A stretch of 64,000 nt of DNA from Sulfurovum sp. TSL1 (lineage in GTDB: Bacteria > Campylobacterota > Campylobacteria > Campylobacterales > Sulfurovaceae), in assembly GCF_019972135.1 (NCBI RefSeq), contig NZ_BPFI01000001.1, forward strand, positions 43,106 through 107,105. The letters run 5' to 3'. The notes below the pieces were generated by a model. The model ran no database searches. It was not told the DNA's origin and was given only the letters and a program-made list of their open reading frames with translations. Below, piece by piece: positions 1 to 64,000 of the stretch. The translations under genes were made by a program, and so were the position numbers. Numbering within the stretch: position 1 is the stretch's first letter; every line of letters starts with the position of its first letter.

Positions 1-37
1 CTAAAGCGATCACTGAACACTGTAAGGAAATGACAAA

Positions 38-1492
38 ATGATACTACTGAATTCTATTTTTTACGCACTTTTCATCGTAGCGATAGGCTACTATTTTATT
101 ACCAACCTGCAGTGGTACAGCTATAAGCTCAACCGTGTATTGTTCCATCATACGAAAACATGGTGGCACTTTGTTTATTTCCTGGTACCGTTCGCACTGT
201 ATGCGTTTGTGGATGGTATGGGGAATTACGGTTTTGTCGTGGTCATTGCCTATTTGGCACTGCTGTTCCGGTGGTATAGAGGACTGGACAAATCTTTGGT
301 GTTCACAGGAAGAGTGAAGCGTTTTTATACGGCGCTGATTCTTTTTGCGCTTTTCATCGCTGTAGTATTCAAACATTTTGCCGTGATCTTGCCGCTCTTT
401 TTGGCGTATTTTGTTTCCATGCTCATTGAAAAGATGCTTTTTAACGGATTTAAAGTGAAAGCACAGAGGAAGATAGAAGCGATGGAAGATCTTATCATCG
501 TGGGTATTACTGCCAGTTACGGGAAGACAAGCATCAAAAACTATGTGGAACATTTACTCCAAGCCAAATACAAAACCTATGCCACACCGCGTTCTGTCAA
601 CACACTTGGCGGTATCATGAAAGATATTAATGATGATCTTCCTGCCGATACTGAGGTCTATGTGGTTGAGATGGGTGCAAGGGGTGAAGGGGATATCGGT
701 GAGATCAGCACTTTTGTGAACCCTCATTATGTGGTAGTGGGCAAGATAGGCCCTGCACATATAGAATACTTTAAAACAATGGAAAATATCCGTAACACAA
801 AGATGGAGATACTCAAAACTGAGAGGCTCAAAAAGGCGTGGATACATGAAAGTGCCAGAGTCAAACCGGAGTCAAATGTACATACTTTCGGTACGAAAGA
901 GAACTTGGATATAAGAACCAAAGAGGCTGCTCCGGAGTATATCGTAGAAGATGTACAGGCAACATTGGACAGTACAAGCTTTACACTGGATGGCGTAAAA
1001 TACTCTGCAAGTATTCTGGGAGCATTCAATGCGATGAATTTGGCAGCGGCAGTACTTGTGGCCAAAGAACTGGGACTTAGTGATGCACAGATACAAGAAG
1101 GCCTTGCTACACTGAAAGCTGTGGATCATAGACTGCAGCGTATCGATGCCGGGGGGAAAGTGATCCTCGATGACAGTTTCAACGGAAACATCGACGGTAT
1201 GATGGCTTCCTTTGATCTGGCAAGTACCTACGAAGGGCGTAAAGTGGTGATCACCCCGGGGCTTGTGGAAGTGGATGATGATCTGAATGTACAAGTGGCG
1301 CAAAGAGCCAATGAAGTGTTTGATGTCGTAGTGGTGACAGGAGATTTGAACTATGCGATATTTAAAGCGTATGTAGAGTCTGACAAGTTAGTGAAACTTG
1401 CTACCAAGGGTGAGATGGAAGCGATGCTTGTAGAACAAACACGCCCGGGAGACCTGATACTCTTTGCAAATGATGCACCGAGTTTCGTCTAA
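38..1492 (+). CDS. murF: Mur ligase family protein, probable UDP-N-acetylmuramoyl-tripeptide--D-alanyl-D-alanine ligase (MurF) with ~150-aa hydrophobic N-terminal extension
   Basis: Mur-ligase P-loop GITASYGKTS. Central and C-terminal Mur ligase domains follow. The N-terminal ~150 aa reads as 4 predicted TM helices. Confidence 0.65.
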   Translation: MILLNSIFYALFIVAIGYYFITNLQWYSYKLNRVLFHHTKTWWHFVYFLVPFALYAFVDGMGNYGFVVVIAYLALLFRWYRGLDKSLVFTGRVKRFYTALILFALFIAVVFKHFAVILPLFLAYFVSMLIEKMLFNGFKVKAQRKIEAMEDLIIVGITASYGKTSIKNYVEHLLQAKYKTYATPRSVNTLGGIMKDINDDLPADTEVYVVEMGARGEGDIGEISTFVNPHYVVVGKIGPAHIEYFKTMENIRNTKMEILKTERLKKAWIHESARVKPESNVHTFGTKENLDIRTKEAAPEYIVEDVQATLDSTSFTLDGVKYSASILGAFNAMNLAAAVLVAKELGLSDAQIQEGLATLKAVDHRLQRIDAGGKVILDDSFNGNIDGMMASFDLASTYEGRKVVITPGLVEVDDDLNVQVAQRANEVFDVVVVTGDLNYAIFKAYVESDKLVKLATKGEMEAMLVEQTRPGDLILFANDAPSFV

Positions 1493-1496
1493 ACGA

Positions 1497-1928
1497 TCAG
1501 GAGCTCATCCATTTTAAAAAGAGTTCATGACTTGCGCTCTTTATAAGGATGCCTTCTACACCATTTTGCTTTGCTTTGGTGACAGTAAAACCTTCTTTTA
1601 CAGTCTTGTGTAATCGTGTGCGCACATAGCGGTGTATGGACTGTCTGCATTCACTGGGTGTTGTAGAAATGTTTGAAAAGATACGTGTATCAGTGCTTCT
1701 TTTTAATTCACCCGAGATAGGGTTGCATCCGTCAAAGCCGCCCAATTTCATGTGCTTTGCATCAAAATCCAAAATGGCTCTTGCTTGTCGTACCTCTTTA
1801 CCATCCATGGTACGTAGGTGCCAGTTTCCATTAAGGTCATCGAGGTCAAGCGTCTTTGTTTGGGCTGTGAGATAACTGGTACATAATGATACCAATAGTG
1901 TAGACATAAGTGTTTTCTTATAAACCAT
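1497..1928 (-). CDS. META/HslJ-like (DUF306) lipoprotein
   Basis: Signal peptide. Motif NGNWHL...DGKEV...FDGCNPISG is typical of META-domain heat-shock HslJ-like proteins. Confidence 0.55.
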   Translation of the reverse strand: MVYKKTLMSTLLVSLCTSYLTAQTKTLDLDDLNGNWHLRTMDGKEVRQARAILDFDAKHMKLGGFDGCNPISGELKRSTDTRIFSNISTTPSECRQSIHRYVRTRLHKTVKEGFTVTKAKQNGVEGILIKSASHELFLKWMSS

Positions 1929-1991
1929 TTATAACTCCCCATATTATATAGTATAATGGAATTTTACATTGAAATGATTAACGGAGTATGT

Positions 1992-2798
1992 ATGAGAACG
2001 ATTTTATATTTTATTTTAGTCTTATCGCTGGTGCAGTCGACACTTTTTGCTACAGAGATCAAGCTCACAGAGAAACAGGCCAATTATATCGCCCAAAAAG
2101 TATGGCAGAATGAAGGTGCAGGGCTTGACAAGTATCTGGTGCATTGGAATGAGGGTGAAGCGTTTGCCTCTGTAGGGATAGGACACTTTATCTGGTTCTC
2201 TAAAGGGCATACAGAACGTTTCAGAGAGGTTTTCCCTATGGTACTGTCCTTTATGGAAGAGAGGGGTGTGGAGATGCCTGATTGGCTTGATTCCAAAACA
2301 CCCCTGCCGTGGGATACCAAAGAAGCATTTTACGAGGCTAAAAGGTCACAGAGTCAAACGTATGTAGAGTTGTTCACGTTCTTGAAACATACCATGCCGG
2401 AACAGGCAGCGTTTATGGCACATCGTTTAAGTGAAGCACTGCCCCAAATGCTGGAGACCATAGAAAACCCTGAAAAGAAAGAACGTATCAAAGAACGGTT
2501 TAATGAGGTGATGCACAATGAAGACGGCTCGGTCAACGAAAGAGGACTCTATGTCCTTTTGGACTATACCAACTTCAAAGGTGAAGGGACACTCAAGAGT
2601 GAACGTTACAAGGGTGAGGGATGGGGACTCCTTCAGGTGCTTGAACATATGGACCCGGATGAACCGAACAGATTGAAAGCGTTTGCCGAGTCCGCCAAAG
2701 CCATGTTAAGCAGACGTATCAAAAACTCTCCTCCTGCACGCGGTGAAGAGCGCTGGCGAAAAGGGTGGAATGTACGGCTGGATACCTATTGGAAATAG
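1992..2798 (+). CDS. Secreted hypothetical protein
   Basis: ORF with GGAG SD 6 nt upstream of ATG at 1992. N-terminal signal peptide (MRTILYFILVLSLVQSTLFA). No recognisable catalytic motif. Confidence 0.4.
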   Translation: MRTILYFILVLSLVQSTLFATEIKLTEKQANYIAQKVWQNEGAGLDKYLVHWNEGEAFASVGIGHFIWFSKGHTERFREVFPMVLSFMEERGVEMPDWLDSKTPLPWDTKEAFYEAKRSQSQTYVELFTFLKHTMPEQAAFMAHRLSEALPQMLETIENPEKKERIKERFNEVMHNEDGSVNERGLYVLLDYTNFKGEGTLKSERYKGEGWGLLQVLEHMDPDEPNRLKAFAESAKAMLSRRIKNSPPARGEERWRKGWNVRLDTYWK

Positions 2799-2799
2799 T

Positions 2800-3744
2800 T
2801 TAGAGTTCGATGGTATGCTTTTTGAATTTGTGCAGTTTTTTTTGGGCTTTATGCAGTAACTTCTTTTGCTTCTTTGATGTTTTACCCAGGAGTCTCTTTT
2901 CAAGTTCCCGGCTGTGCGCTATACTTTTCTTCTTAGAGTTAAAGTAATCATGTAGCAGTTTGTTCTGATTCACCATATCATTGAAATCTCCAAGTATGGT
3001 TTGCAGTTTTTTACCCTTTTCGATCATCTTTTCGATCTTTTTCTCACCAAAGATATGTTGGAACTCTTCAAGGAGATAACGAAATTTTTTGAGTGATATC
3101 CTGATCTTATGCAGTTTTTTCTCACTAAAGTTCTTTTCCAAATCATCGATTCTTTGTATGATCTTCAGGTGTAGATCTTTGATCACCTTTTTTGCGGTTT
3201 TTTTTATGGTACCGATCTCATTCTCAGAAGTACGAAGGGTTTCACTCTGCAGAGCATCTTGGTACTTATGAACAAAATCTTCAAACATTTTTCCTCTCAA
3301 GATCTCTTCTATGATATGCTGTTCATGCGTTTGCTGTGCTTTAATGTCTTCTTGAATGACATCATGGTTTGTATCTACTTCTTTTAAACGTTCTTTGATG
3401 ACATCAAGATCACGTTTTCGGTTCGTCTGTGTTGCAAGATCACTTAGGTTTTGATAGAAGTATGCAAGTTGGTCTTGGGGAAATAGAAAGCTGAATTCTT
3501 TTAAAAAAGCTCTGGATTTTCTGATATTGACTCTCAGCTGATGCAGGTCTTCTTCCTCATCATGTAAGAGGATACGTTCTTTATAAAAGAGTATAGAGAG
3601 AAGAAATTTGTATAGGATGAGACGGAGTGCATCAATGGGAGATAGATTAGGAATAAAATAAGCATCAAGTTCATTCATGTTTTTTGTCTCAAGTGTTTTA
3701 AAGACGGAATCATCAAGCAGATGCTTGGTTTCTCTTGCTTTCAT
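2800..3744 (-). CDS. CHAD domain-containing protein
   Basis: All-helical K/E-rich protein with repeated CHAD-like motifs (LHQLRVNIRKSRAFLKEF; LHKIRISLKKFRYLLEEF). Confidence 0.45.
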   Translation of the reverse strand: MKARETKHLLDDSVFKTLETKNMNELDAYFIPNLSPIDALRLILYKFLLSILFYKERILLHDEEEDLHQLRVNIRKSRAFLKEFSFLFPQDQLAYFYQNLSDLATQTNRKRDLDVIKERLKEVDTNHDVIQEDIKAQQTHEQHIIEEILRGKMFEDFVHKYQDALQSETLRTSENEIGTIKKTAKKVIKDLHLKIIQRIDDLEKNFSEKKLHKIRISLKKFRYLLEEFQHIFGEKKIEKMIEKGKKLQTILGDFNDMVNQNKLLHDYFNSKKKSIAHSRELEKRLLGKTSKKQKKLLHKAQKKLHKFKKHTIEL

Positions 3745-3764
3745 GTGTTTTCCTGAGTAAGCTT

Positions 3765-4028
3765 TTATGGTTTTAATTTAAATACAGAAGGGTCTTCAAA
3801 CCCTATAAATATATTATAACTGGGCCCATGCTCTCCGGAGATCTGATATTCATGTTTACAATCCATGCCGAGGTTGTTTGCATAGGATGCTATAAGGTCA
3901 ACGACCTCTTTTTTTTTCGTAATGAATTTAATCACTTTGTCACCCTCATATCCTAAGAAACTCTCAATATAATCGATATCCAGTTCGATTGCGTACTTAA
4001 TCATGCTCTTCATATTTGGCTGTAACAT
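3765..4028 (-). CDS. Small hypothetical protein
   Basis: 87-aa ORF directly downstream of the CHAD gene on the same strand. No recognisable motif. Confidence 0.3.
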   Translation of the reverse strand: MLQPNMKSMIKYAIELDIDYIESFLGYEGDKVIKFITKKKEVVDLIASYANNLGMDCKHEYQISGEHGPSYNIFIGFEDPSVFKLKP

Positions 4029-4173
4029 AGCAATCCTTTTTGATCAATTGTATCATAATTTATCAGAGATACATTTTACTTTAGGGAGCGGACGAGAGAG
4101 ATATATGATGTCAAGCAACCCCTCATCACAAAAAAGATAAAATTTAAAAAAATATTCAAAAGAGACACTTTAT

Positions 4174-6066
4174 ATGTACCTTCAATCTTCCTACTATCTG
4201 GATCGTATCTCTAAATATGCAGGATCTAGTGCAGCATTCCTGGTGATTCTTCTTTCTTTGCTGGTAGCTTACGATGCAGCGATGCGTTACCTCTTTTCAG
4301 AAGGTTCGATAGCGCTTCAGGAGGTAGAATGGCATCTTTTTGATATGATATTCCTACTGGGGTTGACGTATGCGCTCAAACATGACAAACATGTCAGAGT
4401 GGACATTTTTTTTGAGCGTTATTCCAAAGAGAGCAGGGATATTGTACAGATACTTTCCATGCTCTTTCTGGTGATCCCTTTTTCTCTGGTTTTTTTGTCT
4501 GATGCTGTGGAGATGCTGATACAGAGCTATCTCCAGCATGAGATATCCAGTGACCCTGGCGGGTTGACACATCGTTACCTGATCAAAGGGGTCTTGGTGC
4601 TCTCTTTTATACTGCTTATACTGCAGGCACTCAGTGAAGTACTGAAAGCCTTTGGCAGACTGGAGAGTAAAAAAACATTCCTGCGTATTTTAGGGATCGT
4701 TATGCTACTTGGCGGACTTGTCTATGCCGCGGATCACTATGATATGGCCTATTGGGTTGACCCTATAGTGTTAATGTTCGCTTTGACACTGTTCTTGCTC
4801 ATGGCTGGTTTTCAGGTCGCTTTTGTATTTGCCGGGGTGGCACTGCTTTTTGCTACGATCTCCAATGAAGTAGGGTTGGGCGTACTTGAGATGCTGCCTT
4901 ACAGAACCTACGGCATCATGGGTAATGCGACATTGATGGCTGTGCCGCTTTTCATCTTTATGGGATTGATACTGGAAAGATCCAAGATGGCAGAAGGCCT
5001 GTTACTCTCTATGGGTAAACTTTTTGGCTCGATCAGAGGCGGTTTGGCTATCTCTGTAGTGTTGGTGGGAGCGATACTCGCTGCCAGTACAGGGATCGTC
5101 GGTGCATCTGTGGTCATGATGAGTCTCATCGCACTTCCTTTGATGCTTAAACATCACTACTCTCCGGCATTGGCTTCCGGATCCATTGCTGCGAGCGGTA
5201 CACTTGGACAGCTTATCCCCCCATCTATCATTCTCATCATTCTGGGTGATCAGATGCATTTGTCTGTGGGTGACCTGTTCCGTGCAGCTGTAGTGCCGGG
5301 GCTTTTACTGATCGGTCTGTATATCCTCTATATCCTTTTCATCTCATACCTGAACAAAGAGATCGCACCGGCGATTGTCTTAGAGGAAGCATATGGTGAA
5401 GTGTGTAGAGAAGCATTTAAAGAGATCATCCCTCCTCTATTGCTCATAGGTGTCGTGCTGGGTTCCATCTTCACCGGTATTGCATCCCCTTCCGAATCGG
5501 CTGCTATAGGTGTTTTAGGTGCAATCCTTCTGGCGTGGGGTAAAAAGAACTTCTCGTATGAAACACTTCGCTATACAGCGATAGAGACGGTCAAACTCAC
5601 CGCGATGATCTTCATGATACTCATCGGAGCCACAGCTTTTTCACTGGTCTTTAACGAACTGGGCGGCGGAGATATGGCGATGGCATTTTTTTCATCTGAT
5701 GGGGTATTGGGAGACATGGATGATACATGGATGTTCATTCTTATTGCCATGCTGGTTATTTTCCTACTGGGATTCTTTATCGATTTCATTGAGATCGCTT
5801 TTGTGGTGGTACCTATTTTGGTACCTATCGTGGCATCTTTGGGTATAGACCCTGTGTGGTTTGCCATACTCATAGCGATGAACCTGCAGGCATCGTTTCT
5901 GACACCTCCATTTGGGTTTGCACTTTTTTACCTTAAGGGTGCTGCTGGTAACAAAGTAAGTACCGGAGCCATATACAAGGGTGTCATACCGTTTATAGGA
6001 TTACAGCTTTTGGCACTGCTGATCATCATCTTGTATCCCGATCTGATCTATCTGTTCGGGAAGTAG
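4174..6066 (+). CDS. TRAP transporter fused permease (DctQ-DctM fusion)
   Basis: 630-aa polytopic membrane protein. N-terminal small-permease-like 4-TM region followed by a DctM-like 12-TM region. Confidence 0.8.
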   Translation: MYLQSSYYLDRISKYAGSSAAFLVILLSLLVAYDAAMRYLFSEGSIALQEVEWHLFDMIFLLGLTYALKHDKHVRVDIFFERYSKESRDIVQILSMLFLVIPFSLVFLSDAVEMLIQSYLQHEISSDPGGLTHRYLIKGVLVLSFILLILQALSEVLKAFGRLESKKTFLRILGIVMLLGGLVYAADHYDMAYWVDPIVLMFALTLFLLMAGFQVAFVFAGVALLFATISNEVGLGVLEMLPYRTYGIMGNATLMAVPLFIFMGLILERSKMAEGLLLSMGKLFGSIRGGLAISVVLVGAILAASTGIVGASVVMMSLIALPLMLKHHYSPALASGSIAASGTLGQLIPPSIILIILGDQMHLSVGDLFRAAVVPGLLLIGLYILYILFISYLNKEIAPAIVLEEAYGEVCREAFKEIIPPLLLIGVVLGSIFTGIASPSESAAIGVLGAILLAWGKKNFSYETLRYTAIETVKLTAMIFMILIGATAFSLVFNELGGGDMAMAFFSSDGVLGDMDDTWMFILIAMLVIFLLGFFIDFIEIAFVVVPILVPIVASLGIDPVWFAILIAMNLQASFLTPPFGFALFYLKGAAGNKVSTGAIYKGVIPFIGLQLLALLIIILYPDLIYLFGK

Positions 6067-6078
6067 ATCTGTGGGTGA

Positions 6079-6108
6079 AAATACAATATTTGGTGAAATA
6101 TTGTATTT
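6079..6108. terminator. Perfect 13-bp inverted repeat (AAATACAATATTT / AAATATTGTATTT, 4-nt loop) between convergent genes; candidate bidirectional terminator
   Basis: Seen directly in sequence between the TRAP permease stop (6066) and the corA stop (6113). AT-rich stem, no classic U-tract. Confidence 0.3.
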
Positions 6109-6112
6109 AGGG

Positions 6113-7180
6113 CTAGAGCCATTTTTTCTTTTTAAAGTATACCAGTGATACAACAGTAATAGTAATGAATACTATCCATAATGTAGGATAGGCCCAGTGC
6201 CATTTGAGTTCGGGCATATATTCAAAATTCATTCCATAGATGCCCGCAAGGAAAGTCAAAGGAATGAAAATGGAGGCAAATACAGTCAGTACCTTCATGA
6301 CTTCATTCATTTTATTACTAACGCTGGATATGTAAATGTCTAATAATCCCGAAAGTATATCCCTGTAGGATTCGATGGATTCTGTGATACGAATGGCATG
6401 GTCAGATACATCTCTGAGGTATATATGTGTTTTTTCCTGTATCAGATCACTATCACTGCGGAGCATACTTGCCATCACCTCTCTCAAAGGAGATGTGTTT
6501 TTTCTTATATGAATGATCTCTCTTTTAATTTTCTGTATCATGTTGAGTGTATTGATGGTTGATTCGGAATTCAATAGATCATCTTCAATGGACGTAATGA
6601 CATCATCTAGATCATCGATTAAAATAAAATTCTGGTCAACAATGGTATCTAAAATGGCATAGGCAAGATAATCAGACTGTGCATCTCTGAAACGGCTTTT
6701 AGTAGTTTTAATACGTTGTATGACAGGTTGAAAGATATCATCTATTTTCTCTTTAAAGATGAAAACAAAATTTTTGAGGATCAATAGACTTATTTGTTCA
6801 TAATTGACAGTAAACTCCTCATCCTCTGACAATAGGCATTTGAGCACAATATACAGGTAATTATCATATTCTTCAAACTTAGGCCTTTGATGTGTGTTTA
6901 AAACATCTTCCAGAACGAGTTGGTGTATGTCAAACATGCTTCCGATCTTTTCAACAATATCTACATTTGACAGTCCTTCAATGATGACCAAAGTCATCGT
7001 ATCACTCTCTTTATATTTCAGAATTTCATCGACAGATTCAATGTGTTTCTCTTCCACCTCCTCTTTACTGTAATCAACGATCGTCATTTTGGTTTCTATA
7101 GTGTGAACATTACCGACATGAATAAGTGAACCAGGAGGCAGACCTAACTTTTCTGATGCATAGTTTAAAGACTCATACAT
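6113..7180 (-). CDS. corA: Magnesium/cobalt transporter CorA
   Basis: YGMNFEYMPEL (GMN signature) followed by two C-terminal TM helices. ~355 aa, typical length. Confidence 0.85.
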   Translation of the reverse strand: MYESLNYASEKLGLPPGSLIHVGNVHTIETKMTIVDYSKEEVEEKHIESVDEILKYKESDTMTLVIIEGLSNVDIVEKIGSMFDIHQLVLEDVLNTHQRPKFEEYDNYLYIVLKCLLSEDEEFTVNYEQISLLILKNFVFIFKEKIDDIFQPVIQRIKTTKSRFRDAQSDYLAYAILDTIVDQNFILIDDLDDVITSIEDDLLNSESTINTLNMIQKIKREIIHIRKNTSPLREVMASMLRSDSDLIQEKTHIYLRDVSDHAIRITESIESYRDILSGLLDIYISSVSNKMNEVMKVLTVFASIFIPLTFLAGIYGMNFEYMPELKWHWAYPTLWIVFITITVVSLVYFKKKKWL

Positions 7181-7365
7181 TGATTCCTACTTTCAAAAGA
7201 GATTTTAATGCTTTTACGGCCGTTATGATATATTTTACTTGGATTACTCTTAAGTGGAACTATGAAAGTGTCAGTAGTTATGGTTTTATATTTTGAATAG
7301 AAATCGATTTCGGTCATAAGTGATTTATGGGTATGATAATCGTGTAATAAATGAGAAGGGTTAAT

Positions 7366-8334
7366 ATGACACCTAGGGAATCGATTAAAATACTGGAAGA
7401 TAGAATGAATGCGGCTGTGCTGGGACAGGAGCATATTGTTTCAAGACTGATCATGGGCCTGCTTGCTGATGGCAATATACTTGTAGAAGGATTGCCGGGA
7501 CTGGCAAAGACCAGAGCTGTACGTGCGATGGCAGATGCAATAGAAGGTAAATTTTCACGCATTCAGTTCACGCCTGACCTTCTTCCCTCTGATGTGATAG
7601 GTACCCAACTGTTACAGGAAGAGAATGGCAAACAGACATTCCATTTTCATCCGGGGCCAATCTTTGGAAACATCATCTTGGCAGATGAGATCAACCGTGC
7701 ACCGGCCAAAATCCAATCGGCCATGCTTGAAGCAATGGAAGAACGACAGGTGACCGTGGCAGGAAAAACCTATAAACTGCCTGAACTTTTTATCGTGATG
7801 GCCACACAGAATCCTTTGGAGCAGGAGGGAACCTTCCCTTTATCCGAAGCACAGAAAGACCGTTTTTTCATGCATGTGAAGATCGATTATGCGAAGATGG
7901 ATGCAGAGTTTGAAATGATCAAAATGATACAAGAAGAGCGGTTTAACGCCCCTGCACCCCATGCAAAGATCTCTCAGGAGATGATCTTTGCTGCACGCCG
8001 TGAGGTGGCACAGGTGAAATTTAGTGATGCGCTTGGGCATTATATGGTAGAGTTGGTCTTTGCAACACGTTATCCGCTCAGGTACAGTAAACAACTCGAA
8101 GTGATGATCGATGTGGGGGTAAGCCCGCGTGCGACGTTGGCACTGACACAGTGCGCGCAGGCCAATGCATGGATGTATGGCAGAGATGAAATGACAGTCC
8201 AAGATGTAAAAGCTGTCATCCATGATGTCTTTCATCATCGTCTGGTCATCAGTGAACATGCCCTTCAGAATAAACGAACGCCAGAAGGGATCATAGATAT
8301 TATCTTAGAACAGGTTCCGTTCCCAACGCGTTAG
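7366..8334 (+). CDS. MoxR-family AAA+ ATPase
   Basis: LVEGLPGLAKTRAVRAMA Walker A, ILADEINRAP Walker B, MoxR-like C-terminal region. SD GAAGGG 6 nt before ATG at 7366. Confidence 0.8.
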   Translation: MTPRESIKILEDRMNAAVLGQEHIVSRLIMGLLADGNILVEGLPGLAKTRAVRAMADAIEGKFSRIQFTPDLLPSDVIGTQLLQEENGKQTFHFHPGPIFGNIILADEINRAPAKIQSAMLEAMEERQVTVAGKTYKLPELFIVMATQNPLEQEGTFPLSEAQKDRFFMHVKIDYAKMDAEFEMIKMIQEERFNAPAPHAKISQEMIFAARREVAQVKFSDALGHYMVELVFATRYPLRYSKQLEVMIDVGVSPRATLALTQCAQANAWMYGRDEMTVQDVKAVIHDVFHHRLVISEHALQNKRTPEGIIDIILEQVPFPTR

Positions 8335-8405
8335 GTAAAGAGCCGACTGAAAAACGACCCTCTGCCTGCGGGTACCCATGCTTTCTTTGGTCAGAGACAA
8401 ATATC

Positions 8406-8795
8406 TTATCCTGCTCTTGGTTTCCAACGGTTGGGTAGCAGTTCGTCCAGGGTCATATAGTCCTTTTCTGAGAGATAGACTTTGGTATGGATATTCTTTG
8501 CATCGACCTGAAATAACAATTCTCTGCATCGTCCACATGGCGGTCTGATAGAGTCTGAACTTACAGCAACGATCATTTCGATCTGTGTCTCTCTGTGCTT
8601 CAGCATTTCTGCAATCGCCGAGTGTTCGGCACAAAACCCGATGCCACAGGCTATATCAATATTAATACCTGTGTAGATATTCCCCTGGCTTGTCAACAGT
8701 GCAGCAGCAACGGATCCTGCAGAATAATGCTCGCTACTTAGTGTATATTCACCGAGTATTTTGTGCGCTTCTTCAATCAATTTTCTTACGCTCAC
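8406..8795 (-). CDS. cdd: Cytidine deaminase
   Basis: CAEHSAI...PCGRCRELL zinc-binding motifs of homotetrameric cytidine deaminase. 129 aa. Confidence 0.8.
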   Translation of the reverse strand: MSVRKLIEEAHKILGEYTLSSEHYSAGSVAAALLTSQGNIYTGINIDIACGIGFCAEHSAIAEMLKHRETQIEMIVAVSSDSIRPPCGRCRELLFQVDAKNIHTKVYLSEKDYMTLDELLPNRWKPRAG

Positions 8796-8896
8796 ACCAT
8801 CCCTTTGTCTGTGTAGTTTTTATTTTGTCAGTATATCCAAATATTCGTACGATTTGAAAAAAGAAGAAAATAGAGTTCTTACAGTAAAATACAAAC

Positions 8897-9115
8897 ATGG
8901 AAAAAGATATAAAAATAGAACTTAAACATACTACGGTGGAAAATCTCAAAAGTTTTTCAGAGATACTGGGAAAAGACATCAACACCATGCTTGAAGAGGC
9001 ATTGGAAGAGTACTTTGAGTCTCAGCAGCAGAAGCTTATGGAGAAAAACCTCTTTGATGAGAATGCTATGACGAACCTGGACTTCGATGAATTCTGGGAT
9101 GACCTGGACATTTAG
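8897..9115 (+). CDS. Small acidic hypothetical protein
   Basis: 72-aa ORF ending 1 nt before the start of the fructosamine-kinase gene. Probably co-transcribed. Confidence 0.35.
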   Translation: MEKDIKIELKHTTVENLKSFSEILGKDINTMLEEALEEYFESQQQKLMEKNLFDENAMTNLDFDEFWDDLDI

Positions 9116-9961
9116 GTGAAAGAAGCACTCAGTAAAGCTTTAGGCCAGGATGTGAAACGTTTGGACCTGCTGCAGCAAGGTCAGATCGGAAGCATATACA
9201 TCGCCAGTGTAGTAGATCAAAGGTATGTAGTCAAGCATTCTGAAGAGACAGAAAAGCTGGCCATAGAAGCGCGTATGCTTGAGGATCTCTATGAAGCTAA
9301 GATCCGTGTACCTCGTGTGATCATCTCCAAAGGACCTTTTTTAGTACTTGAACAGATTGAAACCATTGCTCAGGACAAATCTGCTCAGGAGGTAGAAGCT
9401 GCAAAGCTTTTAAGCAGACTGCACTCTGTCACCAATGAAAATCGTATGTATGGCTACTATTACGACACGACCATCGGCCCGTTTACCCAAAAAAATGAGC
9501 AAACCCAATACAATTGGACACTTTTCCTGGGACAGATGCGTATCATGCCCATGGCACGACACTGTTATGATATGGGGAAATTACCAAAACAGGTGGTCGA
9601 CCGACTGGAAGCATTGTGTCGTGACCTCTACAAGCGGATCGATATACGTACCATTTCCCCTTCATTGCTGCATGGAGATGTCTGGAGCGGGAATGTGCTA
9701 TTTGAAAGAGAGGGGGCTTGTCTGATAGACCCTGCTATCTACTATGGGGACAAAGAGATGGAACTGGCTTTCATACTGCTTTTTGGTACCTTTGGAGAGA
9801 CGTTTTTTAATACCTATCGGGAACACCATCCTCTCAGCGATGATTTTTATGAAAGCAAGGTACCGCTTTATCAGATCTATCCGATTTTGGTGCATGTGGC
9901 ATTGTATGGCGGCAGCTATCTAGCAGAACTTGAAGGCATACTCAAAAGGTTGAAGATATGA
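9116..9961 (+). CDS. Fructosamine/ketosamine kinase family protein (phosphotransferase enzyme family)
   Basis: LHGDVWSGNVLF and DPAIYYGDKEMELA motifs of the fructosamine-3-kinase/APH-like fold. Confidence 0.7.
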   Translation: MKEALSKALGQDVKRLDLLQQGQIGSIYIASVVDQRYVVKHSEETEKLAIEARMLEDLYEAKIRVPRVIISKGPFLVLEQIETIAQDKSAQEVEAAKLLSRLHSVTNENRMYGYYYDTTIGPFTQKNEQTQYNWTLFLGQMRIMPMARHCYDMGKLPKQVVDRLEALCRDLYKRIDIRTISPSLLHGDVWSGNVLFEREGACLIDPAIYYGDKEMELAFILLFGTFGETFFNTYREHHPLSDDFYESKVPLYQIYPILVHVALYGGSYLAELEGILKRLKI

Positions 9962-10455
9962 CGAGACGGAAGATAAAATCTACCCTCAAAGAGATCACTA
10001 TAGCCCTGGTACTTTTGTTTATAGTGAGTCAACTCATCAGTTATATTCGTGCACCTGATCTGGGGTCAAGCCAGTTGCCACAGATTGAAGCAACACTTGT
10101 AGATGGCAGTACTTTTATCGTTAAGAAGGGGGAACCGTTACTTATCCACTTTTGGGCTATTTCCTGTCCGGTCTGTAAACTTGAAGCACCCAATATAGAA
10201 ACGGTATCCAAAGAGCATGAAGTGTTGACTATTGCTGTCAATTCAGGAAGTAATGAAAATATACAAGCGTATATGCAAGAGCATGGATTGCATTTTAAAG
10301 TGCTCAATGATACAGAGGGTTTTTGGTCAAAGGCATTTAAAATAGAGGTATTCCCAACAACATTCATTTATGATGCAAAAGGTAAGTTGAGGTTTACAGA
10401 AGTCGGCTACACGACAACTGCAGGATTGTTAGCCCGGTTGGAATGGGCAGAATAA
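9958..10455 (+). CDS. TlpA-like membrane-anchored thiol:disulfide oxidoreductase (redoxin)
   Basis: N-terminal TM anchor and CPVC active site in a thioredoxin-fold context. 4-bp overlap with the upstream gene. Confidence 0.65.
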   Translation: MTRRKIKSTLKEITIALVLLFIVSQLISYIRAPDLGSSQLPQIEATLVDGSTFIVKKGEPLLIHFWAISCPVCKLEAPNIETVSKEHEVLTIAVNSGSNENIQAYMQEHGLHFKVLNDTEGFWSKAFKIEVFPTTFIYDAKGKLRFTEVGYTTTAGLLARLEWAE

Positions 10456-10622
10456 GAGAAATACACTACATTATCTTTACTGATGAGCGTTTGTATGTAC
10501 TTTAGTATAGGAGCGTTCCTCTCCCTTATCAGCGAAGGTATCCACTCTCAAAAAGCATTACCTGTTTAAGTAAATCATACTATAATTTTGACCATGATGT
10601 TATAGCCTATATAAGGAAGCAG

Positions 10623-11402
10623 ATGGAACTTTCATCAAAACTGACACTGGAAATGTTAGGTAAACCTTTTTTGCTCGAGAAGCGTATAGAACTGCTCCAT
10701 GCCATAGAAAAGTATGGCTCGATCTCTAAAGCGGCGAAGGCTGTACCGATGAGTTATAAAAGTGCATGGGAAGCAGTGGATACGATGAACTCTCTTTCCC
10801 CGCAGCCGATCGTCTGTAGAGAGACAGGCGGAAAAGATGGTGGCGGTACGACCATTACTGCCTATGGCAAAAGGCTTTTATCAAATTATGCACTGCTTAA
10901 AGAAGAACATGATCGTTTTTTAAAAAGGTTATCAGAGGCAACAGATATCCAAAGCGGTGCATTTGAGACCATTGAAAGACTTGCCCTGCAAATCTCTGCA
11001 CGCAATCAAATACAAGCTGAGGTTGTGTCTGTGGAATCTGAAAATGTGAATGCAAAAATACGCCTAAAGATGAAAAGTGGGCAAGAACTGGTATCTGTCA
11101 TTACCAAAGAAGCAGTAGAGAACTTGCAGATTGAAAAGCATCAAACGGTTACAGCGATATTTAAATCCAGTACAGTACTACTCTCACGGGACAACGATGC
11201 AAAGCGAGCAGAAAATAGACTGAAAGGTACGGTCACAACCATAGACAAAGATATAGAAAATGCCAAGGTAGTCATGGATATAGGCAATCATGACAGTATC
11301 GTTTCAGTGATGCCTGTAAGTGTTTTGGAAGGGATGGAAATTCATGAAGGCAGTGTCGTGACGGCTATGATAAAAGCAAATGATGTGATGTTAGGAAGAT
11401 AA
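10623..11402 (+). CDS. modE: Molybdate-responsive transcriptional regulator ModE (HTH + two TOBE/Mop domains)
   Basis: N-terminal ModE-type HTH (GSISKAAKAVPMSYKSAWEAV) followed by two Mop-like repeats. Confidence 0.7.
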   Translation: MELSSKLTLEMLGKPFLLEKRIELLHAIEKYGSISKAAKAVPMSYKSAWEAVDTMNSLSPQPIVCRETGGKDGGGTTITAYGKRLLSNYALLKEEHDRFLKRLSEATDIQSGAFETIERLALQISARNQIQAEVVSVESENVNAKIRLKMKSGQELVSVITKEAVENLQIEKHQTVTAIFKSSTVLLSRDNDAKRAENRLKGTVTTIDKDIENAKVVMDIGNHDSIVSVMPVSVLEGMEIHEGSVVTAMIKANDVMLGR

Positions 11403-11482
11403 AAATAAGTGAGATATGATCAGTATGGACGATGCGCAGGGTTCTACTGCACCTATCATGCATAGGGAGGAGCAAGTTGTTC

Positions 11483-14113
11483 TTATGCAGCTCCCCGGAT
11501 GATCCTCTCCTCAAAATAGGTTTGAAAGAGATGGTTCAAAGCTTCAAGGTCTATAGGTTTTGAAAGGTAACTATCCATACCGGCACTCATATATTTTTCT
11601 CTATCTCCCGCAAGTGCATTGGCAGTCAATGCAACGATCGGAATATGTGCTTTATGGTTTTTCCTTTCATAGCTGATGATCTGACCTGTTGCTTCCATAC
11701 CACCCATGACAGGCATTTCGATATCCATGAATATCAAGTCATACTCATTTTTCATACGCTGTTCAAGTGCCTCTTGTCCATTATTCGCGATGGTGACCTC
11801 TATACCGAGTCGACCGAGTACATTGAGTATCAGCTTTTGGTTGATCTTATTATCTTCTGCAACCAGCACATGTACATTTTTAAAGGCAAGATTCTCTTTC
11901 TTCTCTGAACTATCCTCTTTATCATTCAGCATTCGAAGTGTTTTTGTAAAGTTCACAGGCTTATAGAGTATCTTATCTATTCGTGATGTGTATCGCTTGA
12001 GATTTTTTTTCTGGTCTCCTGTGGATATCACAATGATCTTTGTATCAAGGTCAAGGAACGGTTGAAGTTCGTCATCTCTCTGACGGAATTTATGGTCAAT
12101 AAAAAGAATATCAGGGAGTTGAGAGGTACCTTTTAATGCCAAGAGTGATTCATCGGTATAACGCTTGATAGTGGCTCCGGTGTAAGCGATATAGGTTTCA
12201 AGGTTTTTATTGATATAGTACTCTGTATCGAGATGTGAATTAAGAATACCAACGGTGCAGGCACTCATATCCTCTACTTCTCTTTGTACCGCGCTCTTAG
12301 GTTTTTTCAGTGTCAGGGTGAAATAGAAGGTAGAGCCTTCATCTTTGACACTTCGAATGCTCAGTTTCCCTCCCATATGGTCTATGAATTTACCTGATAT
12401 AGAGAGTCCCAGACCCGTACCTCCGTACTGTCTGCTTGTACTGACATCTGCTTGTGAAAATGCCTCAAATATTTTTCCCTGTTGCTCCTTGGTAAGACCG
12501 ATACCTGTATCAGACACTTCAAAATTGACGTTTACTTTATCCTCATCCTCAAAGAGCTTTTTGATCGATACACTTACTTCACCGTTTGTAGAAGTGAATT
12601 TAATGGCATTACTGACAAGGTTCACGATGACCTGAGAGATCTTCGTAGGATCCCCTATCAGCAGTGTAGGCAGTGTCGGATCCAAAAAGATGTTAAAGTC
12701 AATATGGTTTTCAGCCGCTTTGGCCGCATAGGATTCAACCGCTGATTCAAAGGTATCTACCGGATCGAATTCTATGGCTTCGAGTTCTATTTTCTGTGCT
12801 TTGATCTTGGAGAGATCAAGAATATCATTGACGATGGTCAGAAGATTGTCGGAACTCTTCTCTATCACTGAAATAAATTCAGCTTGTTCCTCTGAAACAT
12901 CTGTCTCTTTGAGTAATTGTGTAAATCCAAGAATACCGTTGAGAGGGGTACGTATCTCATGGGACATACTGGCAAGAAAGAGGTCTTTGGTCTGATTCCC
13001 GTCTTTAATGGTCTTGAGCAAAAAACGATAGATATGATCCACCTTACCGTTACGGATCAATCTATGAAGCTCATTTTGTTGGTTTTCATTCAGTACCAGT
13101 TTGATATCTCTTAAGGTCTCCTCGGAGATCTGTGTATCATTTTCTATCTTGGAAACTAAACTGAAAAGTTTAAGCAGTACAAGCAATAAGATAACTGTTG
13201 CCCCTCCATACCATGCCAGAATCTCTCCGTGTTGCGTGACGGTTTCTTTATTGATCGCTTGGATCTGATGACGCAGTAGGGATTGTACTTTGTTGAAATA
13301 ATCCATTTTTATATCTATCTGGTTTGACCAACCAAGAGGGGAGACTGAGTATCTTCCTGATCTTGATTCATAGGAGATCATGTCGCGTGCTTCAGACATG
13401 ATAGTGTTGAACTTTTCCACAGAAAGCAGTTCGCTGAGTTTTAAGGCTACGGCACTGTCTGCAAGGGTATAAAACTGGGGTAAGGTATCTTTGTGTATCA
13501 ATTGCTCCCAAAATTCTCTCTCTTTATCACTTATGCTTCTGGATCCAAGTAAGATAGAAGAGATCAGTATATGTTCCTGTACAGTGTTCTCCTTCAGTGC
13601 CGTATACTTTTGGTACATCATCAGATAACTTTTCTTTTCCTCAGACCTTTCTGCAGCAGTAACTTCCTGCACTATCTGGAACAATGGATTAAAGACCTTA
13701 TCATGGTAGATCTCGCTAGCGTTATCATGTAAATCATCTACATCTCGACGCACCAGTTCTAACGCTTCAGTAGCCTGCTTGATATAGGTACGATAGCGTG
13801 TAAACTGATCGTCCTGTTTGGTAAATGCATCAAACTCCAATAGATATTGATCGGTCTTCAACCTTGACTCTTTGAGTTTTTTTAAGTCTTCTTTGTTCTG
13901 TGTGACCAGGTAGGTAGCACTCTGTACTCTTTCCTCTATCATATGTTTCATAACTGACTCAAAATGTTTTACAAACGAAGAAACCTCCGCACTGTTCTGT
14001 GCCGTTGCATATCTTTGATAAGAGAGATAGGTATAATACGATGTCACTCCTGATATCCCTATAAGGATAAGTATAAGCAGAGTGAGTATTAATTTGTTTT
14101 TCAATATCTTCAT
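11483..14113 (-). CDS. Hybrid sensor histidine kinase/response regulator
   Basis: N-terminal TM plus large sensor region. HisKA SHEIRTPLN, HATPase G-boxes, C-terminal receiver (VLVAEDNKINQ...DLIFMDIEMPVMGG). Confidence 0.85.
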   Translation of the reverse strand: MKILKNKLILTLLILILIGISGVTSYYTYLSYQRYATAQNSAEVSSFVKHFESVMKHMIEERVQSATYLVTQNKEDLKKLKESRLKTDQYLLEFDAFTKQDDQFTRYRTYIKQATEALELVRRDVDDLHDNASEIYHDKVFNPLFQIVQEVTAAERSEEKKSYLMMYQKYTALKENTVQEHILISSILLGSRSISDKEREFWEQLIHKDTLPQFYTLADSAVALKLSELLSVEKFNTIMSEARDMISYESRSGRYSVSPLGWSNQIDIKMDYFNKVQSLLRHQIQAINKETVTQHGEILAWYGGATVILLLVLLKLFSLVSKIENDTQISEETLRDIKLVLNENQQNELHRLIRNGKVDHIYRFLLKTIKDGNQTKDLFLASMSHEIRTPLNGILGFTQLLKETDVSEEQAEFISVIEKSSDNLLTIVNDILDLSKIKAQKIELEAIEFDPVDTFESAVESYAAKAAENHIDFNIFLDPTLPTLLIGDPTKISQVIVNLVSNAIKFTSTNGEVSVSIKKLFEDEDKVNVNFEVSDTGIGLTKEQQGKIFEAFSQADVSTSRQYGGTGLGLSISGKFIDHMGGKLSIRSVKDEGSTFYFTLTLKKPKSAVQREVEDMSACTVGILNSHLDTEYYINKNLETYIAYTGATIKRYTDESLLALKGTSQLPDILFIDHKFRQRDDELQPFLDLDTKIIVISTGDQKKNLKRYTSRIDKILYKPVNFTKTLRMLNDKEDSSEKKENLAFKNVHVLVAEDNKINQKLILNVLGRLGIEVTIANNGQEALEQRMKNEYDLIFMDIEMPVMGGMEATGQIISYERKNHKAHIPIVALTANALAGDREKYMSAGMDSYLSKPIDLEALNHLFQTYFEERIIRGAA

Positions 14114-14607
14114 GTTAATCCTTTTAGCAGCTTCTGCTACGATAAAGTGTTCGTGGTATGAGTATCAATAAAGAGGATTGAGATATAGGTTTGATGGTAT
14201 TTCTGAGACTATGATTCATAGAAGACCCCTTTATTATTCTTTAAAAGTATTGAAGCATAAAGTGTAGATAGAATTACGTAGAATAGTCCATAGGTATATT
14301 CTATTGTGTAGTCTGGCGATCTTTTTTATAAAGACCCATGACTTTCTGCCCTTGTTTCACAACAAGTTTAGCTTTTCAATCTTTTTACCTTCATGGATTA
14401 TACTCAGTAAAGATTTAAAAAGAGTTATAAGTGATCATTTTAATTTGTGATTGAAATCATTCAGTAGAGAAGATGTCAAATAAAACCATATAGTTTGTCA
14501 GTAAAGATCGGGGTTGAAATGATTTAGACCGTGTATAGTAGTGCTTTTATGGGCTACATTAAAACAAATAGAGTAAAATGTCGATACTGATAGAGCAAAG
14601 GAAAAAA

Positions 14608-15147
14608 ATGAGCATAGATAGAGTATTGATGGATAGAAGCGGAGGGAAATGTGAGTTGTGCGGTTCTGAAGAGGGACTTACGGCTTACGTAGTGGCACCA
14701 AAAGATGAGGCTATTGTGATCTGTAGTACCTGTGCAGCCTCCATAGATGATCCGACAAAGGATGAAAAACATTGGAACTGTCTGCATGACAGTATGTGGA
14801 GTACTGAGCCTGCAGTACAGGTCGTGGCATTCAGACTTTTGACTCAACTGGGTGCACAGGACCAGCTTGACATGATGTATCTTGAGGAGGATGTAAAAGC
14901 ATGGGCAGAGGAAGGTTTAGCCACTGAAGCACAAGAACCTACACGTGATGCCAATGGTACGATCTTGCAAGAGGGTGATTCTGTGAGCATCATCAAAGAC
15001 CTTCCGGTAAAAGGTGCAGGTTTTACCGCTAAGCAGGGAACGACTGTGAAAAATATCCGCATGGTACCGGGTGACCCTACCCATATACAAGGTCGTGTGA
15101 ACGGGACAATGATCTTTATCATTTCGGCATTTTTAAAGAAACTGTAG
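14608..15147 (+). CDS. phnA: PhnA-family zinc-ribbon protein (YjdC/PhnA-like)
   Basis: N-terminal CxxC...CxxC zinc ribbon. C-terminal GDSVSIIKDLPVKGAG...VKNIRMVPGD matches the PhnA C-domain. AAGGA SD before ATG at 14608. Confidence 0.6.
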   Translation: MSIDRVLMDRSGGKCELCGSEEGLTAYVVAPKDEAIVICSTCAASIDDPTKDEKHWNCLHDSMWSTEPAVQVVAFRLLTQLGAQDQLDMMYLEEDVKAWAEEGLATEAQEPTRDANGTILQEGDSVSIIKDLPVKGAGFTAKQGTTVKNIRMVPGDPTHIQGRVNGTMIFIISAFLKKL

Positions 15148-15217
15148 TATTTTTTGTTGATATCACTATAAGTTACATAACAAACCAATAATTTAAGACG
15201 TTCAATAAGGATACACC

Positions 15218-18200
15218 ATGATGAGGATCATTAACTATTTTATAGAGAATAAAAGTCTTAATTATGTATTGCTCATTTTTATCCTTTTTTTAGGCATAAA
15301 CTCTTATTACAATATCCCCAAAGAACTTTTCCCTGAAATCGCCTTGGATAAGATCGCGATCAGGGGTGCTTATGCAGGTGCCAGTGCTGACAATCTTGAT
15401 AAAATGGCAGTGCGTGATATCGAAGATGAACTGGGCAACATACAGGGGATAGAGAAGATCGAGACCGTGATCAAATCAGGTACTTTTTCTATCGTTCTTG
15501 ATCTCAATGATGGCGCAGACAAAATAGATGCTCTCAATAAAGCCAAAGATGCCATCGCACGCAGCCGACAATATCTTCCTTCGGATATGACCGAACCAAC
15601 GGCAGAGCTGCTGATGCACAACCGGCCGCTTATCAGACTTTCTCTCTCCTCTGAGCATATGACCAAAGGCCAATTGATAGAAACGGCCAAAGAGGTAAAA
15701 TCCAAAATTGCCAGAAATCCTTATGTCAGTGAAGTACAGATCTACGGTGATGCAGATCAGGAGGTTTCCGTACAGATCAATGAAGAGGCTGTAAGAGCCT
15801 ATGGTTTGGACCCGGCTACGCTGATCGATGCCATCTCAAAAACCTCTTATATCTATCCCATAGGGGATATCAAGCAAAGTGGCAATTATATTTTCCTCTC
15901 TACAGTACACGGTAAAGACAACAAAGAAGAGTGGGAATCAGCACTGATTAAAATAGGAGAGAAGCAGGTGAGGCTCGGTGATGTTGCCCAGGTCGACATC
16001 ACTTACCCTCAAGATACAACACTTTCGACGTTTAATGGACGGAACAACATTACCTTGGTCATCTCAAAAGGGCCTGAGGGAAATGCGATACATATTTCCA
16101 GAGACCTGCAAACCTATGCCAAAGAACAACTCTCCAAAGAGTTCCCGGATGTCTATTTTGATTTTTACCAGGACAGCTCAAAACCCGTCGAAGACCGGCT
16201 CAATACGGTCATATCCAACCTGATGTTTGGACTGGTTCTGGTATTCCTCTCTATGGCATTGCTGATCAATGTGCGTATCGCATCTATTGTGGCGATGGGT
16301 ATCCCTATCTCTTTTGCCATAGGGATCATGTTCCTTTACTTTACGGGGTACTCTATCAATATTGTTTCCCTGCTTGGAGGGCTGATCGTCATCGGTATCG
16401 TGGTAGATGATGCGATCGTTGTTTCTGAGAACATCCAGCGTCATCTCAATGAGGGTATGGAGAGAAAAGAGGCTGTCTATCAAGGACTCAAAGAGATGGT
16501 ATTACCTGTAACTTTGGCAACATTGACAACCATCGCTGCTTTTCTTCCTCTGTTCATGCTCACCGGAGAGATCAAAAACTTCATTATTCTTATTCCTATT
16601 ACCGTGATCATGATCCTTTTGGGATCTCTTCTTGAAAGTTTTTTCTTTCTACCCTTACATGCGGACGAGTTTCTCAAAAAGCAGAAGAACTTTATCAATT
16701 GGGAACCCCTGCAGGAAAAGTATGAAGCGTTACTGCATCTTGTGATCCGTTTTAAATATATCTTTTTATTTACTTTTGTCATAGTAATACCTATTTTGAC
16801 CGTACTCACGATCAAGATGCTCAATTTTCAGTTTTTCCCTGGTTTTGATGGTAACTATCTCTATATTACAGGGAAAAGCAATATGGATACGACCATTGAA
16901 GAGACAGATAAGATAGCCAAAGAGTTGGAAAAGTATGTACTTTCAAAAAAAGAGACCTACGCACTTAAATCCACTTCTACCGTTGTAGGGTACAGAAGGT
17001 CTCTTGCCGGTGCAGATGAAAATGGAGACAATATGCTCTATATCACGATGGAGCTTTATGATATGGAGCCTCAAAGTTTCATTGATGCCTATATCAATCC
17101 TATTTTGAATTTTAGTTTTATGTTCAACGATCCTGAAAAGATCAGAAAGAAACATACCTATGACCTTGCACAGGATCTGCGAAAAGAGATCGCTCCTATG
17201 ATGAAAAAGTATCAGCTTGAAGAGCTTGGAGTCCTTGAAGACAAACCCGGCCTGATCAAAAATGACATAGAGATCAACCTTTCGGGCAAAGACGCTGAAC
17301 AGATCGTAGACGCCATGACAAGGATTGAAGAGGAGCTTTCAGCCATTCCGTATGTGAAAGATGTAGGGAACAATGCACAGCTTGGAAAGATGGAGTACAA
17401 GTTGCGTATCAATGCCTATGGTGAACAATTGGGCATGAGTGAAGTAGGCATAGCACAGACCCTTTCGGGCTATTTTCTTGACAGCCGCAAAGCGATGACC
17501 TTTAGTCAGAACGGTGTCATGGAGATCAGAACAAAATCCATAGTGAAGGATGCTGAAAAAACCTTAATGAACTTTATGATCCCTACACCATCTGGAAGCG
17601 TGGTAAAATTGACCGATGTTGTGGATATCGAAAAGGTCCAGGCGTATGAAAAGATCGAAAAAAGAGATGGCAATACAGTCAAGTCTGTCTTTGCGAACAT
17701 AGATAAGAAAAAGACGACGGCTGTGGATGTGCTTAAGAAGATCAGGCCTTTGCTTGATACGATCCGGGATGAAGGCATTGATGTCAGTCTTTTGGGAGAA
17801 CAGGAAAAGAACCAGCAATTTAAAAATGATATGATACGCTCTTTGATCATCGCAGTCTTTTTGATCTTGATCACACTGCTTTTTATCTTTCCTAAGGTCC
17901 GTTATGCATTGATGGTCATGTCGGTCATACCTTTCAGTTTACTGGGTGCACTGGTAGGGCACATGCTGATCGGGATCAACCTTTCCATGCCTTCGGTCAT
18001 AGGTATGTTGGGGCTCGCCGGGGTTGTGATCAATGACGGTATCATTATGCTTGATTTCCTGCATGGCACGCATAATGCAGAGACATTCTATGAAAGGGCA
18101 AAGCTAAGGCTCCGTCCCATTTTGATCACTTCGATCACTACATTCCTTGGACTCTTTACCCTGATCTTTTATGCAACAGGACAGGCAGTGATCCTTCAGC

Positions 18201-18313
18201 CTATTGCTATCTCGATAGGATTTGGTCTGATCTGGGGTACGGTCTTGAACCTCGTTTACCTGCCGTCATTATATGCCGTGGTCAATAAGATCCAACCGGT
18301 AAGAGAGAGTTAG
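15218..18313 (+). CDS. RND-family efflux transporter permease (AcrB/AcrD/AcrF family)
   Basis: 1031-aa protein with two 6-TM bundles, each following a large periplasmic loop. Typical RND architecture. Confidence 0.8.
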   Translation: MMRIINYFIENKSLNYVLLIFILFLGINSYYNIPKELFPEIALDKIAIRGAYAGASADNLDKMAVRDIEDELGNIQGIEKIETVIKSGTFSIVLDLNDGADKIDALNKAKDAIARSRQYLPSDMTEPTAELLMHNRPLIRLSLSSEHMTKGQLIETAKEVKSKIARNPYVSEVQIYGDADQEVSVQINEEAVRAYGLDPATLIDAISKTSYIYPIGDIKQSGNYIFLSTVHGKDNKEEWESALIKIGEKQVRLGDVAQVDITYPQDTTLSTFNGRNNITLVISKGPEGNAIHISRDLQTYAKEQLSKEFPDVYFDFYQDSSKPVEDRLNTVISNLMFGLVLVFLSMALLINVRIASIVAMGIPISFAIGIMFLYFTGYSINIVSLLGGLIVIGIVVDDAIVVSENIQRHLNEGMERKEAVYQGLKEMVLPVTLATLTTIAAFLPLFMLTGEIKNFIILIPITVIMILLGSLLESFFFLPLHADEFLKKQKNFINWEPLQEKYEALLHLVIRFKYIFLFTFVIVIPILTVLTIKMLNFQFFPGFDGNYLYITGKSNMDTTIEETDKIAKELEKYVLSKKETYALKSTSTVVGYRRSLAGADENGDNMLYITMELYDMEPQSFIDAYINPILNFSFMFNDPEKIRKKHTYDLAQDLRKEIAPMMKKYQLEELGVLEDKPGLIKNDIEINLSGKDAEQIVDAMTRIEEELSAIPYVKDVGNNAQLGKMEYKLRINAYGEQLGMSEVGIAQTLSGYFLDSRKAMTFSQNGVMEIRTKSIVKDAEKTLMNFMIPTPSGSVVKLTDVVDIEKVQAYEKIEKRDGNTVKSVFANIDKKKTTAVDVLKKIRPLLDTIRDEGIDVSLLGEQEKNQQFKNDMIRSLIIAVFLILITLLFIFPKVRYALMVMSVIPFSLLGALVGHMLIGINLSMPSVIGMLGLAGVVINDGIIMLDFLHGTHNAETFYERAKLRLRPILITSITTFLGLFTLIFYATGQAVILQPIAISIGFGLIWGTVLNLVYLPSLYAVVNKIQPVRES

Positions 18314-20190
18314 AGTGTTTTTGGCTCCGTCTCTTCTTTTGTAAATTCATTTTGTTTTTTTTGGGATTCCTTGTTTTTGATATGCAGGTCCATTTGTGGG
18401 AAAGGTATCTCAATATGGTGTTTGTTGAGCGTTGCATAAATGAATTTCAAGAAATCTGATTTTGTCCCCGAAGGTTTCAGGGTTGATTGTCCTCTGACCC
18501 AGACAATAAGTTCGTAATCTACTGAACTTGATCCCATAGCGGTCATCCAGATCAGAGTAGGATATTTAGCATTTTTTTTCACATAATTGATATCACTGCT
18601 TCTCAGCTCTTCCAGGATCACTTTTTCCACTTTGTCATTGCTGGTTCCATACGCAACAGAGAAGGGGATATGTATACGTCTGATATCATTCTCCAACGTC
18701 CAGTTGATGACATTGTTTTGGATAAAAGAGGAGTTGGGGATGACGACATCAATGTTGTCATTGGTCGTAACGGTGGTTGAACGCATTCTCATATCACTGA
18801 CCGTACCCCGGATGGTATCTGATATCTCTATATAATCTCCCAAACGGATAGTACGTTCAAACATCAAAATGATACCCGCCGCAAAATTGGAAACAAGTGT
18901 TTGGAGACCAAAACCGATACCGATAGAAAGTGCCCCTGCAACCAGTCCAAGATTGGAAAGATCCAATCCGATACTTTTCAGTGCAAACAATAATGTGATA
19001 AATACAAGAATATAATAGCCGGCATTGGAGATCGCTTTTGCGGATGAAATTGAGATCTTTTCACGCTGTGTAGCGAGATTAAGGATCTTCCGTTTGTAGA
19101 ATGCAGCGATCATAAATCCAAAAATTATGATCAAAATGACTTTGAGAATATCGAGGGTTGAAATACCCCTTTCATTAAAGACAAAAAGGGCTTCTGTGAG
19201 CTTGCCATAGGTGAAATCATAGATACTTTCAGCACTCTGCTCTACATTGGAGAGTGCCAGTGCCACATTGCCAGCCACTTCTTGGAATACTGTTTTGAGA
19301 ATAGTGCGCTTGATTGTATAGTAGTCAATGAGGTCCGGTGTGAGTCTCTGCAATGCTTCTGTATCCGAATTGAAAAGGTCGAGGGCTTTTTGGGTCTCTT
19401 TTTTTTGTAGATAAGCCAGAGAAAGCATGAGGGTTTGATCGATCTTTGTGGTGATGAGACTCATCATATCCATATCGTTGCGAAGAAATTTTTTACTTAA
19501 TGCATCAGAGATCGTTTCACGAACGATCAGTTCACGTTCTTTTGACAGTTTGAGTGCAACGGCTTCCTGTTCTACGGGAGAAAATTTTGCATTGATCCGG
19601 GTGAGTTTTTTTTCGAGAGCCGGAATATCAAAGATAACCTGGTCCAGTTTCTGTTTGAAGCGCTCTTCTCCCTGGATCAGTAATTTCTCATAGGCTTGTA
19701 TCGTTTGTTTCTGATGGTCTCCTTTAAGCTTATAAAATGCATACTGCAACTGGTATAGCAGCAGGTTTCTTTTATCTTCAACGGTAATGTCATTGATGCT
19801 TTTTTTCAAATAATGACGTTTGGATTGCATAGCAGATTGTTCTTTTTTTAACGTATCGATCGTTGCATACATATCGGTAAGTGCATTAAGATAGGATTCA
19901 TAGTTTTCACTGCTGATATTTTCATCATCAGGCAGAAGTGAATCTGGCATAGGATCTACCTTCAGGGTAAAGGAGAGCATATTTTCAAGTTTTCCCAAGA
20001 TCATACGCTCAGTAGCGATGCGTTCTGTATCTTCTTTTGTTTGATTCTGCTCTGATGTTTGTGCCGTTTCAATACGCTTTGCGATCTCTTTATAATAGTT
20101 TATGGTATTGTTGCCGTCATAGAGTTTTGTATCTATTTCAGCAGAGCACAAAGAGAGAGATAGAGACAACAGTAGTAGGAATGATTTCAT
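18310..20190 (-). CDS. Mechanosensitive ion channel (MscS family, MscK-like with large N-terminal periplasmic coiled-coil domain)
   Basis: Signal peptide, long helical periplasmic region, 3-4 TM helices, MscS beta-domain motif IRLGDYIEI...TVTTNDNIDVVIPNS. Confidence 0.75.
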   Translation of the reverse strand: MKSFLLLLSLSLSLCSAEIDTKLYDGNNTINYYKEIAKRIETAQTSEQNQTKEDTERIATERMILGKLENMLSFTLKVDPMPDSLLPDDENISSENYESYLNALTDMYATIDTLKKEQSAMQSKRHYLKKSINDITVEDKRNLLLYQLQYAFYKLKGDHQKQTIQAYEKLLIQGEERFKQKLDQVIFDIPALEKKLTRINAKFSPVEQEAVALKLSKERELIVRETISDALSKKFLRNDMDMMSLITTKIDQTLMLSLAYLQKKETQKALDLFNSDTEALQRLTPDLIDYYTIKRTILKTVFQEVAGNVALALSNVEQSAESIYDFTYGKLTEALFVFNERGISTLDILKVILIIIFGFMIAAFYKRKILNLATQREKISISSAKAISNAGYYILVFITLLFALKSIGLDLSNLGLVAGALSIGIGFGLQTLVSNFAAGIILMFERTIRLGDYIEISDTIRGTVSDMRMRSTTVTTNDNIDVVIPNSSFIQNNVINWTLENDIRRIHIPFSVAYGTSNDKVEKVILEELRSSDINYVKKNAKYPTLIWMTAMGSSSVDYELIVWVRGQSTLKPSGTKSDFLKFIYATLNKHHIEIPFPQMDLHIKNKESQKKQNEFTKEETEPKTL

Positions 20191-20335
20191 GGAAATGTCA
20201 CTTTTTTTCAGATTATAACATATCTGTGACGGGAAGATTCATCGAATCATCTTCTCTTTATAAATGAGATGTAAAAGGTCAAGAAGTATGCTTTATGATA
20301 GTATACTCATAGACATATCATTTTGAGGAGTTTAC

Positions 20336-21655
20336 ATGTACGACATTCTTTATATCGGCGGTGGTCTGAACTATGCAGGGGCCATTGTGGCTTCGAAAGA
20401 GGGGTTTAAAGTGGCGCTGGTCGAAACTTCACTGGGGCATTTGGGTGGTACCTGTCTGTATGAAGGGTGTATCCCTTCTAAAATGTTCTTGCATCATGCC
20501 AATACCGTACGTCAAAGTAAAGAGAGTGTGTTTACAGGGAAACTCGTACTGGATATGCCGACACTGACAGCCCAAAAAGATGAGCTCATCGCCAGTGCAT
20601 CCGAATCCATAAGGGCACAATGCAAAGATGTGGAGCTGATCGAAGGTAAAGGCAAGCTCATCGCACCGCACAAAGTGGAGGTGGAAGGGAAGATCTATGA
20701 AGCAGAGCATATTGTCATAGGGACAGGGTCTTCTCCTTTCATACCAGAAGGTATAGCGTATGACGGAAAGGCGATCATCACCAGCACAGAGCTGCTTGAT
20801 CTGCAGAAACTGCCTGACAATATAGCCATCTACGGGGTTGGTGCCATCGGTTTGGAGATGGCCAGTTTCTTTGCATCTGCAGGTGTAGAGGTGACACTAC
20901 TCTCCCGTCATGAAAGGCTCTTGGGCCATGCACATCCGATGATACAAGAGGCCATGGCCAAAGAGCTTGAAAAGCAGGGGATCACCTATCTGACTGGCCA
21001 TGCCGTTTCCAAAGCTGAAGCTACAAACAGAGGCGTACATATCACTTTTGAGAATGGCACATCGGGCGAGTATGAGCAGATGCTTGTTGCTACCGGACGT
21101 CAGCCCAATACGGATGTGGTCGCAACCGATGAGATCGCTGTAAAGAGAGGGATAGAGACAGATGATTTTTTTCAAACGAGTCTAAAAAAACATTTTGCGA
21201 TCGGTGACTGTAACGGAAAAATACAACTGGCCCATGCGGCAAGAGCCCAAGCTTTGAACGTGACGATGCGGATCATGGGCAAAAAACCACAGAAACTGAA
21301 CCTTGATCATGTGGTAAGGTTCATACATACCTTGCCTATGAGTTATGCAACCGTGGGACAAAACAGACAGAGACTCGAAGAAAAAGGCATAGAGTTTCAA
21401 GAGAGTAGCGTCATGCTGAGCCAATTTAAACCTGCTGCATTCCACCAGGCGGGGAACGGTGTAATGGTCGTCTATGCAGATACGTCAGGGCTCATACTGG
21501 GTGCAGAGATCTTTGCCCCTAATGCCGAAGAGCTCATTCCACCTGTGGCTATGGCCCTTGCAGGCGGGATGACGGTTTCGATGGCACAGCAGACCATTAT
21601 GGCGCATCCTACGTTTTCTGAAGCACTCGAAAGGAGTTATTTCAGAATAGGATGA
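20336..21655 (+). CDS. Class I pyridine nucleotide-disulfide oxidoreductase, dihydrolipoyl dehydrogenase-like
   Basis: GGGLNYAG FAD-binding motif, redox-active GGTCLYEGCIPSK disulfide, C-terminal HAHPTFSEAL dimerisation motif. Confidence 0.7.
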   Translation: MYDILYIGGGLNYAGAIVASKEGFKVALVETSLGHLGGTCLYEGCIPSKMFLHHANTVRQSKESVFTGKLVLDMPTLTAQKDELIASASESIRAQCKDVELIEGKGKLIAPHKVEVEGKIYEAEHIVIGTGSSPFIPEGIAYDGKAIITSTELLDLQKLPDNIAIYGVGAIGLEMASFFASAGVEVTLLSRHERLLGHAHPMIQEAMAKELEKQGITYLTGHAVSKAEATNRGVHITFENGTSGEYEQMLVATGRQPNTDVVATDEIAVKRGIETDDFFQTSLKKHFAIGDCNGKIQLAHAARAQALNVTMRIMGKKPQKLNLDHVVRFIHTLPMSYATVGQNRQRLEEKGIEFQESSVMLSQFKPAAFHQAGNGVMVVYADTSGLILGAEIFAPNAEELIPPVAMALAGGMTVSMAQQTIMAHPTFSEALERSYFRIG

Positions 21656-21667
21656 AAAAGCAAAGCA

Positions 21668-22285
21668 TTACAACCCCTTCATCACAATTTCAAAGAGGTA
21701 GTCCACTTCATGATCTTCCAGGAACACTGTTTTTTTACTCTTAAAAAAGTCCAGTACTTTTTTGGTAGGCAGTGCAGGTGTGTAGATACATACCGGGTGT
21801 GCCGGGATGAACGACTGCATGAGGGCGATCTCTTCTTCTATACGGGTTTCACAGATATAGCAGTGTTCATCATGATGCAGTCTGCCTTCATGTTCGAGCA
21901 GTGTGATGTAAGATTCACAGACGATACGTTTAGGATTCTGTTTATCCCATTTTTTGGCTGCAGAGAGAAGAAGATCGAAGTAAAATGAGTCTATCTCTTC
22001 TGCATCTTTGAGATGCGGTTCAAAGCGTTTGATAAAATTGTGCCAGATCAGAAGTCTGTTTTTGTCAAAGAGCCAGGGAAAGCCCATATGTGAGAGTGAG
22101 CGCAGTCTGGGAAGAAAACTGCCCCCTTCACCTTCCACTTCGAAATCTATCAGGTTGCCAAGCTGTAAAATGGAGTGTCGTGCACCAAAAAAACGGTAAT
22201 AGGTTCTTACTTCCGTAGGACTCAGCACAAGTGCTATGGTGTCTTCATTTTTTGCTTTTCTGACAGACAGTATAAAACCTTTGAT
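21668..22285 (-). CDS. recO: DNA repair protein RecO (apparent non-ATG start)
   Basis: N-terminal OB-fold consensus (IKGFILSVRKAKNEDTIALVLSPTEVRTYYRFFGARHS) and C-terminal Cys/His cluster. The in-frame region upstream of the tracked GTG has no ATG. An ATC codon at 22283-22285 has AAAGGA 6 nt upstream. Confidence 0.55.
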   Translation of the reverse strand: MKGFILSVRKAKNEDTIALVLSPTEVRTYYRFFGARHSILQLGNLIDFEVEGEGGSFLPRLRSLSHMGFPWLFDKNRLLIWHNFIKRFEPHLKDAEEIDSFYFDLLLSAAKKWDKQNPKRIVCESYITLLEHEGRLHHDEHCYICETRIEEEIALMQSFIPAHPVCIYTPALPTKKVLDFFKSKKTVFLEDHEVDYLFEIVMKGL

Positions 22286-22303
22286 GGTAATTCCTTTAAT
22301 TTT

Positions 22304-22322
22304 TTGCCTAAATTATAGGCAA
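22304..22322. promoter_or_regulatory. 19-bp palindrome TTGCCTAAATTATAGGCAA immediately upstream of recO start; candidate operator or hairpin
   Basis: Perfect 7-bp arms (TTGCCTA/TAGGCAA) seen directly in the recO/gltB divergent intergenic region. Confidence 0.3.
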
Positions 22323-22462
22323 AAGCATGTTAAAATATCCAAATATCGCCCTTTGTAGGGTAGAGTTGGTAAACTAAGCTTAACAACCTTTTGGCTATAA
22401 TCCCTCCAATTACGAGGAGCACTGTATGATGCTCCGATGATATTATTTTTAAGGTTGGTATT

Positions 22463-25400
22463 ATGCAAGATTTATTTACTTCTTTTAAGGATAACTGTGG
22501 ATTTGGGCTTTTAGCATCTATCGACAATACTCCGTCACACAAAAACTTAGAAGATGCCATTACTTCATTATCACGTATGATGCATAGAGGGGCTATTGCA
22601 GCAGATGGTAAGACAGGAGACGGTTCAGGTCTTTTGCTTTCTCTTCCTAAATCATTTTTCAACAAAGAAGCAGTAGCTCATGGAGTAGAATTACCTGAGA
22701 CGTATGCGGTAGCGATGGTTTTTTCAAACAATGAAACAGATTTTGATGTGATCACCAGAGTATGTGAGAACAATGACCTTAAAGTGCTTTATACGCGTAC
22801 AGTACCTGTAGATAGCAATGCACTGGGTGAACAGGCACTTATATCACTTCCTCGGATCAAACAAGTATTTGTTGCACCTGAATCTGCTGTGGCTGCAAAT
22901 AGATTTGAGGCATTGGTCTATCTTTCCCGTAAAGAGATAGAAGCTGAGCTCATAGAAGACCCAACCTTCTACATTCCATCATTTTCAACATCAGTGATCT
23001 CTTACAAGGGACTGGTGATGCCTACGCACATTAAAGAGTTTTATAAAGATCTTGACAATAAAGATTTTGAAATTTCATTTTGTCTTTTCCACCAACGTTT
23101 CTCGACCAATACACTTCCTCAGTGGAAGCTGGCACAGCCTTTCAGAATGATAGCTCACAACGGTGAGATCAACTCTGTCACTGCCAACAGATTTAACGTG
23201 GCAGCAAAAATGGCTGCAGTCAAATCAGAGGTGTTTACGGATGAAGAGATGACAAGACTTACGAATGTCATACAAAATGATATGAGTGACTCGGCAAGTT
23301 TAGATAACTTCATGGAGTTTTTGCGTGTGAATGGTGTAGACTTTTTTAAAGCAGCACGTTCTTTGATCCCTGCACCTTGGCATAATGCACCACATATGGA
23401 TTCTGATCTTAGAGCATTTTATGAGTATGCAAGTACCTGTTTTGAACCTTGGGACGGACCTGCAGCGGTCAGTATGACAGATGGACGTTATATTGGTTGT
23501 GTTTTAGACAGAAACGGATTGAGACCTTCAAAATATATCAGAACCAAAGACAACAGACTGCTTATCTCTTCTGAGTATGGTGTACTGCAGATCCCTGAAG
23601 AGGATATTGCTGAAAGAGGAAGACTTCAGTCGGGTGAAATGATGGGGATAGATCTCAAGCACGGAAAAGTACTTAAAACCGGTGACATCGATGACTATAT
23701 CAAAGCGGCCTATCCTTATAACAAATGGCTGAATCAAAATATGAGTTATCTGCAGGAGCATGTACCCAATACTGAAGTGCCGAAATCTTCGATCGAGTAT
23801 GGCAATATGGAAGAGAGACAGCGTTACTTTAATTATACGCTTGAAGTACTCAGAGAAGTGATCAAACCTATGATCGCTGAAGGCAAAGAGACAACAGGTG
23901 CCATGGGTGACGATACTCCTATCGCAGCTTTCTCAACAGAACAGCGAAATTTTACGGATTTCTTCAAACAAAAATTTGCACAGGTTACCAATCCTCCTAT
24001 CGACCCGATCCGTGAAAAAACGGTTATGAGCCTCAATACAGGTTTTGGTGAAGTCAGAAACGTGCTTGCAGATGATGCAGAACATGCAAAGAGATTGAAA
24101 ACAGTACTTCCAATGATGTCTGCGGAAAAATTTCATATTCTTCAGGAGTTTGGAGATGAGGACAATGAGAAGTACGATCCTGCTTACAAAGTAGGAAAAT
24201 ATGATACAACTTATACGACAGACCTCAAAGCGAGTCTGGATACCCTTGTTCAAAAGGTTATCACAGATGTCAGAGACAACGGTATAAGAACTATTATCCT
24301 GGATGACAGAAACCTTGATCAAGATACTAAAGTCATTCCAATGCTTATGGTGATAGGACGTTTGAGTCAAGAACTTTTAAATGCAAAACTCAGACACTTG
24401 ACCAGTATGGTGGCTGCCACAGGTGAAGTATTTGACCCACACTCTGCAGCAACCATGATCGCATTTGGTGCAGCGGCTATCTTCCCTTATCTACTTTACT
24501 ATACAGTAGCGGAGCTTCATGAAGGTGATGAAGATATTCAAGTAGTTCTTAAAAGATTCAGAAGAGCGATGGGTGCAGGACTGATGAAGATCATGTCAAA
24601 GATGGGGATCTCAACACTCTCTTCTTACCGAAACTCAAGACTCTTTGATGTGATCGGGTTGAGTCAAGAAATTGTACAAGATTGTTTTAGCGGTACAAAA
24701 GGACTTTTACCTGGTCTTGACTATGCAGATATCGATGCACGTCTTACGGCTAATCATCAACGTGCTTTTACTTCTGATTTTGAAGGTCAGAAAAATGTAC
24801 TCTACAAAGGCGGATACTATAAATATAAAAAAGGTGAAGAGTTCCATGACTTCTCACGTCCGACCATCGCTGCGATGCAAAAAGCCTCAGAAAGCGGCAA
24901 AGCTGAAGATTATGCAGAGGTAAAGAAGCTTGTCAATGGTCGTGACAAAAAATTCATACGTGATTTCTATGAACTAAAAAGTGACAGGGAACCGATCAGC
25001 ATCGATGAAGTAGAGCCGCTCAGTGAGATATTTAAACGTTTCTCAACCGCTGCAATGTCTATGGGGTCTATTTCTCAAGAGGCACATGAGACACTTGCTG
25101 TTGCTATGAACACTATCGGTGGTAAATCCAACTCAGGTGAGGGAGGAGAGTCCCCTTCCCGTTATGGTACAGAGAAGAACTCTGCCATTAAACAAGTGGC
25201 ATCAGGACGTTTTGGTGTAACACCGGAGTACTTAAGATCTGCGACAGAACTTCAGATCAAAGTGGCACAGGGAGCAAAGCCGGGTGAAGGCGGACAGCTT
25301 CCGGGAAGCAAAGTAAGCCCGCTGATCGCGGAACTTAGATTTACAAAGCCGGGGGTGACATTGATTTCACCACCGCCTCACCATGACATTTATTCTATTG

Positions 25401-26878
25401 AAGATCTGGCACAGCTTATTTTTGATTTGAAACAGGTCAATCCGAATGCAAAAGTGGCAGTAAAACTTGTTTCTACTGCCGGTGTAGGGACCATTGCCGC
25501 AGGTGTTGCAAAAGCCTATGCAGATAAGATTATTATTTCTGGTAGTGATGGTGGTACAGGTGCTGCACCTATTGGTTCTATCAGGTTTGCAGGTAACCCT
25601 TGGGAGCTTGGACTGATAGAGGCGCATAATGCACTCAAAGCTAACAACCTGAGAGGTCAAGTAACAGTTGAGACAGACGGTGGACTCAAAACCGGACTGG
25701 ATGTTGTAAAGGCAGCGATACTCGGTGCTGAACAGTATGCATTTGGTACAGGCGCCTTGGTCCTTGTCGGGTGTATTATGCTAAGAGTATGTCACCTTAA
25801 TACCTGTGGTGTAGGTGTAGCTACACAGGATGAACACTTACGTAAACGATTTACGGGTAATGTGCAAAAGGTGATTAATTACTTTACGCTTATGGCGGAA
25901 GAAGTGAGAGAGATCCTTGCAGAACTTGGATATCGATCTCTTGAAGAGATTATTGGGCAAAATCACTTACTTGAAGTCATAGATGATGCATTTGCCAAGA
26001 AGTTTAACTTTGAAGAGTTACTATATAAACTTGATGGCGTCAATACATGCCAAGTGCCGTTTAACGAACCATATGATCAGAATGAATTTGAAAAAGAGAT
26101 CATTGAAGAGCTTAGAGCAACGATCGAAGATCCATCTACGCCTATCGTGATCAATAGAAAGATCACAAACCTGAACAGAAGTTTTGCTACAAGAATTTCT
26201 GGTGAGATAGCTGCAATTCACGGAAATGCAGGATTACCTGATGGTACGATCACGCTTAATATGAAAGGTACCACAGGACAATCTCTCGGTGCATTCATGT
26301 CTAAGGGTATCAATATTAATGTTGATGGTGCCGGTAATGACTATATCGGTAAAGGTATGAACGGCGGTCAAATCGTTATTAGTGCTGATAATGCGGGTAG
26401 TGAATTTGCACTTGGCGGTAACACTTGTCTGTACGGTGCAACGGGCGGAACACTGTATGTGCATGGTAAAGTAGGTGAACGTTTTGGTGTTCGTAACTCC
26501 GGTGCTACAACAGTGGTAGAAGGTACAGGAGACCACCCTTGTGAATATATGACAGGCGGTACAGCGGTCATTCTTGGAAAAACTGGTGTGAACTTCGGTG
26601 CAGGTATGACAGGTGGTAAAGCATTTGTCTATGATACCGAAGGCGGGTTCTATGAAAAAGTGAATCTGGAGCTTGTTGAACCGCTCCGTATCGATACGGA
26701 TGAATGGGATACTGAAATGTTTGAGCTGAAAGCGCTTCTTAAAGATTATGCAGAAAAAACAGGATCCAAGAGAGCAGCACACATTTTAGAGAATTTCAGA
26801 ACTGAGATCAGAAAGTTCTGGATGGTTGCACCAAGAGGTGTAAAACCAACAATAGCAGCCGAAAAAAGAGGCGAGTAA
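22463..26878 (+). CDS. gltB: Glutamate synthase large subunit
   Basis: 1471 aa. N-terminal Ntn amidotransferase Cys (MQDLFTSFKDNCGFGL), central FMN/Fe-S domain, C-terminal GXGXG beta-helix domain. Confidence 0.9.
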   Translation: MQDLFTSFKDNCGFGLLASIDNTPSHKNLEDAITSLSRMMHRGAIAADGKTGDGSGLLLSLPKSFFNKEAVAHGVELPETYAVAMVFSNNETDFDVITRVCENNDLKVLYTRTVPVDSNALGEQALISLPRIKQVFVAPESAVAANRFEALVYLSRKEIEAELIEDPTFYIPSFSTSVISYKGLVMPTHIKEFYKDLDNKDFEISFCLFHQRFSTNTLPQWKLAQPFRMIAHNGEINSVTANRFNVAAKMAAVKSEVFTDEEMTRLTNVIQNDMSDSASLDNFMEFLRVNGVDFFKAARSLIPAPWHNAPHMDSDLRAFYEYASTCFEPWDGPAAVSMTDGRYIGCVLDRNGLRPSKYIRTKDNRLLISSEYGVLQIPEEDIAERGRLQSGEMMGIDLKHGKVLKTGDIDDYIKAAYPYNKWLNQNMSYLQEHVPNTEVPKSSIEYGNMEERQRYFNYTLEVLREVIKPMIAEGKETTGAMGDDTPIAAFSTEQRNFTDFFKQKFAQVTNPPIDPIREKTVMSLNTGFGEVRNVLADDAEHAKRLKTVLPMMSAEKFHILQEFGDEDNEKYDPAYKVGKYDTTYTTDLKASLDTLVQKVITDVRDNGIRTIILDDRNLDQDTKVIPMLMVIGRLSQELLNAKLRHLTSMVAATGEVFDPHSAATMIAFGAAAIFPYLLYYTVAELHEGDEDIQVVLKRFRRAMGAGLMKIMSKMGISTLSSYRNSRLFDVIGLSQEIVQDCFSGTKGLLPGLDYADIDARLTANHQRAFTSDFEGQKNVLYKGGYYKYKKGEEFHDFSRPTIAAMQKASESGKAEDYAEVKKLVNGRDKKFIRDFYELKSDREPISIDEVEPLSEIFKRFSTAAMSMGSISQEAHETLAVAMNTIGGKSNSGEGGESPSRYGTEKNSAIKQVASGRFGVTPEYLRSATELQIKVAQGAKPGEGGQLPGSKVSPLIAELRFTKPGVTLISPPPHHDIYSIEDLAQLIFDLKQVNPNAKVAVKLVSTAGVGTIAAGVAKAYADKIIISGSDGGTGAAPIGSIRFAGNPWELGLIEAHNALKANNLRGQVTVETDGGLKTGLDVVKAAILGAEQYAFGTGALVLVGCIMLRVCHLNTCGVGVATQDEHLRKRFTGNVQKVINYFTLMAEEVREILAELGYRSLEEIIGQNHLLEVIDDAFAKKFNFEELLYKLDGVNTCQVPFNEPYDQNEFEKEIIEELRATIEDPSTPIVINRKITNLNRSFATRISGEIAAIHGNAGLPDGTITLNMKGTTGQSLGAFMSKGININVDGAGNDYIGKGMNGGQIVISADNAGSEFALGGNTCLYGATGGTLYVHGKVGERFGVRNSGATTVVEGTGDHPCEYMTGGTAVILGKTGVNFGAGMTGGKAFVYDTEGGFYEKVNLELVEPLRIDTDEWDTEMFELKALLKDYAEKTGSKRAAHILENFRTEIRKFWMVAPRGVKPTIAAEKRGE

Positions 26879-26887
26879 AATAAAAGT

Positions 26888-27613
26888 ATGACTGACTTTA
26901 TCAAAGCCTGCATCAAAGCTAACGAAGAGATAGCAAGTGCATGCAAAGACGGCTTTGATACTTCCTGGTTTGAAAAGACCGAAGTGGGTGCAGGTGGTGA
27001 CGTGAGTTCTAAACTTGATCTTTTTGCCGAAGAGATATTTGTAAAGCACTTAAGTGTTTTTGGACAGATAGAGTCTGAAGAGAGCGGTATCATAGGTGAG
27101 GGTGAAGAACAGATCATCATAGATCCCATAGACGGCTCGGCCAATGCTCTTTCCCTTTTTCCCTTTTACGGTACCTCTGTTGCAAAAGTGAACGCTGAAG
27201 GTATTTTGGATGCTGCAGTGGTCTGTAATCTTGCCAACAGGGATATCTTTTTCAAGTCTTCTACGAGTCAAGTACAACAGGGCAAACTTTTTTCAGATAC
27301 ATTTCATGACCCGCATAGCAGTGAAAAGGCTGAAATAGGACTTTTTGAAAAGGCATATGCCAACCCGGGGTTGGTTGCATTATTGGACCAAGAGAAGTTG
27401 AAGTTCAGATCTCCTGGGGCTATAGCCCTCTCATTGGCGTATGCCCATACGGTGAGTTATGTACTTTTTATGGGGGAGTTTCGAATTTACGATTTTGCCG
27501 CAGGTTTAGCACTTTGTGAAGGCTTAGAAGTAATTGTTGAGGCGGATTATGTTATAGTATCGAAAGAAAAAAGCATAGCCAAGAAAATAGAATCATTAAT
27601 AGATCAATTATAG
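26888..27613 (+). CDS. Inositol monophosphatase family protein (IMPase/CysQ-like)
   Basis: EE...IIIDPIDGSANA metal-binding motif and YDFAAG (WDxAAG-like) motif. Confidence 0.6.
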   Translation: MTDFIKACIKANEEIASACKDGFDTSWFEKTEVGAGGDVSSKLDLFAEEIFVKHLSVFGQIESEESGIIGEGEEQIIIDPIDGSANALSLFPFYGTSVAKVNAEGILDAAVVCNLANRDIFFKSSTSQVQQGKLFSDTFHDPHSSEKAEIGLFEKAYANPGLVALLDQEKLKFRSPGAIALSLAYAHTVSYVLFMGEFRIYDFAAGLALCEGLEVIVEADYVIVSKEKSIAKKIESLIDQL

Positions 27614-27629
27614 GCATGCAGGAGTAAGA

Positions 27630-28469
27630 ATGTTTGGAAATATTTTTAAAAAAGCCTCAACAGGATCAACACAAGAGACACTGAACCAGTGGATCAAATG
27701 TCCAAAATGTACCTCTTTGATGTATTATAAAGAGGTAGAAGCCAAGCAAAATGTATGTCCTAAATGTAACCATCACTTCCGAATCTCTGCTGAAAAGCGT
27801 ATAGCCTCTATTGTGGATGAAGGATCTTTTGTAGAATATGACGCTACTTTGGCACCTGTTGACCCCTTAAAGTTCTCAGATAAAAAGACGTACAAAAAAC
27901 GTATAGAAGAAGCCAAAGCGCAAACGGGTAAAACCTCTTCTGTTATGAGCGGTTCTTGTACGATCGGCGGTCAGCCCGTTGAGATCGCTGTATTCGATTT
28001 CTCATTTATGGGCGGTAGTTTAGGTTCAGTTGAAGGTGAAAAGATCGTCCGCGGTATCAACAGAGCGATAGAAAAAGAGTGTGGATTTATCATCGTTTCT
28101 GCTTCAGGTGGTGCACGTATGCAAGAGAGTACCTACTCGCTGCTTCAAATGAGTAAAACCTCCGCAGCACTTAACAGACTGCACCAGAAAGGTTTGCCTT
28201 TTATCTCTATTTTGACAGACCCTACGATGGGTGGTGTCTCTGCATCTTTTGCTATGCTGGGTGATATCATTATGGCCGAACCGGGTGCGCTTATAGGATT
28301 TGCAGGTCAAAGGGTGATCAAACAAACTGTAGGTGTGGATCTTCCTGAAGGTTTCCAGCGTTCAGAATTCCTGCTCGAACACGGACTCATCGATATGATC
28401 GTAGATCGTCCTGACATGCATCAAACACTTTCTGACCTGTTCAAACTTTTTAACAAGAGGGCAAGTTAA
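27630..28469 (+). CDS. accD: Acetyl-CoA carboxylase carboxyltransferase beta subunit
   Basis: N-terminal CPKC...CPKC zinc finger followed by a crotonase-like carboxyltransferase domain. ~280 aa. Confidence 0.85.
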   Translation: MFGNIFKKASTGSTQETLNQWIKCPKCTSLMYYKEVEAKQNVCPKCNHHFRISAEKRIASIVDEGSFVEYDATLAPVDPLKFSDKKTYKKRIEEAKAQTGKTSSVMSGSCTIGGQPVEIAVFDFSFMGGSLGSVEGEKIVRGINRAIEKECGFIIVSASGGARMQESTYSLLQMSKTSAALNRLHQKGLPFISILTDPTMGGVSASFAMLGDIIMAEPGALIGFAGQRVIKQTVGVDLPEGFQRSEFLLEHGLIDMIVDRPDMHQTLSDLFKLFNKRAS

Positions 28470-28478
28470 AATACACGT

Positions 28479-29048
28479 ATGATCTATGCACTGGTTGACA
28501 AAGAGACACTTAAGCAAAGGGGTGTCTCTTTACAAATACTTCTTCAACATATCTCTACCTTCCCCAATATACCTATACTGCAATACCGTAATAAATGGGC
28601 CACACTGGAAGAAAAAAAAGAAGATATGGAGATCATCCGGGCACACTATAATGGGATACTCATCATCAATGATACCATTGAACTGATCGATTATGCGGAC
28701 GGCTTACATCTCGGACAAGAAGATCTTCGGGAGTACAGTCATGATCTGAAAGAAGCCGTAAAGCTGGTACGTCAAAAGATAGGGACAAAGATCCTGGGAC
28801 TCTCAACACATGATAAAGAAGAGATACTGGAGGCAAATACTCTGGACCTTGACTATATAGGTTTAGGGGCCTACAGGGCCACGGCGACGAAAACTGAAGC
28901 CAATGTCGGAGGAGAAACACTCCTTGAGGCCGCTACATACTCCAAACATCCGGTGGGTATCATAGGCGGTGTACGTATGGATGATAGCTTTGAGACGCCT
29001 ATCGTCTATAAAGTAATAGGAAGCGGACTCTACAACGGCTTAAAGTAA
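28479..29048 (+). CDS. thiE: Thiamine-phosphate synthase (ThiE/TenI family)
   Basis: TIM-barrel TMP-TENI family pattern (YALVD..., HLGQEDL, GLGAY...). 189 aa. Confidence 0.65.
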   Translation: MIYALVDKETLKQRGVSLQILLQHISTFPNIPILQYRNKWATLEEKKEDMEIIRAHYNGILIINDTIELIDYADGLHLGQEDLREYSHDLKEAVKLVRQKIGTKILGLSTHDKEEILEANTLDLDYIGLGAYRATATKTEANVGGETLLEAATYSKHPVGIIGGVRMDDSFETPIVYKVIGSGLYNGLK

Positions 29049-29125
29049 TGGGCGAGAAATTTTTTTTCAAAGAGATACTTTTGGGTGTGCTTAATGTAAA
29101 GAAGAGAGCCTCCTAACCTAGTTAG

Positions 29126-29134
29126 TGATATAAT
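29126..29134 (+). promoter_or_regulatory. Extended -10 promoter element TGATATAAT upstream of hypothetical-gene cassette
   Basis: TGnTATAAT match 30 nt upstream of the ATG at 29164, in the 115-bp gap after thiE. Confidence 0.35.
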
Positions 29135-29163
29135 GCATTAAAAAAAGAAGTGAGAAGTAGACT

Positions 29164-29958
29164 ATGGCAGAAAAAGATGAGAATTATGCATTTCCATGGG
29201 GATTTCATTTAGGAGATCTACACAAAGGAAATGAGACTATTCCTTTATATACGCTCAGCAGTGACGGCGGATTTTGCCTCTTGTATGATCATGCCTCTGA
29301 AGCAAAAGCTGACAAGCTACTGGAGAGTCTTTGTTTGGAATTGCTCTCTACCATGCCCCATGAGAGTTTAAAGGTCGATCTTTTTGATTTTGGTAGAAAG
29401 AAGTTCTATAATCTTTCGCCCTTACAGTATGTTCAGCTCTATAGAACTGCATATGATACTAAGATGATGTCAGCACTTTTTGAGGAGCTTGAAGAGACCG
29501 TTATCTCCCGTCATAAAGAGTTACTGTGCTGCAACAGACCTACCATCAATGAACATAATCAAAAATCTAAACTGAAAAAGATGTATCATCTGGTATTGAT
29601 CAATTTGGAAAACTTCCCTACTGAAGAACTCGAATTAAGAAGAATCAAAAATTTTGTGGAATCAGCTGTCCAGGCGGGTGTCTATATCATTGCATTTGGG
29701 AATCAAAAGATAGAAGAGAATGAAAGTCAAACCATACAGACCATTTTGGAGCATTTTAAGAAGCTAAGAGTCACAGAAGGCGAGTTTGACATTACCAAAG
29801 AGATCTTTGAATTTGTTGAACTTCTGGAAGATCATGATTTTAAGTCACTGGATCTTGATAAAGGTTCTCTCATGCAGAAAACTCTTACCAATGCAGACAT
29901 TGAAGGTCTCATCAACCCCGAGAATATCAAACTAGAAGAGAATACAAAAGTCAAATAA
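29164..29958 (+). CDS. Hypothetical protein (264 aa, no recognisable motif)
   Basis: Clean ORF with its own promoter-like element. Alternating hydrophobic strand-like segments (MYHLVLINLENF, GVYIIAFGNQ) but no Walker A. Confidence 0.4.
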   Translation: MAEKDENYAFPWGFHLGDLHKGNETIPLYTLSSDGGFCLLYDHASEAKADKLLESLCLELLSTMPHESLKVDLFDFGRKKFYNLSPLQYVQLYRTAYDTKMMSALFEELEETVISRHKELLCCNRPTINEHNQKSKLKKMYHLVLINLENFPTEELELRRIKNFVESAVQAGVYIIAFGNQKIEENESQTIQTILEHFKKLRVTEGEFDITKEIFEFVELLEDHDFKSLDLDKGSLMQKTLTNADIEGLINPENIKLEENTKVK

Positions 29959-30039
29959 CAGGTTTCTTTGTGTCGGTTGATAGATACTGATACAAAGAGA
30001 TAATAGATAAATGAGCTTTAAAACAGGAGTAGCGTAACG

Positions 30040-30642
30040 ATGGGTGATGAAGAGCTTTTAACTATTGAAGATGACAAGAATCGAAAACTGTTTTATCGTT
30101 TCACACCTGCAGCTTTAATTTCAAATTTTGTGCCCTTGATCGTTATCCTGGATGAGGAAACAACACACTTTGAACACAAGATGTGGAATGTACTCACACC
30201 CCTGGGGCATTTCGGATCTGAAAACAAAGATCTCCTACAAACGCTTATAGAGCAAATCGCCGAAGAGTATGAATGTGAAGACCATATCTATCTATATGGA
30301 AGGGGAATGGACGGCTATGGGGCTATTTTGCACGGTATTTTATGCGGGGCCAATGCGGTCTATGCACATGCACCTCGCATAAGACTAGAAGAGACAAAGG
30401 GTGCAGATACACTCTCTCAAGAAAATGATCTAACCAATTTTTTAAATGCTACCGATACGTTTCCTGTTTTTTACCTGCGTGAGGATGAAAATGATCCGGA
30501 AGATGAAACAGCATATTTTGCAGATGCCTGTAAAAAACATGGGATCAAAGTGTATCTGGACTTTTGTCCAAAGTCAGAAGATGAAACACAGGTCATCAAA
30601 GAGGTTTTAGGTTTCTTTGAACGGATGGCTTCTGAAGGATAA
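30040..30642 (+). CDS. Hypothetical protein, degenerate alpha/beta-hydrolase-like (nucleophile elbow LYGRGMDGYGAIL with Gly in place of Ser)
   Basis: LYGRGMDGYGAILHG resembles the nucleophile elbow of the true alpha/beta hydrolase at 34810 (LFGHSMGGAIAL) but lacks the Ser. Confidence 0.35.
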   Translation: MGDEELLTIEDDKNRKLFYRFTPAALISNFVPLIVILDEETTHFEHKMWNVLTPLGHFGSENKDLLQTLIEQIAEEYECEDHIYLYGRGMDGYGAILHGILCGANAVYAHAPRIRLEETKGADTLSQENDLTNFLNATDTFPVFYLREDENDPEDETAYFADACKKHGIKVYLDFCPKSEDETQVIKEVLGFFERMASEG

Positions 30643-30692
30643 TGAGGACTCTTAATGAATAATGATGTAGACTTCTACAAAAAAGGATCTTT

Positions 30693-30914
30693 ATGGATAT
30701 GAGTATGCACATGGAACCGATCAATCTAGTGAAGTCATTGAACGGTACCTATAAACAGGCTGATAAAGAGATGGTCGTAGAGCTACTTAACGCCTATAAG
30801 GAAAAGAATAACTGTAGCTATAAACATGCATACGATATGATGGTTGAGGGAAATCCATCCTACTCTGCATACACCGCATGGAGACGTAAGTTAGCATCCG
30901 GCCAAGCCCTATAA
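30693..30914 (+). CDS. Small hypothetical protein (73 aa)
   Basis: ORF only. Third gene of the co-directional cassette. Confidence 0.3.
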   Translation: MDMSMHMEPINLVKSLNGTYKQADKEMVVELLNAYKEKNNCSYKHAYDMMVEGNPSYSAYTAWRRKLASGQAL

Positions 30915-31211
30915 ACATGTCTTGACGATCTTCTCTCCAAGGCTGTTCGCCGCTTGGTGCATCTCCCACCAGTATGCAAGCTCACGTGCCTCATTTGACT
31001 CTTTGTTGTTCATTATTTTCTCGAAAGTGTCACTATCTAAACCTTCGATCTCTGCAGACAACTGTGCCACACAGTCAACAAGAAAGTCATAATCATACGA
31101 GTTTGCACACTCTTGTACCTCTTCTGGCACCTTTTTCCCTTGTGATACGAGTAGATAAACATATAGCTGACAGTTCCTGCGCAATCGTAGTTCTTTGTTA
31201 GAGGGATTCAT
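30909..31211 (-). CDS. Hypothetical protein (100 aa)
   Basis: ORF convergent with and overlapping the 73-aa gene by 6 nt. Its promoter would lie in the 290-bp AT-rich region 31212-31502. Confidence 0.35.
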   Translation of the reverse strand: MNPSNKELRLRRNCQLYVYLLVSQGKKVPEEVQECANSYDYDFLVDCVAQLSAEIEGLDSDTFEKIMNNKESNEARELAYWWEMHQAANSLGEKIVKTCL

Positions 31212-31425
31212 GATCTGCTATCCTTTTTAAACATTTAAATGATCTATTTTTTGTTACTTTACCCTAGTAATGTTAAAGTTGCTTGAAGAGATTTGAAAAC
31301 AGTTATTTTTTGATGATCAAGAAGAGTTCTTGAAATTCTCTTTATTACTTTAAAACCTTATGAAGTTATATATTTTATGAGGTTTCTAAACTATATGTAT
31401 CTTTCAGCCTATTTCTTCTATACAT

Positions 31426-31434
31426 TGATATAAT
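31426..31434 (+). promoter_or_regulatory. Extended -10 promoter element TGATATAAT upstream of SPFH/zinc-ribbon gene pair
   Basis: TGnTATAAT match ~68 nt upstream of the ATG at 31503, within a 290-bp AT-rich divergent intergenic region. Confidence 0.35.
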
Positions 31435-31502
31435 TTGACTAAAACACTCAAATTAAATTTTTTCGTTAGAATAAAAAAACAAATATACAAGTAGGAGTAA
31501 TA

Positions 31503-32498
31503 ATGCCATTTTTTGACCCTTTAGAAAGACAGCTACGCTCAGTGATCCAATGGGATACAGATCATGAAGATGCATTGTTTTATAGGTGGAGCAGTAATGG
31601 TGATGAGATAAAGAATGCATCAAAGCTTATCGTAGGCCCCACACAAGGATGTATTCTTGTCTATGAAGGAAAGATCAGAGCTGTATTTGACAAAGAAGGG
31701 CTCTTTAATATCAAAACAGACAATATTCCCTTTATTACAACGCTTAAAAAAGTCATGCAATTCTTTGAGAGTGAGCATAAAGCAGAATTTTACTTCTATA
31801 AAAAAAATATCATTACTGATCAGAAATGGGGAACTGTAGCACCTGTTAAATACATCGATCCTGTTTATGACTTCCCTGTAGAGCTTATTGCTTTTGGTAA
31901 TTACAGTATGCAGATCAAAGATCCTAGAAGTTTCTTTGTCTCTATTGTAGGAGAGCAGGAATACTTCGGCATAGAGGATCTCAGAAAGATCATCAATGCC
32001 AGAATCGTTCATCCAATGAGTGATACCTTTGCTGAATCAAAAGTGTCATATAATCATATAGATGAACAAAGAGAAGAGTTGGGTGATGCACTTAGAGAAA
32101 AATTGGATAAAGAGTTCGATAAGCTGGGTTTTCATCTTTCAGACTTCAGGATTGAGGGAACTGAATTTGATGAAAATACCAGAGATAGAGTCGGAAAGAT
32201 AGCAGATACAAAAGCAACGCATTTTGCTGCAAAATCAGTGGGTGTAAGTTATCAGGATATGAGAAAACTGGATTCCCTTGAAGCAGCTTCAAAGAATGAA
32301 GGCGGGGCTGCAGGTGTATTTCTCGGAGCTGGTGCAGGTGAGGCATTGTCTCCAGAACTTAGAAAACCTTTTCAGGAATCTGAAGCAAAGCAGTCAGTAA
32401 CCCAAAGACTTCAGCATCTAAAAGAGATCTTTGATAATGAGCTTATCACAGAAGAGGAGTATACAAAGAAGAAACAGTCTCTTTTGGATGAAGTATAG
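31503..32498 (+). CDS. SPFH/band-7-like protein (COG4260 'virion core protein'-like) with C-terminal SHOCT domain
   Basis: Length and composition fit YdjI-like SPFH proteins. C-terminal RLQHLKEIFDNELITEEEYTKKKQSLL is a SHOCT-type motif. Confidence 0.5.
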   Translation: MPFFDPLERQLRSVIQWDTDHEDALFYRWSSNGDEIKNASKLIVGPTQGCILVYEGKIRAVFDKEGLFNIKTDNIPFITTLKKVMQFFESEHKAEFYFYKKNIITDQKWGTVAPVKYIDPVYDFPVELIAFGNYSMQIKDPRSFFVSIVGEQEYFGIEDLRKIINARIVHPMSDTFAESKVSYNHIDEQREELGDALREKLDKEFDKLGFHLSDFRIEGTEFDENTRDRVGKIADTKATHFAAKSVGVSYQDMRKLDSLEAASKNEGGAAGVFLGAGAGEALSPELRKPFQESEAKQSVTQRLQHLKEIFDNELITEEEYTKKKQSLLDEV

Positions 32499-33125
32499 AT
32501 GAAATGTAAATTTTGTTCAGCCCCATTACCTAAAAAAGGTCCTATCTGTGATTATTGTGGTCAACGAAACCCTCTAAACCTAAGAGCCCTTTCAAAAGTT
32601 GATATTGAAGATAAGAGTGAAGATCATAATTGTCCAGTTTGTGATGTTGCCTTTGACAATATTAATATAGGAAAAAGAGAGAGAATCGTTGTCAAAAGAT
32701 GTAATGACTGTGATGGTGTATTCATTACTGAGGATATTCTAGAACACCTTATCAAAAGAGAAGCAATCTTGAGAGTTGAAGTGGATCACAGAGTCCTTCG
32801 TTTTGTACAGGATAATCCCAGACAGAAACAAGAATCGGTCATCAGATACAAACGGTGTCCTGTCTGCGAGAATATGATGCAGAGGATCAACTACAGGTCT
32901 GTGAGTGGTGTGATAGTTGATAGATGCCTTAGACATGGAGTTTGGCTTGATGGAGGCGAACTTAAGCAGCTTTTTGAGTGGAAAAAAGCAGGAGGATCTT
33001 CAAAAAAAAGTGAAGTTTCGAGAAATAATCAATCATCCAATAGGGGATATATTTATGAAGAATCTAGAATATCTTCATATTTTGATCCATTAGGTGATTT
33101 TTTTAATTGGTTACAAGGCGGGTAA
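32499..33125 (+). CDS. Multi-zinc-ribbon protein (N-terminal zinc ribbon plus two TFIIB-type zinc-finger modules), YdjG-like
   Basis: CKFC...CDYC; CPVC...CNDCDGVF; CPVCENMM...CLRHGVWLDGGEL. Starts 1 nt after the SPFH stop. Confidence 0.5.
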   Translation: MKCKFCSAPLPKKGPICDYCGQRNPLNLRALSKVDIEDKSEDHNCPVCDVAFDNINIGKRERIVVKRCNDCDGVFITEDILEHLIKREAILRVEVDHRVLRFVQDNPRQKQESVIRYKRCPVCENMMQRINYRSVSGVIVDRCLRHGVWLDGGELKQLFEWKKAGGSSKKSEVSRNNQSSNRGYIYEESRISSYFDPLGDFFNWLQGG

Positions 33126-33293
33126 ATTTCTGTAGATACTATTGTCTTACAACCTTATAAAATGTGCCATAGAGGAGATTTTATAATGAAAACTGTTAAA
33201 ATAAAAATCCTAACTCTATAGTATTGATAAAGTAATAATCTACTACAAGCTATGGTATCATTTATAAAGAGAAGACATTTACATTGAGGTAAA

Positions 33294-33650
33294 GTGACGA
33301 TGAACTTTGAACAATTAGATACTTACTTACGATCAAAACAGGGTGTGACCTTTGATTACCCTTTTGATGAAAAAGTACGGGTGTATCGCATCGCTGACAA
33401 AATGTTTGCTTTAACTTCAGAAGAGAAACCTGTCTCGGTGAATCTCAAATGTGATCCGATCTATGCGTTGGAGCTTCGTTCACTCTATGAAGGTATCATC
33501 GCGGGTTACCATATGAATAAAAAGCATTGGAACACCGTGACGGTGGAGGATTCCGATGTCGATGATGAAACAGTGAAAGAACTGATAGACCACTCCTATG
33601 AGCTGGTGTATGAGAAATTGACCAAAAAACAAAAAGCTTTACTGGGGTAA
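33294..33650 (+). CDS. MmcQ/YjbR-family protein
   Basis: 118-aa sequence pattern of MmcQ/YjbR (DUF419) proteins. Classic neighbour of ogt. Confidence 0.55.
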   Translation: MTMNFEQLDTYLRSKQGVTFDYPFDEKVRVYRIADKMFALTSEEKPVSVNLKCDPIYALELRSLYEGIIAGYHMNKKHWNTVTVEDSDVDDETVKELIDHSYELVYEKLTKKQKALLG

Positions 33651-33652
33651 AG

Positions 33653-34168
33653 ATGAATACGATCAGCATACAATACTTTCAGACACCTGCGGGAGAAATG
33701 ATCTTAGGGGCCTATGACAATAAACTCTGTATGGCTGACTGGCGATACAGAAAGGGCAGGGAGACTATAGATAAAAGGCTGCAAAAGGGCCTTGATGCCA
33801 TGTTTGTCGAAGAGGAGAGTGAGGTGCTGGATTTGGCCAAAGAGGAGCTCGAAGCCTATTTTAAAGGCTTACGTCAAACATTTGATATTCCTTTGCTGTT
33901 GGTCGGTACAGCGTTTCAAAAGGCTGTCTGGCAGGAACTGCTTCAGATTCCTTTTGGCACCACTGTATTTTATAAGGAACTGTCTCAAAATATGGGCAAA
34001 ACGACGGCAGTAAGAGCTGTAGCTTCCGCAGTAGGTGCCAATGCGCTCTCTTTTTTCATACCTTGTCATCGTGTTATCGGGTCTGATGCTACTTTGAGAG
34101 GTTATGCCGGTGGTTTGGAAGCAAAGAAAAAGCTATTGGGACATGAACAAAATATCTTTACGATATAA
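33653..34168 (+). CDS. ogt: Methylated-DNA--protein-cysteine methyltransferase
   Basis: Active-site IPCHRVIG motif and C-terminal HTH of MGMT. 171 aa. Confidence 0.8.
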   Translation: MNTISIQYFQTPAGEMILGAYDNKLCMADWRYRKGRETIDKRLQKGLDAMFVEEESEVLDLAKEELEAYFKGLRQTFDIPLLLVGTAFQKAVWQELLQIPFGTTVFYKELSQNMGKTTAVRAVASAVGANALSFFIPCHRVIGSDATLRGYAGGLEAKKKLLGHEQNIFTI

Positions 34169-34195
34169 TCATTTTATAGTTTAAAGTAGGTAAAC

Positions 34196-34801
34196 ATGGA
34201 AAAGAAAAACTTTTTTGAATCTGTCTATGAGAATGTAGACCATGATGATCTCTCGTCCATCCCCTGGGCGACACTTGCACCCAACGTCTATTTGGAAAAA
34301 CACTTAACTCTGCAAGGGCCTGTTTCAGGTAAAAAAGCTCTGGTGATCGGCTGCGGTTTAGGCGATGATGCACTGATCCTGGAAAAGCATGGCTATGAAG
34401 TAGAAGCCTTGGATATCTCTCCCTCAGCAATAGACCTGGCGAAGAAGAGACATCCTGAAAGCAAGGTCGATTTTCATGTAGGCGATATCTATAATATGCC
34501 TGAATCTTCTGTCGGTAAATATGATTTTGTCTATGAAGGGTTGACCATTCAGTCTTTACCTCCTTCAGACAGAGAAAAATTGGTGGGTATCATCGTTTCG
34601 CTTGTGGCCAAAGAGGGAGAATTGTTCGTCTATGCACATGCACAGGATGATACAGATAATTATGGCGGACCGCCATGGCCATTGTATGCAGATGAATTTA
34701 CGCTTTTTGAAAAAGAAGGGATGGAACAGGTCTATCTTGATAAAGAAACAGAAAGTAAACCCGTAGCACCCTATAAATGTTGTGCACTTTACAGAAAATA
34801 G
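34196..34801 (+). CDS. Class I SAM-dependent methyltransferase
   Basis: Motif I VIGCGLGDDALIL followed by the acidic post-I residue (EALDIS). TPMT/TehB-like size. Confidence 0.65.
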   Translation: MEKKNFFESVYENVDHDDLSSIPWATLAPNVYLEKHLTLQGPVSGKKALVIGCGLGDDALILEKHGYEVEALDISPSAIDLAKKRHPESKVDFHVGDIYNMPESSVGKYDFVYEGLTIQSLPPSDREKLVGIIVSLVAKEGELFVYAHAQDDTDNYGGPPWPLYADEFTLFEKEGMEQVYLDKETESKPVAPYKCCALYRK

Positions 34802-34809
34802 GATAGCGT

Positions 34810-35739
34810 ATGTCGATCCAAAAGATCATTCTCATTCTCTTAATTGCAGTGTTGAGTTTGACCACCGACAGTGCAACAAAACTCTATGATATGGTGATGC
34901 ATTATGAACGTTATACTGCAGGGTTAGAGAAAAAATGTATCACTTTGGATTTTGGAAAGATGGTCTACCTTGAAAATCATGTCAAAAGTGATGAAACACT
35001 GCTGTTTGTTCACGGTTTTGGCGGGAACAAGGATACTTGGAACAGACTGATCGAAGCATTGGATGAGAAGTATCATGTCATAGTGGTCGACCTTCCCGGA
35101 CATGGGGAGAGTATTTCAGAAAAGACGTTGGGATATACGATGTCGGAGCAGGCAGAAAGATTATACAAATTTGTAGAAGCTAAGGATCTGAAAGGCTTTT
35201 ATCTCTTTGGACACTCTATGGGAGGGGCCATTGCATTACGCTATACGGGTAGTCACGAAGAAACGCTAAAGGCGCTCATCCTCATAGATGCTATGGGTCT
35301 TGAAAAAACAAAAAGTGATGGTGTGAAACTTGTAGAAAGATCCGATAAAAATCCACTTTATGATGTCTGTACGGAAGAGAGACTGGAAACACTTTTACGC
35401 TACTCTTTGTACAAGCCTCCCTATATTCCGGATATCATTAAAGAGGCACTGCTTCAAGAGAAGTGTCAAAGACGTGATCTGGAAAAAATACTCTATGAAG
35501 ATATGTATAAAGATGTCTGCTGTTTCAATGATCTTGCAAAAAGGATCCATATCCCAACCCTTATACTATGGGGAGAGAAAGACAGGATGACACACATAGA
35601 CAATGCAACCTTGTTTCATGACACCATTAAGAACAGTCAGTTGGTCACATTTAAAGAGATAGGACACGTACCGATACTTGAAGACCCTGAAAGAACGGCT
35701 GATGCGGTTGAGAGCTTCATTCAAGAAATGAAGAAGTAG
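34810..35739 (+). CDS. Alpha/beta hydrolase
   Basis: Signal/TM N-terminus, oxyanion HGFGG, nucleophile elbow GHSMGG, C-terminal His. Confidence 0.7.
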   Translation: MSIQKIILILLIAVLSLTTDSATKLYDMVMHYERYTAGLEKKCITLDFGKMVYLENHVKSDETLLFVHGFGGNKDTWNRLIEALDEKYHVIVVDLPGHGESISEKTLGYTMSEQAERLYKFVEAKDLKGFYLFGHSMGGAIALRYTGSHEETLKALILIDAMGLEKTKSDGVKLVERSDKNPLYDVCTEERLETLLRYSLYKPPYIPDIIKEALLQEKCQRRDLEKILYEDMYKDVCCFNDLAKRIHIPTLILWGEKDRMTHIDNATLFHDTIKNSQLVTFKEIGHVPILEDPERTADAVESFIQEMKK

Positions 35740-35804
35740 TCAGGGGAAAAAGGGTGCGATAATTTTATCAAAAAGATAATACATCCTTCCTAAGAGGTAA
35801 CTCT

Positions 35805-38294
35805 CTACATGTGTTTCTTAGTCTTAGAAGTAGCTATAGCAGTAAGTGGATCGTCTGGCCAGTAGTGTTTTTTGTATTTGCCTCTTAATTCTTTTTTTAC
35901 TTCTTCGTAAGTGTTTTTCCAAAAGTTCTCCAGGTCTTGTGTGACTTGCATGGGGCGTGAGGCCGGAGAGAGCAGGTGGATCATCAGTTTAACTTTCCCA
36001 CCCAGTACAGTAGGTGTGCTTTGGGTTCCAAACATTTCTTGGAGTCGTACCGCTAAGACGGGTTGTGCTATGTTAGTGTAATCTATGGCAATGTTTGAAC
36101 CACTGGCTACTTTTAACTTAGTAGGTGCCAGAGTGTCCAAAAGTTGCGTCTGTTCAAAACTCATTTGGCCCAAAAGTATGTTGTAAAAGTCTAAATTTTG
36201 ACATGCCCTGAGTGTAGTGATACCTGAGAGGTAAGGGGCTAACCATTTATCCATATTTGCTAAAAGATGTTCGTCTGAAAAGTCTGGAAATTCCATTTGG
36301 TGTGCATTGACAAAGTTTACTCTTTGTCTAAGCAGGAGGGCTTCTTTGCTCCAGTTTAGAGCATTTAATCCCAACGCTTCCAAGGCTTCAAGCAGTACAT
36401 CCAGTATTTCTTCGTTTGAGGTGTTCATGCGTTGTGTTTCGCGTAAAAGTATGGCACCTAAACGATGCACTCTACGCACTTCAACTCTTTGCTGTTCCTC
36501 GTTCCAATCGACCTCGTCACTTTGTTGTATCTGTACTTGAAGATGTGCTTCTATTTGTGTTTGTGTGAGCTCTATGGCTTTATAGATGGTGGCATCTTTA
36601 CTGCGGGCATCCAAATCAGATATCACTAAAAAACGTGCATGAAAAAGTGCATCACTTTTATGCAATGATGCACCTTTTGCATTAGAGAGCAGGTAGCTGT
36701 GGTTTTTTTCATAACGTTGTTTTGCTATGCGATCAGGGTAGGCAAAGGCCATGAGTATGCCAAGCATCTCTAGATCTATGGTTTCTTTTTGTACTTTTTC
36801 TATGCGTTTGGCATTGGCAAGTAGGTACTGGCATTGTTTGAGGTTGATACATTGCGTATCTACAGCTACTTTTTGCGCAACATCATGCAGTACAGAGACA
36901 CGTTCACGCATGTCTGATGAACCAAAAGCATTACGGTAGATGTCTTTTTCTGAAACCAAAACTGCTAACAGGGAGGCTTCATACGCAAGGCCCAGTGTTT
37001 GAGCCTTCAGCATCATGTGTGCCAGTCTTGGATGGAGTCCATAACGACTCATCGCTATACCATGCGGCGTAATCTCTCCTTTTTCATCCAGTGCACCTAG
37101 CTGTTGCAGAAGCTTCTTGGCATGGTTTACAGCAGAGCTCGGAGGGTTGTCCATCCATGAAAGCGCATCTATCTCATCATTTCCCCAACGTGCCAGCTCT
37201 AAAACCATTTGGCTAAGGTCAGCCAAGAGTATCTCAGGGACATCGTGTTTTAAAAGTATCTTGGACTTGTGCCAAAGATGATAGGCTTTTCCTTCAGACA
37301 AACGCCCCGCGCGTCCTGCTCTTTGGGTGGCAGAATCTTGGGAGATAAAGTGACTTTCAAGTTTGTTCATCCCCGAAAACGGGTTGAAGATGGAGACATT
37401 TTGAAGCCCGGAGTCCACCACTACGGTAATGCCTTCTATGGTCAAAGAGGTTTGAGCAATGTTGGTACTAAGTACCACCTTTCTGAAGCCTTTAGGTGGT
37501 GCATTTATGGCTCTGTCCTGTGCTTCTTTACTAAGGTTACCATAGAGTGTTGAGACAAAAACATCTTTGGGTTTGGTTGTGTTTAGAAGCTTTTCTACAG
37601 CTTTTATCTCTCTTACACCTGCTAAAAAAACGAGTATATTCCCTTCTTCTTTTTGTAATATACTGTGTAGAAGCGAATGTACGAAAGAGGGTAGCTCTTT
37701 TTTGTTTGGTTGAGGTGTATGGGTCGGTAGATAGATGCTATCTACAGGAAAAGAACGTCCCTCACTTTGTACAATGGGGGCGTGATCCATGAGTTCTGAA
37801 ATGGCAGAAGTATTCAGTGTTGCAGACATGATGAGTATCTTCAGGTCTTCTCGTAGTATGGACTGAGACTCAAGTGCTAAAGCCAAAGACAAGTCCGCAT
37901 GTAAAGAACGTTCATGAAACTCATCGAAGATGATGAGAGCCACATCTTCCAAGCTGGGGTCATGTTGTAGTTTACGGGTTAATATACCCTCTGTAATGAT
38001 GAGTATCTGTGTCTCTTGACTCTGTACAGATTCCATCTTTATCTGATAGCCGATGCGTTGACCTACTTTTTCACCTAGAAGTTCAGCCATACGGGCAGCA
38101 GAAGATCGCACTGCCAAACGACGAGGCTCCAACATAATGATCTTCTTACCCTTTAGCCAAGGTTCCTCTAACAGTGCTAAAGGAAGTGCCGTTGTTTTCC
38201 CTGCACCTGGTGGTGCCTGGAGTACTAAACGGTTGTTGTTTAGAAGTTTCTCTTTAACCTCGGGTATGACTTGGGTGATGGGTAGGGTTTTCAT
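35805..38294 (-). CDS. hrpB: ATP-dependent RNA helicase HrpB
   Basis: DEAH-box helicase motifs (PPGAGKTT, DEFHER), HA2 and OB domains, HrpB-specific C-terminal extension. 829 aa. Confidence 0.85.
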   Translation of the reverse strand: MKTLPITQVIPEVKEKLLNNNRLVLQAPPGAGKTTALPLALLEEPWLKGKKIIMLEPRRLAVRSSAARMAELLGEKVGQRIGYQIKMESVQSQETQILIITEGILTRKLQHDPSLEDVALIIFDEFHERSLHADLSLALALESQSILREDLKILIMSATLNTSAISELMDHAPIVQSEGRSFPVDSIYLPTHTPQPNKKELPSFVHSLLHSILQKEEGNILVFLAGVREIKAVEKLLNTTKPKDVFVSTLYGNLSKEAQDRAINAPPKGFRKVVLSTNIAQTSLTIEGITVVVDSGLQNVSIFNPFSGMNKLESHFISQDSATQRAGRAGRLSEGKAYHLWHKSKILLKHDVPEILLADLSQMVLELARWGNDEIDALSWMDNPPSSAVNHAKKLLQQLGALDEKGEITPHGIAMSRYGLHPRLAHMMLKAQTLGLAYEASLLAVLVSEKDIYRNAFGSSDMRERVSVLHDVAQKVAVDTQCINLKQCQYLLANAKRIEKVQKETIDLEMLGILMAFAYPDRIAKQRYEKNHSYLLSNAKGASLHKSDALFHARFLVISDLDARSKDATIYKAIELTQTQIEAHLQVQIQQSDEVDWNEEQQRVEVRRVHRLGAILLRETQRMNTSNEEILDVLLEALEALGLNALNWSKEALLLRQRVNFVNAHQMEFPDFSDEHLLANMDKWLAPYLSGITTLRACQNLDFYNILLGQMSFEQTQLLDTLAPTKLKVASGSNIAIDYTNIAQPVLAVRLQEMFGTQSTPTVLGGKVKLMIHLLSPASRPMQVTQDLENFWKNTYEEVKKELRGKYKKHYWPDDPLTAIATSKTKKHM

Positions 38295-38429
38295 GTCAGG
38301 ATTATACCTTAACCCGGGTTATGCAATAGATATACATTATTGCATCGAGGGTATTTATGAGAAAATCACTGATAGCCGGGGTATGAGTGTAGTGACATTT
38401 TCATAAGATGCTCTTGGATATTTGCACCC

Positions 38430-40166
38430 ATGAGCTATAATACTTTTATGAAACAAAAAACAGCACTAGAGATACTAAAATCAGGCAAAAATGTATTTAT
38501 CACCGGTTCAGCGGGGACAGGGAAGACCTATCTTCTTAATCTCTATACACAGTACTTAAAAGAGCGCAGGGTTTACCCCACCATTGTCGCACCCACTGGT
38601 ATAGCAGCATCGCATTTGGGTGGTCAGACGATACATTCATTTTTCGCTTTGGGTATACGTGACAGTATAGATGAGGGGTATGTAGATTTTTTGTTGGAGA
38701 AAAAGTACCTCAAAACACGTTTTTCTAAACTCAAACTTCTTATCATTGATGAAGTTTCTATGATCTCACCAGAGATATTTTCTTCTATGGATCTGATACT
38801 GCGTGGTTTCAAGGGTACAGATGCTCCTTTTGGTGGGGTACAAGTAGTGATCTCTGGGGACTTTTTTCAGTTACCGCCTGTCTCAAAAGTACCTAAAGAG
38901 AAGCGTTTTGCATGGCAGTCTCCTGCATGGAAAGCACTCGACCTACATACCTGTTACCTGGAAGAAAAGTTTAGACAAGATGATGACAGACTCATCGGCA
39001 TACTTGATGACATACGTTCCGGTGAAATCTCCGCCTCATCGGAAGCACTACTGGCAAGCAGACATGAAAAAGAACTGAGCACTGCTACACCTACCAAACT
39101 CTACACCCATAATGTAGATGTAGATCGTATAAATAAAGAGGAACTAGAGAAGCTGGAGGGTGAGCCTAAACTGTTTGTATGTGATCATAAAGGAAGTGAA
39201 AAGAACATAGAGAAGATCTTTAAATCCTCTTTGGTTTTAGAAGAGTTGGCGCTTAAAAAGGGTGCGGTTGTCATCTTCATAAAAAACAATGCAGAAGAGG
39301 GCTATGTCAATGGTACCACCGGAACAGTGCAAAGCTTCAGCCCCATAGATAACATGCCCATTGTACGAACGACAGAAGGGAAGAAAATTAAGTTGGAGCC
39401 AGAAGACTGGTCACTTGAGAACGATAGTGGCAAGATCACAGCGACTGTCTCACAAGTACCTTTGCGTTTGGCATGGGCCATCACCATCCATAAGTCACAA
39501 GGTATGACACTTGATGCTGCGGAGATAGACTTGAGTAAAACATTTGAGACAGGACAGGGGTATGTGGCACTTTCACGGATCAAGAACATCGAAGGTTTAC
39601 GGCTTATGGGCTTAAACCCTATGGCCTTGCGGGTAGACCCTCTCATTTTGCATATAGATGAGCGCATTAAAATGGCATCGAAGAAGGCCAGTGATAGCAT
39701 AGAAGCATTGACAAGAGAGAGCTTGGAAAACCTTTTTGAAAGTCATATCTCAAAGCTTGGCGGCATGGTAAGTAAAGAAAAGATAGACGAAGAGATACAA
39801 AACATCAAAGAGGGTAAACCCTCACACTCAGCCTATGTCACACCTACATATATGAAGACAAAACATCTCATAGCAAAGTCAGATACGCTCATAAAACTGG
39901 CACAAAATAGAGGTTTGGGTAAAAGTACCATCGTGCAGCATCTCGCACGTATAAAAGAAGAAACCCCTGAGATAGATCTGGACAAATACAAACCTAAAGA
40001 TGGCATCTTTGAACGTGTAGATGATGCAGTGTTAAAGCTAAAAACGAAGCACTTAAAAGAGAACTTTTCAGAAGATGGCAAGCTGCGTTTAAAGCCACTA
40101 TTTGAAGCACTAGATGGCGATGTGAATTATGATGACTTACGGGTTTGCATGTTGTTCTTGGCATAA
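38430..40166 (+). CDS. Pif1/RecD-family ATP-dependent DNA helicase with ~150-aa C-terminal extension
   Basis: Walker A GSAGTGKT, Walker B IIDEVSMI, SF1B helicase motifs through ~residue 420, then an additional C-terminal domain. Confidence 0.7.
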   Translation: MSYNTFMKQKTALEILKSGKNVFITGSAGTGKTYLLNLYTQYLKERRVYPTIVAPTGIAASHLGGQTIHSFFALGIRDSIDEGYVDFLLEKKYLKTRFSKLKLLIIDEVSMISPEIFSSMDLILRGFKGTDAPFGGVQVVISGDFFQLPPVSKVPKEKRFAWQSPAWKALDLHTCYLEEKFRQDDDRLIGILDDIRSGEISASSEALLASRHEKELSTATPTKLYTHNVDVDRINKEELEKLEGEPKLFVCDHKGSEKNIEKIFKSSLVLEELALKKGAVVIFIKNNAEEGYVNGTTGTVQSFSPIDNMPIVRTTEGKKIKLEPEDWSLENDSGKITATVSQVPLRLAWAITIHKSQGMTLDAAEIDLSKTFETGQGYVALSRIKNIEGLRLMGLNPMALRVDPLILHIDERIKMASKKASDSIEALTRESLENLFESHISKLGGMVSKEKIDEEIQNIKEGKPSHSAYVTPTYMKTKHLIAKSDTLIKLAQNRGLGKSTIVQHLARIKEETPEIDLDKYKPKDGIFERVDDAVLKLKTKHLKENFSEDGKLRLKPLFEALDGDVNYDDLRVCMLFLA

Positions 40167-40853
40167 ATGATGACTTTTTCCAAACAGATACTGGACTTTT
40201 ACTTCACGATGCGAAATGATATGCCTTTGCCTAATGGGGTAGAGACCATCTACCCGTTTGACAATGTAGAAACAAAAAGAGTGATGGAAACATTTTTTAA
40301 CAAATACTATGATGATACTAGACCCCGCACCTATCTTGTCGGCATAAATCCCGGCAGACTTGGTTCTGGAATTACAGGCATTGGGTTTGCAGATGCGTAC
40401 CATTTGGATAACTACTGTGACATAGCCAGCAGCTTTGACAAGCGTGTAGAGATATCTGCAGCGTTTATGTTCGAAGTGATTGAAGCATATGGCGGGGTAG
40501 AGAAATTCTATAAAGATTTTTTCTTTACAACGGTTATGCCCTTAGGACTTCTGAAAAATGACAAAAATTATAACTACTATGATGACCTACAAACACAAAC
40601 GGCCTTAGAACCTTTTATAGAAGAGACCTTACTGAAGCAGCTCTCATTCCCTCAGGCAAAACCAAACATCATCTGTGTAGGACAAGGGAAAAATCTCAAA
40701 TACCTCAAAGCCTTTAACGACAAGCATCACTGTTTTAACAGCATAGAAGTTGTGCCTCATCCTCGTTGGGTGATGCAGTATAGACGTAAGGAGAAACAGA
40801 AGTATATAGATACTTATTTAGAGGCTTTCGAGAGCATGATGAAAATGGGTTAA
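40167..40853 (+). CDS. Uracil-DNA glycosylase superfamily protein, SMUG-like (DUF4918-like)
   Basis: LVGINPGRLGSGITGIGFAD resembles the SMUG1 motif GMNPGPFGMAQTGVPFGE. The start codon overlaps the helicase stop. Confidence 0.45.
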   Translation: MMTFSKQILDFYFTMRNDMPLPNGVETIYPFDNVETKRVMETFFNKYYDDTRPRTYLVGINPGRLGSGITGIGFADAYHLDNYCDIASSFDKRVEISAAFMFEVIEAYGGVEKFYKDFFFTTVMPLGLLKNDKNYNYYDDLQTQTALEPFIEETLLKQLSFPQAKPNIICVGQGKNLKYLKAFNDKHHCFNSIEVVPHPRWVMQYRRKEKQKYIDTYLEAFESMMKMG

Positions 40854-40870
40854 TAGTGCCTAATGACCAT

Positions 40871-41302
40871 TTAGATGAGGCTCTCAGCCCACAAACTGAG
40901 CTCAACTCTGGAAAGTTGGCTGCTTATACGGTTGACTTCCTGGCCTTTTTTAAAGGCGATGATGGTAGGAAGCGCACTCACTCCATACTCTTTGGCGACC
41001 TTCTGGTATGTATCGGCATTTATTTTGAGAAATCTCACTTTTAATCCAAAACCCAGAGCCGCATCTTCATAATCATCATACATTGCCATACAAGGGCCAC
41101 AAGTGGATGAATAAAAATCAACTAGCACTGCTATGTCATTTTCAATGATATGGGTCGTACAGCTCTCATCAGTTACTTCAACCGGAAAGGGGTCATCTAG
41201 ATCTACTTGACATTCTGAACAGGGAATTGACTCATTCCTAACTTCACTTTTAACGGTGTTGACACTGTTGCACTCAGGGCATACGATTTTGAGAGTTTCC
41301 AT
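40871..41302 (-). CDS. trxC: Thioredoxin 2 (TrxC-type, N-terminal zinc-finger extension)
   Basis: N-terminal CPEC...CSEC zinc finger followed by a thioredoxin fold with a CGPC active site. Confidence 0.75.
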   Translation of the reverse strand: METLKIVCPECNSVNTVKSEVRNESIPCSECQVDLDDPFPVEVTDESCTTHIIENDIAVLVDFYSSTCGPCMAMYDDYEDAALGFGLKVRFLKINADTYQKVAKEYGVSALPTIIAFKKGQEVNRISSQLSRVELSLWAESLI

Positions 41303-41584
41303 GATTGACCTTTGGATAAAATATGTAGGAAGTATACACTTTTCTTAGCAAAATCAGGGTCAGGTAACGAAAACCTACATTTAAATGTGATTATACATCT
41401 TGATTAAACCCTGTTGCAGCTTCTTTTTGCTGTTCTTGCCTAGTAGTGATGATAATAAGAAAATGATGTTATCATTCCGTAAGTTAAGGTGCTGCAAAAT
41501 AGGGAGTCTTCTATATTTGGTTTTCCCTCTATTTTATGCATACCTTATAACCCTAAAGTATGATTATTTTGTTTAGATAATGTA

Positions 41585-41938
41585 ATGATCAAAAGGAAAC
41601 ACTTTATGTATACCGTACAAATGGAAAAAGAATGTGAATGTTTAAAAAAAAGTGAATACTCGAATATTCATACGTTTAAAACACAGCAGGATGCATATAA
41701 TTATGCCAATATCGTCGCTGAACTTATGAATGAAGAGTTTTGTGGTAAACATACTTTCTATTCACAAAGAGCTGAAGGTGATAACTTTGTCATTAGAGTG
41801 GCCATCAATGCTACTTATGTCTCTGGTTGTAGTACTGGCGTTAGTTGTGATGTGGGTTGTGGCTCTACTGATGATTGGACTCTTGAGTCTACAGATAACG
41901 TCAATAATAGCTGTGGTACTGGTTGTGGCTGCGCTTAA
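41585..41938 (+). CDS. Small protein with Cys/Gly/Ser/Thr-rich C-terminal tail (metallothionein-like or RiPP-precursor-like)
   Basis: 117-aa ORF. C-terminus GCSTGVSCDVGCGSTDDWTLESTDNVNNSCGTGCGCA. The N-terminal region also carries a CEC motif. The underlying DNA shows internal GGTTGTGGCT repeats. Confidence 0.4.
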   Translation: MIKRKHFMYTVQMEKECECLKKSEYSNIHTFKTQQDAYNYANIVAELMNEEFCGKHTFYSQRAEGDNFVIRVAINATYVSGCSTGVSCDVGCGSTDDWTLESTDNVNNSCGTGCGCA

Positions 41939-42015
41939 AAGAAAGTGTTTCAACCTCATGCAATGTTATGGCTAAAAGTAGTTTAGATTAATAGTTAAAA
42001 TATATAGGAGTAAAT

Positions 42016-42378
42016 ATGGCACTCACTAAAGAAGAAAAAAACAGAGAAGCGATCAATTCTTTTTTAAAGAATAATGACATCGACCCCAACACTGCTATGG
42101 GTTATGATAATAAACTTGAAACAAGATATTATGTTGGCGATAGTAGAAAGTTTGCAGAAGAAACAAGAATAGGGTTTAACATTGTTGGTACAAGCGATAT
42201 TAATGTAACTTTTTATGAGATAAATGATATTGAGTTTGAAACAGCATTTAAGATCACAGAACAGATGTTTAGTTATGACGAAGTCAATGAGACCTTAACA
42301 ATTACTGGGGATACTTCTAAAAAGCATAATGGACCGTATAAAATTATTATTAGCAGTATCTATCTGGATCTCTCTTAA
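42016..42378 (+). CDS. Hypothetical protein (120 aa)
   Basis: ORF only. No motif recognised. Confidence 0.35.
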   Translation: MALTKEEKNREAINSFLKNNDIDPNTAMGYDNKLETRYYVGDSRKFAEETRIGFNIVGTSDINVTFYEINDIEFETAFKITEQMFSYDEVNETLTITGDTSKKHNGPYKIIISSIYLDLS

Positions 42379-42413
42379 AAAATAAAAAGAGGATAGGCCG
42401 GATTATTCTACTA

Positions 42414-43427
42414 TCAAAGAAAAGTTAATTCGCAAACTACTTGTGCATGATCACTTTTAAGTAAAGAACCATCTTTGTTTTCTTGCAGATGCTCATCTAG
42501 GACAGTATAGTCAGTCACCTCTGCAATCTTATTTTCATTCTTTTTATGAAAATCATTTGAGATAAAAATGTAGTCCAATACATTTCCTTTTCCCAGAAAA
42601 TAACTCGTAGCCTTTCTTTTTACTTCTTTTGCTTCTGGGTGTGGGTTATACACCTCTGGTGTGTACTCATAACTTGCATCATGCAAGAGAAGAGCTTCCT
42701 TGCTTTTATCATCATAGTATTTGTGATTTGTTAATGCATCAATGGTCAGTGAAAACTCTTTATCATTTAGGTCACACATCAAAACGGTGGGTTGATTTTT
42801 GCATTTTTGTATATCATAAAAAAGTGAAGATACCTCGCATAACCTTTGTTTTAAAGATTTGGAATAGTTACCTTCTAACGCTTTTGATACCTGTTCCTTT
42901 TTATGCTCTAATGTATGGCTCTCATTAAATACGTATTCAAATTCATTGAGTCTATTTGATTTTAAATGACATACATACACTAAAAGTTCTTTTTTGTCAG
43001 GAAGTGTTATCGTTGCCTTTATGGGGACTCTGGAAAATTTGAAAGGGTCTTTATCGTCCTTTCCAAAGTGATACTTATCAATGCTGGGTTGATGTACTTC
43101 TACTGCTTGTATGTTTGATATTGGGTATTTTGAGGCAATGGCAACGGTAGTCGTAACATATTTATATCGGTTATTTGTACTTAATTTTGCCGTATCAACA
43201 ATTTTAAAATATGTAAAACCCAAGTCTTTAACAAGATGTCTTAAAGCCTTTCTTGAAAATACTTCTTGAAACCCGATGATATCACAATCCATTTTTAGAA
43301 TTTGATGCTTTATCCATGTGGTTTTTTCAACCCATTGCCGCGCATTGAATTTATCTTTTTTTGTATACCAGGAGTAGGGAGGCTCTACAAATTGAAAAAG
43401 GTTAAATGTACCTAGTCTTATTTTCAT
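42414..43427 (-). CDS. Endonuclease/exonuclease/phosphatase (EEP) family protein
   Basis: N-terminal LGTFNL and catalytic DIIGFQEV motifs. C-terminal SDH of the EEP fold. Confidence 0.6.
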   Translation of the reverse strand: MKIRLGTFNLFQFVEPPYSWYTKKDKFNARQWVEKTTWIKHQILKMDCDIIGFQEVFSRKALRHLVKDLGFTYFKIVDTAKLSTNNRYKYVTTTVAIASKYPISNIQAVEVHQPSIDKYHFGKDDKDPFKFSRVPIKATITLPDKKELLVYVCHLKSNRLNEFEYVFNESHTLEHKKEQVSKALEGNYSKSLKQRLCEVSSLFYDIQKCKNQPTVLMCDLNDKEFSLTIDALTNHKYYDDKSKEALLLHDASYEYTPEVYNPHPEAKEVKRKATSYFLGKGNVLDYIFISNDFHKKNENKIAEVTDYTVLDEHLQENKDGSLLKSDHAQVVCELTFL

Positions 43428-43435
43428 GACGGAAA

Positions 43436-43942
43436 TTATAAAACTCTCTTATCTAAAATAAAATCTACTATAACATGTATAAAAGTCTGTATAGTTTGAT
43501 TTGCATCAACACGGAAGGTTGCCAGCTCTTTATAGGTATCCATACGCTCGGCAAACAACGCCTTAGCCCTGGATTCATCTTGAAGTAAAGGTCGTTTATC
43601 GCGTTCCTTTGCCGGTAAGCGGTTTAATATAACATCAAAGTCAGCATCTAGATACACAATAAGTGACTTCTCTGGTATAGCACTATGTATAGGCAGTCCG
43701 CCACCTGTAGCGATCACTTGACCCTTCTGTTGTGTGAGTGCATCAATACATTTTTGTTCAAGACCGCGAAAATACGCTTCACCTTTGTTTTCAAAAATCT
43801 CAGAAACACTACTCTTTTGCTCCGCTTCAATCCTACCATCAACATCTACAAATTTTTTCTGTAGTTGCCTTGCAAGAATTTTACCCACAGCAGTTTTACC
43901 GCTTCCCATAAAGCCTATTAAAACGATGTTATCGTAGACCAA
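43436..43942 (-). CDS. aroK: Shikimate kinase
   Basis: IVLIGFMGSGKTAVGK Walker A, DVD lid, ~168 aa. Confidence 0.8.
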   Translation of the reverse strand: MVYDNIVLIGFMGSGKTAVGKILARQLQKKFVDVDGRIEAEQKSSVSEIFENKGEAYFRGLEQKCIDALTQQKGQVIATGGGLPIHSAIPEKSLIVYLDADFDVILNRLPAKERDKRPLLQDESRAKALFAERMDTYKELATFRVDANQTIQTFIHVIVDFILDKRVL

Positions 43943-44088
43943 TCTGTACCCCTTTTACTATTTTCATAAGCGTGACTATACTGTAATACTCTTTATGTGG
44001 TATGAGTGATTGAACCCACTTGCCATACACTCCCTCAAGATGATGGGAGTGAGAAGATGTATTCATTATTTCACTACGTGATAACCCC

Positions 44089-44955
44089 TTAACTCTCCAC
44101 AGGTTTCGTGATCAAGTACCCACCTGCAAGTACAGGGATAATGCCTAAGACTTGACGAAGTTCTGGCACTTCATGGAGGTAGAAGTAGGCAAAGATAAGT
44201 GTCATCATAGGGACCAGTCCCAGCATGGCAGAAAGTTTGGTGATGGTTGTACGGTGTAATGCTTCTATCCACATGATCTTTGAAACGACATAGATCAAAA
44301 TGCCGATAAAAAGTAAAGAAGGCAGAGCCGATACAAAGGCATCGTATTGTACCGCAGGTTCAAAAGCCCATGCCATAAGGGCTATAAAAGGCAGACCCAC
44401 GAATGTTCTAAAACCTAAAATGGTCTCTGAAGAACAAAATTCGCGTGCTCTTTTTTGGTAGAGATTGGCAAAAGGTGCAATGGCAGCGGCAACCAATATC
44501 AGCAGATCACCTTTATTGAGTGTAAGTTCATCAGGAATGAGGATGATGAGCGCTCCAATCCCCATAATAAAAGCGCCCCATACATGCAAGGTATGCATCT
44601 TCTCTTTCCCCAAGATATTAAAGTAGAGGTAAGAGAAAAGCAGCTGCAGGAATATAATGACCGCCATATTCCCTGCAGTCGTGTAACGCATTCCAATGAA
44701 AACAAGTGCAAAGAGTGAAGTGATCCAAAAGCTTGTAAGCAACAGATCTTTGTAAGCTGCTCTGTTCTTAAGCTCTTTAAATCTATCTCGTTTGAACATG
44801 ATCACGATAAAAAAGGCTAAAGCGATGAGAAGAGAGTAGGTATAGGTATGCAGTGCCCCTATATAAGAGATGGCGACGATAGAGAATATCGGAAACCAGG
44901 ACTCAAGCAGGGAAAGACCGACCATGAGTATTTCACCTTCTCTTTCCTTTGTCAT
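44089..44955 (-). CDS. EamA/DMT-family transporter
   Basis: 10 predicted TM helices in two EamA-like halves. Confidence 0.65.
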   Translation of the reverse strand: MTKEREGEILMVGLSLLESWFPIFSIVAISYIGALHTYTYSLLIALAFFIVIMFKRDRFKELKNRAAYKDLLLTSFWITSLFALVFIGMRYTTAGNMAVIIFLQLLFSYLYFNILGKEKMHTLHVWGAFIMGIGALIILIPDELTLNKGDLLILVAAAIAPFANLYQKRAREFCSSETILGFRTFVGLPFIALMAWAFEPAVQYDAFVSALPSLLFIGILIYVVSKIMWIEALHRTTITKLSAMLGLVPMMTLIFAYFYLHEVPELRQVLGIIPVLAGGYLITKPVES

Positions 44956-45273
44956 CTGTTACCTTTGCTTTTTAGTGTATTGTATCTAAAGTCTACTATA
45001 CGTAATGTACAACCTATCATATTAAACGACTCTTTGGACCTCCGGGTTTTGTCTTCATTGGTCCTGATGGTAAAGAGATCAAAGATGCAAAGTTTTACGG
45101 ATATCAAGAACCTGAAGAATTTTATGATACATTAGATCTGATAGCAGAGTAAAAAGGCTTCAAAAGCGTCAAATGTACACCTCTCTTTCCAAATGTTTTG
45201 GAAAGAGAGGTATTGTTGCCAAGTGACTGTGCATTTTAGTTATAATTTTTCAAATAAGAATAAAGGACAGATC

Positions 45274-45645
45274 ATGATGGAAGAATCATTAAATGTTTTG
45301 GGTGAACCCTTGGAGCCTTGCAGTCTGAAGCCTCTAACCGGCTTTCACAGAGATGGACATTGCAATACAGGTGATCATAATCCTGCGGTACATGCAGTGT
45401 GTATCTATGCAACAGAGGAATTCTTGGAATACTCTAAAGAAGTGGGAAATGATCTCTCTACACCGATACCGGAGTACAATTTTGCAGGGGTGAAACCTGG
45501 TCAAAGCTGGTGTCTTGGCGGTCATAGTTTTGTCAAAGCGCATCTAGATGGAAAGGCACCGCATATCTTCATCCATGCGACACATAAAAAAATGCTTGAA
45601 TTGATCGATCTGGAAACTTTGAAACAATATGCTATAGATCTATAG
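45274..45645 (+). CDS. DUF2237-like conserved hypothetical protein
   Basis: AAGGA SD 6 nt before ATG at 45274. Conserved-looking Cys/His pattern (CSLKPLTGFHRDGHCNTG...GNDLSTP). Family assignment is from memory. Confidence 0.4.
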   Translation: MMEESLNVLGEPLEPCSLKPLTGFHRDGHCNTGDHNPAVHAVCIYATEEFLEYSKEVGNDLSTPIPEYNFAGVKPGQSWCLGGHSFVKAHLDGKAPHIFIHATHKKMLELIDLETLKQYAIDL

Positions 45646-46070
45646 TATTCTATTCAAATTCTATGATAATGGATTTGGAGAAAAATAATATCTATCTGTC
45701 CCGTACGCTTTTCCTCTTGCTGAGAAGAATGACTTTCTGTTGAACACAAGAAAAGTTAGCGTACGGTCTTTACAGTGACAGTTACATAGTGCTTCACAGA
45801 GAAGGAAGACTAAATATAGCCGCCCACTTAAAGGAAGTTTTACTAGAAATGATTTCGTAGTTCTCTGTGTGCAAAACGTGATAAGTACGTTGGTCTATGC
45901 GTGTCACCTGGATTTCCAGATTTTCACTTAGTCGTCGCATTTCTGCGATGCCTCCGTAACTCTTACCAAGTCTGAGACATGAAGACCTCTTACCTATCTC
46001 CTAAACTTTAGGAATTTGTCACTGATTGATAGTAACAAATTTGTGTGCACTCTATGTGTAGTTCATAGTG

Positions 46071-47282
46071 TTAATCGATGAATAAATCCTGTTCACCTTT
46101 TTTAGGCATTCTACAACTCTCCATCTTTCCAAAGATCCTATAACGGTATGCAGCGATAAAGTCATAGATGGAGTCTCTTATAACCCTGGGAATGAGGTAA
46201 AACAGATTTGTAACTATCCATATGCCTCCCAAGGACCTGAGTATTCTAAGAATGGCAGTGGATCTGTAGTAGAGCGTACCGTTTTCATAAAAAACGATAC
46301 TGTCTATGTTCGGTTCCAAGGTCAATCTCTTTGCAAATTCACCTTGCAGGGAGGTATAGTGAAATATTTTTTGCGTATCTATGCGTATCAGTGTATCTAC
46401 GGATTTGTTACAGAAACCACAGACACCGTCAAAGATGATGACTCTTTGTTTCTCTTCAGTGTTAAACCATCTTGGATCAAACGTAAAGAGGTGTATCATC
46501 ATGACGCCAAATGTCAGGTCCGGGAAATCAACGATGGTTAAGATACCCAGATGCATTGCCATGATCATAAACCATGCGATGATCCGTGTCTTTGAAAAAA
46601 TGACTAAAAGAGCAAACCCTATCTCAAGTACAAGTGCTGACCATGTAAGTATTTGTCTAAAGAGTTCAGGTGTTGAAAGTAACAGGTCACGTATAAAATA
46701 GTCTCTGGCCAAAGGGTTATTGAGCAGGTGCGTGATCGCAGAACCGTCCATCCAGCTGGGTGCCATCGCTTTATCAATTCCGCTGATGGTGTAAGAAATA
46801 CCGACGATGACCCATGCACCCCAGTAAAGCACGGGTGGCATAGCCCATGATCCATCTTCTTTCTCCACACCCCATCCTTCGCCTTTCGGGATGAGTGCAA
46901 GGGCTAAGAGCAACCAACCGACCATGGGTAGTCCGGGGTTCAGTATGAGGTTGTTCTGGTGAAAAAGACAAGCCCATCCATACCATAAAAGCAGTGCAGA
47001 GGTACGTCTGAAAAAGCCTATCATGATACAAAAAGAAAGCAGCGCCATCACAGAGACAAAAAGAGTGACTGACATTGTATCATCAAAGAGGTAGAGTATG
47101 TTCGGAAACGTTCCATAGGTCAGGTTGAACCTGACATCAGATATCAACCCTGAACTGCTCCATATCTCTGCGGCAACAGGTATGAGATAGAGAAAATGGA
47201 TAAGCAGGTAAAGCCCGAAAATCACTCTAAAGATAGCAAACTGATACGCAGGATAATAGAGATCTGAAGATTTACCTGTCAT
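46071..47282 (-). CDS. HTTM (vitamin-K-dependent gamma-carboxylase-like) membrane domain fused to DCC-family (DUF393) thiol-disulfide oxidoreductase
   Basis: N-terminal ~290-aa polytopic domain starting AIFRVIFGLYLL (HTTM-like). C-terminal IIFDGVCGFCNKSVD motif of DUF393/DCC proteins. Confidence 0.55.
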   Translation of the reverse strand: MTGKSSDLYYPAYQFAIFRVIFGLYLLIHFLYLIPVAAEIWSSSGLISDVRFNLTYGTFPNILYLFDDTMSVTLFVSVMALLSFCIMIGFFRRTSALLLWYGWACLFHQNNLILNPGLPMVGWLLLALALIPKGEGWGVEKEDGSWAMPPVLYWGAWVIVGISYTISGIDKAMAPSWMDGSAITHLLNNPLARDYFIRDLLLSTPELFRQILTWSALVLEIGFALLVIFSKTRIIAWFMIMAMHLGILTIVDFPDLTFGVMMIHLFTFDPRWFNTEEKQRVIIFDGVCGFCNKSVDTLIRIDTQKIFHYTSLQGEFAKRLTLEPNIDSIVFYENGTLYYRSTAILRILRSLGGIWIVTNLFYLIPRVIRDSIYDFIAAYRYRIFGKMESCRMPKKGEQDLFID

Positions 47283-47745
47283 TTTCTTCTCCTATGGGTA
47301 AAACGTAGTGTTTGTTCTCATCTTTTGTTTTACTGTGAAGCTCCAGAGAGGCGTTTTTGATCTCACCCAAATGAAAGGCTTTGGAGAGGACTCCGGGGTG
47401 TATAAACGCATAGTCCAACACTGAACCTACAAGTTCTTTAGGGAGTATAGGACCATAAGAGATGGCTGCTCCAAGGACATTTCTATAGTTATACGGTTTA
47501 TCCAGCCGCGCATAGAGTTCAGGGGTTATCTTGATACGCTCTATCTTGTTGTCCTTTTCATAGACCAAAGTAAAATCCAGGGCAAACGTCTCCAAAAAAC
47601 CTTTTTGCTGGGTAAAGACGATGGGCAGGGGCGACGCTACTGTGATGAGTCCCAGGTTCTTGATGGTTTTGTTCCCTGTGATATGTCCTAAAGATTGCAG
47701 CAGCCCTATGCCTACAAGTAAGATAGAGAGTATTTTCAGTTTCAT
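47272..47745 (-). CDS. Secreted hypothetical protein
   Basis: Signal peptide. Overlaps both neighbours by 4 and 11 nt, so translationally coupled. Confidence 0.4.
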   Translation of the reverse strand: MKLKILSILLVGIGLLQSLGHITGNKTIKNLGLITVASPLPIVFTQQKGFLETFALDFTLVYEKDNKIERIKITPELYARLDKPYNYRNVLGAAISYGPILPKELVGSVLDYAFIHPGVLSKAFHLGEIKNASLELHSKTKDENKHYVLPIGEENDR

Positions 47746-48485
47746 TTTTTACCCTTTCTATAAGGGTTATTGACATTTTTAAATCCCAGGATCCTGATAA
47801 ACTCTCTCTCTTTTGTATCAAAAAACCCACAGGCATCTTCTTCTCTTTCTTTAGGGTTCTCATAGGTACCAAATACCATATCCCACAAAGGCAGGTCTGA
47901 AAAGTTGTTGTAGTGTACCCCTTCTTTATGGTGTATCTTATGCATTTCGGGACGTTGAAAAATGTACCCTATCCAGTGAGGTGTTTTGATGTTCATATGG
48001 TAAACGTATTCTCCTATGGAGCTGTAGAGTATCGTCCATGCCACCGCTTCCACATTCAGTCCTAAGAGCAGGTAAGAGATGCTTCCCATCAGTAAAGAGT
48101 TGAGAATGATCTCAAGGGGATGTTTATAAAAAGAGGTGATCGTCTCCAACCTCGATGCACTGTGGTGAAGCTGATGAAACAGCACCCACAACACATAAGA
48201 GTCATGACGTACCCTGTGCCACCAGTAAAACACAAAAGTAATGACCAAATACGCCATAAATCCCAATATGAAATCAGGATAGCCCTCTATGACATAAGGT
48301 TGATGTGTCTTAAACCACACATCCCATGTAGCCATACCCAAAATGACGATCCCAAATTGCATCAGGTTGATCACAACCACCCTGGACCACCACCCTTCGA
48401 CCAAAGGCAAGACTCTGTCGGGGAAGATACGTTCAAGTATGATCAGTATAAGACCCAGTATAATAATTGTTGTAAGCATTTGCAT
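47742..48485 (-). CDS. Fatty acid hydroxylase superfamily protein (sterol desaturase family)
   Basis: Membrane protein with histidine boxes HRVRHD, HQLHH and HKIHHK. Confidence 0.7.
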   Translation of the reverse strand: MQMLTTIIILGLILIILERIFPDRVLPLVEGWWSRVVVINLMQFGIVILGMATWDVWFKTHQPYVIEGYPDFILGFMAYLVITFVFYWWHRVRHDSYVLWVLFHQLHHSASRLETITSFYKHPLEIILNSLLMGSISYLLLGLNVEAVAWTILYSSIGEYVYHMNIKTPHWIGYIFQRPEMHKIHHKEGVHYNNFSDLPLWDMVFGTYENPKEREEDACGFFDTKEREFIRILGFKNVNNPYRKGKK

Positions 48486-48496
48486 TTTCTCATCCT

Positions 48497-51400
48497 TTAT
48501 TTTGTATCGCTAAGCGATTCCGCCAACTTCTTAGCTCCCTTAAAATCAGCCTTACCCGTACCGAGCTTAGGTAACGCTTCCACTTTGAAGTACTCTGATG
48601 GTACAAAAAGAGGGTTCATTTCAATGTCTTTGATCTTCTCTTTCAATGCGTCCAATTCCATCTCCCCCTCAAGCAAAAGCACGAGCTTCTCACCTTTCTT
48701 AGCATCAGGCAGGGCAGCAATGGCTATCTGGTCATTTTCCCCCAGTACCTTAATTATTTCACCCTCGACAAGCCCCAGGCTTACCATCTCTCCGGCGACT
48801 TTGGCAAAACGGCTGTAGCGGTCGACGATGGTGAGGAAACCGTCTTCATCCAAACGGCCTTTATCTCCCGTGACATACCAGCGTATACCGTCTATCTCTT
48901 TGATGACCGAGGCTGTTTTTTCAGGGTCACCGATGTAGCCTTTCATGATCTGTGTTCCGCCGATGAGTATCATGCCTTCTTCACCGGTTTTCAGTGTTTC
49001 AAAACTCTCAGGATCTACGATACGAAATGTGGAACCAGGCAGCGGCAGACCAACGGTACCTATTTTTTGACCGACCTGTGGTTTCCATGAGTCCAGCATG
49101 AGTACATCAGGCATATTGACTGAAGCTACAGGGGTAGTCTCTGTCGCACCGTACCCTTCATAGATGTCAAGTCCGAACTTCTTTTTAAACTCATCACGTA
49201 TCTCATTGGGCAGTTTCTCTGCACCGGCAACTACCATACGTATATTTTTGAACATGAGTGGTGTAAGCTTCCGGTTCCTTGTGTAGAGTCTAAGGAATGT
49301 AGCCGTTGCCAACAGGATGGTCGCCTCATATTTCGCTGCCATTTTCCCTATGCCAAAACCATCCGTAGGATCAGGATGTGATGCTACCGGTATACCTTCG
49401 ATCAACGGTAATAGGGTAGTGACGGTCAAACCAAAAGAGTGGAAGATAGGCAGTGTACCAAGCATCACATCGCTATCTGTAGGGTTCAGCAGGGTTGCTG
49501 TCTGCTTGATGTTACCCATGATGTTTCTGTGGCTTAACGCTATACCTTTTGGTGTACCTTCTGACCCTGATGAAAAGAGAATGGCTGCCGTGTCATCAAG
49601 CTTTGCATTTTTTATAAACAGCGCACTGAGCAGCCATGCAGGTAAAGTTTTCACCACTATCCACATCAAAAGACTTTTTGTTTTGCTTAGATTCCCTTTG
49701 ATCTCTTCAAGATAGATGACTTCTACATGTTTAAGTACCTCGGTCATATCAAAGCCTTTGGCTTTGAGTTTAGTGATAAACTGTTTTGAAGCGACAACTT
49801 TTGTGATATCGGCGATCTTCAGTGCATGAAGCAGGCTATCCGCACCGGCTGAGTAATTGAGGTTTACGACCGTTTTCCCCAGTGTAAGCAAAGCCATATT
49901 CCCCATAGAGCCCCCTGCAGATGTAGGTAAGAGCAAACCTATGTTTTGACTTTCTTTTAGTTTTGGTTTGAGTGCAGCAGCCATCATGAGCGTTGCTGTG
50001 ATGAACCTCTCTCCACTGAGTTCCACACCTGTAGAATCAGCGATACAGAGGCTTGAACCGACATTTTTAGCAGAGCGTATCCATGCTTTTTGTAATACGG
50101 GTAAAGACTCTGCATAATGCTGCCAGCTTTGAACAGAGAGATCAAATACGGATTTTTTTACTTCCGAAGCCGTGGAGTGAATATCTATAGGCTCTGCAAA
50201 ACTCACAGAGATGTCTCGACTTTTGTTACGTTTCATCTTGTTGGATGCGTAAGAGAAGTTGTCTTCCCAGAGCCCTCTGAGATAAAAAGGTATGATCACT
50301 GCATCTTCTACCTCTTTGGTTGCCATTTCAAACCCTCTTTGAAATGTGCCCAAGTGTCCGTTACGCGAGAGATGCCCCTCCGGAAAAAGTGCTACAGTTT
50401 CGCCGCGGTTCAGTGCTTCGGTCACTTTCACAAGAGCACTCTTACTTCCCCTGCTGGAGATAGGTATCACCCCAAAAAAGTCTAAAAACGGTTTGAGGTA
50501 CCACTTTTCATAGTAAGATCTTTCCATCACAAAACGTATCTGTTTTGGGTATGCCATCTGTAAGACAGCCCAGTCTAAAAATGAAATGTGGTTCCCTAAA
50601 AGCAGTATGCCTTTATCCGCTTTTATATGGTTCAGTCCATCCACGTGTAATGTGTACTTAAAGCTTATAAGCATACGAACCATATAACGGATGAGTGACT
50701 GCGGCAGCTTGATAAACGTATAGACCATACCCAAAAAAGCGATAGTAGAGATGATATAAAACAGCCCTATGGCAGAGAATTGGAAGTACCCAAAAACGGC
50801 AGTTAAAACCAAAAACAGGAACATACTCACATTTTGCATGAAGTTATTGCCTGCAAGTACTTTACCCAGTATTTTGTGAGGTGATGCAAACTGGATCATG
50901 GCATTGAGCGGAACAATGAAGAGGCCTGAAAAGAACCCAAAAGATAAAAGTGCCATACCTAATGCCCATAAAGAAGTAAGAGATGGGATCATATAGAGTG
51001 AAAGTGCCACGCCCAAACTGCCAAGAGGTATGATACCCGTCTCTATGTAGTTCTTACTCACACGTCCTGCAAACATGGAACCCAGTATCATACCGATACC
51101 GGCGAGTGCCAATAAACTTTGTGCCGTGATCGTATTGGTGATGCCCAGTGTGCTTTTTAGATATTCACCGAATATGGCTAAAACCACTTGCGAAACACCC
51201 CACAGAATAGAGAGCCCGATAATACTTAACCAGATCGTTTGTTTTTGTCTTAAGAGAGAAATATTACTTTTTAAATAAGAGAGGTTCTTATACTCTTTGG
51301 GTTCAAAGGTCATACTTTCATCGATATCGACAGCCTTGAACGTACGTACCAGTCGTCTGGCCAATAGGTACTCTACGGTACTGGCACCTATAAGCAAGTA

Positions 51401-51952
51401 GCCTACAGGTGCAATGTATCTAAGTATCTCCGAAGGGATGATACTGGCATCCTGAAGTAAACGTTCAAAGAAAATAGAATAGATCACTGCTCCAGCAAGG
51501 ATAGAAGAGATAGTGACAGCCTGTACTACTGCATTTGCCTCGGCTAGATGTGCATTGCCTGTCATCTCTTTGATGAGTCCATACTTTGCCGGGGAATAGA
51601 TGGCACTTTGTGCCGCCAGGATAAAAGTTAAAATAAATGCTATCCAGAACCAACCCATATAATAAGAGATCAGTATCAGTGTAGTGATACCCATGGCTGC
51701 CATGGCTGCATACTCTATGACCATCGTTTTAGGATATTTGTCAGCGATAAAACCTGCCGGGGAGAAGAGGAAGATAAAAGGCAGAAGGATCAAAGCATTG
51801 ACTATGGCAGTGAGAATGATGAGTTCCGGACCTTCATAGGCTTTAAAGATGGTGTTCTGCAAGATGATCTTGTGTCCCAAGTCTGTCATGGCATTGAGCA
51901 GTATGATCAGAATATAGGGTGTAAACCCGGCTATTTTAAAAAGTGATTTCAT
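48497..51952 (-). CDS. aas: Triple fusion: LplT-like MFS lysophospholipid transporter + PlsC-type acyltransferase + acyl-ACP synthetase (Aas)
   Basis: N-terminal 12-TM MFS region. HxxxxD acyltransferase motif (GNHISFLD). AMP-binding motif FSSGSEGTPKGIALSH and C-terminal adenylate-forming domain. 1151 aa. Confidence 0.75.
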   Translation of the reverse strand: MKSLFKIAGFTPYILIILLNAMTDLGHKIILQNTIFKAYEGPELIILTAIVNALILLPFIFLFSPAGFIADKYPKTMVIEYAAMAAMGITTLILISYYMGWFWIAFILTFILAAQSAIYSPAKYGLIKEMTGNAHLAEANAVVQAVTISSILAGAVIYSIFFERLLQDASIIPSEILRYIAPVGYLLIGASTVEYLLARRLVRTFKAVDIDESMTFEPKEYKNLSYLKSNISLLRQKQTIWLSIIGLSILWGVSQVVLAIFGEYLKSTLGITNTITAQSLLALAGIGMILGSMFAGRVSKNYIETGIIPLGSLGVALSLYMIPSLTSLWALGMALLSFGFFSGLFIVPLNAMIQFASPHKILGKVLAGNNFMQNVSMFLFLVLTAVFGYFQFSAIGLFYIISTIAFLGMVYTFIKLPQSLIRYMVRMLISFKYTLHVDGLNHIKADKGILLLGNHISFLDWAVLQMAYPKQIRFVMERSYYEKWYLKPFLDFFGVIPISSRGSKSALVKVTEALNRGETVALFPEGHLSRNGHLGTFQRGFEMATKEVEDAVIIPFYLRGLWEDNFSYASNKMKRNKSRDISVSFAEPIDIHSTASEVKKSVFDLSVQSWQHYAESLPVLQKAWIRSAKNVGSSLCIADSTGVELSGERFITATLMMAAALKPKLKESQNIGLLLPTSAGGSMGNMALLTLGKTVVNLNYSAGADSLLHALKIADITKVVASKQFITKLKAKGFDMTEVLKHVEVIYLEEIKGNLSKTKSLLMWIVVKTLPAWLLSALFIKNAKLDDTAAILFSSGSEGTPKGIALSHRNIMGNIKQTATLLNPTDSDVMLGTLPIFHSFGLTVTTLLPLIEGIPVASHPDPTDGFGIGKMAAKYEATILLATATFLRLYTRNRKLTPLMFKNIRMVVAGAEKLPNEIRDEFKKKFGLDIYEGYGATETTPVASVNMPDVLMLDSWKPQVGQKIGTVGLPLPGSTFRIVDPESFETLKTGEEGMILIGGTQIMKGYIGDPEKTASVIKEIDGIRWYVTGDKGRLDEDGFLTIVDRYSRFAKVAGEMVSLGLVEGEIIKVLGENDQIAIAALPDAKKGEKLVLLLEGEMELDALKEKIKDIEMNPLFVPSEYFKVEALPKLGTGKADFKGAKKLAESLSDTK

Positions 51953-52677
51953 TTGCTTGCCTTTGAGATATTTTTTTTATGTGCCTGAACGGTGTGCATG
52001 TTAAAAATGTAAGGTTTGAGTGTCAGTATCAGATCAAAAAGAAGTTCATAGCGTGCATTGTGCGATTCTTCATCTTCTTTGAGCAGGGCAGCACCTATGC
52101 CATTCTCTTTTTCGGCAAGTTCCTTGGCATGCTCTACATACGCATCAAGAAGAGCGAAGTCAAGACCGAGATCACTTGCCCTCTCTAGGATCTCAGCTAT
52201 CTCTACCTCTTTGGATGAGAAACCTTTGGCTCTTTCAAACAGGTAACCTTTTTTCTGATATGCTTTGAGTTTTTTCTCATCCATGGTAACAAGTTTTAAA
52301 AAATCTTGTTTGGAATACCATTGATTCTCTTTTCCTCCGGAGATCAGTTCTAAAGAACGCACCATCATCTCAAAACTTCCATCAAAATCAAAATGGTTCT
52401 CTTTAAACAGGTTTTTGATCTCGGCTATGGAGTATGAAAAGTTGTGTTGCAAGTATTTGATGAACTTGATGATCTGTATACAGCTTTCATCATAGAGATG
52501 TACATTTGGTTTAGGTTTAGAAGGTTGAGGTAGTAACCCCTCTTTAACATAATAAAGTATGGTTGATTTACTCTCCTTCGTTTGGAGAGAAAGGTCTTTC
52601 ATCTTGAGGGACATGACTGATCCTTTGGTTTGAATGAGTATAGTATAGTGTAATTTATAAAAAGTGTCAAGTGTCAC
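51949..52677 (-). CDS. MerR-like HTH domain protein (possible regulator of downstream lipid operon)
   Basis: N-terminal MKDLSLQTKESKSTILYYVKEGLLP resembles a MerR-type HTH. 4-nt overlap with the aas fusion gene. The start may be the internal ATG at 52617. Confidence 0.4.
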   Translation of the reverse strand: MTLDTFYKLHYTILIQTKGSVMSLKMKDLSLQTKESKSTILYYVKEGLLPQPSKPKPNVHLYDESCIQIIKFIKYLQHNFSYSIAEIKNLFKENHFDFDGSFEMMVRSLELISGGKENQWYSKQDFLKLVTMDEKKLKAYQKKGYLFERAKGFSSKEVEIAEILERASDLGLDFALLDAYVEHAKELAEKENGIGAALLKEDEESHNARYELLFDLILTLKPYIFNMHTVQAHKKNISKASK

Positions 52678-52730
52678 TCTACACTTTTAACTATTGTATC
52701 ATTTTTATGAATTACAAAGGTCTGTTTTCA

Positions 52731-53438
52731 CTAAAGATCTTCCTGTACGATCTCTTCAAGACAAGTCAGTTCATAGACCCATTGGTGCAGGTCAAGCATA
52801 TCTTCGTAGATCTTGAAATTCCTCTCGATGATCACTTCGGAGTGGAAGGTCGCATCAGGCGGGAAGGTCGTATAGGCATACATCGCACCATAGAGGTAGA
52901 GATAGGCATAGGTATCCTCTTTGACCAGCCCCACAGGGTAACGTTTGAATTGGGGTTCAGGTACCGTATAGCCTTTTCTTTTAAGTGCTTCCAAAATGTG
53001 ATGCAGGCTTTCTCGCTTTGCATCGTTTTTTATGTATGCTCTGTATTTGGCAAGGAGGGGTGCTTTAAAATTACGTATACCCGTAGCGACAAAGACTTCA
53101 AAAGGGTCATAATGCATATAAAAGGAACTGCTTTGCATACGATGCGTCGCACCCTGCCAAAATATGATACCTATACGTTCTTTGATAGGGTCAAGCCTGT
53201 GAAACCTGGCATCACGATAGATACGGAAGAGGGACTTGTTGATCTTGGGTATGGCGTGGATATGGGGCACAAGTATCTGCAGATGTTCACCCATCTCTTC
53301 CACATACGCTTTATTGGGTGATACGATGTACTTCTCATACTCCTCTTTATGCGCCTCAAGCCACTCTTTGGAATTGTTGATGATGATGTTGCTGAGGAAG
53401 GTCAGTCCTTCTTTGGGAAATCCGGTAAAAGACATCAT
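52731..53438 (-). CDS. DUF2461 (TIGR02453) family protein
   Basis: N-terminal F.GFPKEGLTFL..L..NN.KEW...H pattern characteristic of the family, as recalled. Confidence 0.45.
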   Translation of the reverse strand: MMSFTGFPKEGLTFLSNIIINNSKEWLEAHKEEYEKYIVSPNKAYVEEMGEHLQILVPHIHAIPKINKSLFRIYRDARFHRLDPIKERIGIIFWQGATHRMQSSSFYMHYDPFEVFVATGIRNFKAPLLAKYRAYIKNDAKRESLHHILEALKRKGYTVPEPQFKRYPVGLVKEDTYAYLYLYGAMYAYTTFPPDATFHSEVIIERNFKIYEDMLDLHQWVYELTCLEEIVQEDL

Positions 53439-54190
53439 ATACCTTTTATTTTTTGCCAGATGAGACCCAGTACTTCATGAAATACGATACGGGACTTTTC
53501 AAGTGCGTCAGAGGAAAATAAATCAGTATAGTTAGGGTGTTGTATCCTTCCCAAATGGTTCGTGGGTGCCGGGATAGGCTCTAATCCCTCATTTTTGAAG
53601 AACTGTACGGCTCTTGCCATATGAGAGGCTGAGGTGACCAAGATAAATGGCGTATCATCCAGTAATGCTTTTGCAGCTATGGCTTCCTCTTCTGTATCTC
53701 TTGGTTCGGGACGAAGTATGATCTTTTCTTTTTTTACACCTAAGGCCAGCGCCAATTTTTTTTGCATAGCAGCATGGGTAGTAGGATCAAATGATCCTCT
53801 TCCCCCTGAAACAATGATACTGGCTTCTTCGTGTAGTTGATGGTAAAGGCGTATACCTTCAGTTAAGCGAACAACTGATGTTTCAACGATCTGAGAGGTG
53901 ATGGGCAAACTTTCATCCGTATGATGTCTCCCACCCAGCACATAAATATATTTGACATTCTCAGGTGCCTTATGAAGTGTCGGAATTTTTGACTCAAGAC
54001 TATATAAAAGCGTATTGGCAAACGGTGGATAGGAAAAGAGAAAGAACCATATCATACTCAATGCAAGCATGAATTTTGCCGGTTTGGTTTTGTTTCTGTA
54101 GAGTAACAGTAAAGCCAAAACGATGAAAAACACCCCAAGCGGAAGGGGCATTAAAAACATGGAGATAAATTTTTTGAGAAAAAAATCCAT
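53435..54190 (-). CDS. DUF218/YdcF(ElyC)-family protein
   Basis: N-terminal TM, YVLGG and ASxxVSGG cores of the DUF218 fold. Confidence 0.55.
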   Translation of the reverse strand: MDFFLKKFISMFLMPLPLGVFFIVLALLLLYRNKTKPAKFMLALSMIWFFLFSYPPFANTLLYSLESKIPTLHKAPENVKYIYVLGGRHHTDESLPITSQIVETSVVRLTEGIRLYHQLHEEASIIVSGGRGSFDPTTHAAMQKKLALALGVKKEKIILRPEPRDTEEEAIAAKALLDDTPFILVTSASHMARAVQFFKNEGLEPIPAPTNHLGRIQHPNYTDLFSSDALEKSRIVFHEVLGLIWQKIKGI

Positions 54191-54193
54191 TAT

Positions 54194-55426
54194 TTACTCT
54201 ACGATCCTTGTTTCATCCGCTCCAAGTTCCATGACCTTCCAAGGCAACCCCTGCTTGTTCATCTCTTCCATAAACGGATCAGGGTCAAGCTGTTCGAGGT
54301 TAAAGACACCTTTACCTTCCCACTTGCCTTCGAGCATCAGTTTCGCTCCGATCATGGCAGGTACACCCGTTGTATAGCTTACTCCCTGGCTCATTACCTC
54401 TGCATAACACTCTTCATGGTCACTGACCTGGTAAATGTAGATACTTCTCTCTTTACCGTCTTTGATACCTTTGGCAAAGATACCGATGTTCGTTTTTCCT
54501 TTGGTACGCGGTCCAAGACTTGCAGGGTCCGGAAGCAGTGTAGCAAGGAATTCCATAGGAACGATCTTCATACCTTTGTGTTCGACTTCCTTGATCCCCA
54601 GCATACCCACATTTTCCAGACACTTCATATGTGTCAGGTAACTTTGTCCGAACGTCATGAAAAATCTGATACGTTTCAGCCCTTTGATATGTTTGACCAA
54701 TGACTCCATCTCTTCATGGTATAGCAGGTAACTGTCTTTTGGTCCCACTTCCGGGTAATCCCATACTTGCATGATCTCCATCGGCTCTGTCTCTATCCAC
54801 TCCCCTTGTCCATTATCATTTTTTTGCCAGTAGCGACCCTTTGCTGAGACTTCGCGAAGATTGATCTCAGGGTTGAAGTTGGTAGCAAAAGGATACCCAT
54901 GGTCACCTGCATTACAGTCAAGAATGTCAATGGTATGGATCTCATCGAAATAGTGTTTCTGTGCATAGGCACAAAATACATTCGTCGCTCCAGGGTCAAA
55001 ACCGGAACCCAGAAGTCCCATGATGTTCGCTTTTCTAAACTCTTCATCTCTGGCCCACTGCTCTTTGTACTCAAATTTAGCCGTATCTGGATGTTCATAG
55101 TTTGCCGTATCTAGGTAATCTACCTGCATCTCCTCACAGGCATCCATAATGGTGAGGTCCTGGTAGGGAAGTGCCACATTGATGACAATACTTGCACCCG
55201 TAGCAGCAATGAGTTCTTTCAGTTCAGGTATGGAATCTGCATCGACCGCCCGTGTCTGTATCTCTACACCTGTTTTTTCTTTGACATTTGCAGCGATGGC
55301 ATCACACTTGCTGAGCGTGCGGCTGGCCAACGTGATATTGCCAAAGGTATCAGCATTCATGGCACACTTGAAAGCCACAACATTTCCGACGCCACCGGCA
55401 CCGATGATAAGGGTATTTTTAGACAT
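54194..55426 (-). CDS. Saccharopine dehydrogenase family protein, probable carboxy(nor)spermidine dehydrogenase
   Basis: N-terminal IIGAGGVGNVV Rossmann motif. ~410 aa, typical of CANSDH. speA is in the same neighbourhood. Confidence 0.65.
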   Translation of the reverse strand: MSKNTLIIGAGGVGNVVAFKCAMNADTFGNITLASRTLSKCDAIAANVKEKTGVEIQTRAVDADSIPELKELIAATGASIVINVALPYQDLTIMDACEEMQVDYLDTANYEHPDTAKFEYKEQWARDEEFRKANIMGLLGSGFDPGATNVFCAYAQKHYFDEIHTIDILDCNAGDHGYPFATNFNPEINLREVSAKGRYWQKNDNGQGEWIETEPMEIMQVWDYPEVGPKDSYLLYHEEMESLVKHIKGLKRIRFFMTFGQSYLTHMKCLENVGMLGIKEVEHKGMKIVPMEFLATLLPDPASLGPRTKGKTNIGIFAKGIKDGKERSIYIYQVSDHEECYAEVMSQGVSYTTGVPAMIGAKLMLEGKWEGKGVFNLEQLDPDPFMEEMNKQGLPWKVMELGADETRIVE

Positions 55427-55459
55427 GGGAACTCCTAGTATAGTTATTTGGTTATTTTA

Positions 55460-56374
55460 TCACAAATAGTAGTGATTTATGACATAACTAAGCCCAAATA
55501 GCAACGGCATAAACAAAAGTGTACTCAGCAGGATAAGGGACGTGACATCTTTAGGTCTGCAGTTATAGAGTGAGGCGAGATTGATGTTGGCAACAGCCAG
55601 AGGCACCATCATTTCCATAAAGATCACACCCTGTACAAAAAGCGGTAAATCTGTCAAAGAGAGTATGAGAGCCGTCGCCAACGGAACCATAATGAATTTT
55701 TGGCCTATGGTCCCTATAAAGAGCTTTGGATGGAGTTCTTTGATACAGATACCCTGCAGGAATGTTCCCAGTAAAAAAAGTTGCAGAACGATACCGGCAT
55801 AGGCACCCATTTTGAAAAATTCAATGATCTCCGTACTGAGAGGCACTTCATAAATATTGATGAGTATCGCTACGATGGAAGCCGGGATAATAGGGATCCT
55901 GATGATGTTCAAAAGTGACTCTCTGATACTGAATGAACCGCGTGAGTAGATGTAGACCCCGATGATATAGACGACAAATACATTGGCGATGTTGATCAGG
56001 GTCGTATAGATGACAGAGGCTTCTCCAAAGAGGGCGATACCCAACGGGATACCGATGTTCCCTGTATTTCCTACAAATCCGGCAATGGAAAAGATGGCCC
56101 TTTCTTTGGGATCGCTGAAAAGTACTTTTCCCAGCAGGATGGTCGGAAAGAGCAGCAGAAGGATAATGGCAAGATAGATCAGAGGGACATAAAGATGCTC
56201 ACTCTGCAGTCTGGCTGTACTAAACCCCCAGATGGTGACAAAGGGCTGCAAAAAGTAGACAGACATCAAAGTGAGTGTTTTGGGATTCATCTCTTCCTTG
56301 AAGATACGTTTGGCCATATAGCCCAAAAGTATGAAGACATAGACAAAGAGTATGCTCATAAGTGTTTCAATCAT
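55460..56374 (-). CDS. AEC-family (auxin efflux carrier-like) membrane transporter
   Basis: ~10 TM helices in two inverted halves. 304 aa. Confidence 0.6.
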   Translation of the reverse strand: MIETLMSILFVYVFILLGYMAKRIFKEEMNPKTLTLMSVYFLQPFVTIWGFSTARLQSEHLYVPLIYLAIILLLLFPTILLGKVLFSDPKERAIFSIAGFVGNTGNIGIPLGIALFGEASVIYTTLINIANVFVVYIIGVYIYSRGSFSIRESLLNIIRIPIIPASIVAILINIYEVPLSTEIIEFFKMGAYAGIVLQLFLLGTFLQGICIKELHPKLFIGTIGQKFIMVPLATALILSLTDLPLFVQGVIFMEMMVPLAVANINLASLYNCRPKDVTSLILLSTLLFMPLLFGLSYVINHYYL

Positions 56375-56432
56375 GAGAAGGATTATAACTTATTTTGGGT
56401 ATGATTCTTTAATAAACTATTTAGGATTTTTT

Positions 56433-56990
56433 ATGGATTTTTCTTCTTTGGAGACCTGGGGTTACTTGGCTATTGCATTTTTTGCATTCGGCGGTTCACT
56501 CTTTATTGTTGCTGCAGCAGGTGTTTTTTCATTTATGGGCAATATGGACTTGGGCATAGCATTGTCTGTGGCTACGGTATCAAACTTTTTAGGGGATATC
56601 TTTCTTTTTTATCTGGGGAAATACCAGAAAAAAGAGATACAGCCTTACTTTGCGAAACATAAACGTAAAATAGCCCTTGCAACACTGATCATGCGCAAGT
56701 ACGGCGTATGGGCCATTTTTATACAGAAGTTTCTTTATGGTATCAAAACCCTTGTACCACTCTCTATGGCGCTTGCCAAATATGACTTTAAAAAGTTTGC
56801 GTTCTATAATGTATTTGCCTCTATTGTGTTTGTGCTGACGATAGGACTGAGTGCGTATTATTCGAGTGAGGCTATCATTACTGTGTTTGAATATATTAAA
56901 CTGAACCCATGGATAGCACCGGTGATCTTGTTTAGTATTATAGGTGTTTTGTGGTTTGCTATGGAGAATATGACCAAGAAGAAAAAGTAG
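56433..56990 (+). CDS. DedA/VTT-domain membrane protein
   Basis: VTT-domain-like core (FMGNMDLGIALSVATVSNFLGDIFLFYLGK) and TM topology. Confidence 0.55.
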   Translation: MDFSSLETWGYLAIAFFAFGGSLFIVAAAGVFSFMGNMDLGIALSVATVSNFLGDIFLFYLGKYQKKEIQPYFAKHKRKIALATLIMRKYGVWAIFIQKFLYGIKTLVPLSMALAKYDFKKFAFYNVFASIVFVLTIGLSAYYSSEAIITVFEYIKLNPWIAPVILFSIIGVLWFAMENMTKKKK

Positions 56991-57003
56991 TTTAAAGTGA
57001 AAT

Positions 57004-57030
57004 GTAGACCAAGATATGTTCTAGGTCTAC
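57004..57030. terminator. Hairpin (GTAGACC...GGTCTAC) between convergent dedA-like gene and aminotransferase gene
   Basis: 7-bp GC-containing inverted repeat with 13-nt loop in a 56-bp convergent gap. Confidence 0.3.
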
Positions 57031-57046
57031 CACAGTAAAAAGCATT

Positions 57047-58213
57047 TTACTTTTTACTCTTTACAAACTTTTCGATACGTCTGATACCTTCACGGATCGT
57101 TGTGATGTCTGTAGCAAAGGAGAATCTAAAGTAACCTTCTGATCCGAAACCTATGCCGGGAACAACAGCAACACCGGTAGACTGAAGCAGCTCTTTACAG
57201 AACTCTATAGAGTCATTTGAGATATCTTTGATATTGACGAAGAGATAAAATGCACCTTGGGGTTTAAGGACAGAGAGACCGTCAATGTCGTTAAAGAGTT
57301 TGACTGCCTCTTCTGCTCTTCCCTCAAACGCTCTTCTCATTTGTTCTATTTCACTGTCGACTTCACCAAGCAGGGCAGGGATAGCTGCTTTTTGTGTAAT
57401 AGAGTTGATGTTTGAGGTACTTTGGCTTTGAAGCTTGTTCATGGCAGCTATGAGCTCTTTGTTCGGTGTCGCCAGGTATCCAAAACGCCATCCTGTCATC
57501 GCCACAGATTTGCTCAGACCATTCACGGTCACCGTTCTTTGGTACATATCTTCACTGATACTTGCCGCGGCTACAAAGTCAATGTCATAGACAAGCTTCT
57601 CATACATTTCATCACTGACCACCATGATATCCGTACCTTCTAGTACCGCTGCAAGTGCTTCGAGTTCTTCTTTGGAATAAACTGAACCCGTAGGGTTTGA
57701 CGGAGAAGTCAATATGACCATTTTTGTTTTAGGTGTAATGGCAGCGCTGAGCTGATCAGCGGTCATTTTGAATCCGCTGATCTCATTGGTCTCTGCAATG
57801 ACAGGTACCGCGCTTGCATATTTGACCAATTCAGGATAGGTGACCCAATAGGGTGAAGGAATGATGACCTCGTCACCTTCATTCAGTACTGCTTGAAAAA
57901 GATTAAAAAGAGACTGTTTTGCACCATTGCTTACGATAATGTCTGAAGGTGCGTAGTCAAGGTTGTTGTCTCTTTTCAGTTTGGCTGCTACGGCTTCTAA
58001 AAGCTCTGGTATACCCGGTACTGCAGTGTATTGTGTAAACCCGTCATTGATCGCTTTGATAGCCTCATCTTTGATACGTTGCGGTGTCCCAAAATCCGGT
58101 TCACCCGCAGAGAAAGAAAGAATATCTTTTCCCTGTGCTTTTAAATCACGAGCAAGCGAAGAGATGGCTATAGTAAGAGAGGGAGAGAGTGTTTGTATAC
58201 GGTCTGAAAGCAT
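57047..58213 (-). CDS. Pyridoxal-phosphate-dependent aminotransferase (class I, aspartate aminotransferase-like)
   Basis: 388-aa fold-type I aminotransferase with SKSVAMTGWRFGY PLP-lysine region. Confidence 0.8.
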   Translation of the reverse strand: MLSDRIQTLSPSLTIAISSLARDLKAQGKDILSFSAGEPDFGTPQRIKDEAIKAINDGFTQYTAVPGIPELLEAVAAKLKRDNNLDYAPSDIIVSNGAKQSLFNLFQAVLNEGDEVIIPSPYWVTYPELVKYASAVPVIAETNEISGFKMTADQLSAAITPKTKMVILTSPSNPTGSVYSKEELEALAAVLEGTDIMVVSDEMYEKLVYDIDFVAAASISEDMYQRTVTVNGLSKSVAMTGWRFGYLATPNKELIAAMNKLQSQSTSNINSITQKAAIPALLGEVDSEIEQMRRAFEGRAEEAVKLFNDIDGLSVLKPQGAFYLFVNIKDISNDSIEFCKELLQSTGVAVVPGIGFGSEGYFRFSFATDITTIREGIRRIEKFVKSKK

Positions 58214-58281
58214 ATGAAAACCTTTGATTATAAATTGGATAATTGTAGCAAAAAATGCGTTAAAAAAAGCCGTTGATTTTT

Positions 58282-58983
58282 CTAATCCATAGAGTGGATA
58301 AAGTTATCATAAAGTGCATCGAGCTCATGGTCTTTTTCTTTAATATGTGCATTATCCCCGGTTTCAATCGCTGTTTCAAGCACTGCAAGACGTTTGAGAA
58401 GATATTGAAATATCTCTTTATTGATATCCGGGATTTTATCGTGACTGAGCGGTGTTTTATCGAATCCGCGTTTAAGGACACGTGCAGGAATACCTACGGC
58501 AGTCGAATCGGCCGGTACATTTTTTACCACAACAGAGTTCGCACCGACCTTGGAGTTGGCCCCAATGGTGATGTTTCCGAGTACTTTGGCTCCCGCACCG
58601 ATGACTGCACCATTTTCTATCGTCGGGTGTCTTTTACCTTTTGTAAGGCTGACCCCGCCAAGTGTGACCTGTTGATAGATGATGACATCATCGCCGATGA
58701 CCGCTGTTTCTCCGATCACAACCCCCACACCATGGTCAATGAAAACCCTGCGGCCGATGGTTGCAGCGGGATGTATATCTATCACTGTTAAAAACTGTCC
58801 GATTGCAGAGATGAGCCGCGGAAGGAACCTTAGCCCTTTTTTGTAAAGCGGGTGTGCCAAACGATAAAAAAAAAGTGCCCATAGTCCGGGGTAGTTAAAA
58901 AAGAGTTCAAAGGTAGAGTGCAGGGCAGGGTCATTTCTTTTTACATTGAGAAAATCTTCTTTGATAAGACTAAATGGATTCAA
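58282..58983 (-). CDS. cysE: Serine O-acetyltransferase
   Basis: SAT N-terminal helical domain followed by left-handed beta-helix hexapeptide repeats ([24 protein letters not shown]). Confidence 0.8.
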
Positions 58984-58985
58984 TT

Positions 58986-60851
58986 TTAACGCTCCTCGTC
59001 AATGGCTTGTATCGTCTTAAGATAGCTGTTTTCACTTAAATAAAGGTAAAGTTTTCCTAGAAGTTCACGTTTTTCTTCATTGTTCAAAAGAACAGATTCT
59101 TCTATATTGTATTTGAGTACTTTATCTATGAGATAGGTATCATAATCCAGATCATCTAAAACATCCATAATGTTCTGTGCTTCGATCAAATTATCAATGG
59201 TATATTTCCCCTCTGCATCAAAGTTGATCACTGCTTCAGTAGGGTGGGTAAAGAGGTTATGTTTCATACCCAGGACCTCTTGATACGCGCCTGTAAGGAA
59301 AAAAGCTAAAAAGTACTCTTCTGTATCCACATCGATATCATGCAGGTAGAGTGGAAGATCACGGTTAAAGCCTATCTCCCCATCACTGTCACAGGTGATA
59401 TCCCAAATGCTTGCCGGATTGGTCGGTTTGATATCCAAACGGTCCAAAGGCATGATGGGAAAGTGCTGCGCCAGACCCCAAAAGTCAGGCAGTGACTGGA
59501 AAGCGGAGAAATTGACAAGGTACTTTTCCTGTATACGGTCCTGCAGTTTTTTGAGTTCATCACTGTCTTCATTCTTGAGCAGTGCGATAGATTTTTTGAT
59601 GATAAGGTTGACAAGTATCTCTGTATTGGAACGGTCTTCAAGGTCAATGTAGCCTAGATCAAAGAGCGTCAGCAGGCTTTCCATATGATCAAGTGCATCA
59701 TGCAGGTACTCTCTCGCACGTGCACGGCTTAAAGAGTTATAAAGGTCATAGAGTTCTTCTACCAGTGGAGGGTTGACCTCTTTGAGACGCAGTCCTTTCT
59801 CTGTATATTCCTGGGAGAAGAGTTCAAGTACAGGTGCAACAAGCACCGAGTGAGACGCGGCGATATATCGTCCAGACTCGGTAAAGATATCCGGTTCTTC
59901 CACACCTTTTCGTTTGGAAATATCCTGCATAAGGAACACCACATCATTGGCAAATTCCCGTAGAGAATAGTTTCTCTCCTGTTTATCCTCATGTTGGCTG
60001 TATTCAACAGCAAGGCCTCCACCGAGATTGATCGCCCCAAGTGCATCTGCCCCGCGTTTTTTGAGATCTGCATAAATATTTCCGGCTTCCCTCAATGCTT
60101 TTTTAAGTGGAGCGATGTCTCCCATCTGTGAACCTATATGAAAATGGATCATCCAGAGATAGTCTAAAAGCGCATGCTGTTTCAGCATTTCATAGGCCTC
60201 AAGAAGCTCGGTGGAAGTAAGACCGAATTTAGAACCGTATCCTCCGCTTTTTGCCCAGATACCTATGCCTGAACTGTGAAGACGTATACGTACACCGATC
60301 TTAGGTGAGATAGGTGTTTCTACATCCTCATTAAACTCTTTGTTGACCTGGATGATCGTCTCCAACTCTGTTAAACCTTCTATGGTCACGGTGATGTTGT
60401 GCCCCATCTTTGCTGCGATGAAACAGAGTGATATCATCTCTTTGTCTTTAAAACCATTCACCGTGATAGGTGCACCCAGAGGGGTTTTGGTCATAGCAAT
60501 AATCAGTTCGGCTTTACTTCCCGCCTCAAGGCCGTAGTTGTAATTTTTGGAAACATCCATCAGTGCATGCACAAAATTTGGAAATTGATTGACCTTGAGA
60601 GGAAAAACAGCTTGAAAATTTCCTTTGTATTTAAATTCCTGTTTGGCTTTTTCAAAAGTTTTAAAGAGTGTAGATATCTGTTTCTCCAGGAGATGAGGAA
60701 AACGCAGAAGAAGAGGCCCTTTATAGCCTTTATCACGGATCTCCTGTGTGATGGAAAGCAATGATGGCTTAGAGGCATGATTGATATTGATAGTATCACC
60801 CTGAATGATAAAGTTGTCATCACCCCAAATGTCTAACCCAAAATTTTTCAT
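58986..60851 (-). CDS. speA: Biosynthetic arginine decarboxylase
   Basis: ~620-aa fold-III PLP decarboxylase with the SpeA N-terminus [16 protein letters not shown]. Start chosen at the internal ATG with an AAGG SD. Confidence 0.85.
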
Positions 60852-60921
60852 AGTAGTGCCTTGTTGTTTTATTATGATAATTATAGCCAAACTTAATCTA
60901 ATCTTACCTATAATATTTCTT

Positions 60922-62025
60922 ATGATGAAACAATTCTTAACCTACGAAGCCGACCGGGATCACCTTACGCTTGTCTCTACAGGAGATTGGATGCTTGGCA
61001 CGGTACTTCAGATAGAAAAGGAACTGCTCCAGGTCCCTACTGATAAAAAGATCGTTTGGGATGTTTCGGGTATCAGTGATTTTGACAGTGCAGGGGTACT
61101 GCTTTTTATAGACTATTATGAACGATTTCAAAAAGAGACAGAGGTGGAGATCGTAGGGTATACAGAGAATCAAAAAGATATGTATACGCTGCTTCATAGA
61201 GATATCCCGGAGATCGAAGCACCAAGAAAACAAGGTATGCTGGAAAACCTGGGTAGAAGAAGCTATGAGGTATGGGATCAAATAAAGAGTTTCATTACTT
61301 TTTTAGGGCATCTTTTTTATGCCATGTTCCATACATTCGTCAAACCTAAAGATATACGTTTTAAAGAGACCATCTACCATATCCATCAATCAGGCTTCAA
61401 TGCCCTGATCATCATCGCTTTAACATCATTTTTAGTAGGGATGGTCATCTCCTATCAGGGGTCTGTTCAGTTAGCCAAGTTCGGCGCAGATATTTTTATC
61501 GTAGATACGGTCGCGATATCCATTACCAGGGAGTTGGGACCTATGATCACAGCTATTGTGATCGCAGGACGCAGCGGTTCTGCCTACACGGCTGAAATAG
61601 GGGCGATGAAAATCACAGAAGAGATAGCCGCCATGCGTACGATGGGCTTTGATCCTTATACTTTCCTGGTACTTCCGCGTATCTTTGCTTTAATGGTAGC
61701 ACTGCCATTGTTGATCTTCTTCGCGGATCTTATAGGTATCCTGGGTGGTATGGTCGCTGCGAGTATGCAGCTGGATATTTCTATGGGATTGTTCACCCAA
61801 AGGCTTTATGAGGTGTTGGAAGTGAAACACTATCTACTCGGTATGATGAAGGGACCGGTCTTTGCATTTCTCATCGCTGCGGTAGGATGCTTTAGAGGAT
61901 TTCAGGTCTCTTATAATACTGAGAGTGTGGGACTTCATACAACCGCGTCAGTGGTGAACTCGATCTTTTTAGTGATCGCATTTGATGCCCTTTTCTCAGT
62001 GATATTTACGGAGCTTGGGCTATGA
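60922..62025 (+). CDS. MlaE-family ABC transporter permease with N-terminal STAS (anti-sigma-antagonist-like) domain
   Basis: N-terminal ~100 aa STAS-like (…VWDVSGISDFDSAGVLLF…), then a 5-6 TM MlaE permease core. Confidence 0.7.
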   Translation: MMKQFLTYEADRDHLTLVSTGDWMLGTVLQIEKELLQVPTDKKIVWDVSGISDFDSAGVLLFIDYYERFQKETEVEIVGYTENQKDMYTLLHRDIPEIEAPRKQGMLENLGRRSYEVWDQIKSFITFLGHLFYAMFHTFVKPKDIRFKETIYHIHQSGFNALIIIALTSFLVGMVISYQGSVQLAKFGADIFIVDTVAISITRELGPMITAIVIAGRSGSAYTAEIGAMKITEEIAAMRTMGFDPYTFLVLPRIFALMVALPLLIFFADLIGILGGMVAASMQLDISMGLFTQRLYEVLEVKHYLLGMMKGPVFAFLIAAVGCFRGFQVSYNTESVGLHTTASVVNSIFLVIAFDALFSVIFTELGL

Positions 62026-62795
62026 ATAACGTCATTCAGGTAAAAGATGTCATCACGAGATTTGGTGAAAGAACGGTGCATGATGGGGTGAGTCTTCATA
62101 TCGATGAAAATGAGATCTATGCGATCTTGGGTCAAAGCGGTTCAGGAAAATCGGTACTCATGAAAGAGATGATCATGCTGCTGGAACCCAGTGCAGGTGA
62201 GATAACCGTTTTGGGTAAATCACTAAGCCGTATAGGTTTTAAAGAGGCACAGGCATTACGCAGTGACTGGGGTGTGCTTTTTCAGTTCGGAGCACTCTAC
62301 TCCTCTTTGACGGTCGCGGAAAATATAGAGGTACAGCTTAAGGAGTATACGGATATCTCAAAAGAGATGAGAGATAAACTGGTACGATCCAAGCTGGCAC
62401 TTGTGGGATTGGACCCTCATGTAGGCAGTCTGTATCCTTCCGAACTCAGTGGCGGGATGGTGAAACGTGCAGCACTTGCAAGGGCATTGGCGATGGAGCC
62501 AAAGCTCCTTTTTTTAGATGAACCGACCTCCGGTCTGGATCCCATAGGTGCACGAAATTTTGATGCACTGATCGTGGAGCTGCGTGATCTCTTAGGTATC
62601 ACGGTTGTAATGATCACACATGACCTTGAGAGCATTTTCAGTATCGTGGACAGGCTGGCCGTTTTGGCAGATCAGCATGTGGTTGCAGAGGGATCACTGG
62701 AAAATGTGTTACAATCACAACATCCCTTTGTAGAAGAATTCTTTAAGAATGAATACATCAAAGAGAGATTCAAAGAGAAGGTTAAAGATGTATAG
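62022..62795 (+). CDS. ABC transporter ATP-binding protein (MlaF-like)
   Basis: Walker A GQSGSGKS, signature LSGGM, Walker B LLFLDEP. Confidence 0.8.
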   Translation: MNNVIQVKDVITRFGERTVHDGVSLHIDENEIYAILGQSGSGKSVLMKEMIMLLEPSAGEITVLGKSLSRIGFKEAQALRSDWGVLFQFGALYSSLTVAENIEVQLKEYTDISKEMRDKLVRSKLALVGLDPHVGSLYPSELSGGMVKRAALARALAMEPKLLFLDEPTSGLDPIGARNFDALIVELRDLLGITVVMITHDLESIFSIVDRLAVLADQHVVAEGSLENVLQSQHPFVEEFFKNEYIKERFKEKVKDV

Positions 62796-63699
62796 CAGAG
62801 TCAATTATACCATTGTGGGTATCTTCGTAGTACTTTTTGGTGCAGGAATGGTATGGTTTGCTTTTTGGCTTGCCAAGGTTGATCTGCAAGAAGAATTTGA
62901 CATCTATAAACTCGAAATGCATGAATCTGTTGCAGGTCTCTCTATAGATTCCAATGTCAAATTACGTGGTGTGGATATCGGCAGTGTCAGTGCCATACAA
63001 ATTGATCCTCAAGATATAGAAACCGTTGAAGTATTCGTCAAAATAAAAAAAGGGATACCCATCAAAGAAGATATGGTAGCGCATACAGCGATGTTCGGTG
63101 TGACCGGACTTTTGTCCATAGAGATCGAAGGTGGTACGAACGGAGCTAAAACCTTGGAGCCTACAGATGACTATATCCCGATAATTAAGACAAAAACCTC
63201 CTTTCTCACACAGTTGGCAGGTGACATTGGCGGAGCAAGCGGAAAGATCGAAGCGCTTTTAGTACAGAGCCAGAAACTGCTTTCGGATGATAACATTGAA
63301 ACGTTGGGTGAGATCCTTGATAATATAGAACAAATGACAGCCAAAGGTGGAGAACTGGAAGAAAAGGTCATATTGACACTGGATGAATTCAGGGTATCTC
63401 TGGCAAATATGAATGGGGAGTTCAAAAAGATACAGCAGGATTTTGCAGAAATTAAACAGGTTTCTGTGCCTACCATCGACAAATTAATGGAAACAAGTAA
63501 GAATTTCAATCGTATGACACTCAAAGTTGAAAATACGATAGAGAGAGGGGATTATAATCTCAAACAGATCTTTGAACCTATGCTTATAGAGATACGCATA
63601 TTGACAAATCAACTCACTGCGATGTCAAAGCAGCTTGAACAAAACCCTAGTGAGTTGCTTTTTAAATCCAGATCATTAAGAAAGGGACCGGGAGAATGA
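62788..63699 (+). CDS. MCE-domain (MlaD-like) substrate-binding protein
   Basis: N-terminal TM anchor and MCE domain, then a long coiled-coil C-terminus. Confidence 0.7.
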   Translation: MYSRVNYTIVGIFVVLFGAGMVWFAFWLAKVDLQEEFDIYKLEMHESVAGLSIDSNVKLRGVDIGSVSAIQIDPQDIETVEVFVKIKKGIPIKEDMVAHTAMFGVTGLLSIEIEGGTNGAKTLEPTDDYIPIIKTKTSFLTQLAGDIGGASGKIEALLVQSQKLLSDDNIETLGEILDNIEQMTAKGGELEEKVILTLDEFRVSLANMNGEFKKIQQDFAEIKQVSVPTIDKLMETSKNFNRMTLKVENTIERGDYNLKQIFEPMLIEIRILTNQLTAMSKQLEQNPSELLFKSRSLRKGPGE

Positions 63700-64000
63700 G
63701 AAGAAGTACACTGACCCATATCGTGGCTATGATGATAGCAACAGGATTGATAGGGTGCAGTAAAGCACCTGTCCTCAACGTCTATAGTCTTAATGTTCCT
63801 GAGGTGCATACAGAGACTGCCGGTCACTATAAAGATAAAAGCATCAAAGTGACATTCCCGCAAAGTATCAAAGAACCGTTGTCTGAAAAAATGCACTTTT
63901 CCTATACCGCCAATGATAGAGGAGCCTACCAAAATTCCCAGTGGTCCAATAACATGAGCAGGATCTTGCAAGGTACATTCATAGAAGTCTTGGATCACAG
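63697..64000 (+). CDS. ABC-transport auxiliary lipoprotein (DUF330/PqiC-like), partial at window end
   Basis: Lipobox LIGCS after a signal peptide. Overlaps the MCE gene stop. Truncated by the window edge. Confidence 0.45.

Follow-up and report, generated by a model that had tools for sequence, protein, structure and literature searches.

Where does translation of recO begin in Sulfurovum sp. TSL1? The gene lies on the reverse strand of the stretch analysed here (hereafter, the window: 64,000 nucleotides of contig NZ_BPFI01000001.1, to which all coordinates refer), and public databases place its start at two different codons. Mechanical ORF calling yields a frame at 21668..22228 (-) that encodes 186 aa and opens with GTG (MLSPTEV...), a start which the preliminary description of this locus had recorded; the product matches exactly a GenBank protein of Sulfurovum sp. 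TSL1, GIT97239.1. For the same genome, RefSeq offers a protein of 210 aa, WP_308443042.1 (MKGITIKGF...), starting at an ATT codon (22298..22300). Our analysis argues for neither of these codons. Instead, recO is probably translated from a near-cognate AUC (ATC at 22283..22285, -), a reading to which we give a probability of about 0.82 on comparative sequence evidence. The coding sequence as reinterpreted would occupy 21668..22285 (-), with the ATC as the first of 205 codons before the stop codon, and the RefSeq start would lie five codons upstream of it.

Candidate start codons and the N-terminus of RecO

Upstream, the recO frame is closed by an in-frame TAA (22313..22315), located 10 codons before the ATC and inside a -10 hexamer described below. 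After this stop, the frame reads F R Q K I K G I T I K G F I L S V R K A K N E D T I A L V and then reaches the GTG (22226..22228), which is codon 20 when counted from the ATC. Not a single ATG, GTG or TTG occurs in this frame between the TAA and that GTG. The preliminary description had correctly reported the frame as open and devoid of ATG and GTG, and the absence of TTG can be added to that. Its remark that the only other NTG is a CTG also holds, this codon being codon 6 (22268-22270). Three near-cognate codons are found in frame: ATT at 22298-22300, ATT at 22289-22291 and the ATC at 22283-22285; the two ATT codons had been left out of the earlier account. A Shine-Dalgarno (SD) sequence, AAAGGA (22292..22297, -), precedes the ATC by 6 nt, with ATTACC as the spacer, as had been described. 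The same hexamer directly adjoins the ATT at 22289-22291 and lies downstream of the ATT at 22298-22300. It is unpaired in the predicted mRNA fold, and the leader together with the first codons is predicted to be unstructured (z = -0.38).

We also considered whether starts at ATC, ATT or ATA (collectively, ATH, or AUH in mRNA) might be a genome-wide habit. A scan of about 64 long ORFs of the window returned recO as the sole convincing case in which an SD is combined with ATH or CTG inside a long open upstream stretch. In one other gene, an SD is followed by ATA a single codon ahead of the ATG. Two ORFs, 10623-11402 (+) and 57047-58213 (-), are preceded by open stretches of 39 and 30 codons, respectively, upstream of their first canonical start, and neither stretch holds an SD with a near-cognate candidate. 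A special tRNA encoded close by was considered as well, and the window contains no tRNA genes.

Family models place the N-terminus of RecO at the ATC. Read from this codon, residues 2-205 of the protein cover positions 2-204 of the 204 positions of NF010483, the NCBIfam equivalog profile for Campylobacterota RecO, with a score of 279 bits against a cutoff of 137. The Pfam domain RecO_N_2 (PF13114) aligns residues 2-71 with its positions 2-70 of 71 (83.8 bits; cutoff 27). The only solved relative, PDB 7YMO, aligns over its full length, and its native Met1 (MQGFIL...) falls on the ATC codon. In an AlphaFold2 model of the window RecO (mean pLDDT 69; 81 over residues 1-10), β-strands are predicted at residues 2-11, 15-21, 25-30, 45-51 and 58-63, so the N-terminal OB-fold strands begin at residue 2, and 7YMO likewise aligns from its Met. 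In the C-terminal half, a Cys/His cluster (C142, C145, H163 and C166) shows no variation in alignment A1 or in the corresponding columns of alignment A3. Overall, the window RecO resembles the Campylobacterota proteins described by NF010483, PF13114 and 7YMO in full length, N-terminal strands and Cys/His residues, while its gene departs from theirs in the start codon only: the closest relatives of 7YMO (L081-L084) use ATG.

Start codons and ribosome-binding sites among relatives

A survey with one genome per species provided 80 Sulfurovaceae recO loci (L001-L080), or 81 with the window. At the codon aligned with the window ATC, the 80 relatives carry ATC in 43 cases, ATG in 25, ATT in six (two of which, L073 and L077, come from one MAG) and ATA in six; GTG and TTG never occur there. 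Most Sulfurovum species share the arrangement of the window, with ATC far commoner than ATA or ATT, while sister lineages have ATG at this position, mostly without an SD. The choice of ATC does not simply mirror codon usage, as it makes up 80% of ATH codons at position 1 versus 33% of the Ile codons within these genes. With the window counted, 39 of the 56 ATH loci lack a canonical start throughout the open frame upstream, and in all ATH loci but one, an in-frame stop closes that frame 2-26 codons upstream. Downstream, the first canonical start lies anywhere from codon 5 to codon 156, which means that recO has no conserved start there.

The start codon goes together with the ribosome-binding site. 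An SD core 4-9 nt upstream was present in 55 of 55 ATH loci versus two of 25 ATG loci (Fisher p = 4e-18, with phylogeny ignored). In ATH loci, the SD is typically AAGGAG, GGAG or AAGGA at a spacing of 5-7 nt. A stronger SD in these loci is not what distinguishes them, as the pairing energy equals that of ATG loci (p = 0.59); the difference is one of position, the SD standing at 5-7 nt in ATH loci and being absent or at about 11 nt in ATG loci. We also considered GGTGG as the SD of ATG-type loci and rejected it, given that this sequence is the reverse complement of the divergent promoter motif TTAACCACC...TATAAT.

Conservation of the protein type switches on exactly at the ATC-equivalent codon. 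From codon 1 onwards, amino-acid entropy is about zero while third positions are free (GGG/GGT/GGA/GGC, TTT/TTC). At codons -1 and -2 of the ATH loci, entropy amounts to about 3.3 bits, codon -3 is the SD itself (GGA/GAG), and stop codons appear from codon -4 upstream. Several relatives have other in-frame options nearby, namely TTG at codon -4 in eight loci, ATG at -2 in L036 and ATG at -8 in L068; moreover, codon -1 is ATT or ATC in 15 of 55 ATH loci. In such relatives, the true first codon could be a few residues away from the ATC equivalent.

Some details of these neighbouring codons deserve a separate mention. Tandem near-cognates (ATT ATC, ATC ATC) are seen, for example, in L001-L004, L012, L015, L019, L021 and L025; they exceed what composition alone would give, and the cases cluster phylogenetically. 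In L036 and L068, the two closest relatives of the window, one more ATG is found in frame ahead of the conserved ATC. That of L036 directly adjoins the SD, at a codon that is ATT in the window. That of L068 falls on the predicted transcription start, 7 nt past the -10 box, and has no equivalent in the window; given this position, it could be a leaderless start.

With these data, the other proposals for the recO start can be weighed. That recO starts at the ATT at 22298-22300, as RefSeq models it for TSL1 and for Sulfurovum sp. AR, seems to us improbable. This ATT is a near-cognate codon too, and a weak AGG is found 6 nt upstream of it. However, the conserved SD lies downstream of it, so that AAAGGA would be translated as Lys-Gly, and the likeness of the resulting "MKG" to the family N-terminus would stem from reading the SD as codons. 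Nor is this ATT conserved: at codon -5, L068 has ACT and L007 has ACC, and across ATH loci this position shows 3.5 bits of entropy and seven stop codons. If the conserved -10 box is used, no more than about 5 nt would separate the ATT from the predicted 5' end of the mRNA.

Even less credible, in our opinion, is a start further downstream, whether at the GTG (22226-22228) of the GenBank model, at the ATA of codon 5, in the style of the RefSeq protein of Sulfurovum sp. XTW-4 (P0002, 201 aa, starting at codon 5), or at the CTG of codon 6. The GTG is the first canonical start codon in the frame and is the one used in GIT97239.1. Against this group of starts stand K2, G3 and F4, which show little or no change in the amino acid while the third codon position is free, and which must therefore be translated. 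No SD precedes the GTG, and the SD lies at least 18 nt from codon 5. Nor is the GTG conserved among ATH loci, and orthologues of RecO do not begin at its equivalent; NF010483, RecO_N_2, 7YMO and the 25 of 80 species with ATG all agree on the ATC position. A start at the GTG would remove 19 residues required by the family models and, judging from the predicted strand positions, would delete the OB-fold strand 2-11 together with most of strand 15-21. The preliminary description, which had warned that a GTG start would cost the protein a conserved N-terminal β-strand and had proposed initiation at the ATC, thus finds support from family models, orthologues, the SD and the coding boundary alike.

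The least likely of all is that a single G-to-C change in an ATG produced the ATC, as a sequencing error (a possibility raised in the preliminary description) or as a start-loss mutation in a decaying pseudogene: the same codon class (ATC, ATT or ATA) is shared by the assemblies of 55 other species and by 35 metagenome contigs, which in practice excludes a base-call error, every ATH locus keeps its SD, 80 of 81 loci have an uninterrupted ORF of 205-206 codons (the remaining one is cut by the end of its contig), and dN/dS is 0.03-0.08 at dS from about 0.9 to more than 2. Such strong purifying selection on intact genes means that recO is not a pseudogene and that the ATC is not a sequencing error.

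A metagenome scan with a profile headed by 7YMO served as an independent test and as a source of farther relatives, although some of its contigs duplicate MAG contigs of the first set. The recO start codons found in this way were ATG (41), ATC (23), ATA (7), ATT (5), GTG (2) and CTG (2). ATH starts were confined to sequences sharing 73% identity or more with the window protein, and Campylobacter-like loci had ATG. The SD core 4-9 nt upstream was again present in all ATH loci (35/35), in few ATG loci (6/39), and in both the CTG (2/2) and the GTG (2/2) loci. Two metagenome lineages about 50% identical to the window RecO (L120 and L154) have an apparent CTG start with AAGGA 7 nt upstream, and two others (L096 and L099) have a recO GTG with an SD; in this manner, non-ATG recO starts reach beyond the ATH clade. 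The wider distribution was covered by the metagenome scan alone.

Neighbour-joining protein trees, each being the gene tree of one 205-aa protein, require at least five switches between ATG and ATH in 100 of 100 bootstrap replicates, with a median of seven. Among the four codons, at least 16 changes are needed, and ATG is the usual root state. ATG reversions nested in the ATH clade (L016, and L104 and L128 from metagenomes) are without an SD.

Public annotation of the RecO N-terminus is mixed. Predicted lengths of Sulfurovum RecO proteins in the database (P0001-P0129) range from 139 to 229 aa, a scatter that arises because gene callers choose different substitute starts. Several MAG orthologues are annotated by NCBI at 205 aa; one of them, P0016, is the translation of L011, where the DNA codon is ATC, so NCBI already annotates an ATC start for one orthologue. 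The conserved M-KGF start is found in 55 of the 120 best database homologues. Annotation pipelines, in other words, already resort to non-canonical recO starts, and do so inconsistently.

The promoter region and the inverted repeat

Downstream, recO faces a convergent gene for a dihydrolipoyl-dehydrogenase-like flavoprotein, which ends at 21655; upstream lies the divergent gltB (start 22463, +; NF008730, 1815 bits). With such neighbours, recO is most likely monocistronic. A 22-nt promoter motif, TTAACATGCTTTTGCCTATAAT, is located at 22312..22333 (-) and ends in the -10 hexamer TATAAT (22312-22317); the promoter scan matched 10 of 12 positions. The consensus of the motif is TTAACA-N3-TTTTG-N-CTATAAT. 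On the recO strand, it occurs 22-33 nt upstream of the ATH codon in 28 ATH loci; counted on either strand, there are 62 matches in 81 loci (window included). The window itself contains four matches versus 0.22 expected. One of them, TTAACAACCTTTTGGCTATAAT at 22380..22401 (+), would serve the divergent gltB and, with the recO copy, makes up a 22-nt inverted repeat, I1. A further copy is found at 58242-58263 (-). No more than 10 nt separate the TTAACA element from the -10 box, less than a classical -35 would require. The motif may represent either a local housekeeping promoter architecture or a shared regulatory site. If transcription begins at the predicted promoter, the SD would be the only element in a recO leader of about 20 nt.

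Most ATG-type loci have the divergent promoter right next to the recO ATG, 6 nt away. In four distant ATG-type loci (L065, L067, L069 and L079), a TGnTAnAnT-like -10 box stops 6 nt short of the recO ATG and an SD is absent, which suggests that their recO mRNAs may be leaderless. On the gltB side, the predicted 5'UTR includes a hairpin, GGAGCA-N8-TGCTCC (22416-22435, +). In L068 it reads AGAGCA/TGCTCT, a two-sided change that keeps the pairing, while one pair is lost in L036 and one in L007.

The -10 box and the predicted transcription start of recO are overlapped by an inverted repeat, TTTTGCCTA-N5-TAGGCAAAA, at 22302..22324. The preliminary description had listed here a perfect 19-bp palindrome, TTGCCTAAATTATAGGCAA (22304-22322). 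Its arms do match perfectly, but the 19-mer as a whole differs from its reverse complement, and the repeat is larger, with 9-bp arms (22302-22310 and 22316-22324) flanking a non-palindromic centre of 5 nt. The palindrome had also been presented as a neighbour of the recO start. Its position is real; the evidence, however, links it to the -10 region of the promoter and not to initiation. The left arm, TTTTGCCTA, belongs to the promoter motif, and the right arm, TAGGCAAAA, covers the predicted transcription start. Only the window, L036, L068 and L007 have the palindrome, and an insertion in L068 and L007 cuts its arms to 7 bp; the other ATH loci read TTTTGACTATAATTAAAAAAA at the right-arm position. 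In the four loci, the right arm does not stand out, as the whole intergenic region is 89% identical among them. Conservation of both arms beyond that of the promoter, expected of an operator, was not found.

By itself, the palindrome is only mildly unusual: five places of the window contain inverted repeats whose arms reach 9 bp or more and whose loops measure 3-8 nt, giving nine nested hits versus about 1.9 expected from Markov simulations. The other four perfect repeats, with arms of 9-11 bp, are located at 6081-6106, 45183-45207, 50324-50346 and 57034-57058. Those at 6081-6106 and 57034-57058 are situated between convergent gene ends and look like bidirectional terminators, and the one at 45183-45207 overlaps the start of an ORF at 45193. 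We considered an RNA hairpin as the role of the recO palindrome and rejected it, since the left arm is the -10 region, untranscribed from that promoter, and the start region is predicted to be unstructured. An operator repeated in the window was rejected as well: there is one other near-match (1 mismatch, inside a gene), and three of 100 shuffles reach two. We therefore regard the palindrome as part of the promoter, made up of the -10 region and a lineage-specific complementary stretch at the predicted transcription start, and as either a candidate operator or fortuitous.

Probable near-cognate initiation of recO and its significance

The scenario that we favour is as follows. A monocistronic recO mRNA would begin about 20 nt upstream of the AUC, at the conserved promoter whose -10 box holds the in-frame stop. 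The optimally spaced SD would position initiation at the AUC and partly offset the weakness of this codon. The initiator fMet-tRNA would pair with the AUC via a third-position mismatch, so that RecO would begin with Met. In E. coli, AUA, AUC, AUU and CUG give 1-2% (0.02-3%) of the output of AUG, and an AUC-initiated protein carries an N-terminal Met (10.1101/063800); IF3 disfavours weak third-position pairs (PMC10158994). By extrapolation from E. coli, the outcome would be a low, IF3-sensitive production of RecO. Lineages with AUG might reach a similarly low output through the absence of an SD, and we infer that the purpose in both cases would be to keep RecO scarce. It is tempting to go further and to suppose that AUC with a strong SD is a selected regulatory device, tying RecO synthesis to the state of initiation fidelity (IF3-to-ribosome ratio, stress, slow growth) and repeatedly assembled in Sulfurovaceae with a dedicated promoter copy, AUC being favoured over AUA, AUU, GUG and UUG. 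We put this forward tentatively and consider it rather doubtful.

Conserved near-cognate starts are known from infC, which encodes IF3 (AUU/AUA), and from pcnB (AUU) of E. coli and other bacteria (PMC2830850, 10.1101/063800); in E. coli, only two non-canonical starts are confirmed, both AUU (10.1101/063800). As in these genes, in recO a conserved, SD-dependent AUH codon may limit the synthesis of a low-level protein, by analogy. There are differences as well: infC and pcnB prefer AUU, whereas recO prefers AUC; infC senses its own product, whereas recO shows no apparent autoregulatory logic; and, unlike in infC and pcnB, the AUH trait of recO is confined to Sulfurovaceae and was gained or lost at least five times. 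Another precedent is dnaA of Deinococcus, for which an ATC start was shown by N-terminal proteomics with TMPP labelling (Baudet et al. 2010, PMC2830850). Both cases concern an ATC start, conserved among congeners, in a gene of DNA metabolism, and in both, earlier annotations gave heterogeneous N-termini, while re-annotation restores a conserved one. The Deinococcus start is backed by N-terminal peptides and that of recO by comparative sequence alone; on the other hand, the recO case covers many more species, and its SD co-varies with the start codon. The literature held nothing specific on non-canonical recO starts, on ATT, ATC or ATA starts in Campylobacterota or on translational limitation of RecO. 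Overall, the comparative data would make recO a new, well-supported member of a known, rare class of genes with near-cognate starts.

For strain TSL1, the re-assignment corrects a conflicting annotation (186 aa in GenBank versus 210 aa in RefSeq), the proteins of relatives being annotated at 185-221 aa, and a rule such as "start at AUH or AUG before KGF" would correct hundreds of entries. Verified natural AUC starts are very rare, while here, an AUH start of one gene is found in about two thirds of the sampled species of the family. The repeated gains and losses, the preference for AUC, the lack of GUG and UUG in Sulfurovaceae and the near-perfect coupling of a non-AUG start to an SD amount to a natural experiment. 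The pattern seen in recO shows a trade-off of start-codon strength versus SD strength, and it makes this gene a test system for near-cognate initiation and IF3 discrimination outside E. coli.

Follow-up and report, generated by a model that had tools for sequence, protein, structure and literature searches.

SPFH proteins are ubiquitous membrane organisers. For the Band_7_1 branch of these proteins, experimental knowledge comes, as far as we know, only from YdjI (SamI) of Bacillus subtilis, which acts together with PspA and two membrane proteins. YdjI is soluble, requires membrane partners for its localisation, and has a role in envelope stress (PMC8581546; bioRxiv 10.64898/2026.02.06.704340); in a B. 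subtilis model, the SPFH protein of this SamGHI module serves as a brake on its zinc-ribbon and TPM partners (bioRxiv 10.64898/2026.02.06.704340). A zinc ribbon (DZR, Zn_Ribbon_1, and Zn_ribbon_3 classes) is fused to the SPFH C-terminus in YdjI, and YdjG consists of PF08271, a large middle domain, and a C-terminal TM helix. An N-terminal membrane anchor has been predicted for most prokaryotic SPFH subfamilies, those of the SPFH-NfeD operons included (PMC2636767), and SHOCT-like domains have been proposed as inner-leaflet anchors of proteins (PMC11237479). Literature searches on zf-TFIIB together with SPFH, or on Band_7_1, gave nothing relevant.

We analysed two adjacent genes in a 64-kb stretch of Sulfurovum DNA (hereafter the window, meaning the whole stretch at its full length). 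Gene 1 (31503-32498, + strand, 331 aa) encodes an SPFH protein of the Band_7_1 family, and gene 2 (32499-33125, + strand, 208 aa) encodes a protein with three zinc ribbons (3xZnR). The homology of both genes to database proteins, with E values of 2e-205 for gene 1 and 6e-132 for gene 2, places them far beyond chance. The SPFH-zinc-ribbon pair that was originally observed is real, and it is an autonomous, translationally coupled two-gene operon, kept across several phyla yet uncharacterised. The original prediction had set the genes 1 nt apart; the TAG stop codon of gene 1 (32496-32498) directly abuts the ATG of gene 2 (32499), so the gap is 0 nt, and both ORFs lie in the same frame.

Gene 1, for which 1833 homologues were found, matched Pfam Band_7_1 (PF13421) over residues 27-227 (nt 31581-32183, + strand; E 4e-42, 144.7 bits, cut-off 24). 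After this domain come a short helical region (~residues 224-265), a Gly/Ala-rich linker (residues 266-296), and a SHOCT-like two-helix tail (residues 302-328; 32406..32486, + strand), which scored just under the Pfam SHOCT cut-off (E 1.1e-5, 25.5 bits against 27 bits). SHOCT (PF09851) is a precomputed match in many gene 1 orthologues, the AF2 model contains a two-helix tail at 299-330 (helices 299-311 and 317-330), and a sister clade carries GYF_2 in place of the SHOCT-like tail. The description of gene 1 as an SPFH protein was borne out, and its end is SHOCT-like. A conserved loop of the SPFH protein (residues 72-93, NIPF.TT.KK.MQ.FESEHK) is unmodelled. The AF2 model (pLDDT 75.6) has the SPFH alpha/beta fold, with a Foldseek probability of 1.0 to stomatin, prohibitin, HflK/C, flotillin, erlin, and QmcA. 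The best structural matches were to cage-forming SPFH proteins (HflK/C-FtsH, flotillin, prohibitin, erlin, and stomatin; E 6e-9 to 1e-6, probability 1.0), in which the SPFH domain is likewise followed by helices; however, these proteins share only 11-15% identity with gene 1, whose helical region is short and gives way to the linker and the SHOCT-like tail. Moreover, gene 1 has no TM helix, because its maximum 19-residue Kyte-Doolittle hydropathy (KD19) is 0.84, and the N-terminal TM helix or hydrophobic hairpin of membrane-anchored SPFH proteins was absent in the hydropathy scan. The pair also resembles the SPFH-NfeD operons (QmcA-YbbJ and stomatin-STOPP; PMC2636767; PDB 8z5g) in being a two-gene unit of an SPFH scaffold gene and one for a small, dedicated partner, and the gene 1 fold matches that of QmcA (Foldseek probability 1.0), but gene 1 has no N-terminal membrane anchor, and for gene 2 the profile search gave zinc ribbons and no NfeD domain.

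Gene 2 begins with ZnR1 (residues 3-20; nt 32505-32558, + strand), a CxxC-x10-CxxC motif with a weak DZR match over residues 3-49, which is followed by the PF13453 ribbons ZnR2 (from nt 32631, + strand; C45-C71 and helix 78-90) and ZnR3 (residues 119-159; nt 32853-32975, + strand). The match to Zn_ribbon_TFIIB (PF13453) covered two stretches (E 4.3e-13, 48.9 bits, cut-off 22), in agreement with the predicted arrangement of one N-terminal zinc ribbon and two TFIIB-type ones; the proposed Pfam search therefore recovered Band_7_1 and Zn_ribbon_TFIIB above cut-off, with SHOCT slightly below it. Gene 2 has the full set of 12 zinc ligands, all of them conserved (C3, C6, C17, C20; C45, C48, C68, C71; C120, C123, C143, H146), so that three zinc ions per monomer would be expected, and the two PF13453 ribbons carry the conserved ligand sets CxxC...CxxC and CxxC...CxxH. 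ZnR3 contains a near-invariant motif, SGV..D.C..HG.WLDGGEL. The AF2 model of gene 2 had an overall pLDDT of 56.7; within the zinc-ribbon modules, block means were ~60-80. The hydropathy scan revealed no TM helix (maximum KD19 0.61), and the profile search returned zinc-ribbon families only, with no HTH, sigma/anti-sigma, or kinase output domain. Some relatives of gene 2 have precomputed matches to DZR, Zn_Ribbon_1, and Zn_ribbon_3, and database sources label gene 2 relatives "Zn-finger nucleic acid-binding protein". The only PDB relative of gene 2 is ZifS (TTHA0897) of Thermus thermophilus (PDB 8yoz), the sole solved structure of a PF13453 zinc ribbon, which matches ZnR3 (phmmer E 0.007; Foldseek probability 0.84-0.92); unlike gene 2, ZifS is ~80 aa long with one ribbon and has no known SPFH link, and no function for it was found in the searchable literature.

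Past ZnR3, gene 2 continues with a low-complexity linker and ends in an aromatic/amphipathic segment, FDPLGDFFNWLQ (residues 194-205; 33078..33116, + strand), a putative membrane-seeking or docking helix. A helix at 197-205 was predicted by AF2 with low confidence, and the tail of the window protein is borderline amphipathic (muH 0.56). Across the partner family, the C-terminus is membrane-seeking in character: the C-terminal helix falls in Eisenberg's surface-seeking zone in 179 of the 237 zinc-ribbon family members (76%), TM-like segments replace the amphipathic helix in another 10 (4%; for example, P0254, P0270, and P0369), and polybasic tails end the protein in three Fibrobacteria loci (L043, L053, and L079). 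C-terminal amphipathic membrane-targeting helices occur in MinD and FtsA, and in these proteins, as in gene 2, a cytoplasmic globular portion is joined by a flexible linker to an amphipathic helix of 10-15 residues at the end of the chain; however, gene 2 has no sequence relationship to them, and its tail is only putatively membrane-binding.

For all comparisons with B. subtilis, we used the database protein P0390 (YdjI) and the locus L170 as the sources of YdjI and YdjG; they were found via a YdjI query sequence with 98-99% identity to database Bacillus proteins. BLASTP aligned gene 1 with P0390 at 26% identity over 273 aa (E 6e-27), and both proteins belong to PF13421; judged from this alignment, gene 1 is a true homologue of YdjI/SamI, as had been predicted. 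The two SPFH components are further alike in having no TM helix and in being encoded with a zinc-ribbon protein that bears a C-terminal membrane element (PMC8581546; bioRxiv 10.64898/2026.02.06.704340; PMC11237479), and a metagenomic clade with the operon order SPFH - 3xZnR - YdjG-like bridges SamGHI and the present pair. In contrast to SamGHI, the SPFH gene stands first in the pair, the gene 1 tail is SHOCT-like rather than a zinc ribbon as in YdjI, the hosts are Gram-negative rather than Firmicutes, and neither pspA nor a TPM/YdjH gene was found in any pair locus examined. In particular, tblastn with B. subtilis PspA and YdjH queries returned nothing in the 64-kb window and 169 loci (1.43 Mb in total), PF04012 and PF04536 had no match near the pair in Pfam-annotated loci, and pspA (PspA_IM30) and the TPM-domain gene ydjH were absent from the annotated neighbours of the window pair. 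The prediction of a pair without PspA therefore held for the window and the Pfam-annotated orthologue loci, and orthologues confined to housekeeping psp loci, the finding that would have spoken against the original prediction, were not what we observed, as no PspA or TPM gene was found beside the pair. A PspA-free Band_7_1 setting is likewise provided by the proteobacterial DUF350 - Band_7_1 - DUF4178 - speD polyamine-linked operons (PMC11237479; Ralstonia megaplasmid CP056086.1), but their Band_7_1 protein is only ~26% identical to gene 1 and its partners are DUF350, DUF4178, and AdoMet decarboxylase, with no zinc-ribbon protein. As a system, the SPFH-3xZnR pair is of a known kind, and a membrane-stress role for it is plausible, though only by analogy with YdjI.

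The two genes are near-obligately adjacent and coupled across phyla. We propose to treat them as a dyad, defined here as a Band_7_1 gene with a same-strand gene directly behind it, within ~12 nt, whose product has one zinc ribbon plus two of PF13453 and ends in a C-terminal amphipathic helix; the window pair, with its 0-nt gap, fits this definition. The zinc-ribbon gene lay directly 3' of the SPFH gene on the same strand in 76 of the 79 assessable genome loci, which came from Campylobacterota, Methylococcales, Desulfobacterota, Fibrobacteria, Cloacimonadales, and others, and 61 of the 66 loci had an intergenic gap between -4 and +12 nt (median 0.5). In all, at least 110 operon pairs were found. 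In the reverse survey, a Band_7_1 gene preceded 37 of the 43 assessable close zinc-ribbon relatives, compared with 0 of 19 distant ones. Three genomes (L045, L069, and L084) had the SPFH gene without its partner, and six close zinc-ribbon partners had no SPFH gene; these cases indicate that the link is strong but not absolute. Orphan zinc-ribbon genes occur at L006, L101, L110, and L141. The partner was retained with both types of SPFH tail, SHOCT or GYF_2, and thus follows the Band_7_1 core. No third gene family was conserved beside the pair in the genome loci surveyed, and no natural SPFH-ZnR fusion was present among the best 150 family representatives. The flanks of the pair vary even among Sulfurovum relatives, and relatives whose SPFH proteins are 94% identical still carry it at different genomic positions. 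In the window, four ORFs without a Pfam match adjoin the pair, and one of these ORFs matches a PHROG without an assigned function; the flanking genes, these hypotheticals included, never adjoin the pair in the orthologous loci surveyed. The pair stands alone, as had been predicted. The pair is also carried by a cultured isolate, Methylotuvimicrobium buryatense 5G (L056), which we take to be genetically tractable.

Upstream of gene 1 lies an AT-rich spacer of 291 bp (31212..31502, + strand) with candidate promoters and a ribosome-binding site; the GC content is 0.22 in the last 200 nt and 0.31 across 31000-31499. The predicted extended -10 is present in this spacer as a perfect element, TGATATAAT (31426-31434, + strand; 69-77 nt 5' of the gene 1 ATG), but as a motif, TGNTATAAT, it occurred in the window no more often than expected (4 matches against 3.7). 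A second candidate promoter element, the proximal -10-like TAGAAT, lies at 31467-31472 (+ strand), and the Shine-Dalgarno sequence AGGAG of gene 1 at 31493-31497 (+ strand). In the closest relative (L007, 89% nucleotide identity), similarity begins only at 31459, which indicates that most of the 291-bp spacer is not conserved. Among the 17 Campylobacterota orthologous loci, 7 had TGnTATAAT at -30 to -39 from the ATG, a position that agrees with that of the window TAGAAT and not with that of TGATATAAT. No RNA element was recognised (the best Rfam match had an E value of only 0.92), no intrinsic terminator was found 3' of gene 2, and the 3' spacer folded no better than shuffled sequence (z -0.58).

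We proposed that the pair forms a scaffold beneath the membrane that does not depend on PspA and in which the zinc-ribbon protein acts as adaptor or anchor, a reading that we hold to be probable, if only modestly so. The YdjI homology, the missing TM helices, the tight linkage of the two genes, and the C-terminal element of the partner family speak for it; the loci that have only one of the two genes, the borderline tail of the window protein, and the absence of SPFH-ZnR fusions among the 150 representatives speak against it. We infer the binding of the two proteins, their membrane localisation, their oligomeric state, and their physiological role as follows. Gene 1 would be a cytosolic SPFH scaffold of the Band_7_1 family with a SHOCT-like two-helix tail, and would oligomerise like other SPFH proteins; gene 2 would be its dedicated partner, in which a flexible linker connects the three zinc ribbons to a short membrane-seeking helix at the C-terminus. 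Since the SPFH protein has no membrane anchor of its own, we proposed that the zinc-ribbon protein brings it to the membrane and would organise it at the cytoplasmic face of the inner membrane, with the zinc ribbons binding the scaffold and the C-terminal helix of gene 2 binding lipid, although docking of this helix to a protein is just as conceivable. If the two proteins bind, a likely interface would bring the ZnR3 motif together with the SPFH loop 72-93. A further weak contact, either with the membrane or for oligomerisation, may come from the SHOCT tail. The resulting complex would serve as a PspA-independent sub-membrane scaffold for membrane organisation or envelope-stress homeostasis. 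More speculatively, and with a good deal less confidence, the 3xZnR protein might represent a new class of soluble adaptor that tethers an anchor-less SPFH assembly to the inner membrane by a terminal amphipathic helix. This would give an SPFH system without an integral-membrane subunit, one that serves membrane maintenance independently of PspA in Campylobacterota, methanotrophs, and further Gram-negative lineages; the pair might then also represent a conserved core, to which SamGHI-type systems of Bacillus add a YdjG-like protein, TPM, and PspA.

It is unlikely, in our judgement, that the pair is instead a signalling brake, in which the SPFH scaffold keeps a zinc-ribbon transducer or regulator inactive and frees it on membrane perturbation, as SamI does on SamGH or PspA on PspF. 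Gene 2 carries no HTH, sigma/anti-sigma, kinase, or other output domain, no conserved regulator lies nearby, and the conserved membrane-seeking or TM element at the C-terminus points to a membrane-resident protein. Such a brake would accord with the B. subtilis model described above, with the tight stoichiometric coupling, which suits a sequestration pair, and with the orphan zinc-ribbon genes; the nucleic acid-binding label of the gene 2 relatives would fit as well, but the PF13453 name is no proof of DNA binding.

Compared with the sub-membrane scaffold, a role in anti-phage defence or abortive infection, in which the module would sense infection at the membrane and set off growth arrest, is highly improbable. 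The patchy spread across phyla, the differing position between close relatives, and the hypothetical ORFs beside the pair, with their PHROG match, would be in keeping with such a role, and a possible defence function had been part of the original prediction. However, PADLOC-DB 2.0 gave no match for either protein or for six flanking proteins, and the inspection of orthologue neighbourhoods revealed no defence island, the annotated neighbours being housekeeping or otherwise ordinary genes (folP, holB, lysC, pyrH, relA, HflX, and tRNA synthetases). Neither protein has an effector domain (nuclease, protease, pore former, or NTPase), and the hypothetical block does not accompany the pair elsewhere. 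Relatives of the SPFH protein were absent from 2.9 million viral contigs, and only distant ones occurred in phage records (one match, 28% identity) and, among the matches listed, in plasmid records, namely megaplasmids or chromids of 1.7-2.2 Mb at about 26-32% identity; PHROGs matched gene 1 only in the SHOCT-like tail region. The very high conservation between phyla (52% identity between Campylobacterota and Gammaproteobacteria) is also unlike that of fast-evolving defence genes. The pair showed no link to defence in these searches.

As for the predicted likeness of gene 2 to YdjG, the best BLASTP match between the two had an E value of 0.23, and PF08271, on which YdjG scores 41 bits, had no match on gene 2 at E <= 0.1. 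With its 208 aa, two PF13453 ribbons plus one further ribbon, and no TM helix or NTF2-like domain, gene 2 is unrelated to YdjG, whose true homologues (E 1e-25 to 1e-29; 24-27% identity across ~340 aa) follow the three-zinc-ribbon gene in five metagenomic operons (L122, L125, L133, L134, and L137); the coexistence of both genes in the same operons indicates that they are two distinct components. It is thus scarcely credible that the pair is a psp operon reduced to YdjI and YdjG by the loss of pspA and ydjH, to which the YdjI homology of gene 1 and the zinc ribbons at the start and hydrophobic or amphipathic element at the end of both YdjG and gene 2 might otherwise point, since gene 2 also lacks the ~200-aa middle domain and the TM helix. 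The homology of gene 2 to YdjG was refuted, which leaves no more than a loose analogy of function.

The scaffold known from B. subtilis thus occurs in several Gram-negative phyla in a minimal form, as two genes without PspA and with another, uncharacterised zinc-ribbon protein as partner, which makes the pair a compact and testable system. It allows one to ask by what route an anchor-less SPFH protein gets to the membrane, and what is bound by the widespread but uncharacterised PF13453 zinc ribbons.

The locus consists of two plus-strand ORFs, an SPFH (Band_7_1) gene encoding 331 aa (gene 1; 31503-32498) and a gene encoding a 208-aa three-zinc-ribbon (3xZnR) protein (gene 2; 32499-33125), and the originally predicted coordinates of both were exact. 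The ATG of gene 2 directly abuts the TAG stop of gene 1, leaving a spacer of 0 nt rather than the 1 nt first proposed, and the two genes share one reading frame. An AGGAG sequence lies 5 nt upstream of the gene 1 ATG, and both start codons agreed with the N-termini of all homologues. Because the best database relatives reached E values of 2e-205 (gene 1) and 6e-132 (gene 2), we concluded that both are real genes. The closest match of the pair was found in a Sulfurovum MAG (94% amino-acid and 89% nucleotide identity), which assigns the window to a Sulfurovum (Campylobacterota), and nucleotide similarity to the nearest relative started just 44 nt upstream of gene 1.

The linkage of the two genes was addressed from both sides. 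A forward survey with the SPFH alignment against 185,579 species-representative genomes gave 306 relatives, and 80 loci were retained; according to six-frame HMM checks, a ZnR gene immediately followed the SPFH gene on the same strand in 76 of the 79 assessable loci. The gap fell within -4 to +12 nt for 61 of the 66 loci that could be called cleanly (median 0.5). The carriers included Campylobacterota, Methylococcales, Desulfobacterota, Fibrobacteria, Cloacimonadales, and others. In the reverse survey, in which metagenomes were scanned with the ZnR alignment, a Band_7_1 gene preceded 37 of 43 assessable close ZnR relatives and 0 of 19 distant ones (74-102 bits). The SPFH partners of the 3xZnR protein carried either of two tails, SHOCT-like or GYF_2, and the partner was retained with both, which indicated that it tracks the Band_7_1 core and not the tail.

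When the neighbouring ORFs were all clustered, no third conserved family emerged beside the pair; the next commonest neighbour was a hexapeptide transferase, at 23 loci and in methanotrophs only. None of the window's flanking genes lay beside the pair in other Sulfurovum loci. Upstream, the slightly GC-poorer region 29126-31211 (0.36-0.41) holds four ORFs (29164-29958, 30040-30642, and 30693-30914 on the plus strand; 30909-31211 on the minus strand) with no Pfam or PADLOC match, and none of the four co-occurred with the pair at other loci; the 100-aa minus-strand ORF matched phrog_11759 (function not assigned; E 1.3e-8). Downstream, 33294-38294 contains genes for YjbR (PF04237), O6-methylguanine-DNA methyltransferase, and a TPMT-like methyltransferase, a 309-aa ORF that looks alpha/beta hydrolase-like by eye, and a minus-strand 829-aa helicase gene, HrpB-like by eye; in other genomes, none of these was associated with the pair. 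Given the lack of a third family, the differing flanks, and the similarity beginning 44 nt upstream, we considered the pair a compact, self-contained cassette of variable genomic position.

Several individual loci are of note. A Methylocucumis MAG (L084, 1667-4861) was one of three genomes with an SPFH gene and no ZnR partner; here TPM_phosphatase and Tim44-like genes directly adjoin the SPFH gene and are transcribed divergently, TPM being the domain of B. subtilis YdjH. On a Cloacimonadales chromosome (OY762463.1; L048, 7014-10833), a single SPFH gene precedes six ZnR paralogues in tandem, some ending in strongly hydrophobic, transmembrane-looking tails. At L005 (5790-6699), all that precedes the ZnR gene is a short ORF of 65 aa, the end of which aligns with the SPFH protein's SHOCT tail (profile positions 294-331); this ORF is either what a deletion left behind or a small partner made of SHOCT alone. 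A frameshift at L029 (6974-7641) splits the ZnR gene into two ORFs, which points to a pseudogene or to faulty assembly. The pair on a contig labelled as a Bacteroidota MAG (JBDLIN010000289.1; L008) showed 77% nucleotide and 81% SPFH amino-acid identity to that of the window, and this contig is probably mis-binned or else reflects a recent transfer.

The original prediction of a YdjI/YdjG-like pair held for gene 1, which was homologous to YdjI (26% identity across 273 residues, E 6e-27), but not for gene 2, which did not resemble YdjG in sequence (best E 0.23). The B. subtilis locus is ordered PspA_IM30, Zn_Ribbon_TF, TPM_phosphatase, and Band_7_1, and its YdjG termini agreed with the primer sequences given in PMC8581546. 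In place of the SHOCT-like tail of gene 1, YdjI has a terminal zinc ribbon; YdjG, unlike gene 2, joins PF08271 to a large middle domain and has a transmembrane helix at its C-terminus (also PMC11237479). The predicted absence of PspA was borne out: tblastn with the B. subtilis proteins detected no PspA or TPM homologue in the window and 169 fetched loci (1.43 Mb), and neither appeared in the Pfam-annotated loci. True YdjG homologues (24-27% identity, about 340 aa, E 1e-25 to 1e-29 by tblastn) were found in five high-GC metagenomic contigs, in all of which they were the next gene after the 3xZnR gene, within tightly packed SPFH(GYF_2)-3xZnR-YdjG-like operons (L122, 1010-2859; L125, 33-3494; L134, 1454-4417; L137, 38-1883; and L133), and all five carry a C-terminal transmembrane helix. 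Thus, the two zinc-ribbon proteins are distinct components able to coexist, and these operons tie the dyad evolutionarily to the Bacillus samGHI module. A distant Band_7_1 paralogue on a Ralstonia solanacearum megaplasmid (CP056086.1, 1667269-1670861) lies in a DUF350-SPFH-DUF4178-speD operon, in agreement with the polyamine-linked, PspA-free variant of PMC11237479.

The SPFH assignment of gene 1 was supported by Pfam (PF13421, E 4e-42) and by its AF2 model (pLDDT 75.6), which matched stomatin, prohibitin, HflK/C, flotillin, erlin, and QmcA at a Foldseek probability of 1.0 and 11-15% identity. The predicted SHOCT end stood in part: AF2 modelled a two-helix unit at the C-terminus and many orthologues matched SHOCT, but the last 27 residues of gene 1 itself scored 25.5 bits, slightly below the Pfam cut-off of 27 bits. 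No transmembrane helix was detected in gene 1 (maximum KD19 0.84). Residues 72-93 (31716-31781; NIPFITTLKKVMQFFESEHK), with T72, N74, P76, F77, T79, K83, F88, S90, E91, H92, and K93 invariant, are among the most conserved of the protein; despite this conservation, AF2 did not model the loop (pLDDT <50 for residues 76-91), a candidate interface or membrane loop.

Gene 2 has the predicted one plus two zinc ribbons, an N-terminal CxxC-x10-CxxC and two PF13453 ribbons (E 4.3e-13), with 12 of 12 zinc ligands conserved, followed by a linker of low complexity and then a short helix at the C-terminus; no transmembrane helix was found. The one relative with a solved structure is ZifS (8yoz), a small zinc-finger protein for which we found no functional literature. 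The C-terminus is the most informative feature of the family for mechanism. Among 237 members, 179 end in an amphipathic helix that falls in Eisenberg's surface-seeking zone and often follows acidic residues, 10 in transmembrane-like hydrophobic segments (e.g., P0254, P0270, and P0369), and 48 in other or truncated forms. Three copies from Fibrobacteria in the set of genome loci (L043, L053, and L079) carry polybasic tails instead. The tail of gene 2, FDPLGDFFNWLQGG, is aromatic-rich and only borderline amphipathic by the Eisenberg measure, and was classed as other. Amphipathic, transmembrane-like, and polybasic tails are all compatible with attachment to an anionic membrane surface, and less so with a purely protein-docking role. 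An FDPL-centred motif is common to the Sulfurovum-clade SPFH N-terminus (PFFDPLERQL, 31506-31535) and the partner C-terminus (SYFDPLGDFFNWL, 33075-33116), which may represent mimicry, a common binding site, or chance.

The pair likely has its own promoter. As predicted, gene 1 is preceded by an AT-rich spacer (291 bp; GC 0.22 across the last 200 nt) containing the extended -10 TGATATAAT (31426-31434, at -77 from the ATG). A perfect extended -10 occurred at -30 to -39 in 7 of 17 Campylobacterota orthologous loci and TATAAT in 2 more; the window's equivalent is TAGAAT at 31467-31472, within the conserved stretch, and either site could be the promoter. TGNTATAAT was not enriched across the window (4 matches versus 3.7 expected), and a perfect TGATATAAT also lies at 29126-29134, ending 30 nt upstream of the ORF at 29164-29958. 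Neither an Rfam element nor an intrinsic terminator was found.

Recruitment of B. subtilis YdjI to the membrane has been shown to need its partners (PMC8581546), and an anchoring role at the inner leaflet has been suggested for SHOCT-like domains (PMC11237479). Together with the anchor-less SPFH protein, these points make a peripheral SPFH scaffold, which would be recruited or organised by the zinc-ribbon protein, the best-supported model; the interaction of the two proteins, their localisation and oligomeric state, and their physiological function are inferred. The main rival, by analogy with the brake or sequestration model proposed for SamI and SamGH (the YdjI and YdjGH proteins; bioRxiv 10.64898/2026.02.06.704340), is that the SPFH protein would hold its zinc-ribbon partner inactive. 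The suggested defence role, or a mobile-element module, has in its favour only the patchy distribution and variable location of the pair and was unsupported, since PADLOC matched neither the pair nor its flanks, PHROG matches on gene 1 were confined to the SHOCT-like tail region, the phage collection gave a single SPFH match (28%), the plasmid collection gave distant matches only (those listed being megaplasmids or chromids at ~26-32% identity, among them the Ralstonia operon described above), 2.9 million viral contigs held no SPFH relative, the annotated neighbours of orthologues were housekeeping or otherwise ordinary genes, and the pair is highly conserved across phyla (52% identity). Taken together, the locus is a minimal, widespread, and previously uncharacterised dyad of a Band_7_1 SPFH protein and a three-zinc-ribbon protein, which provides a readily testable system.
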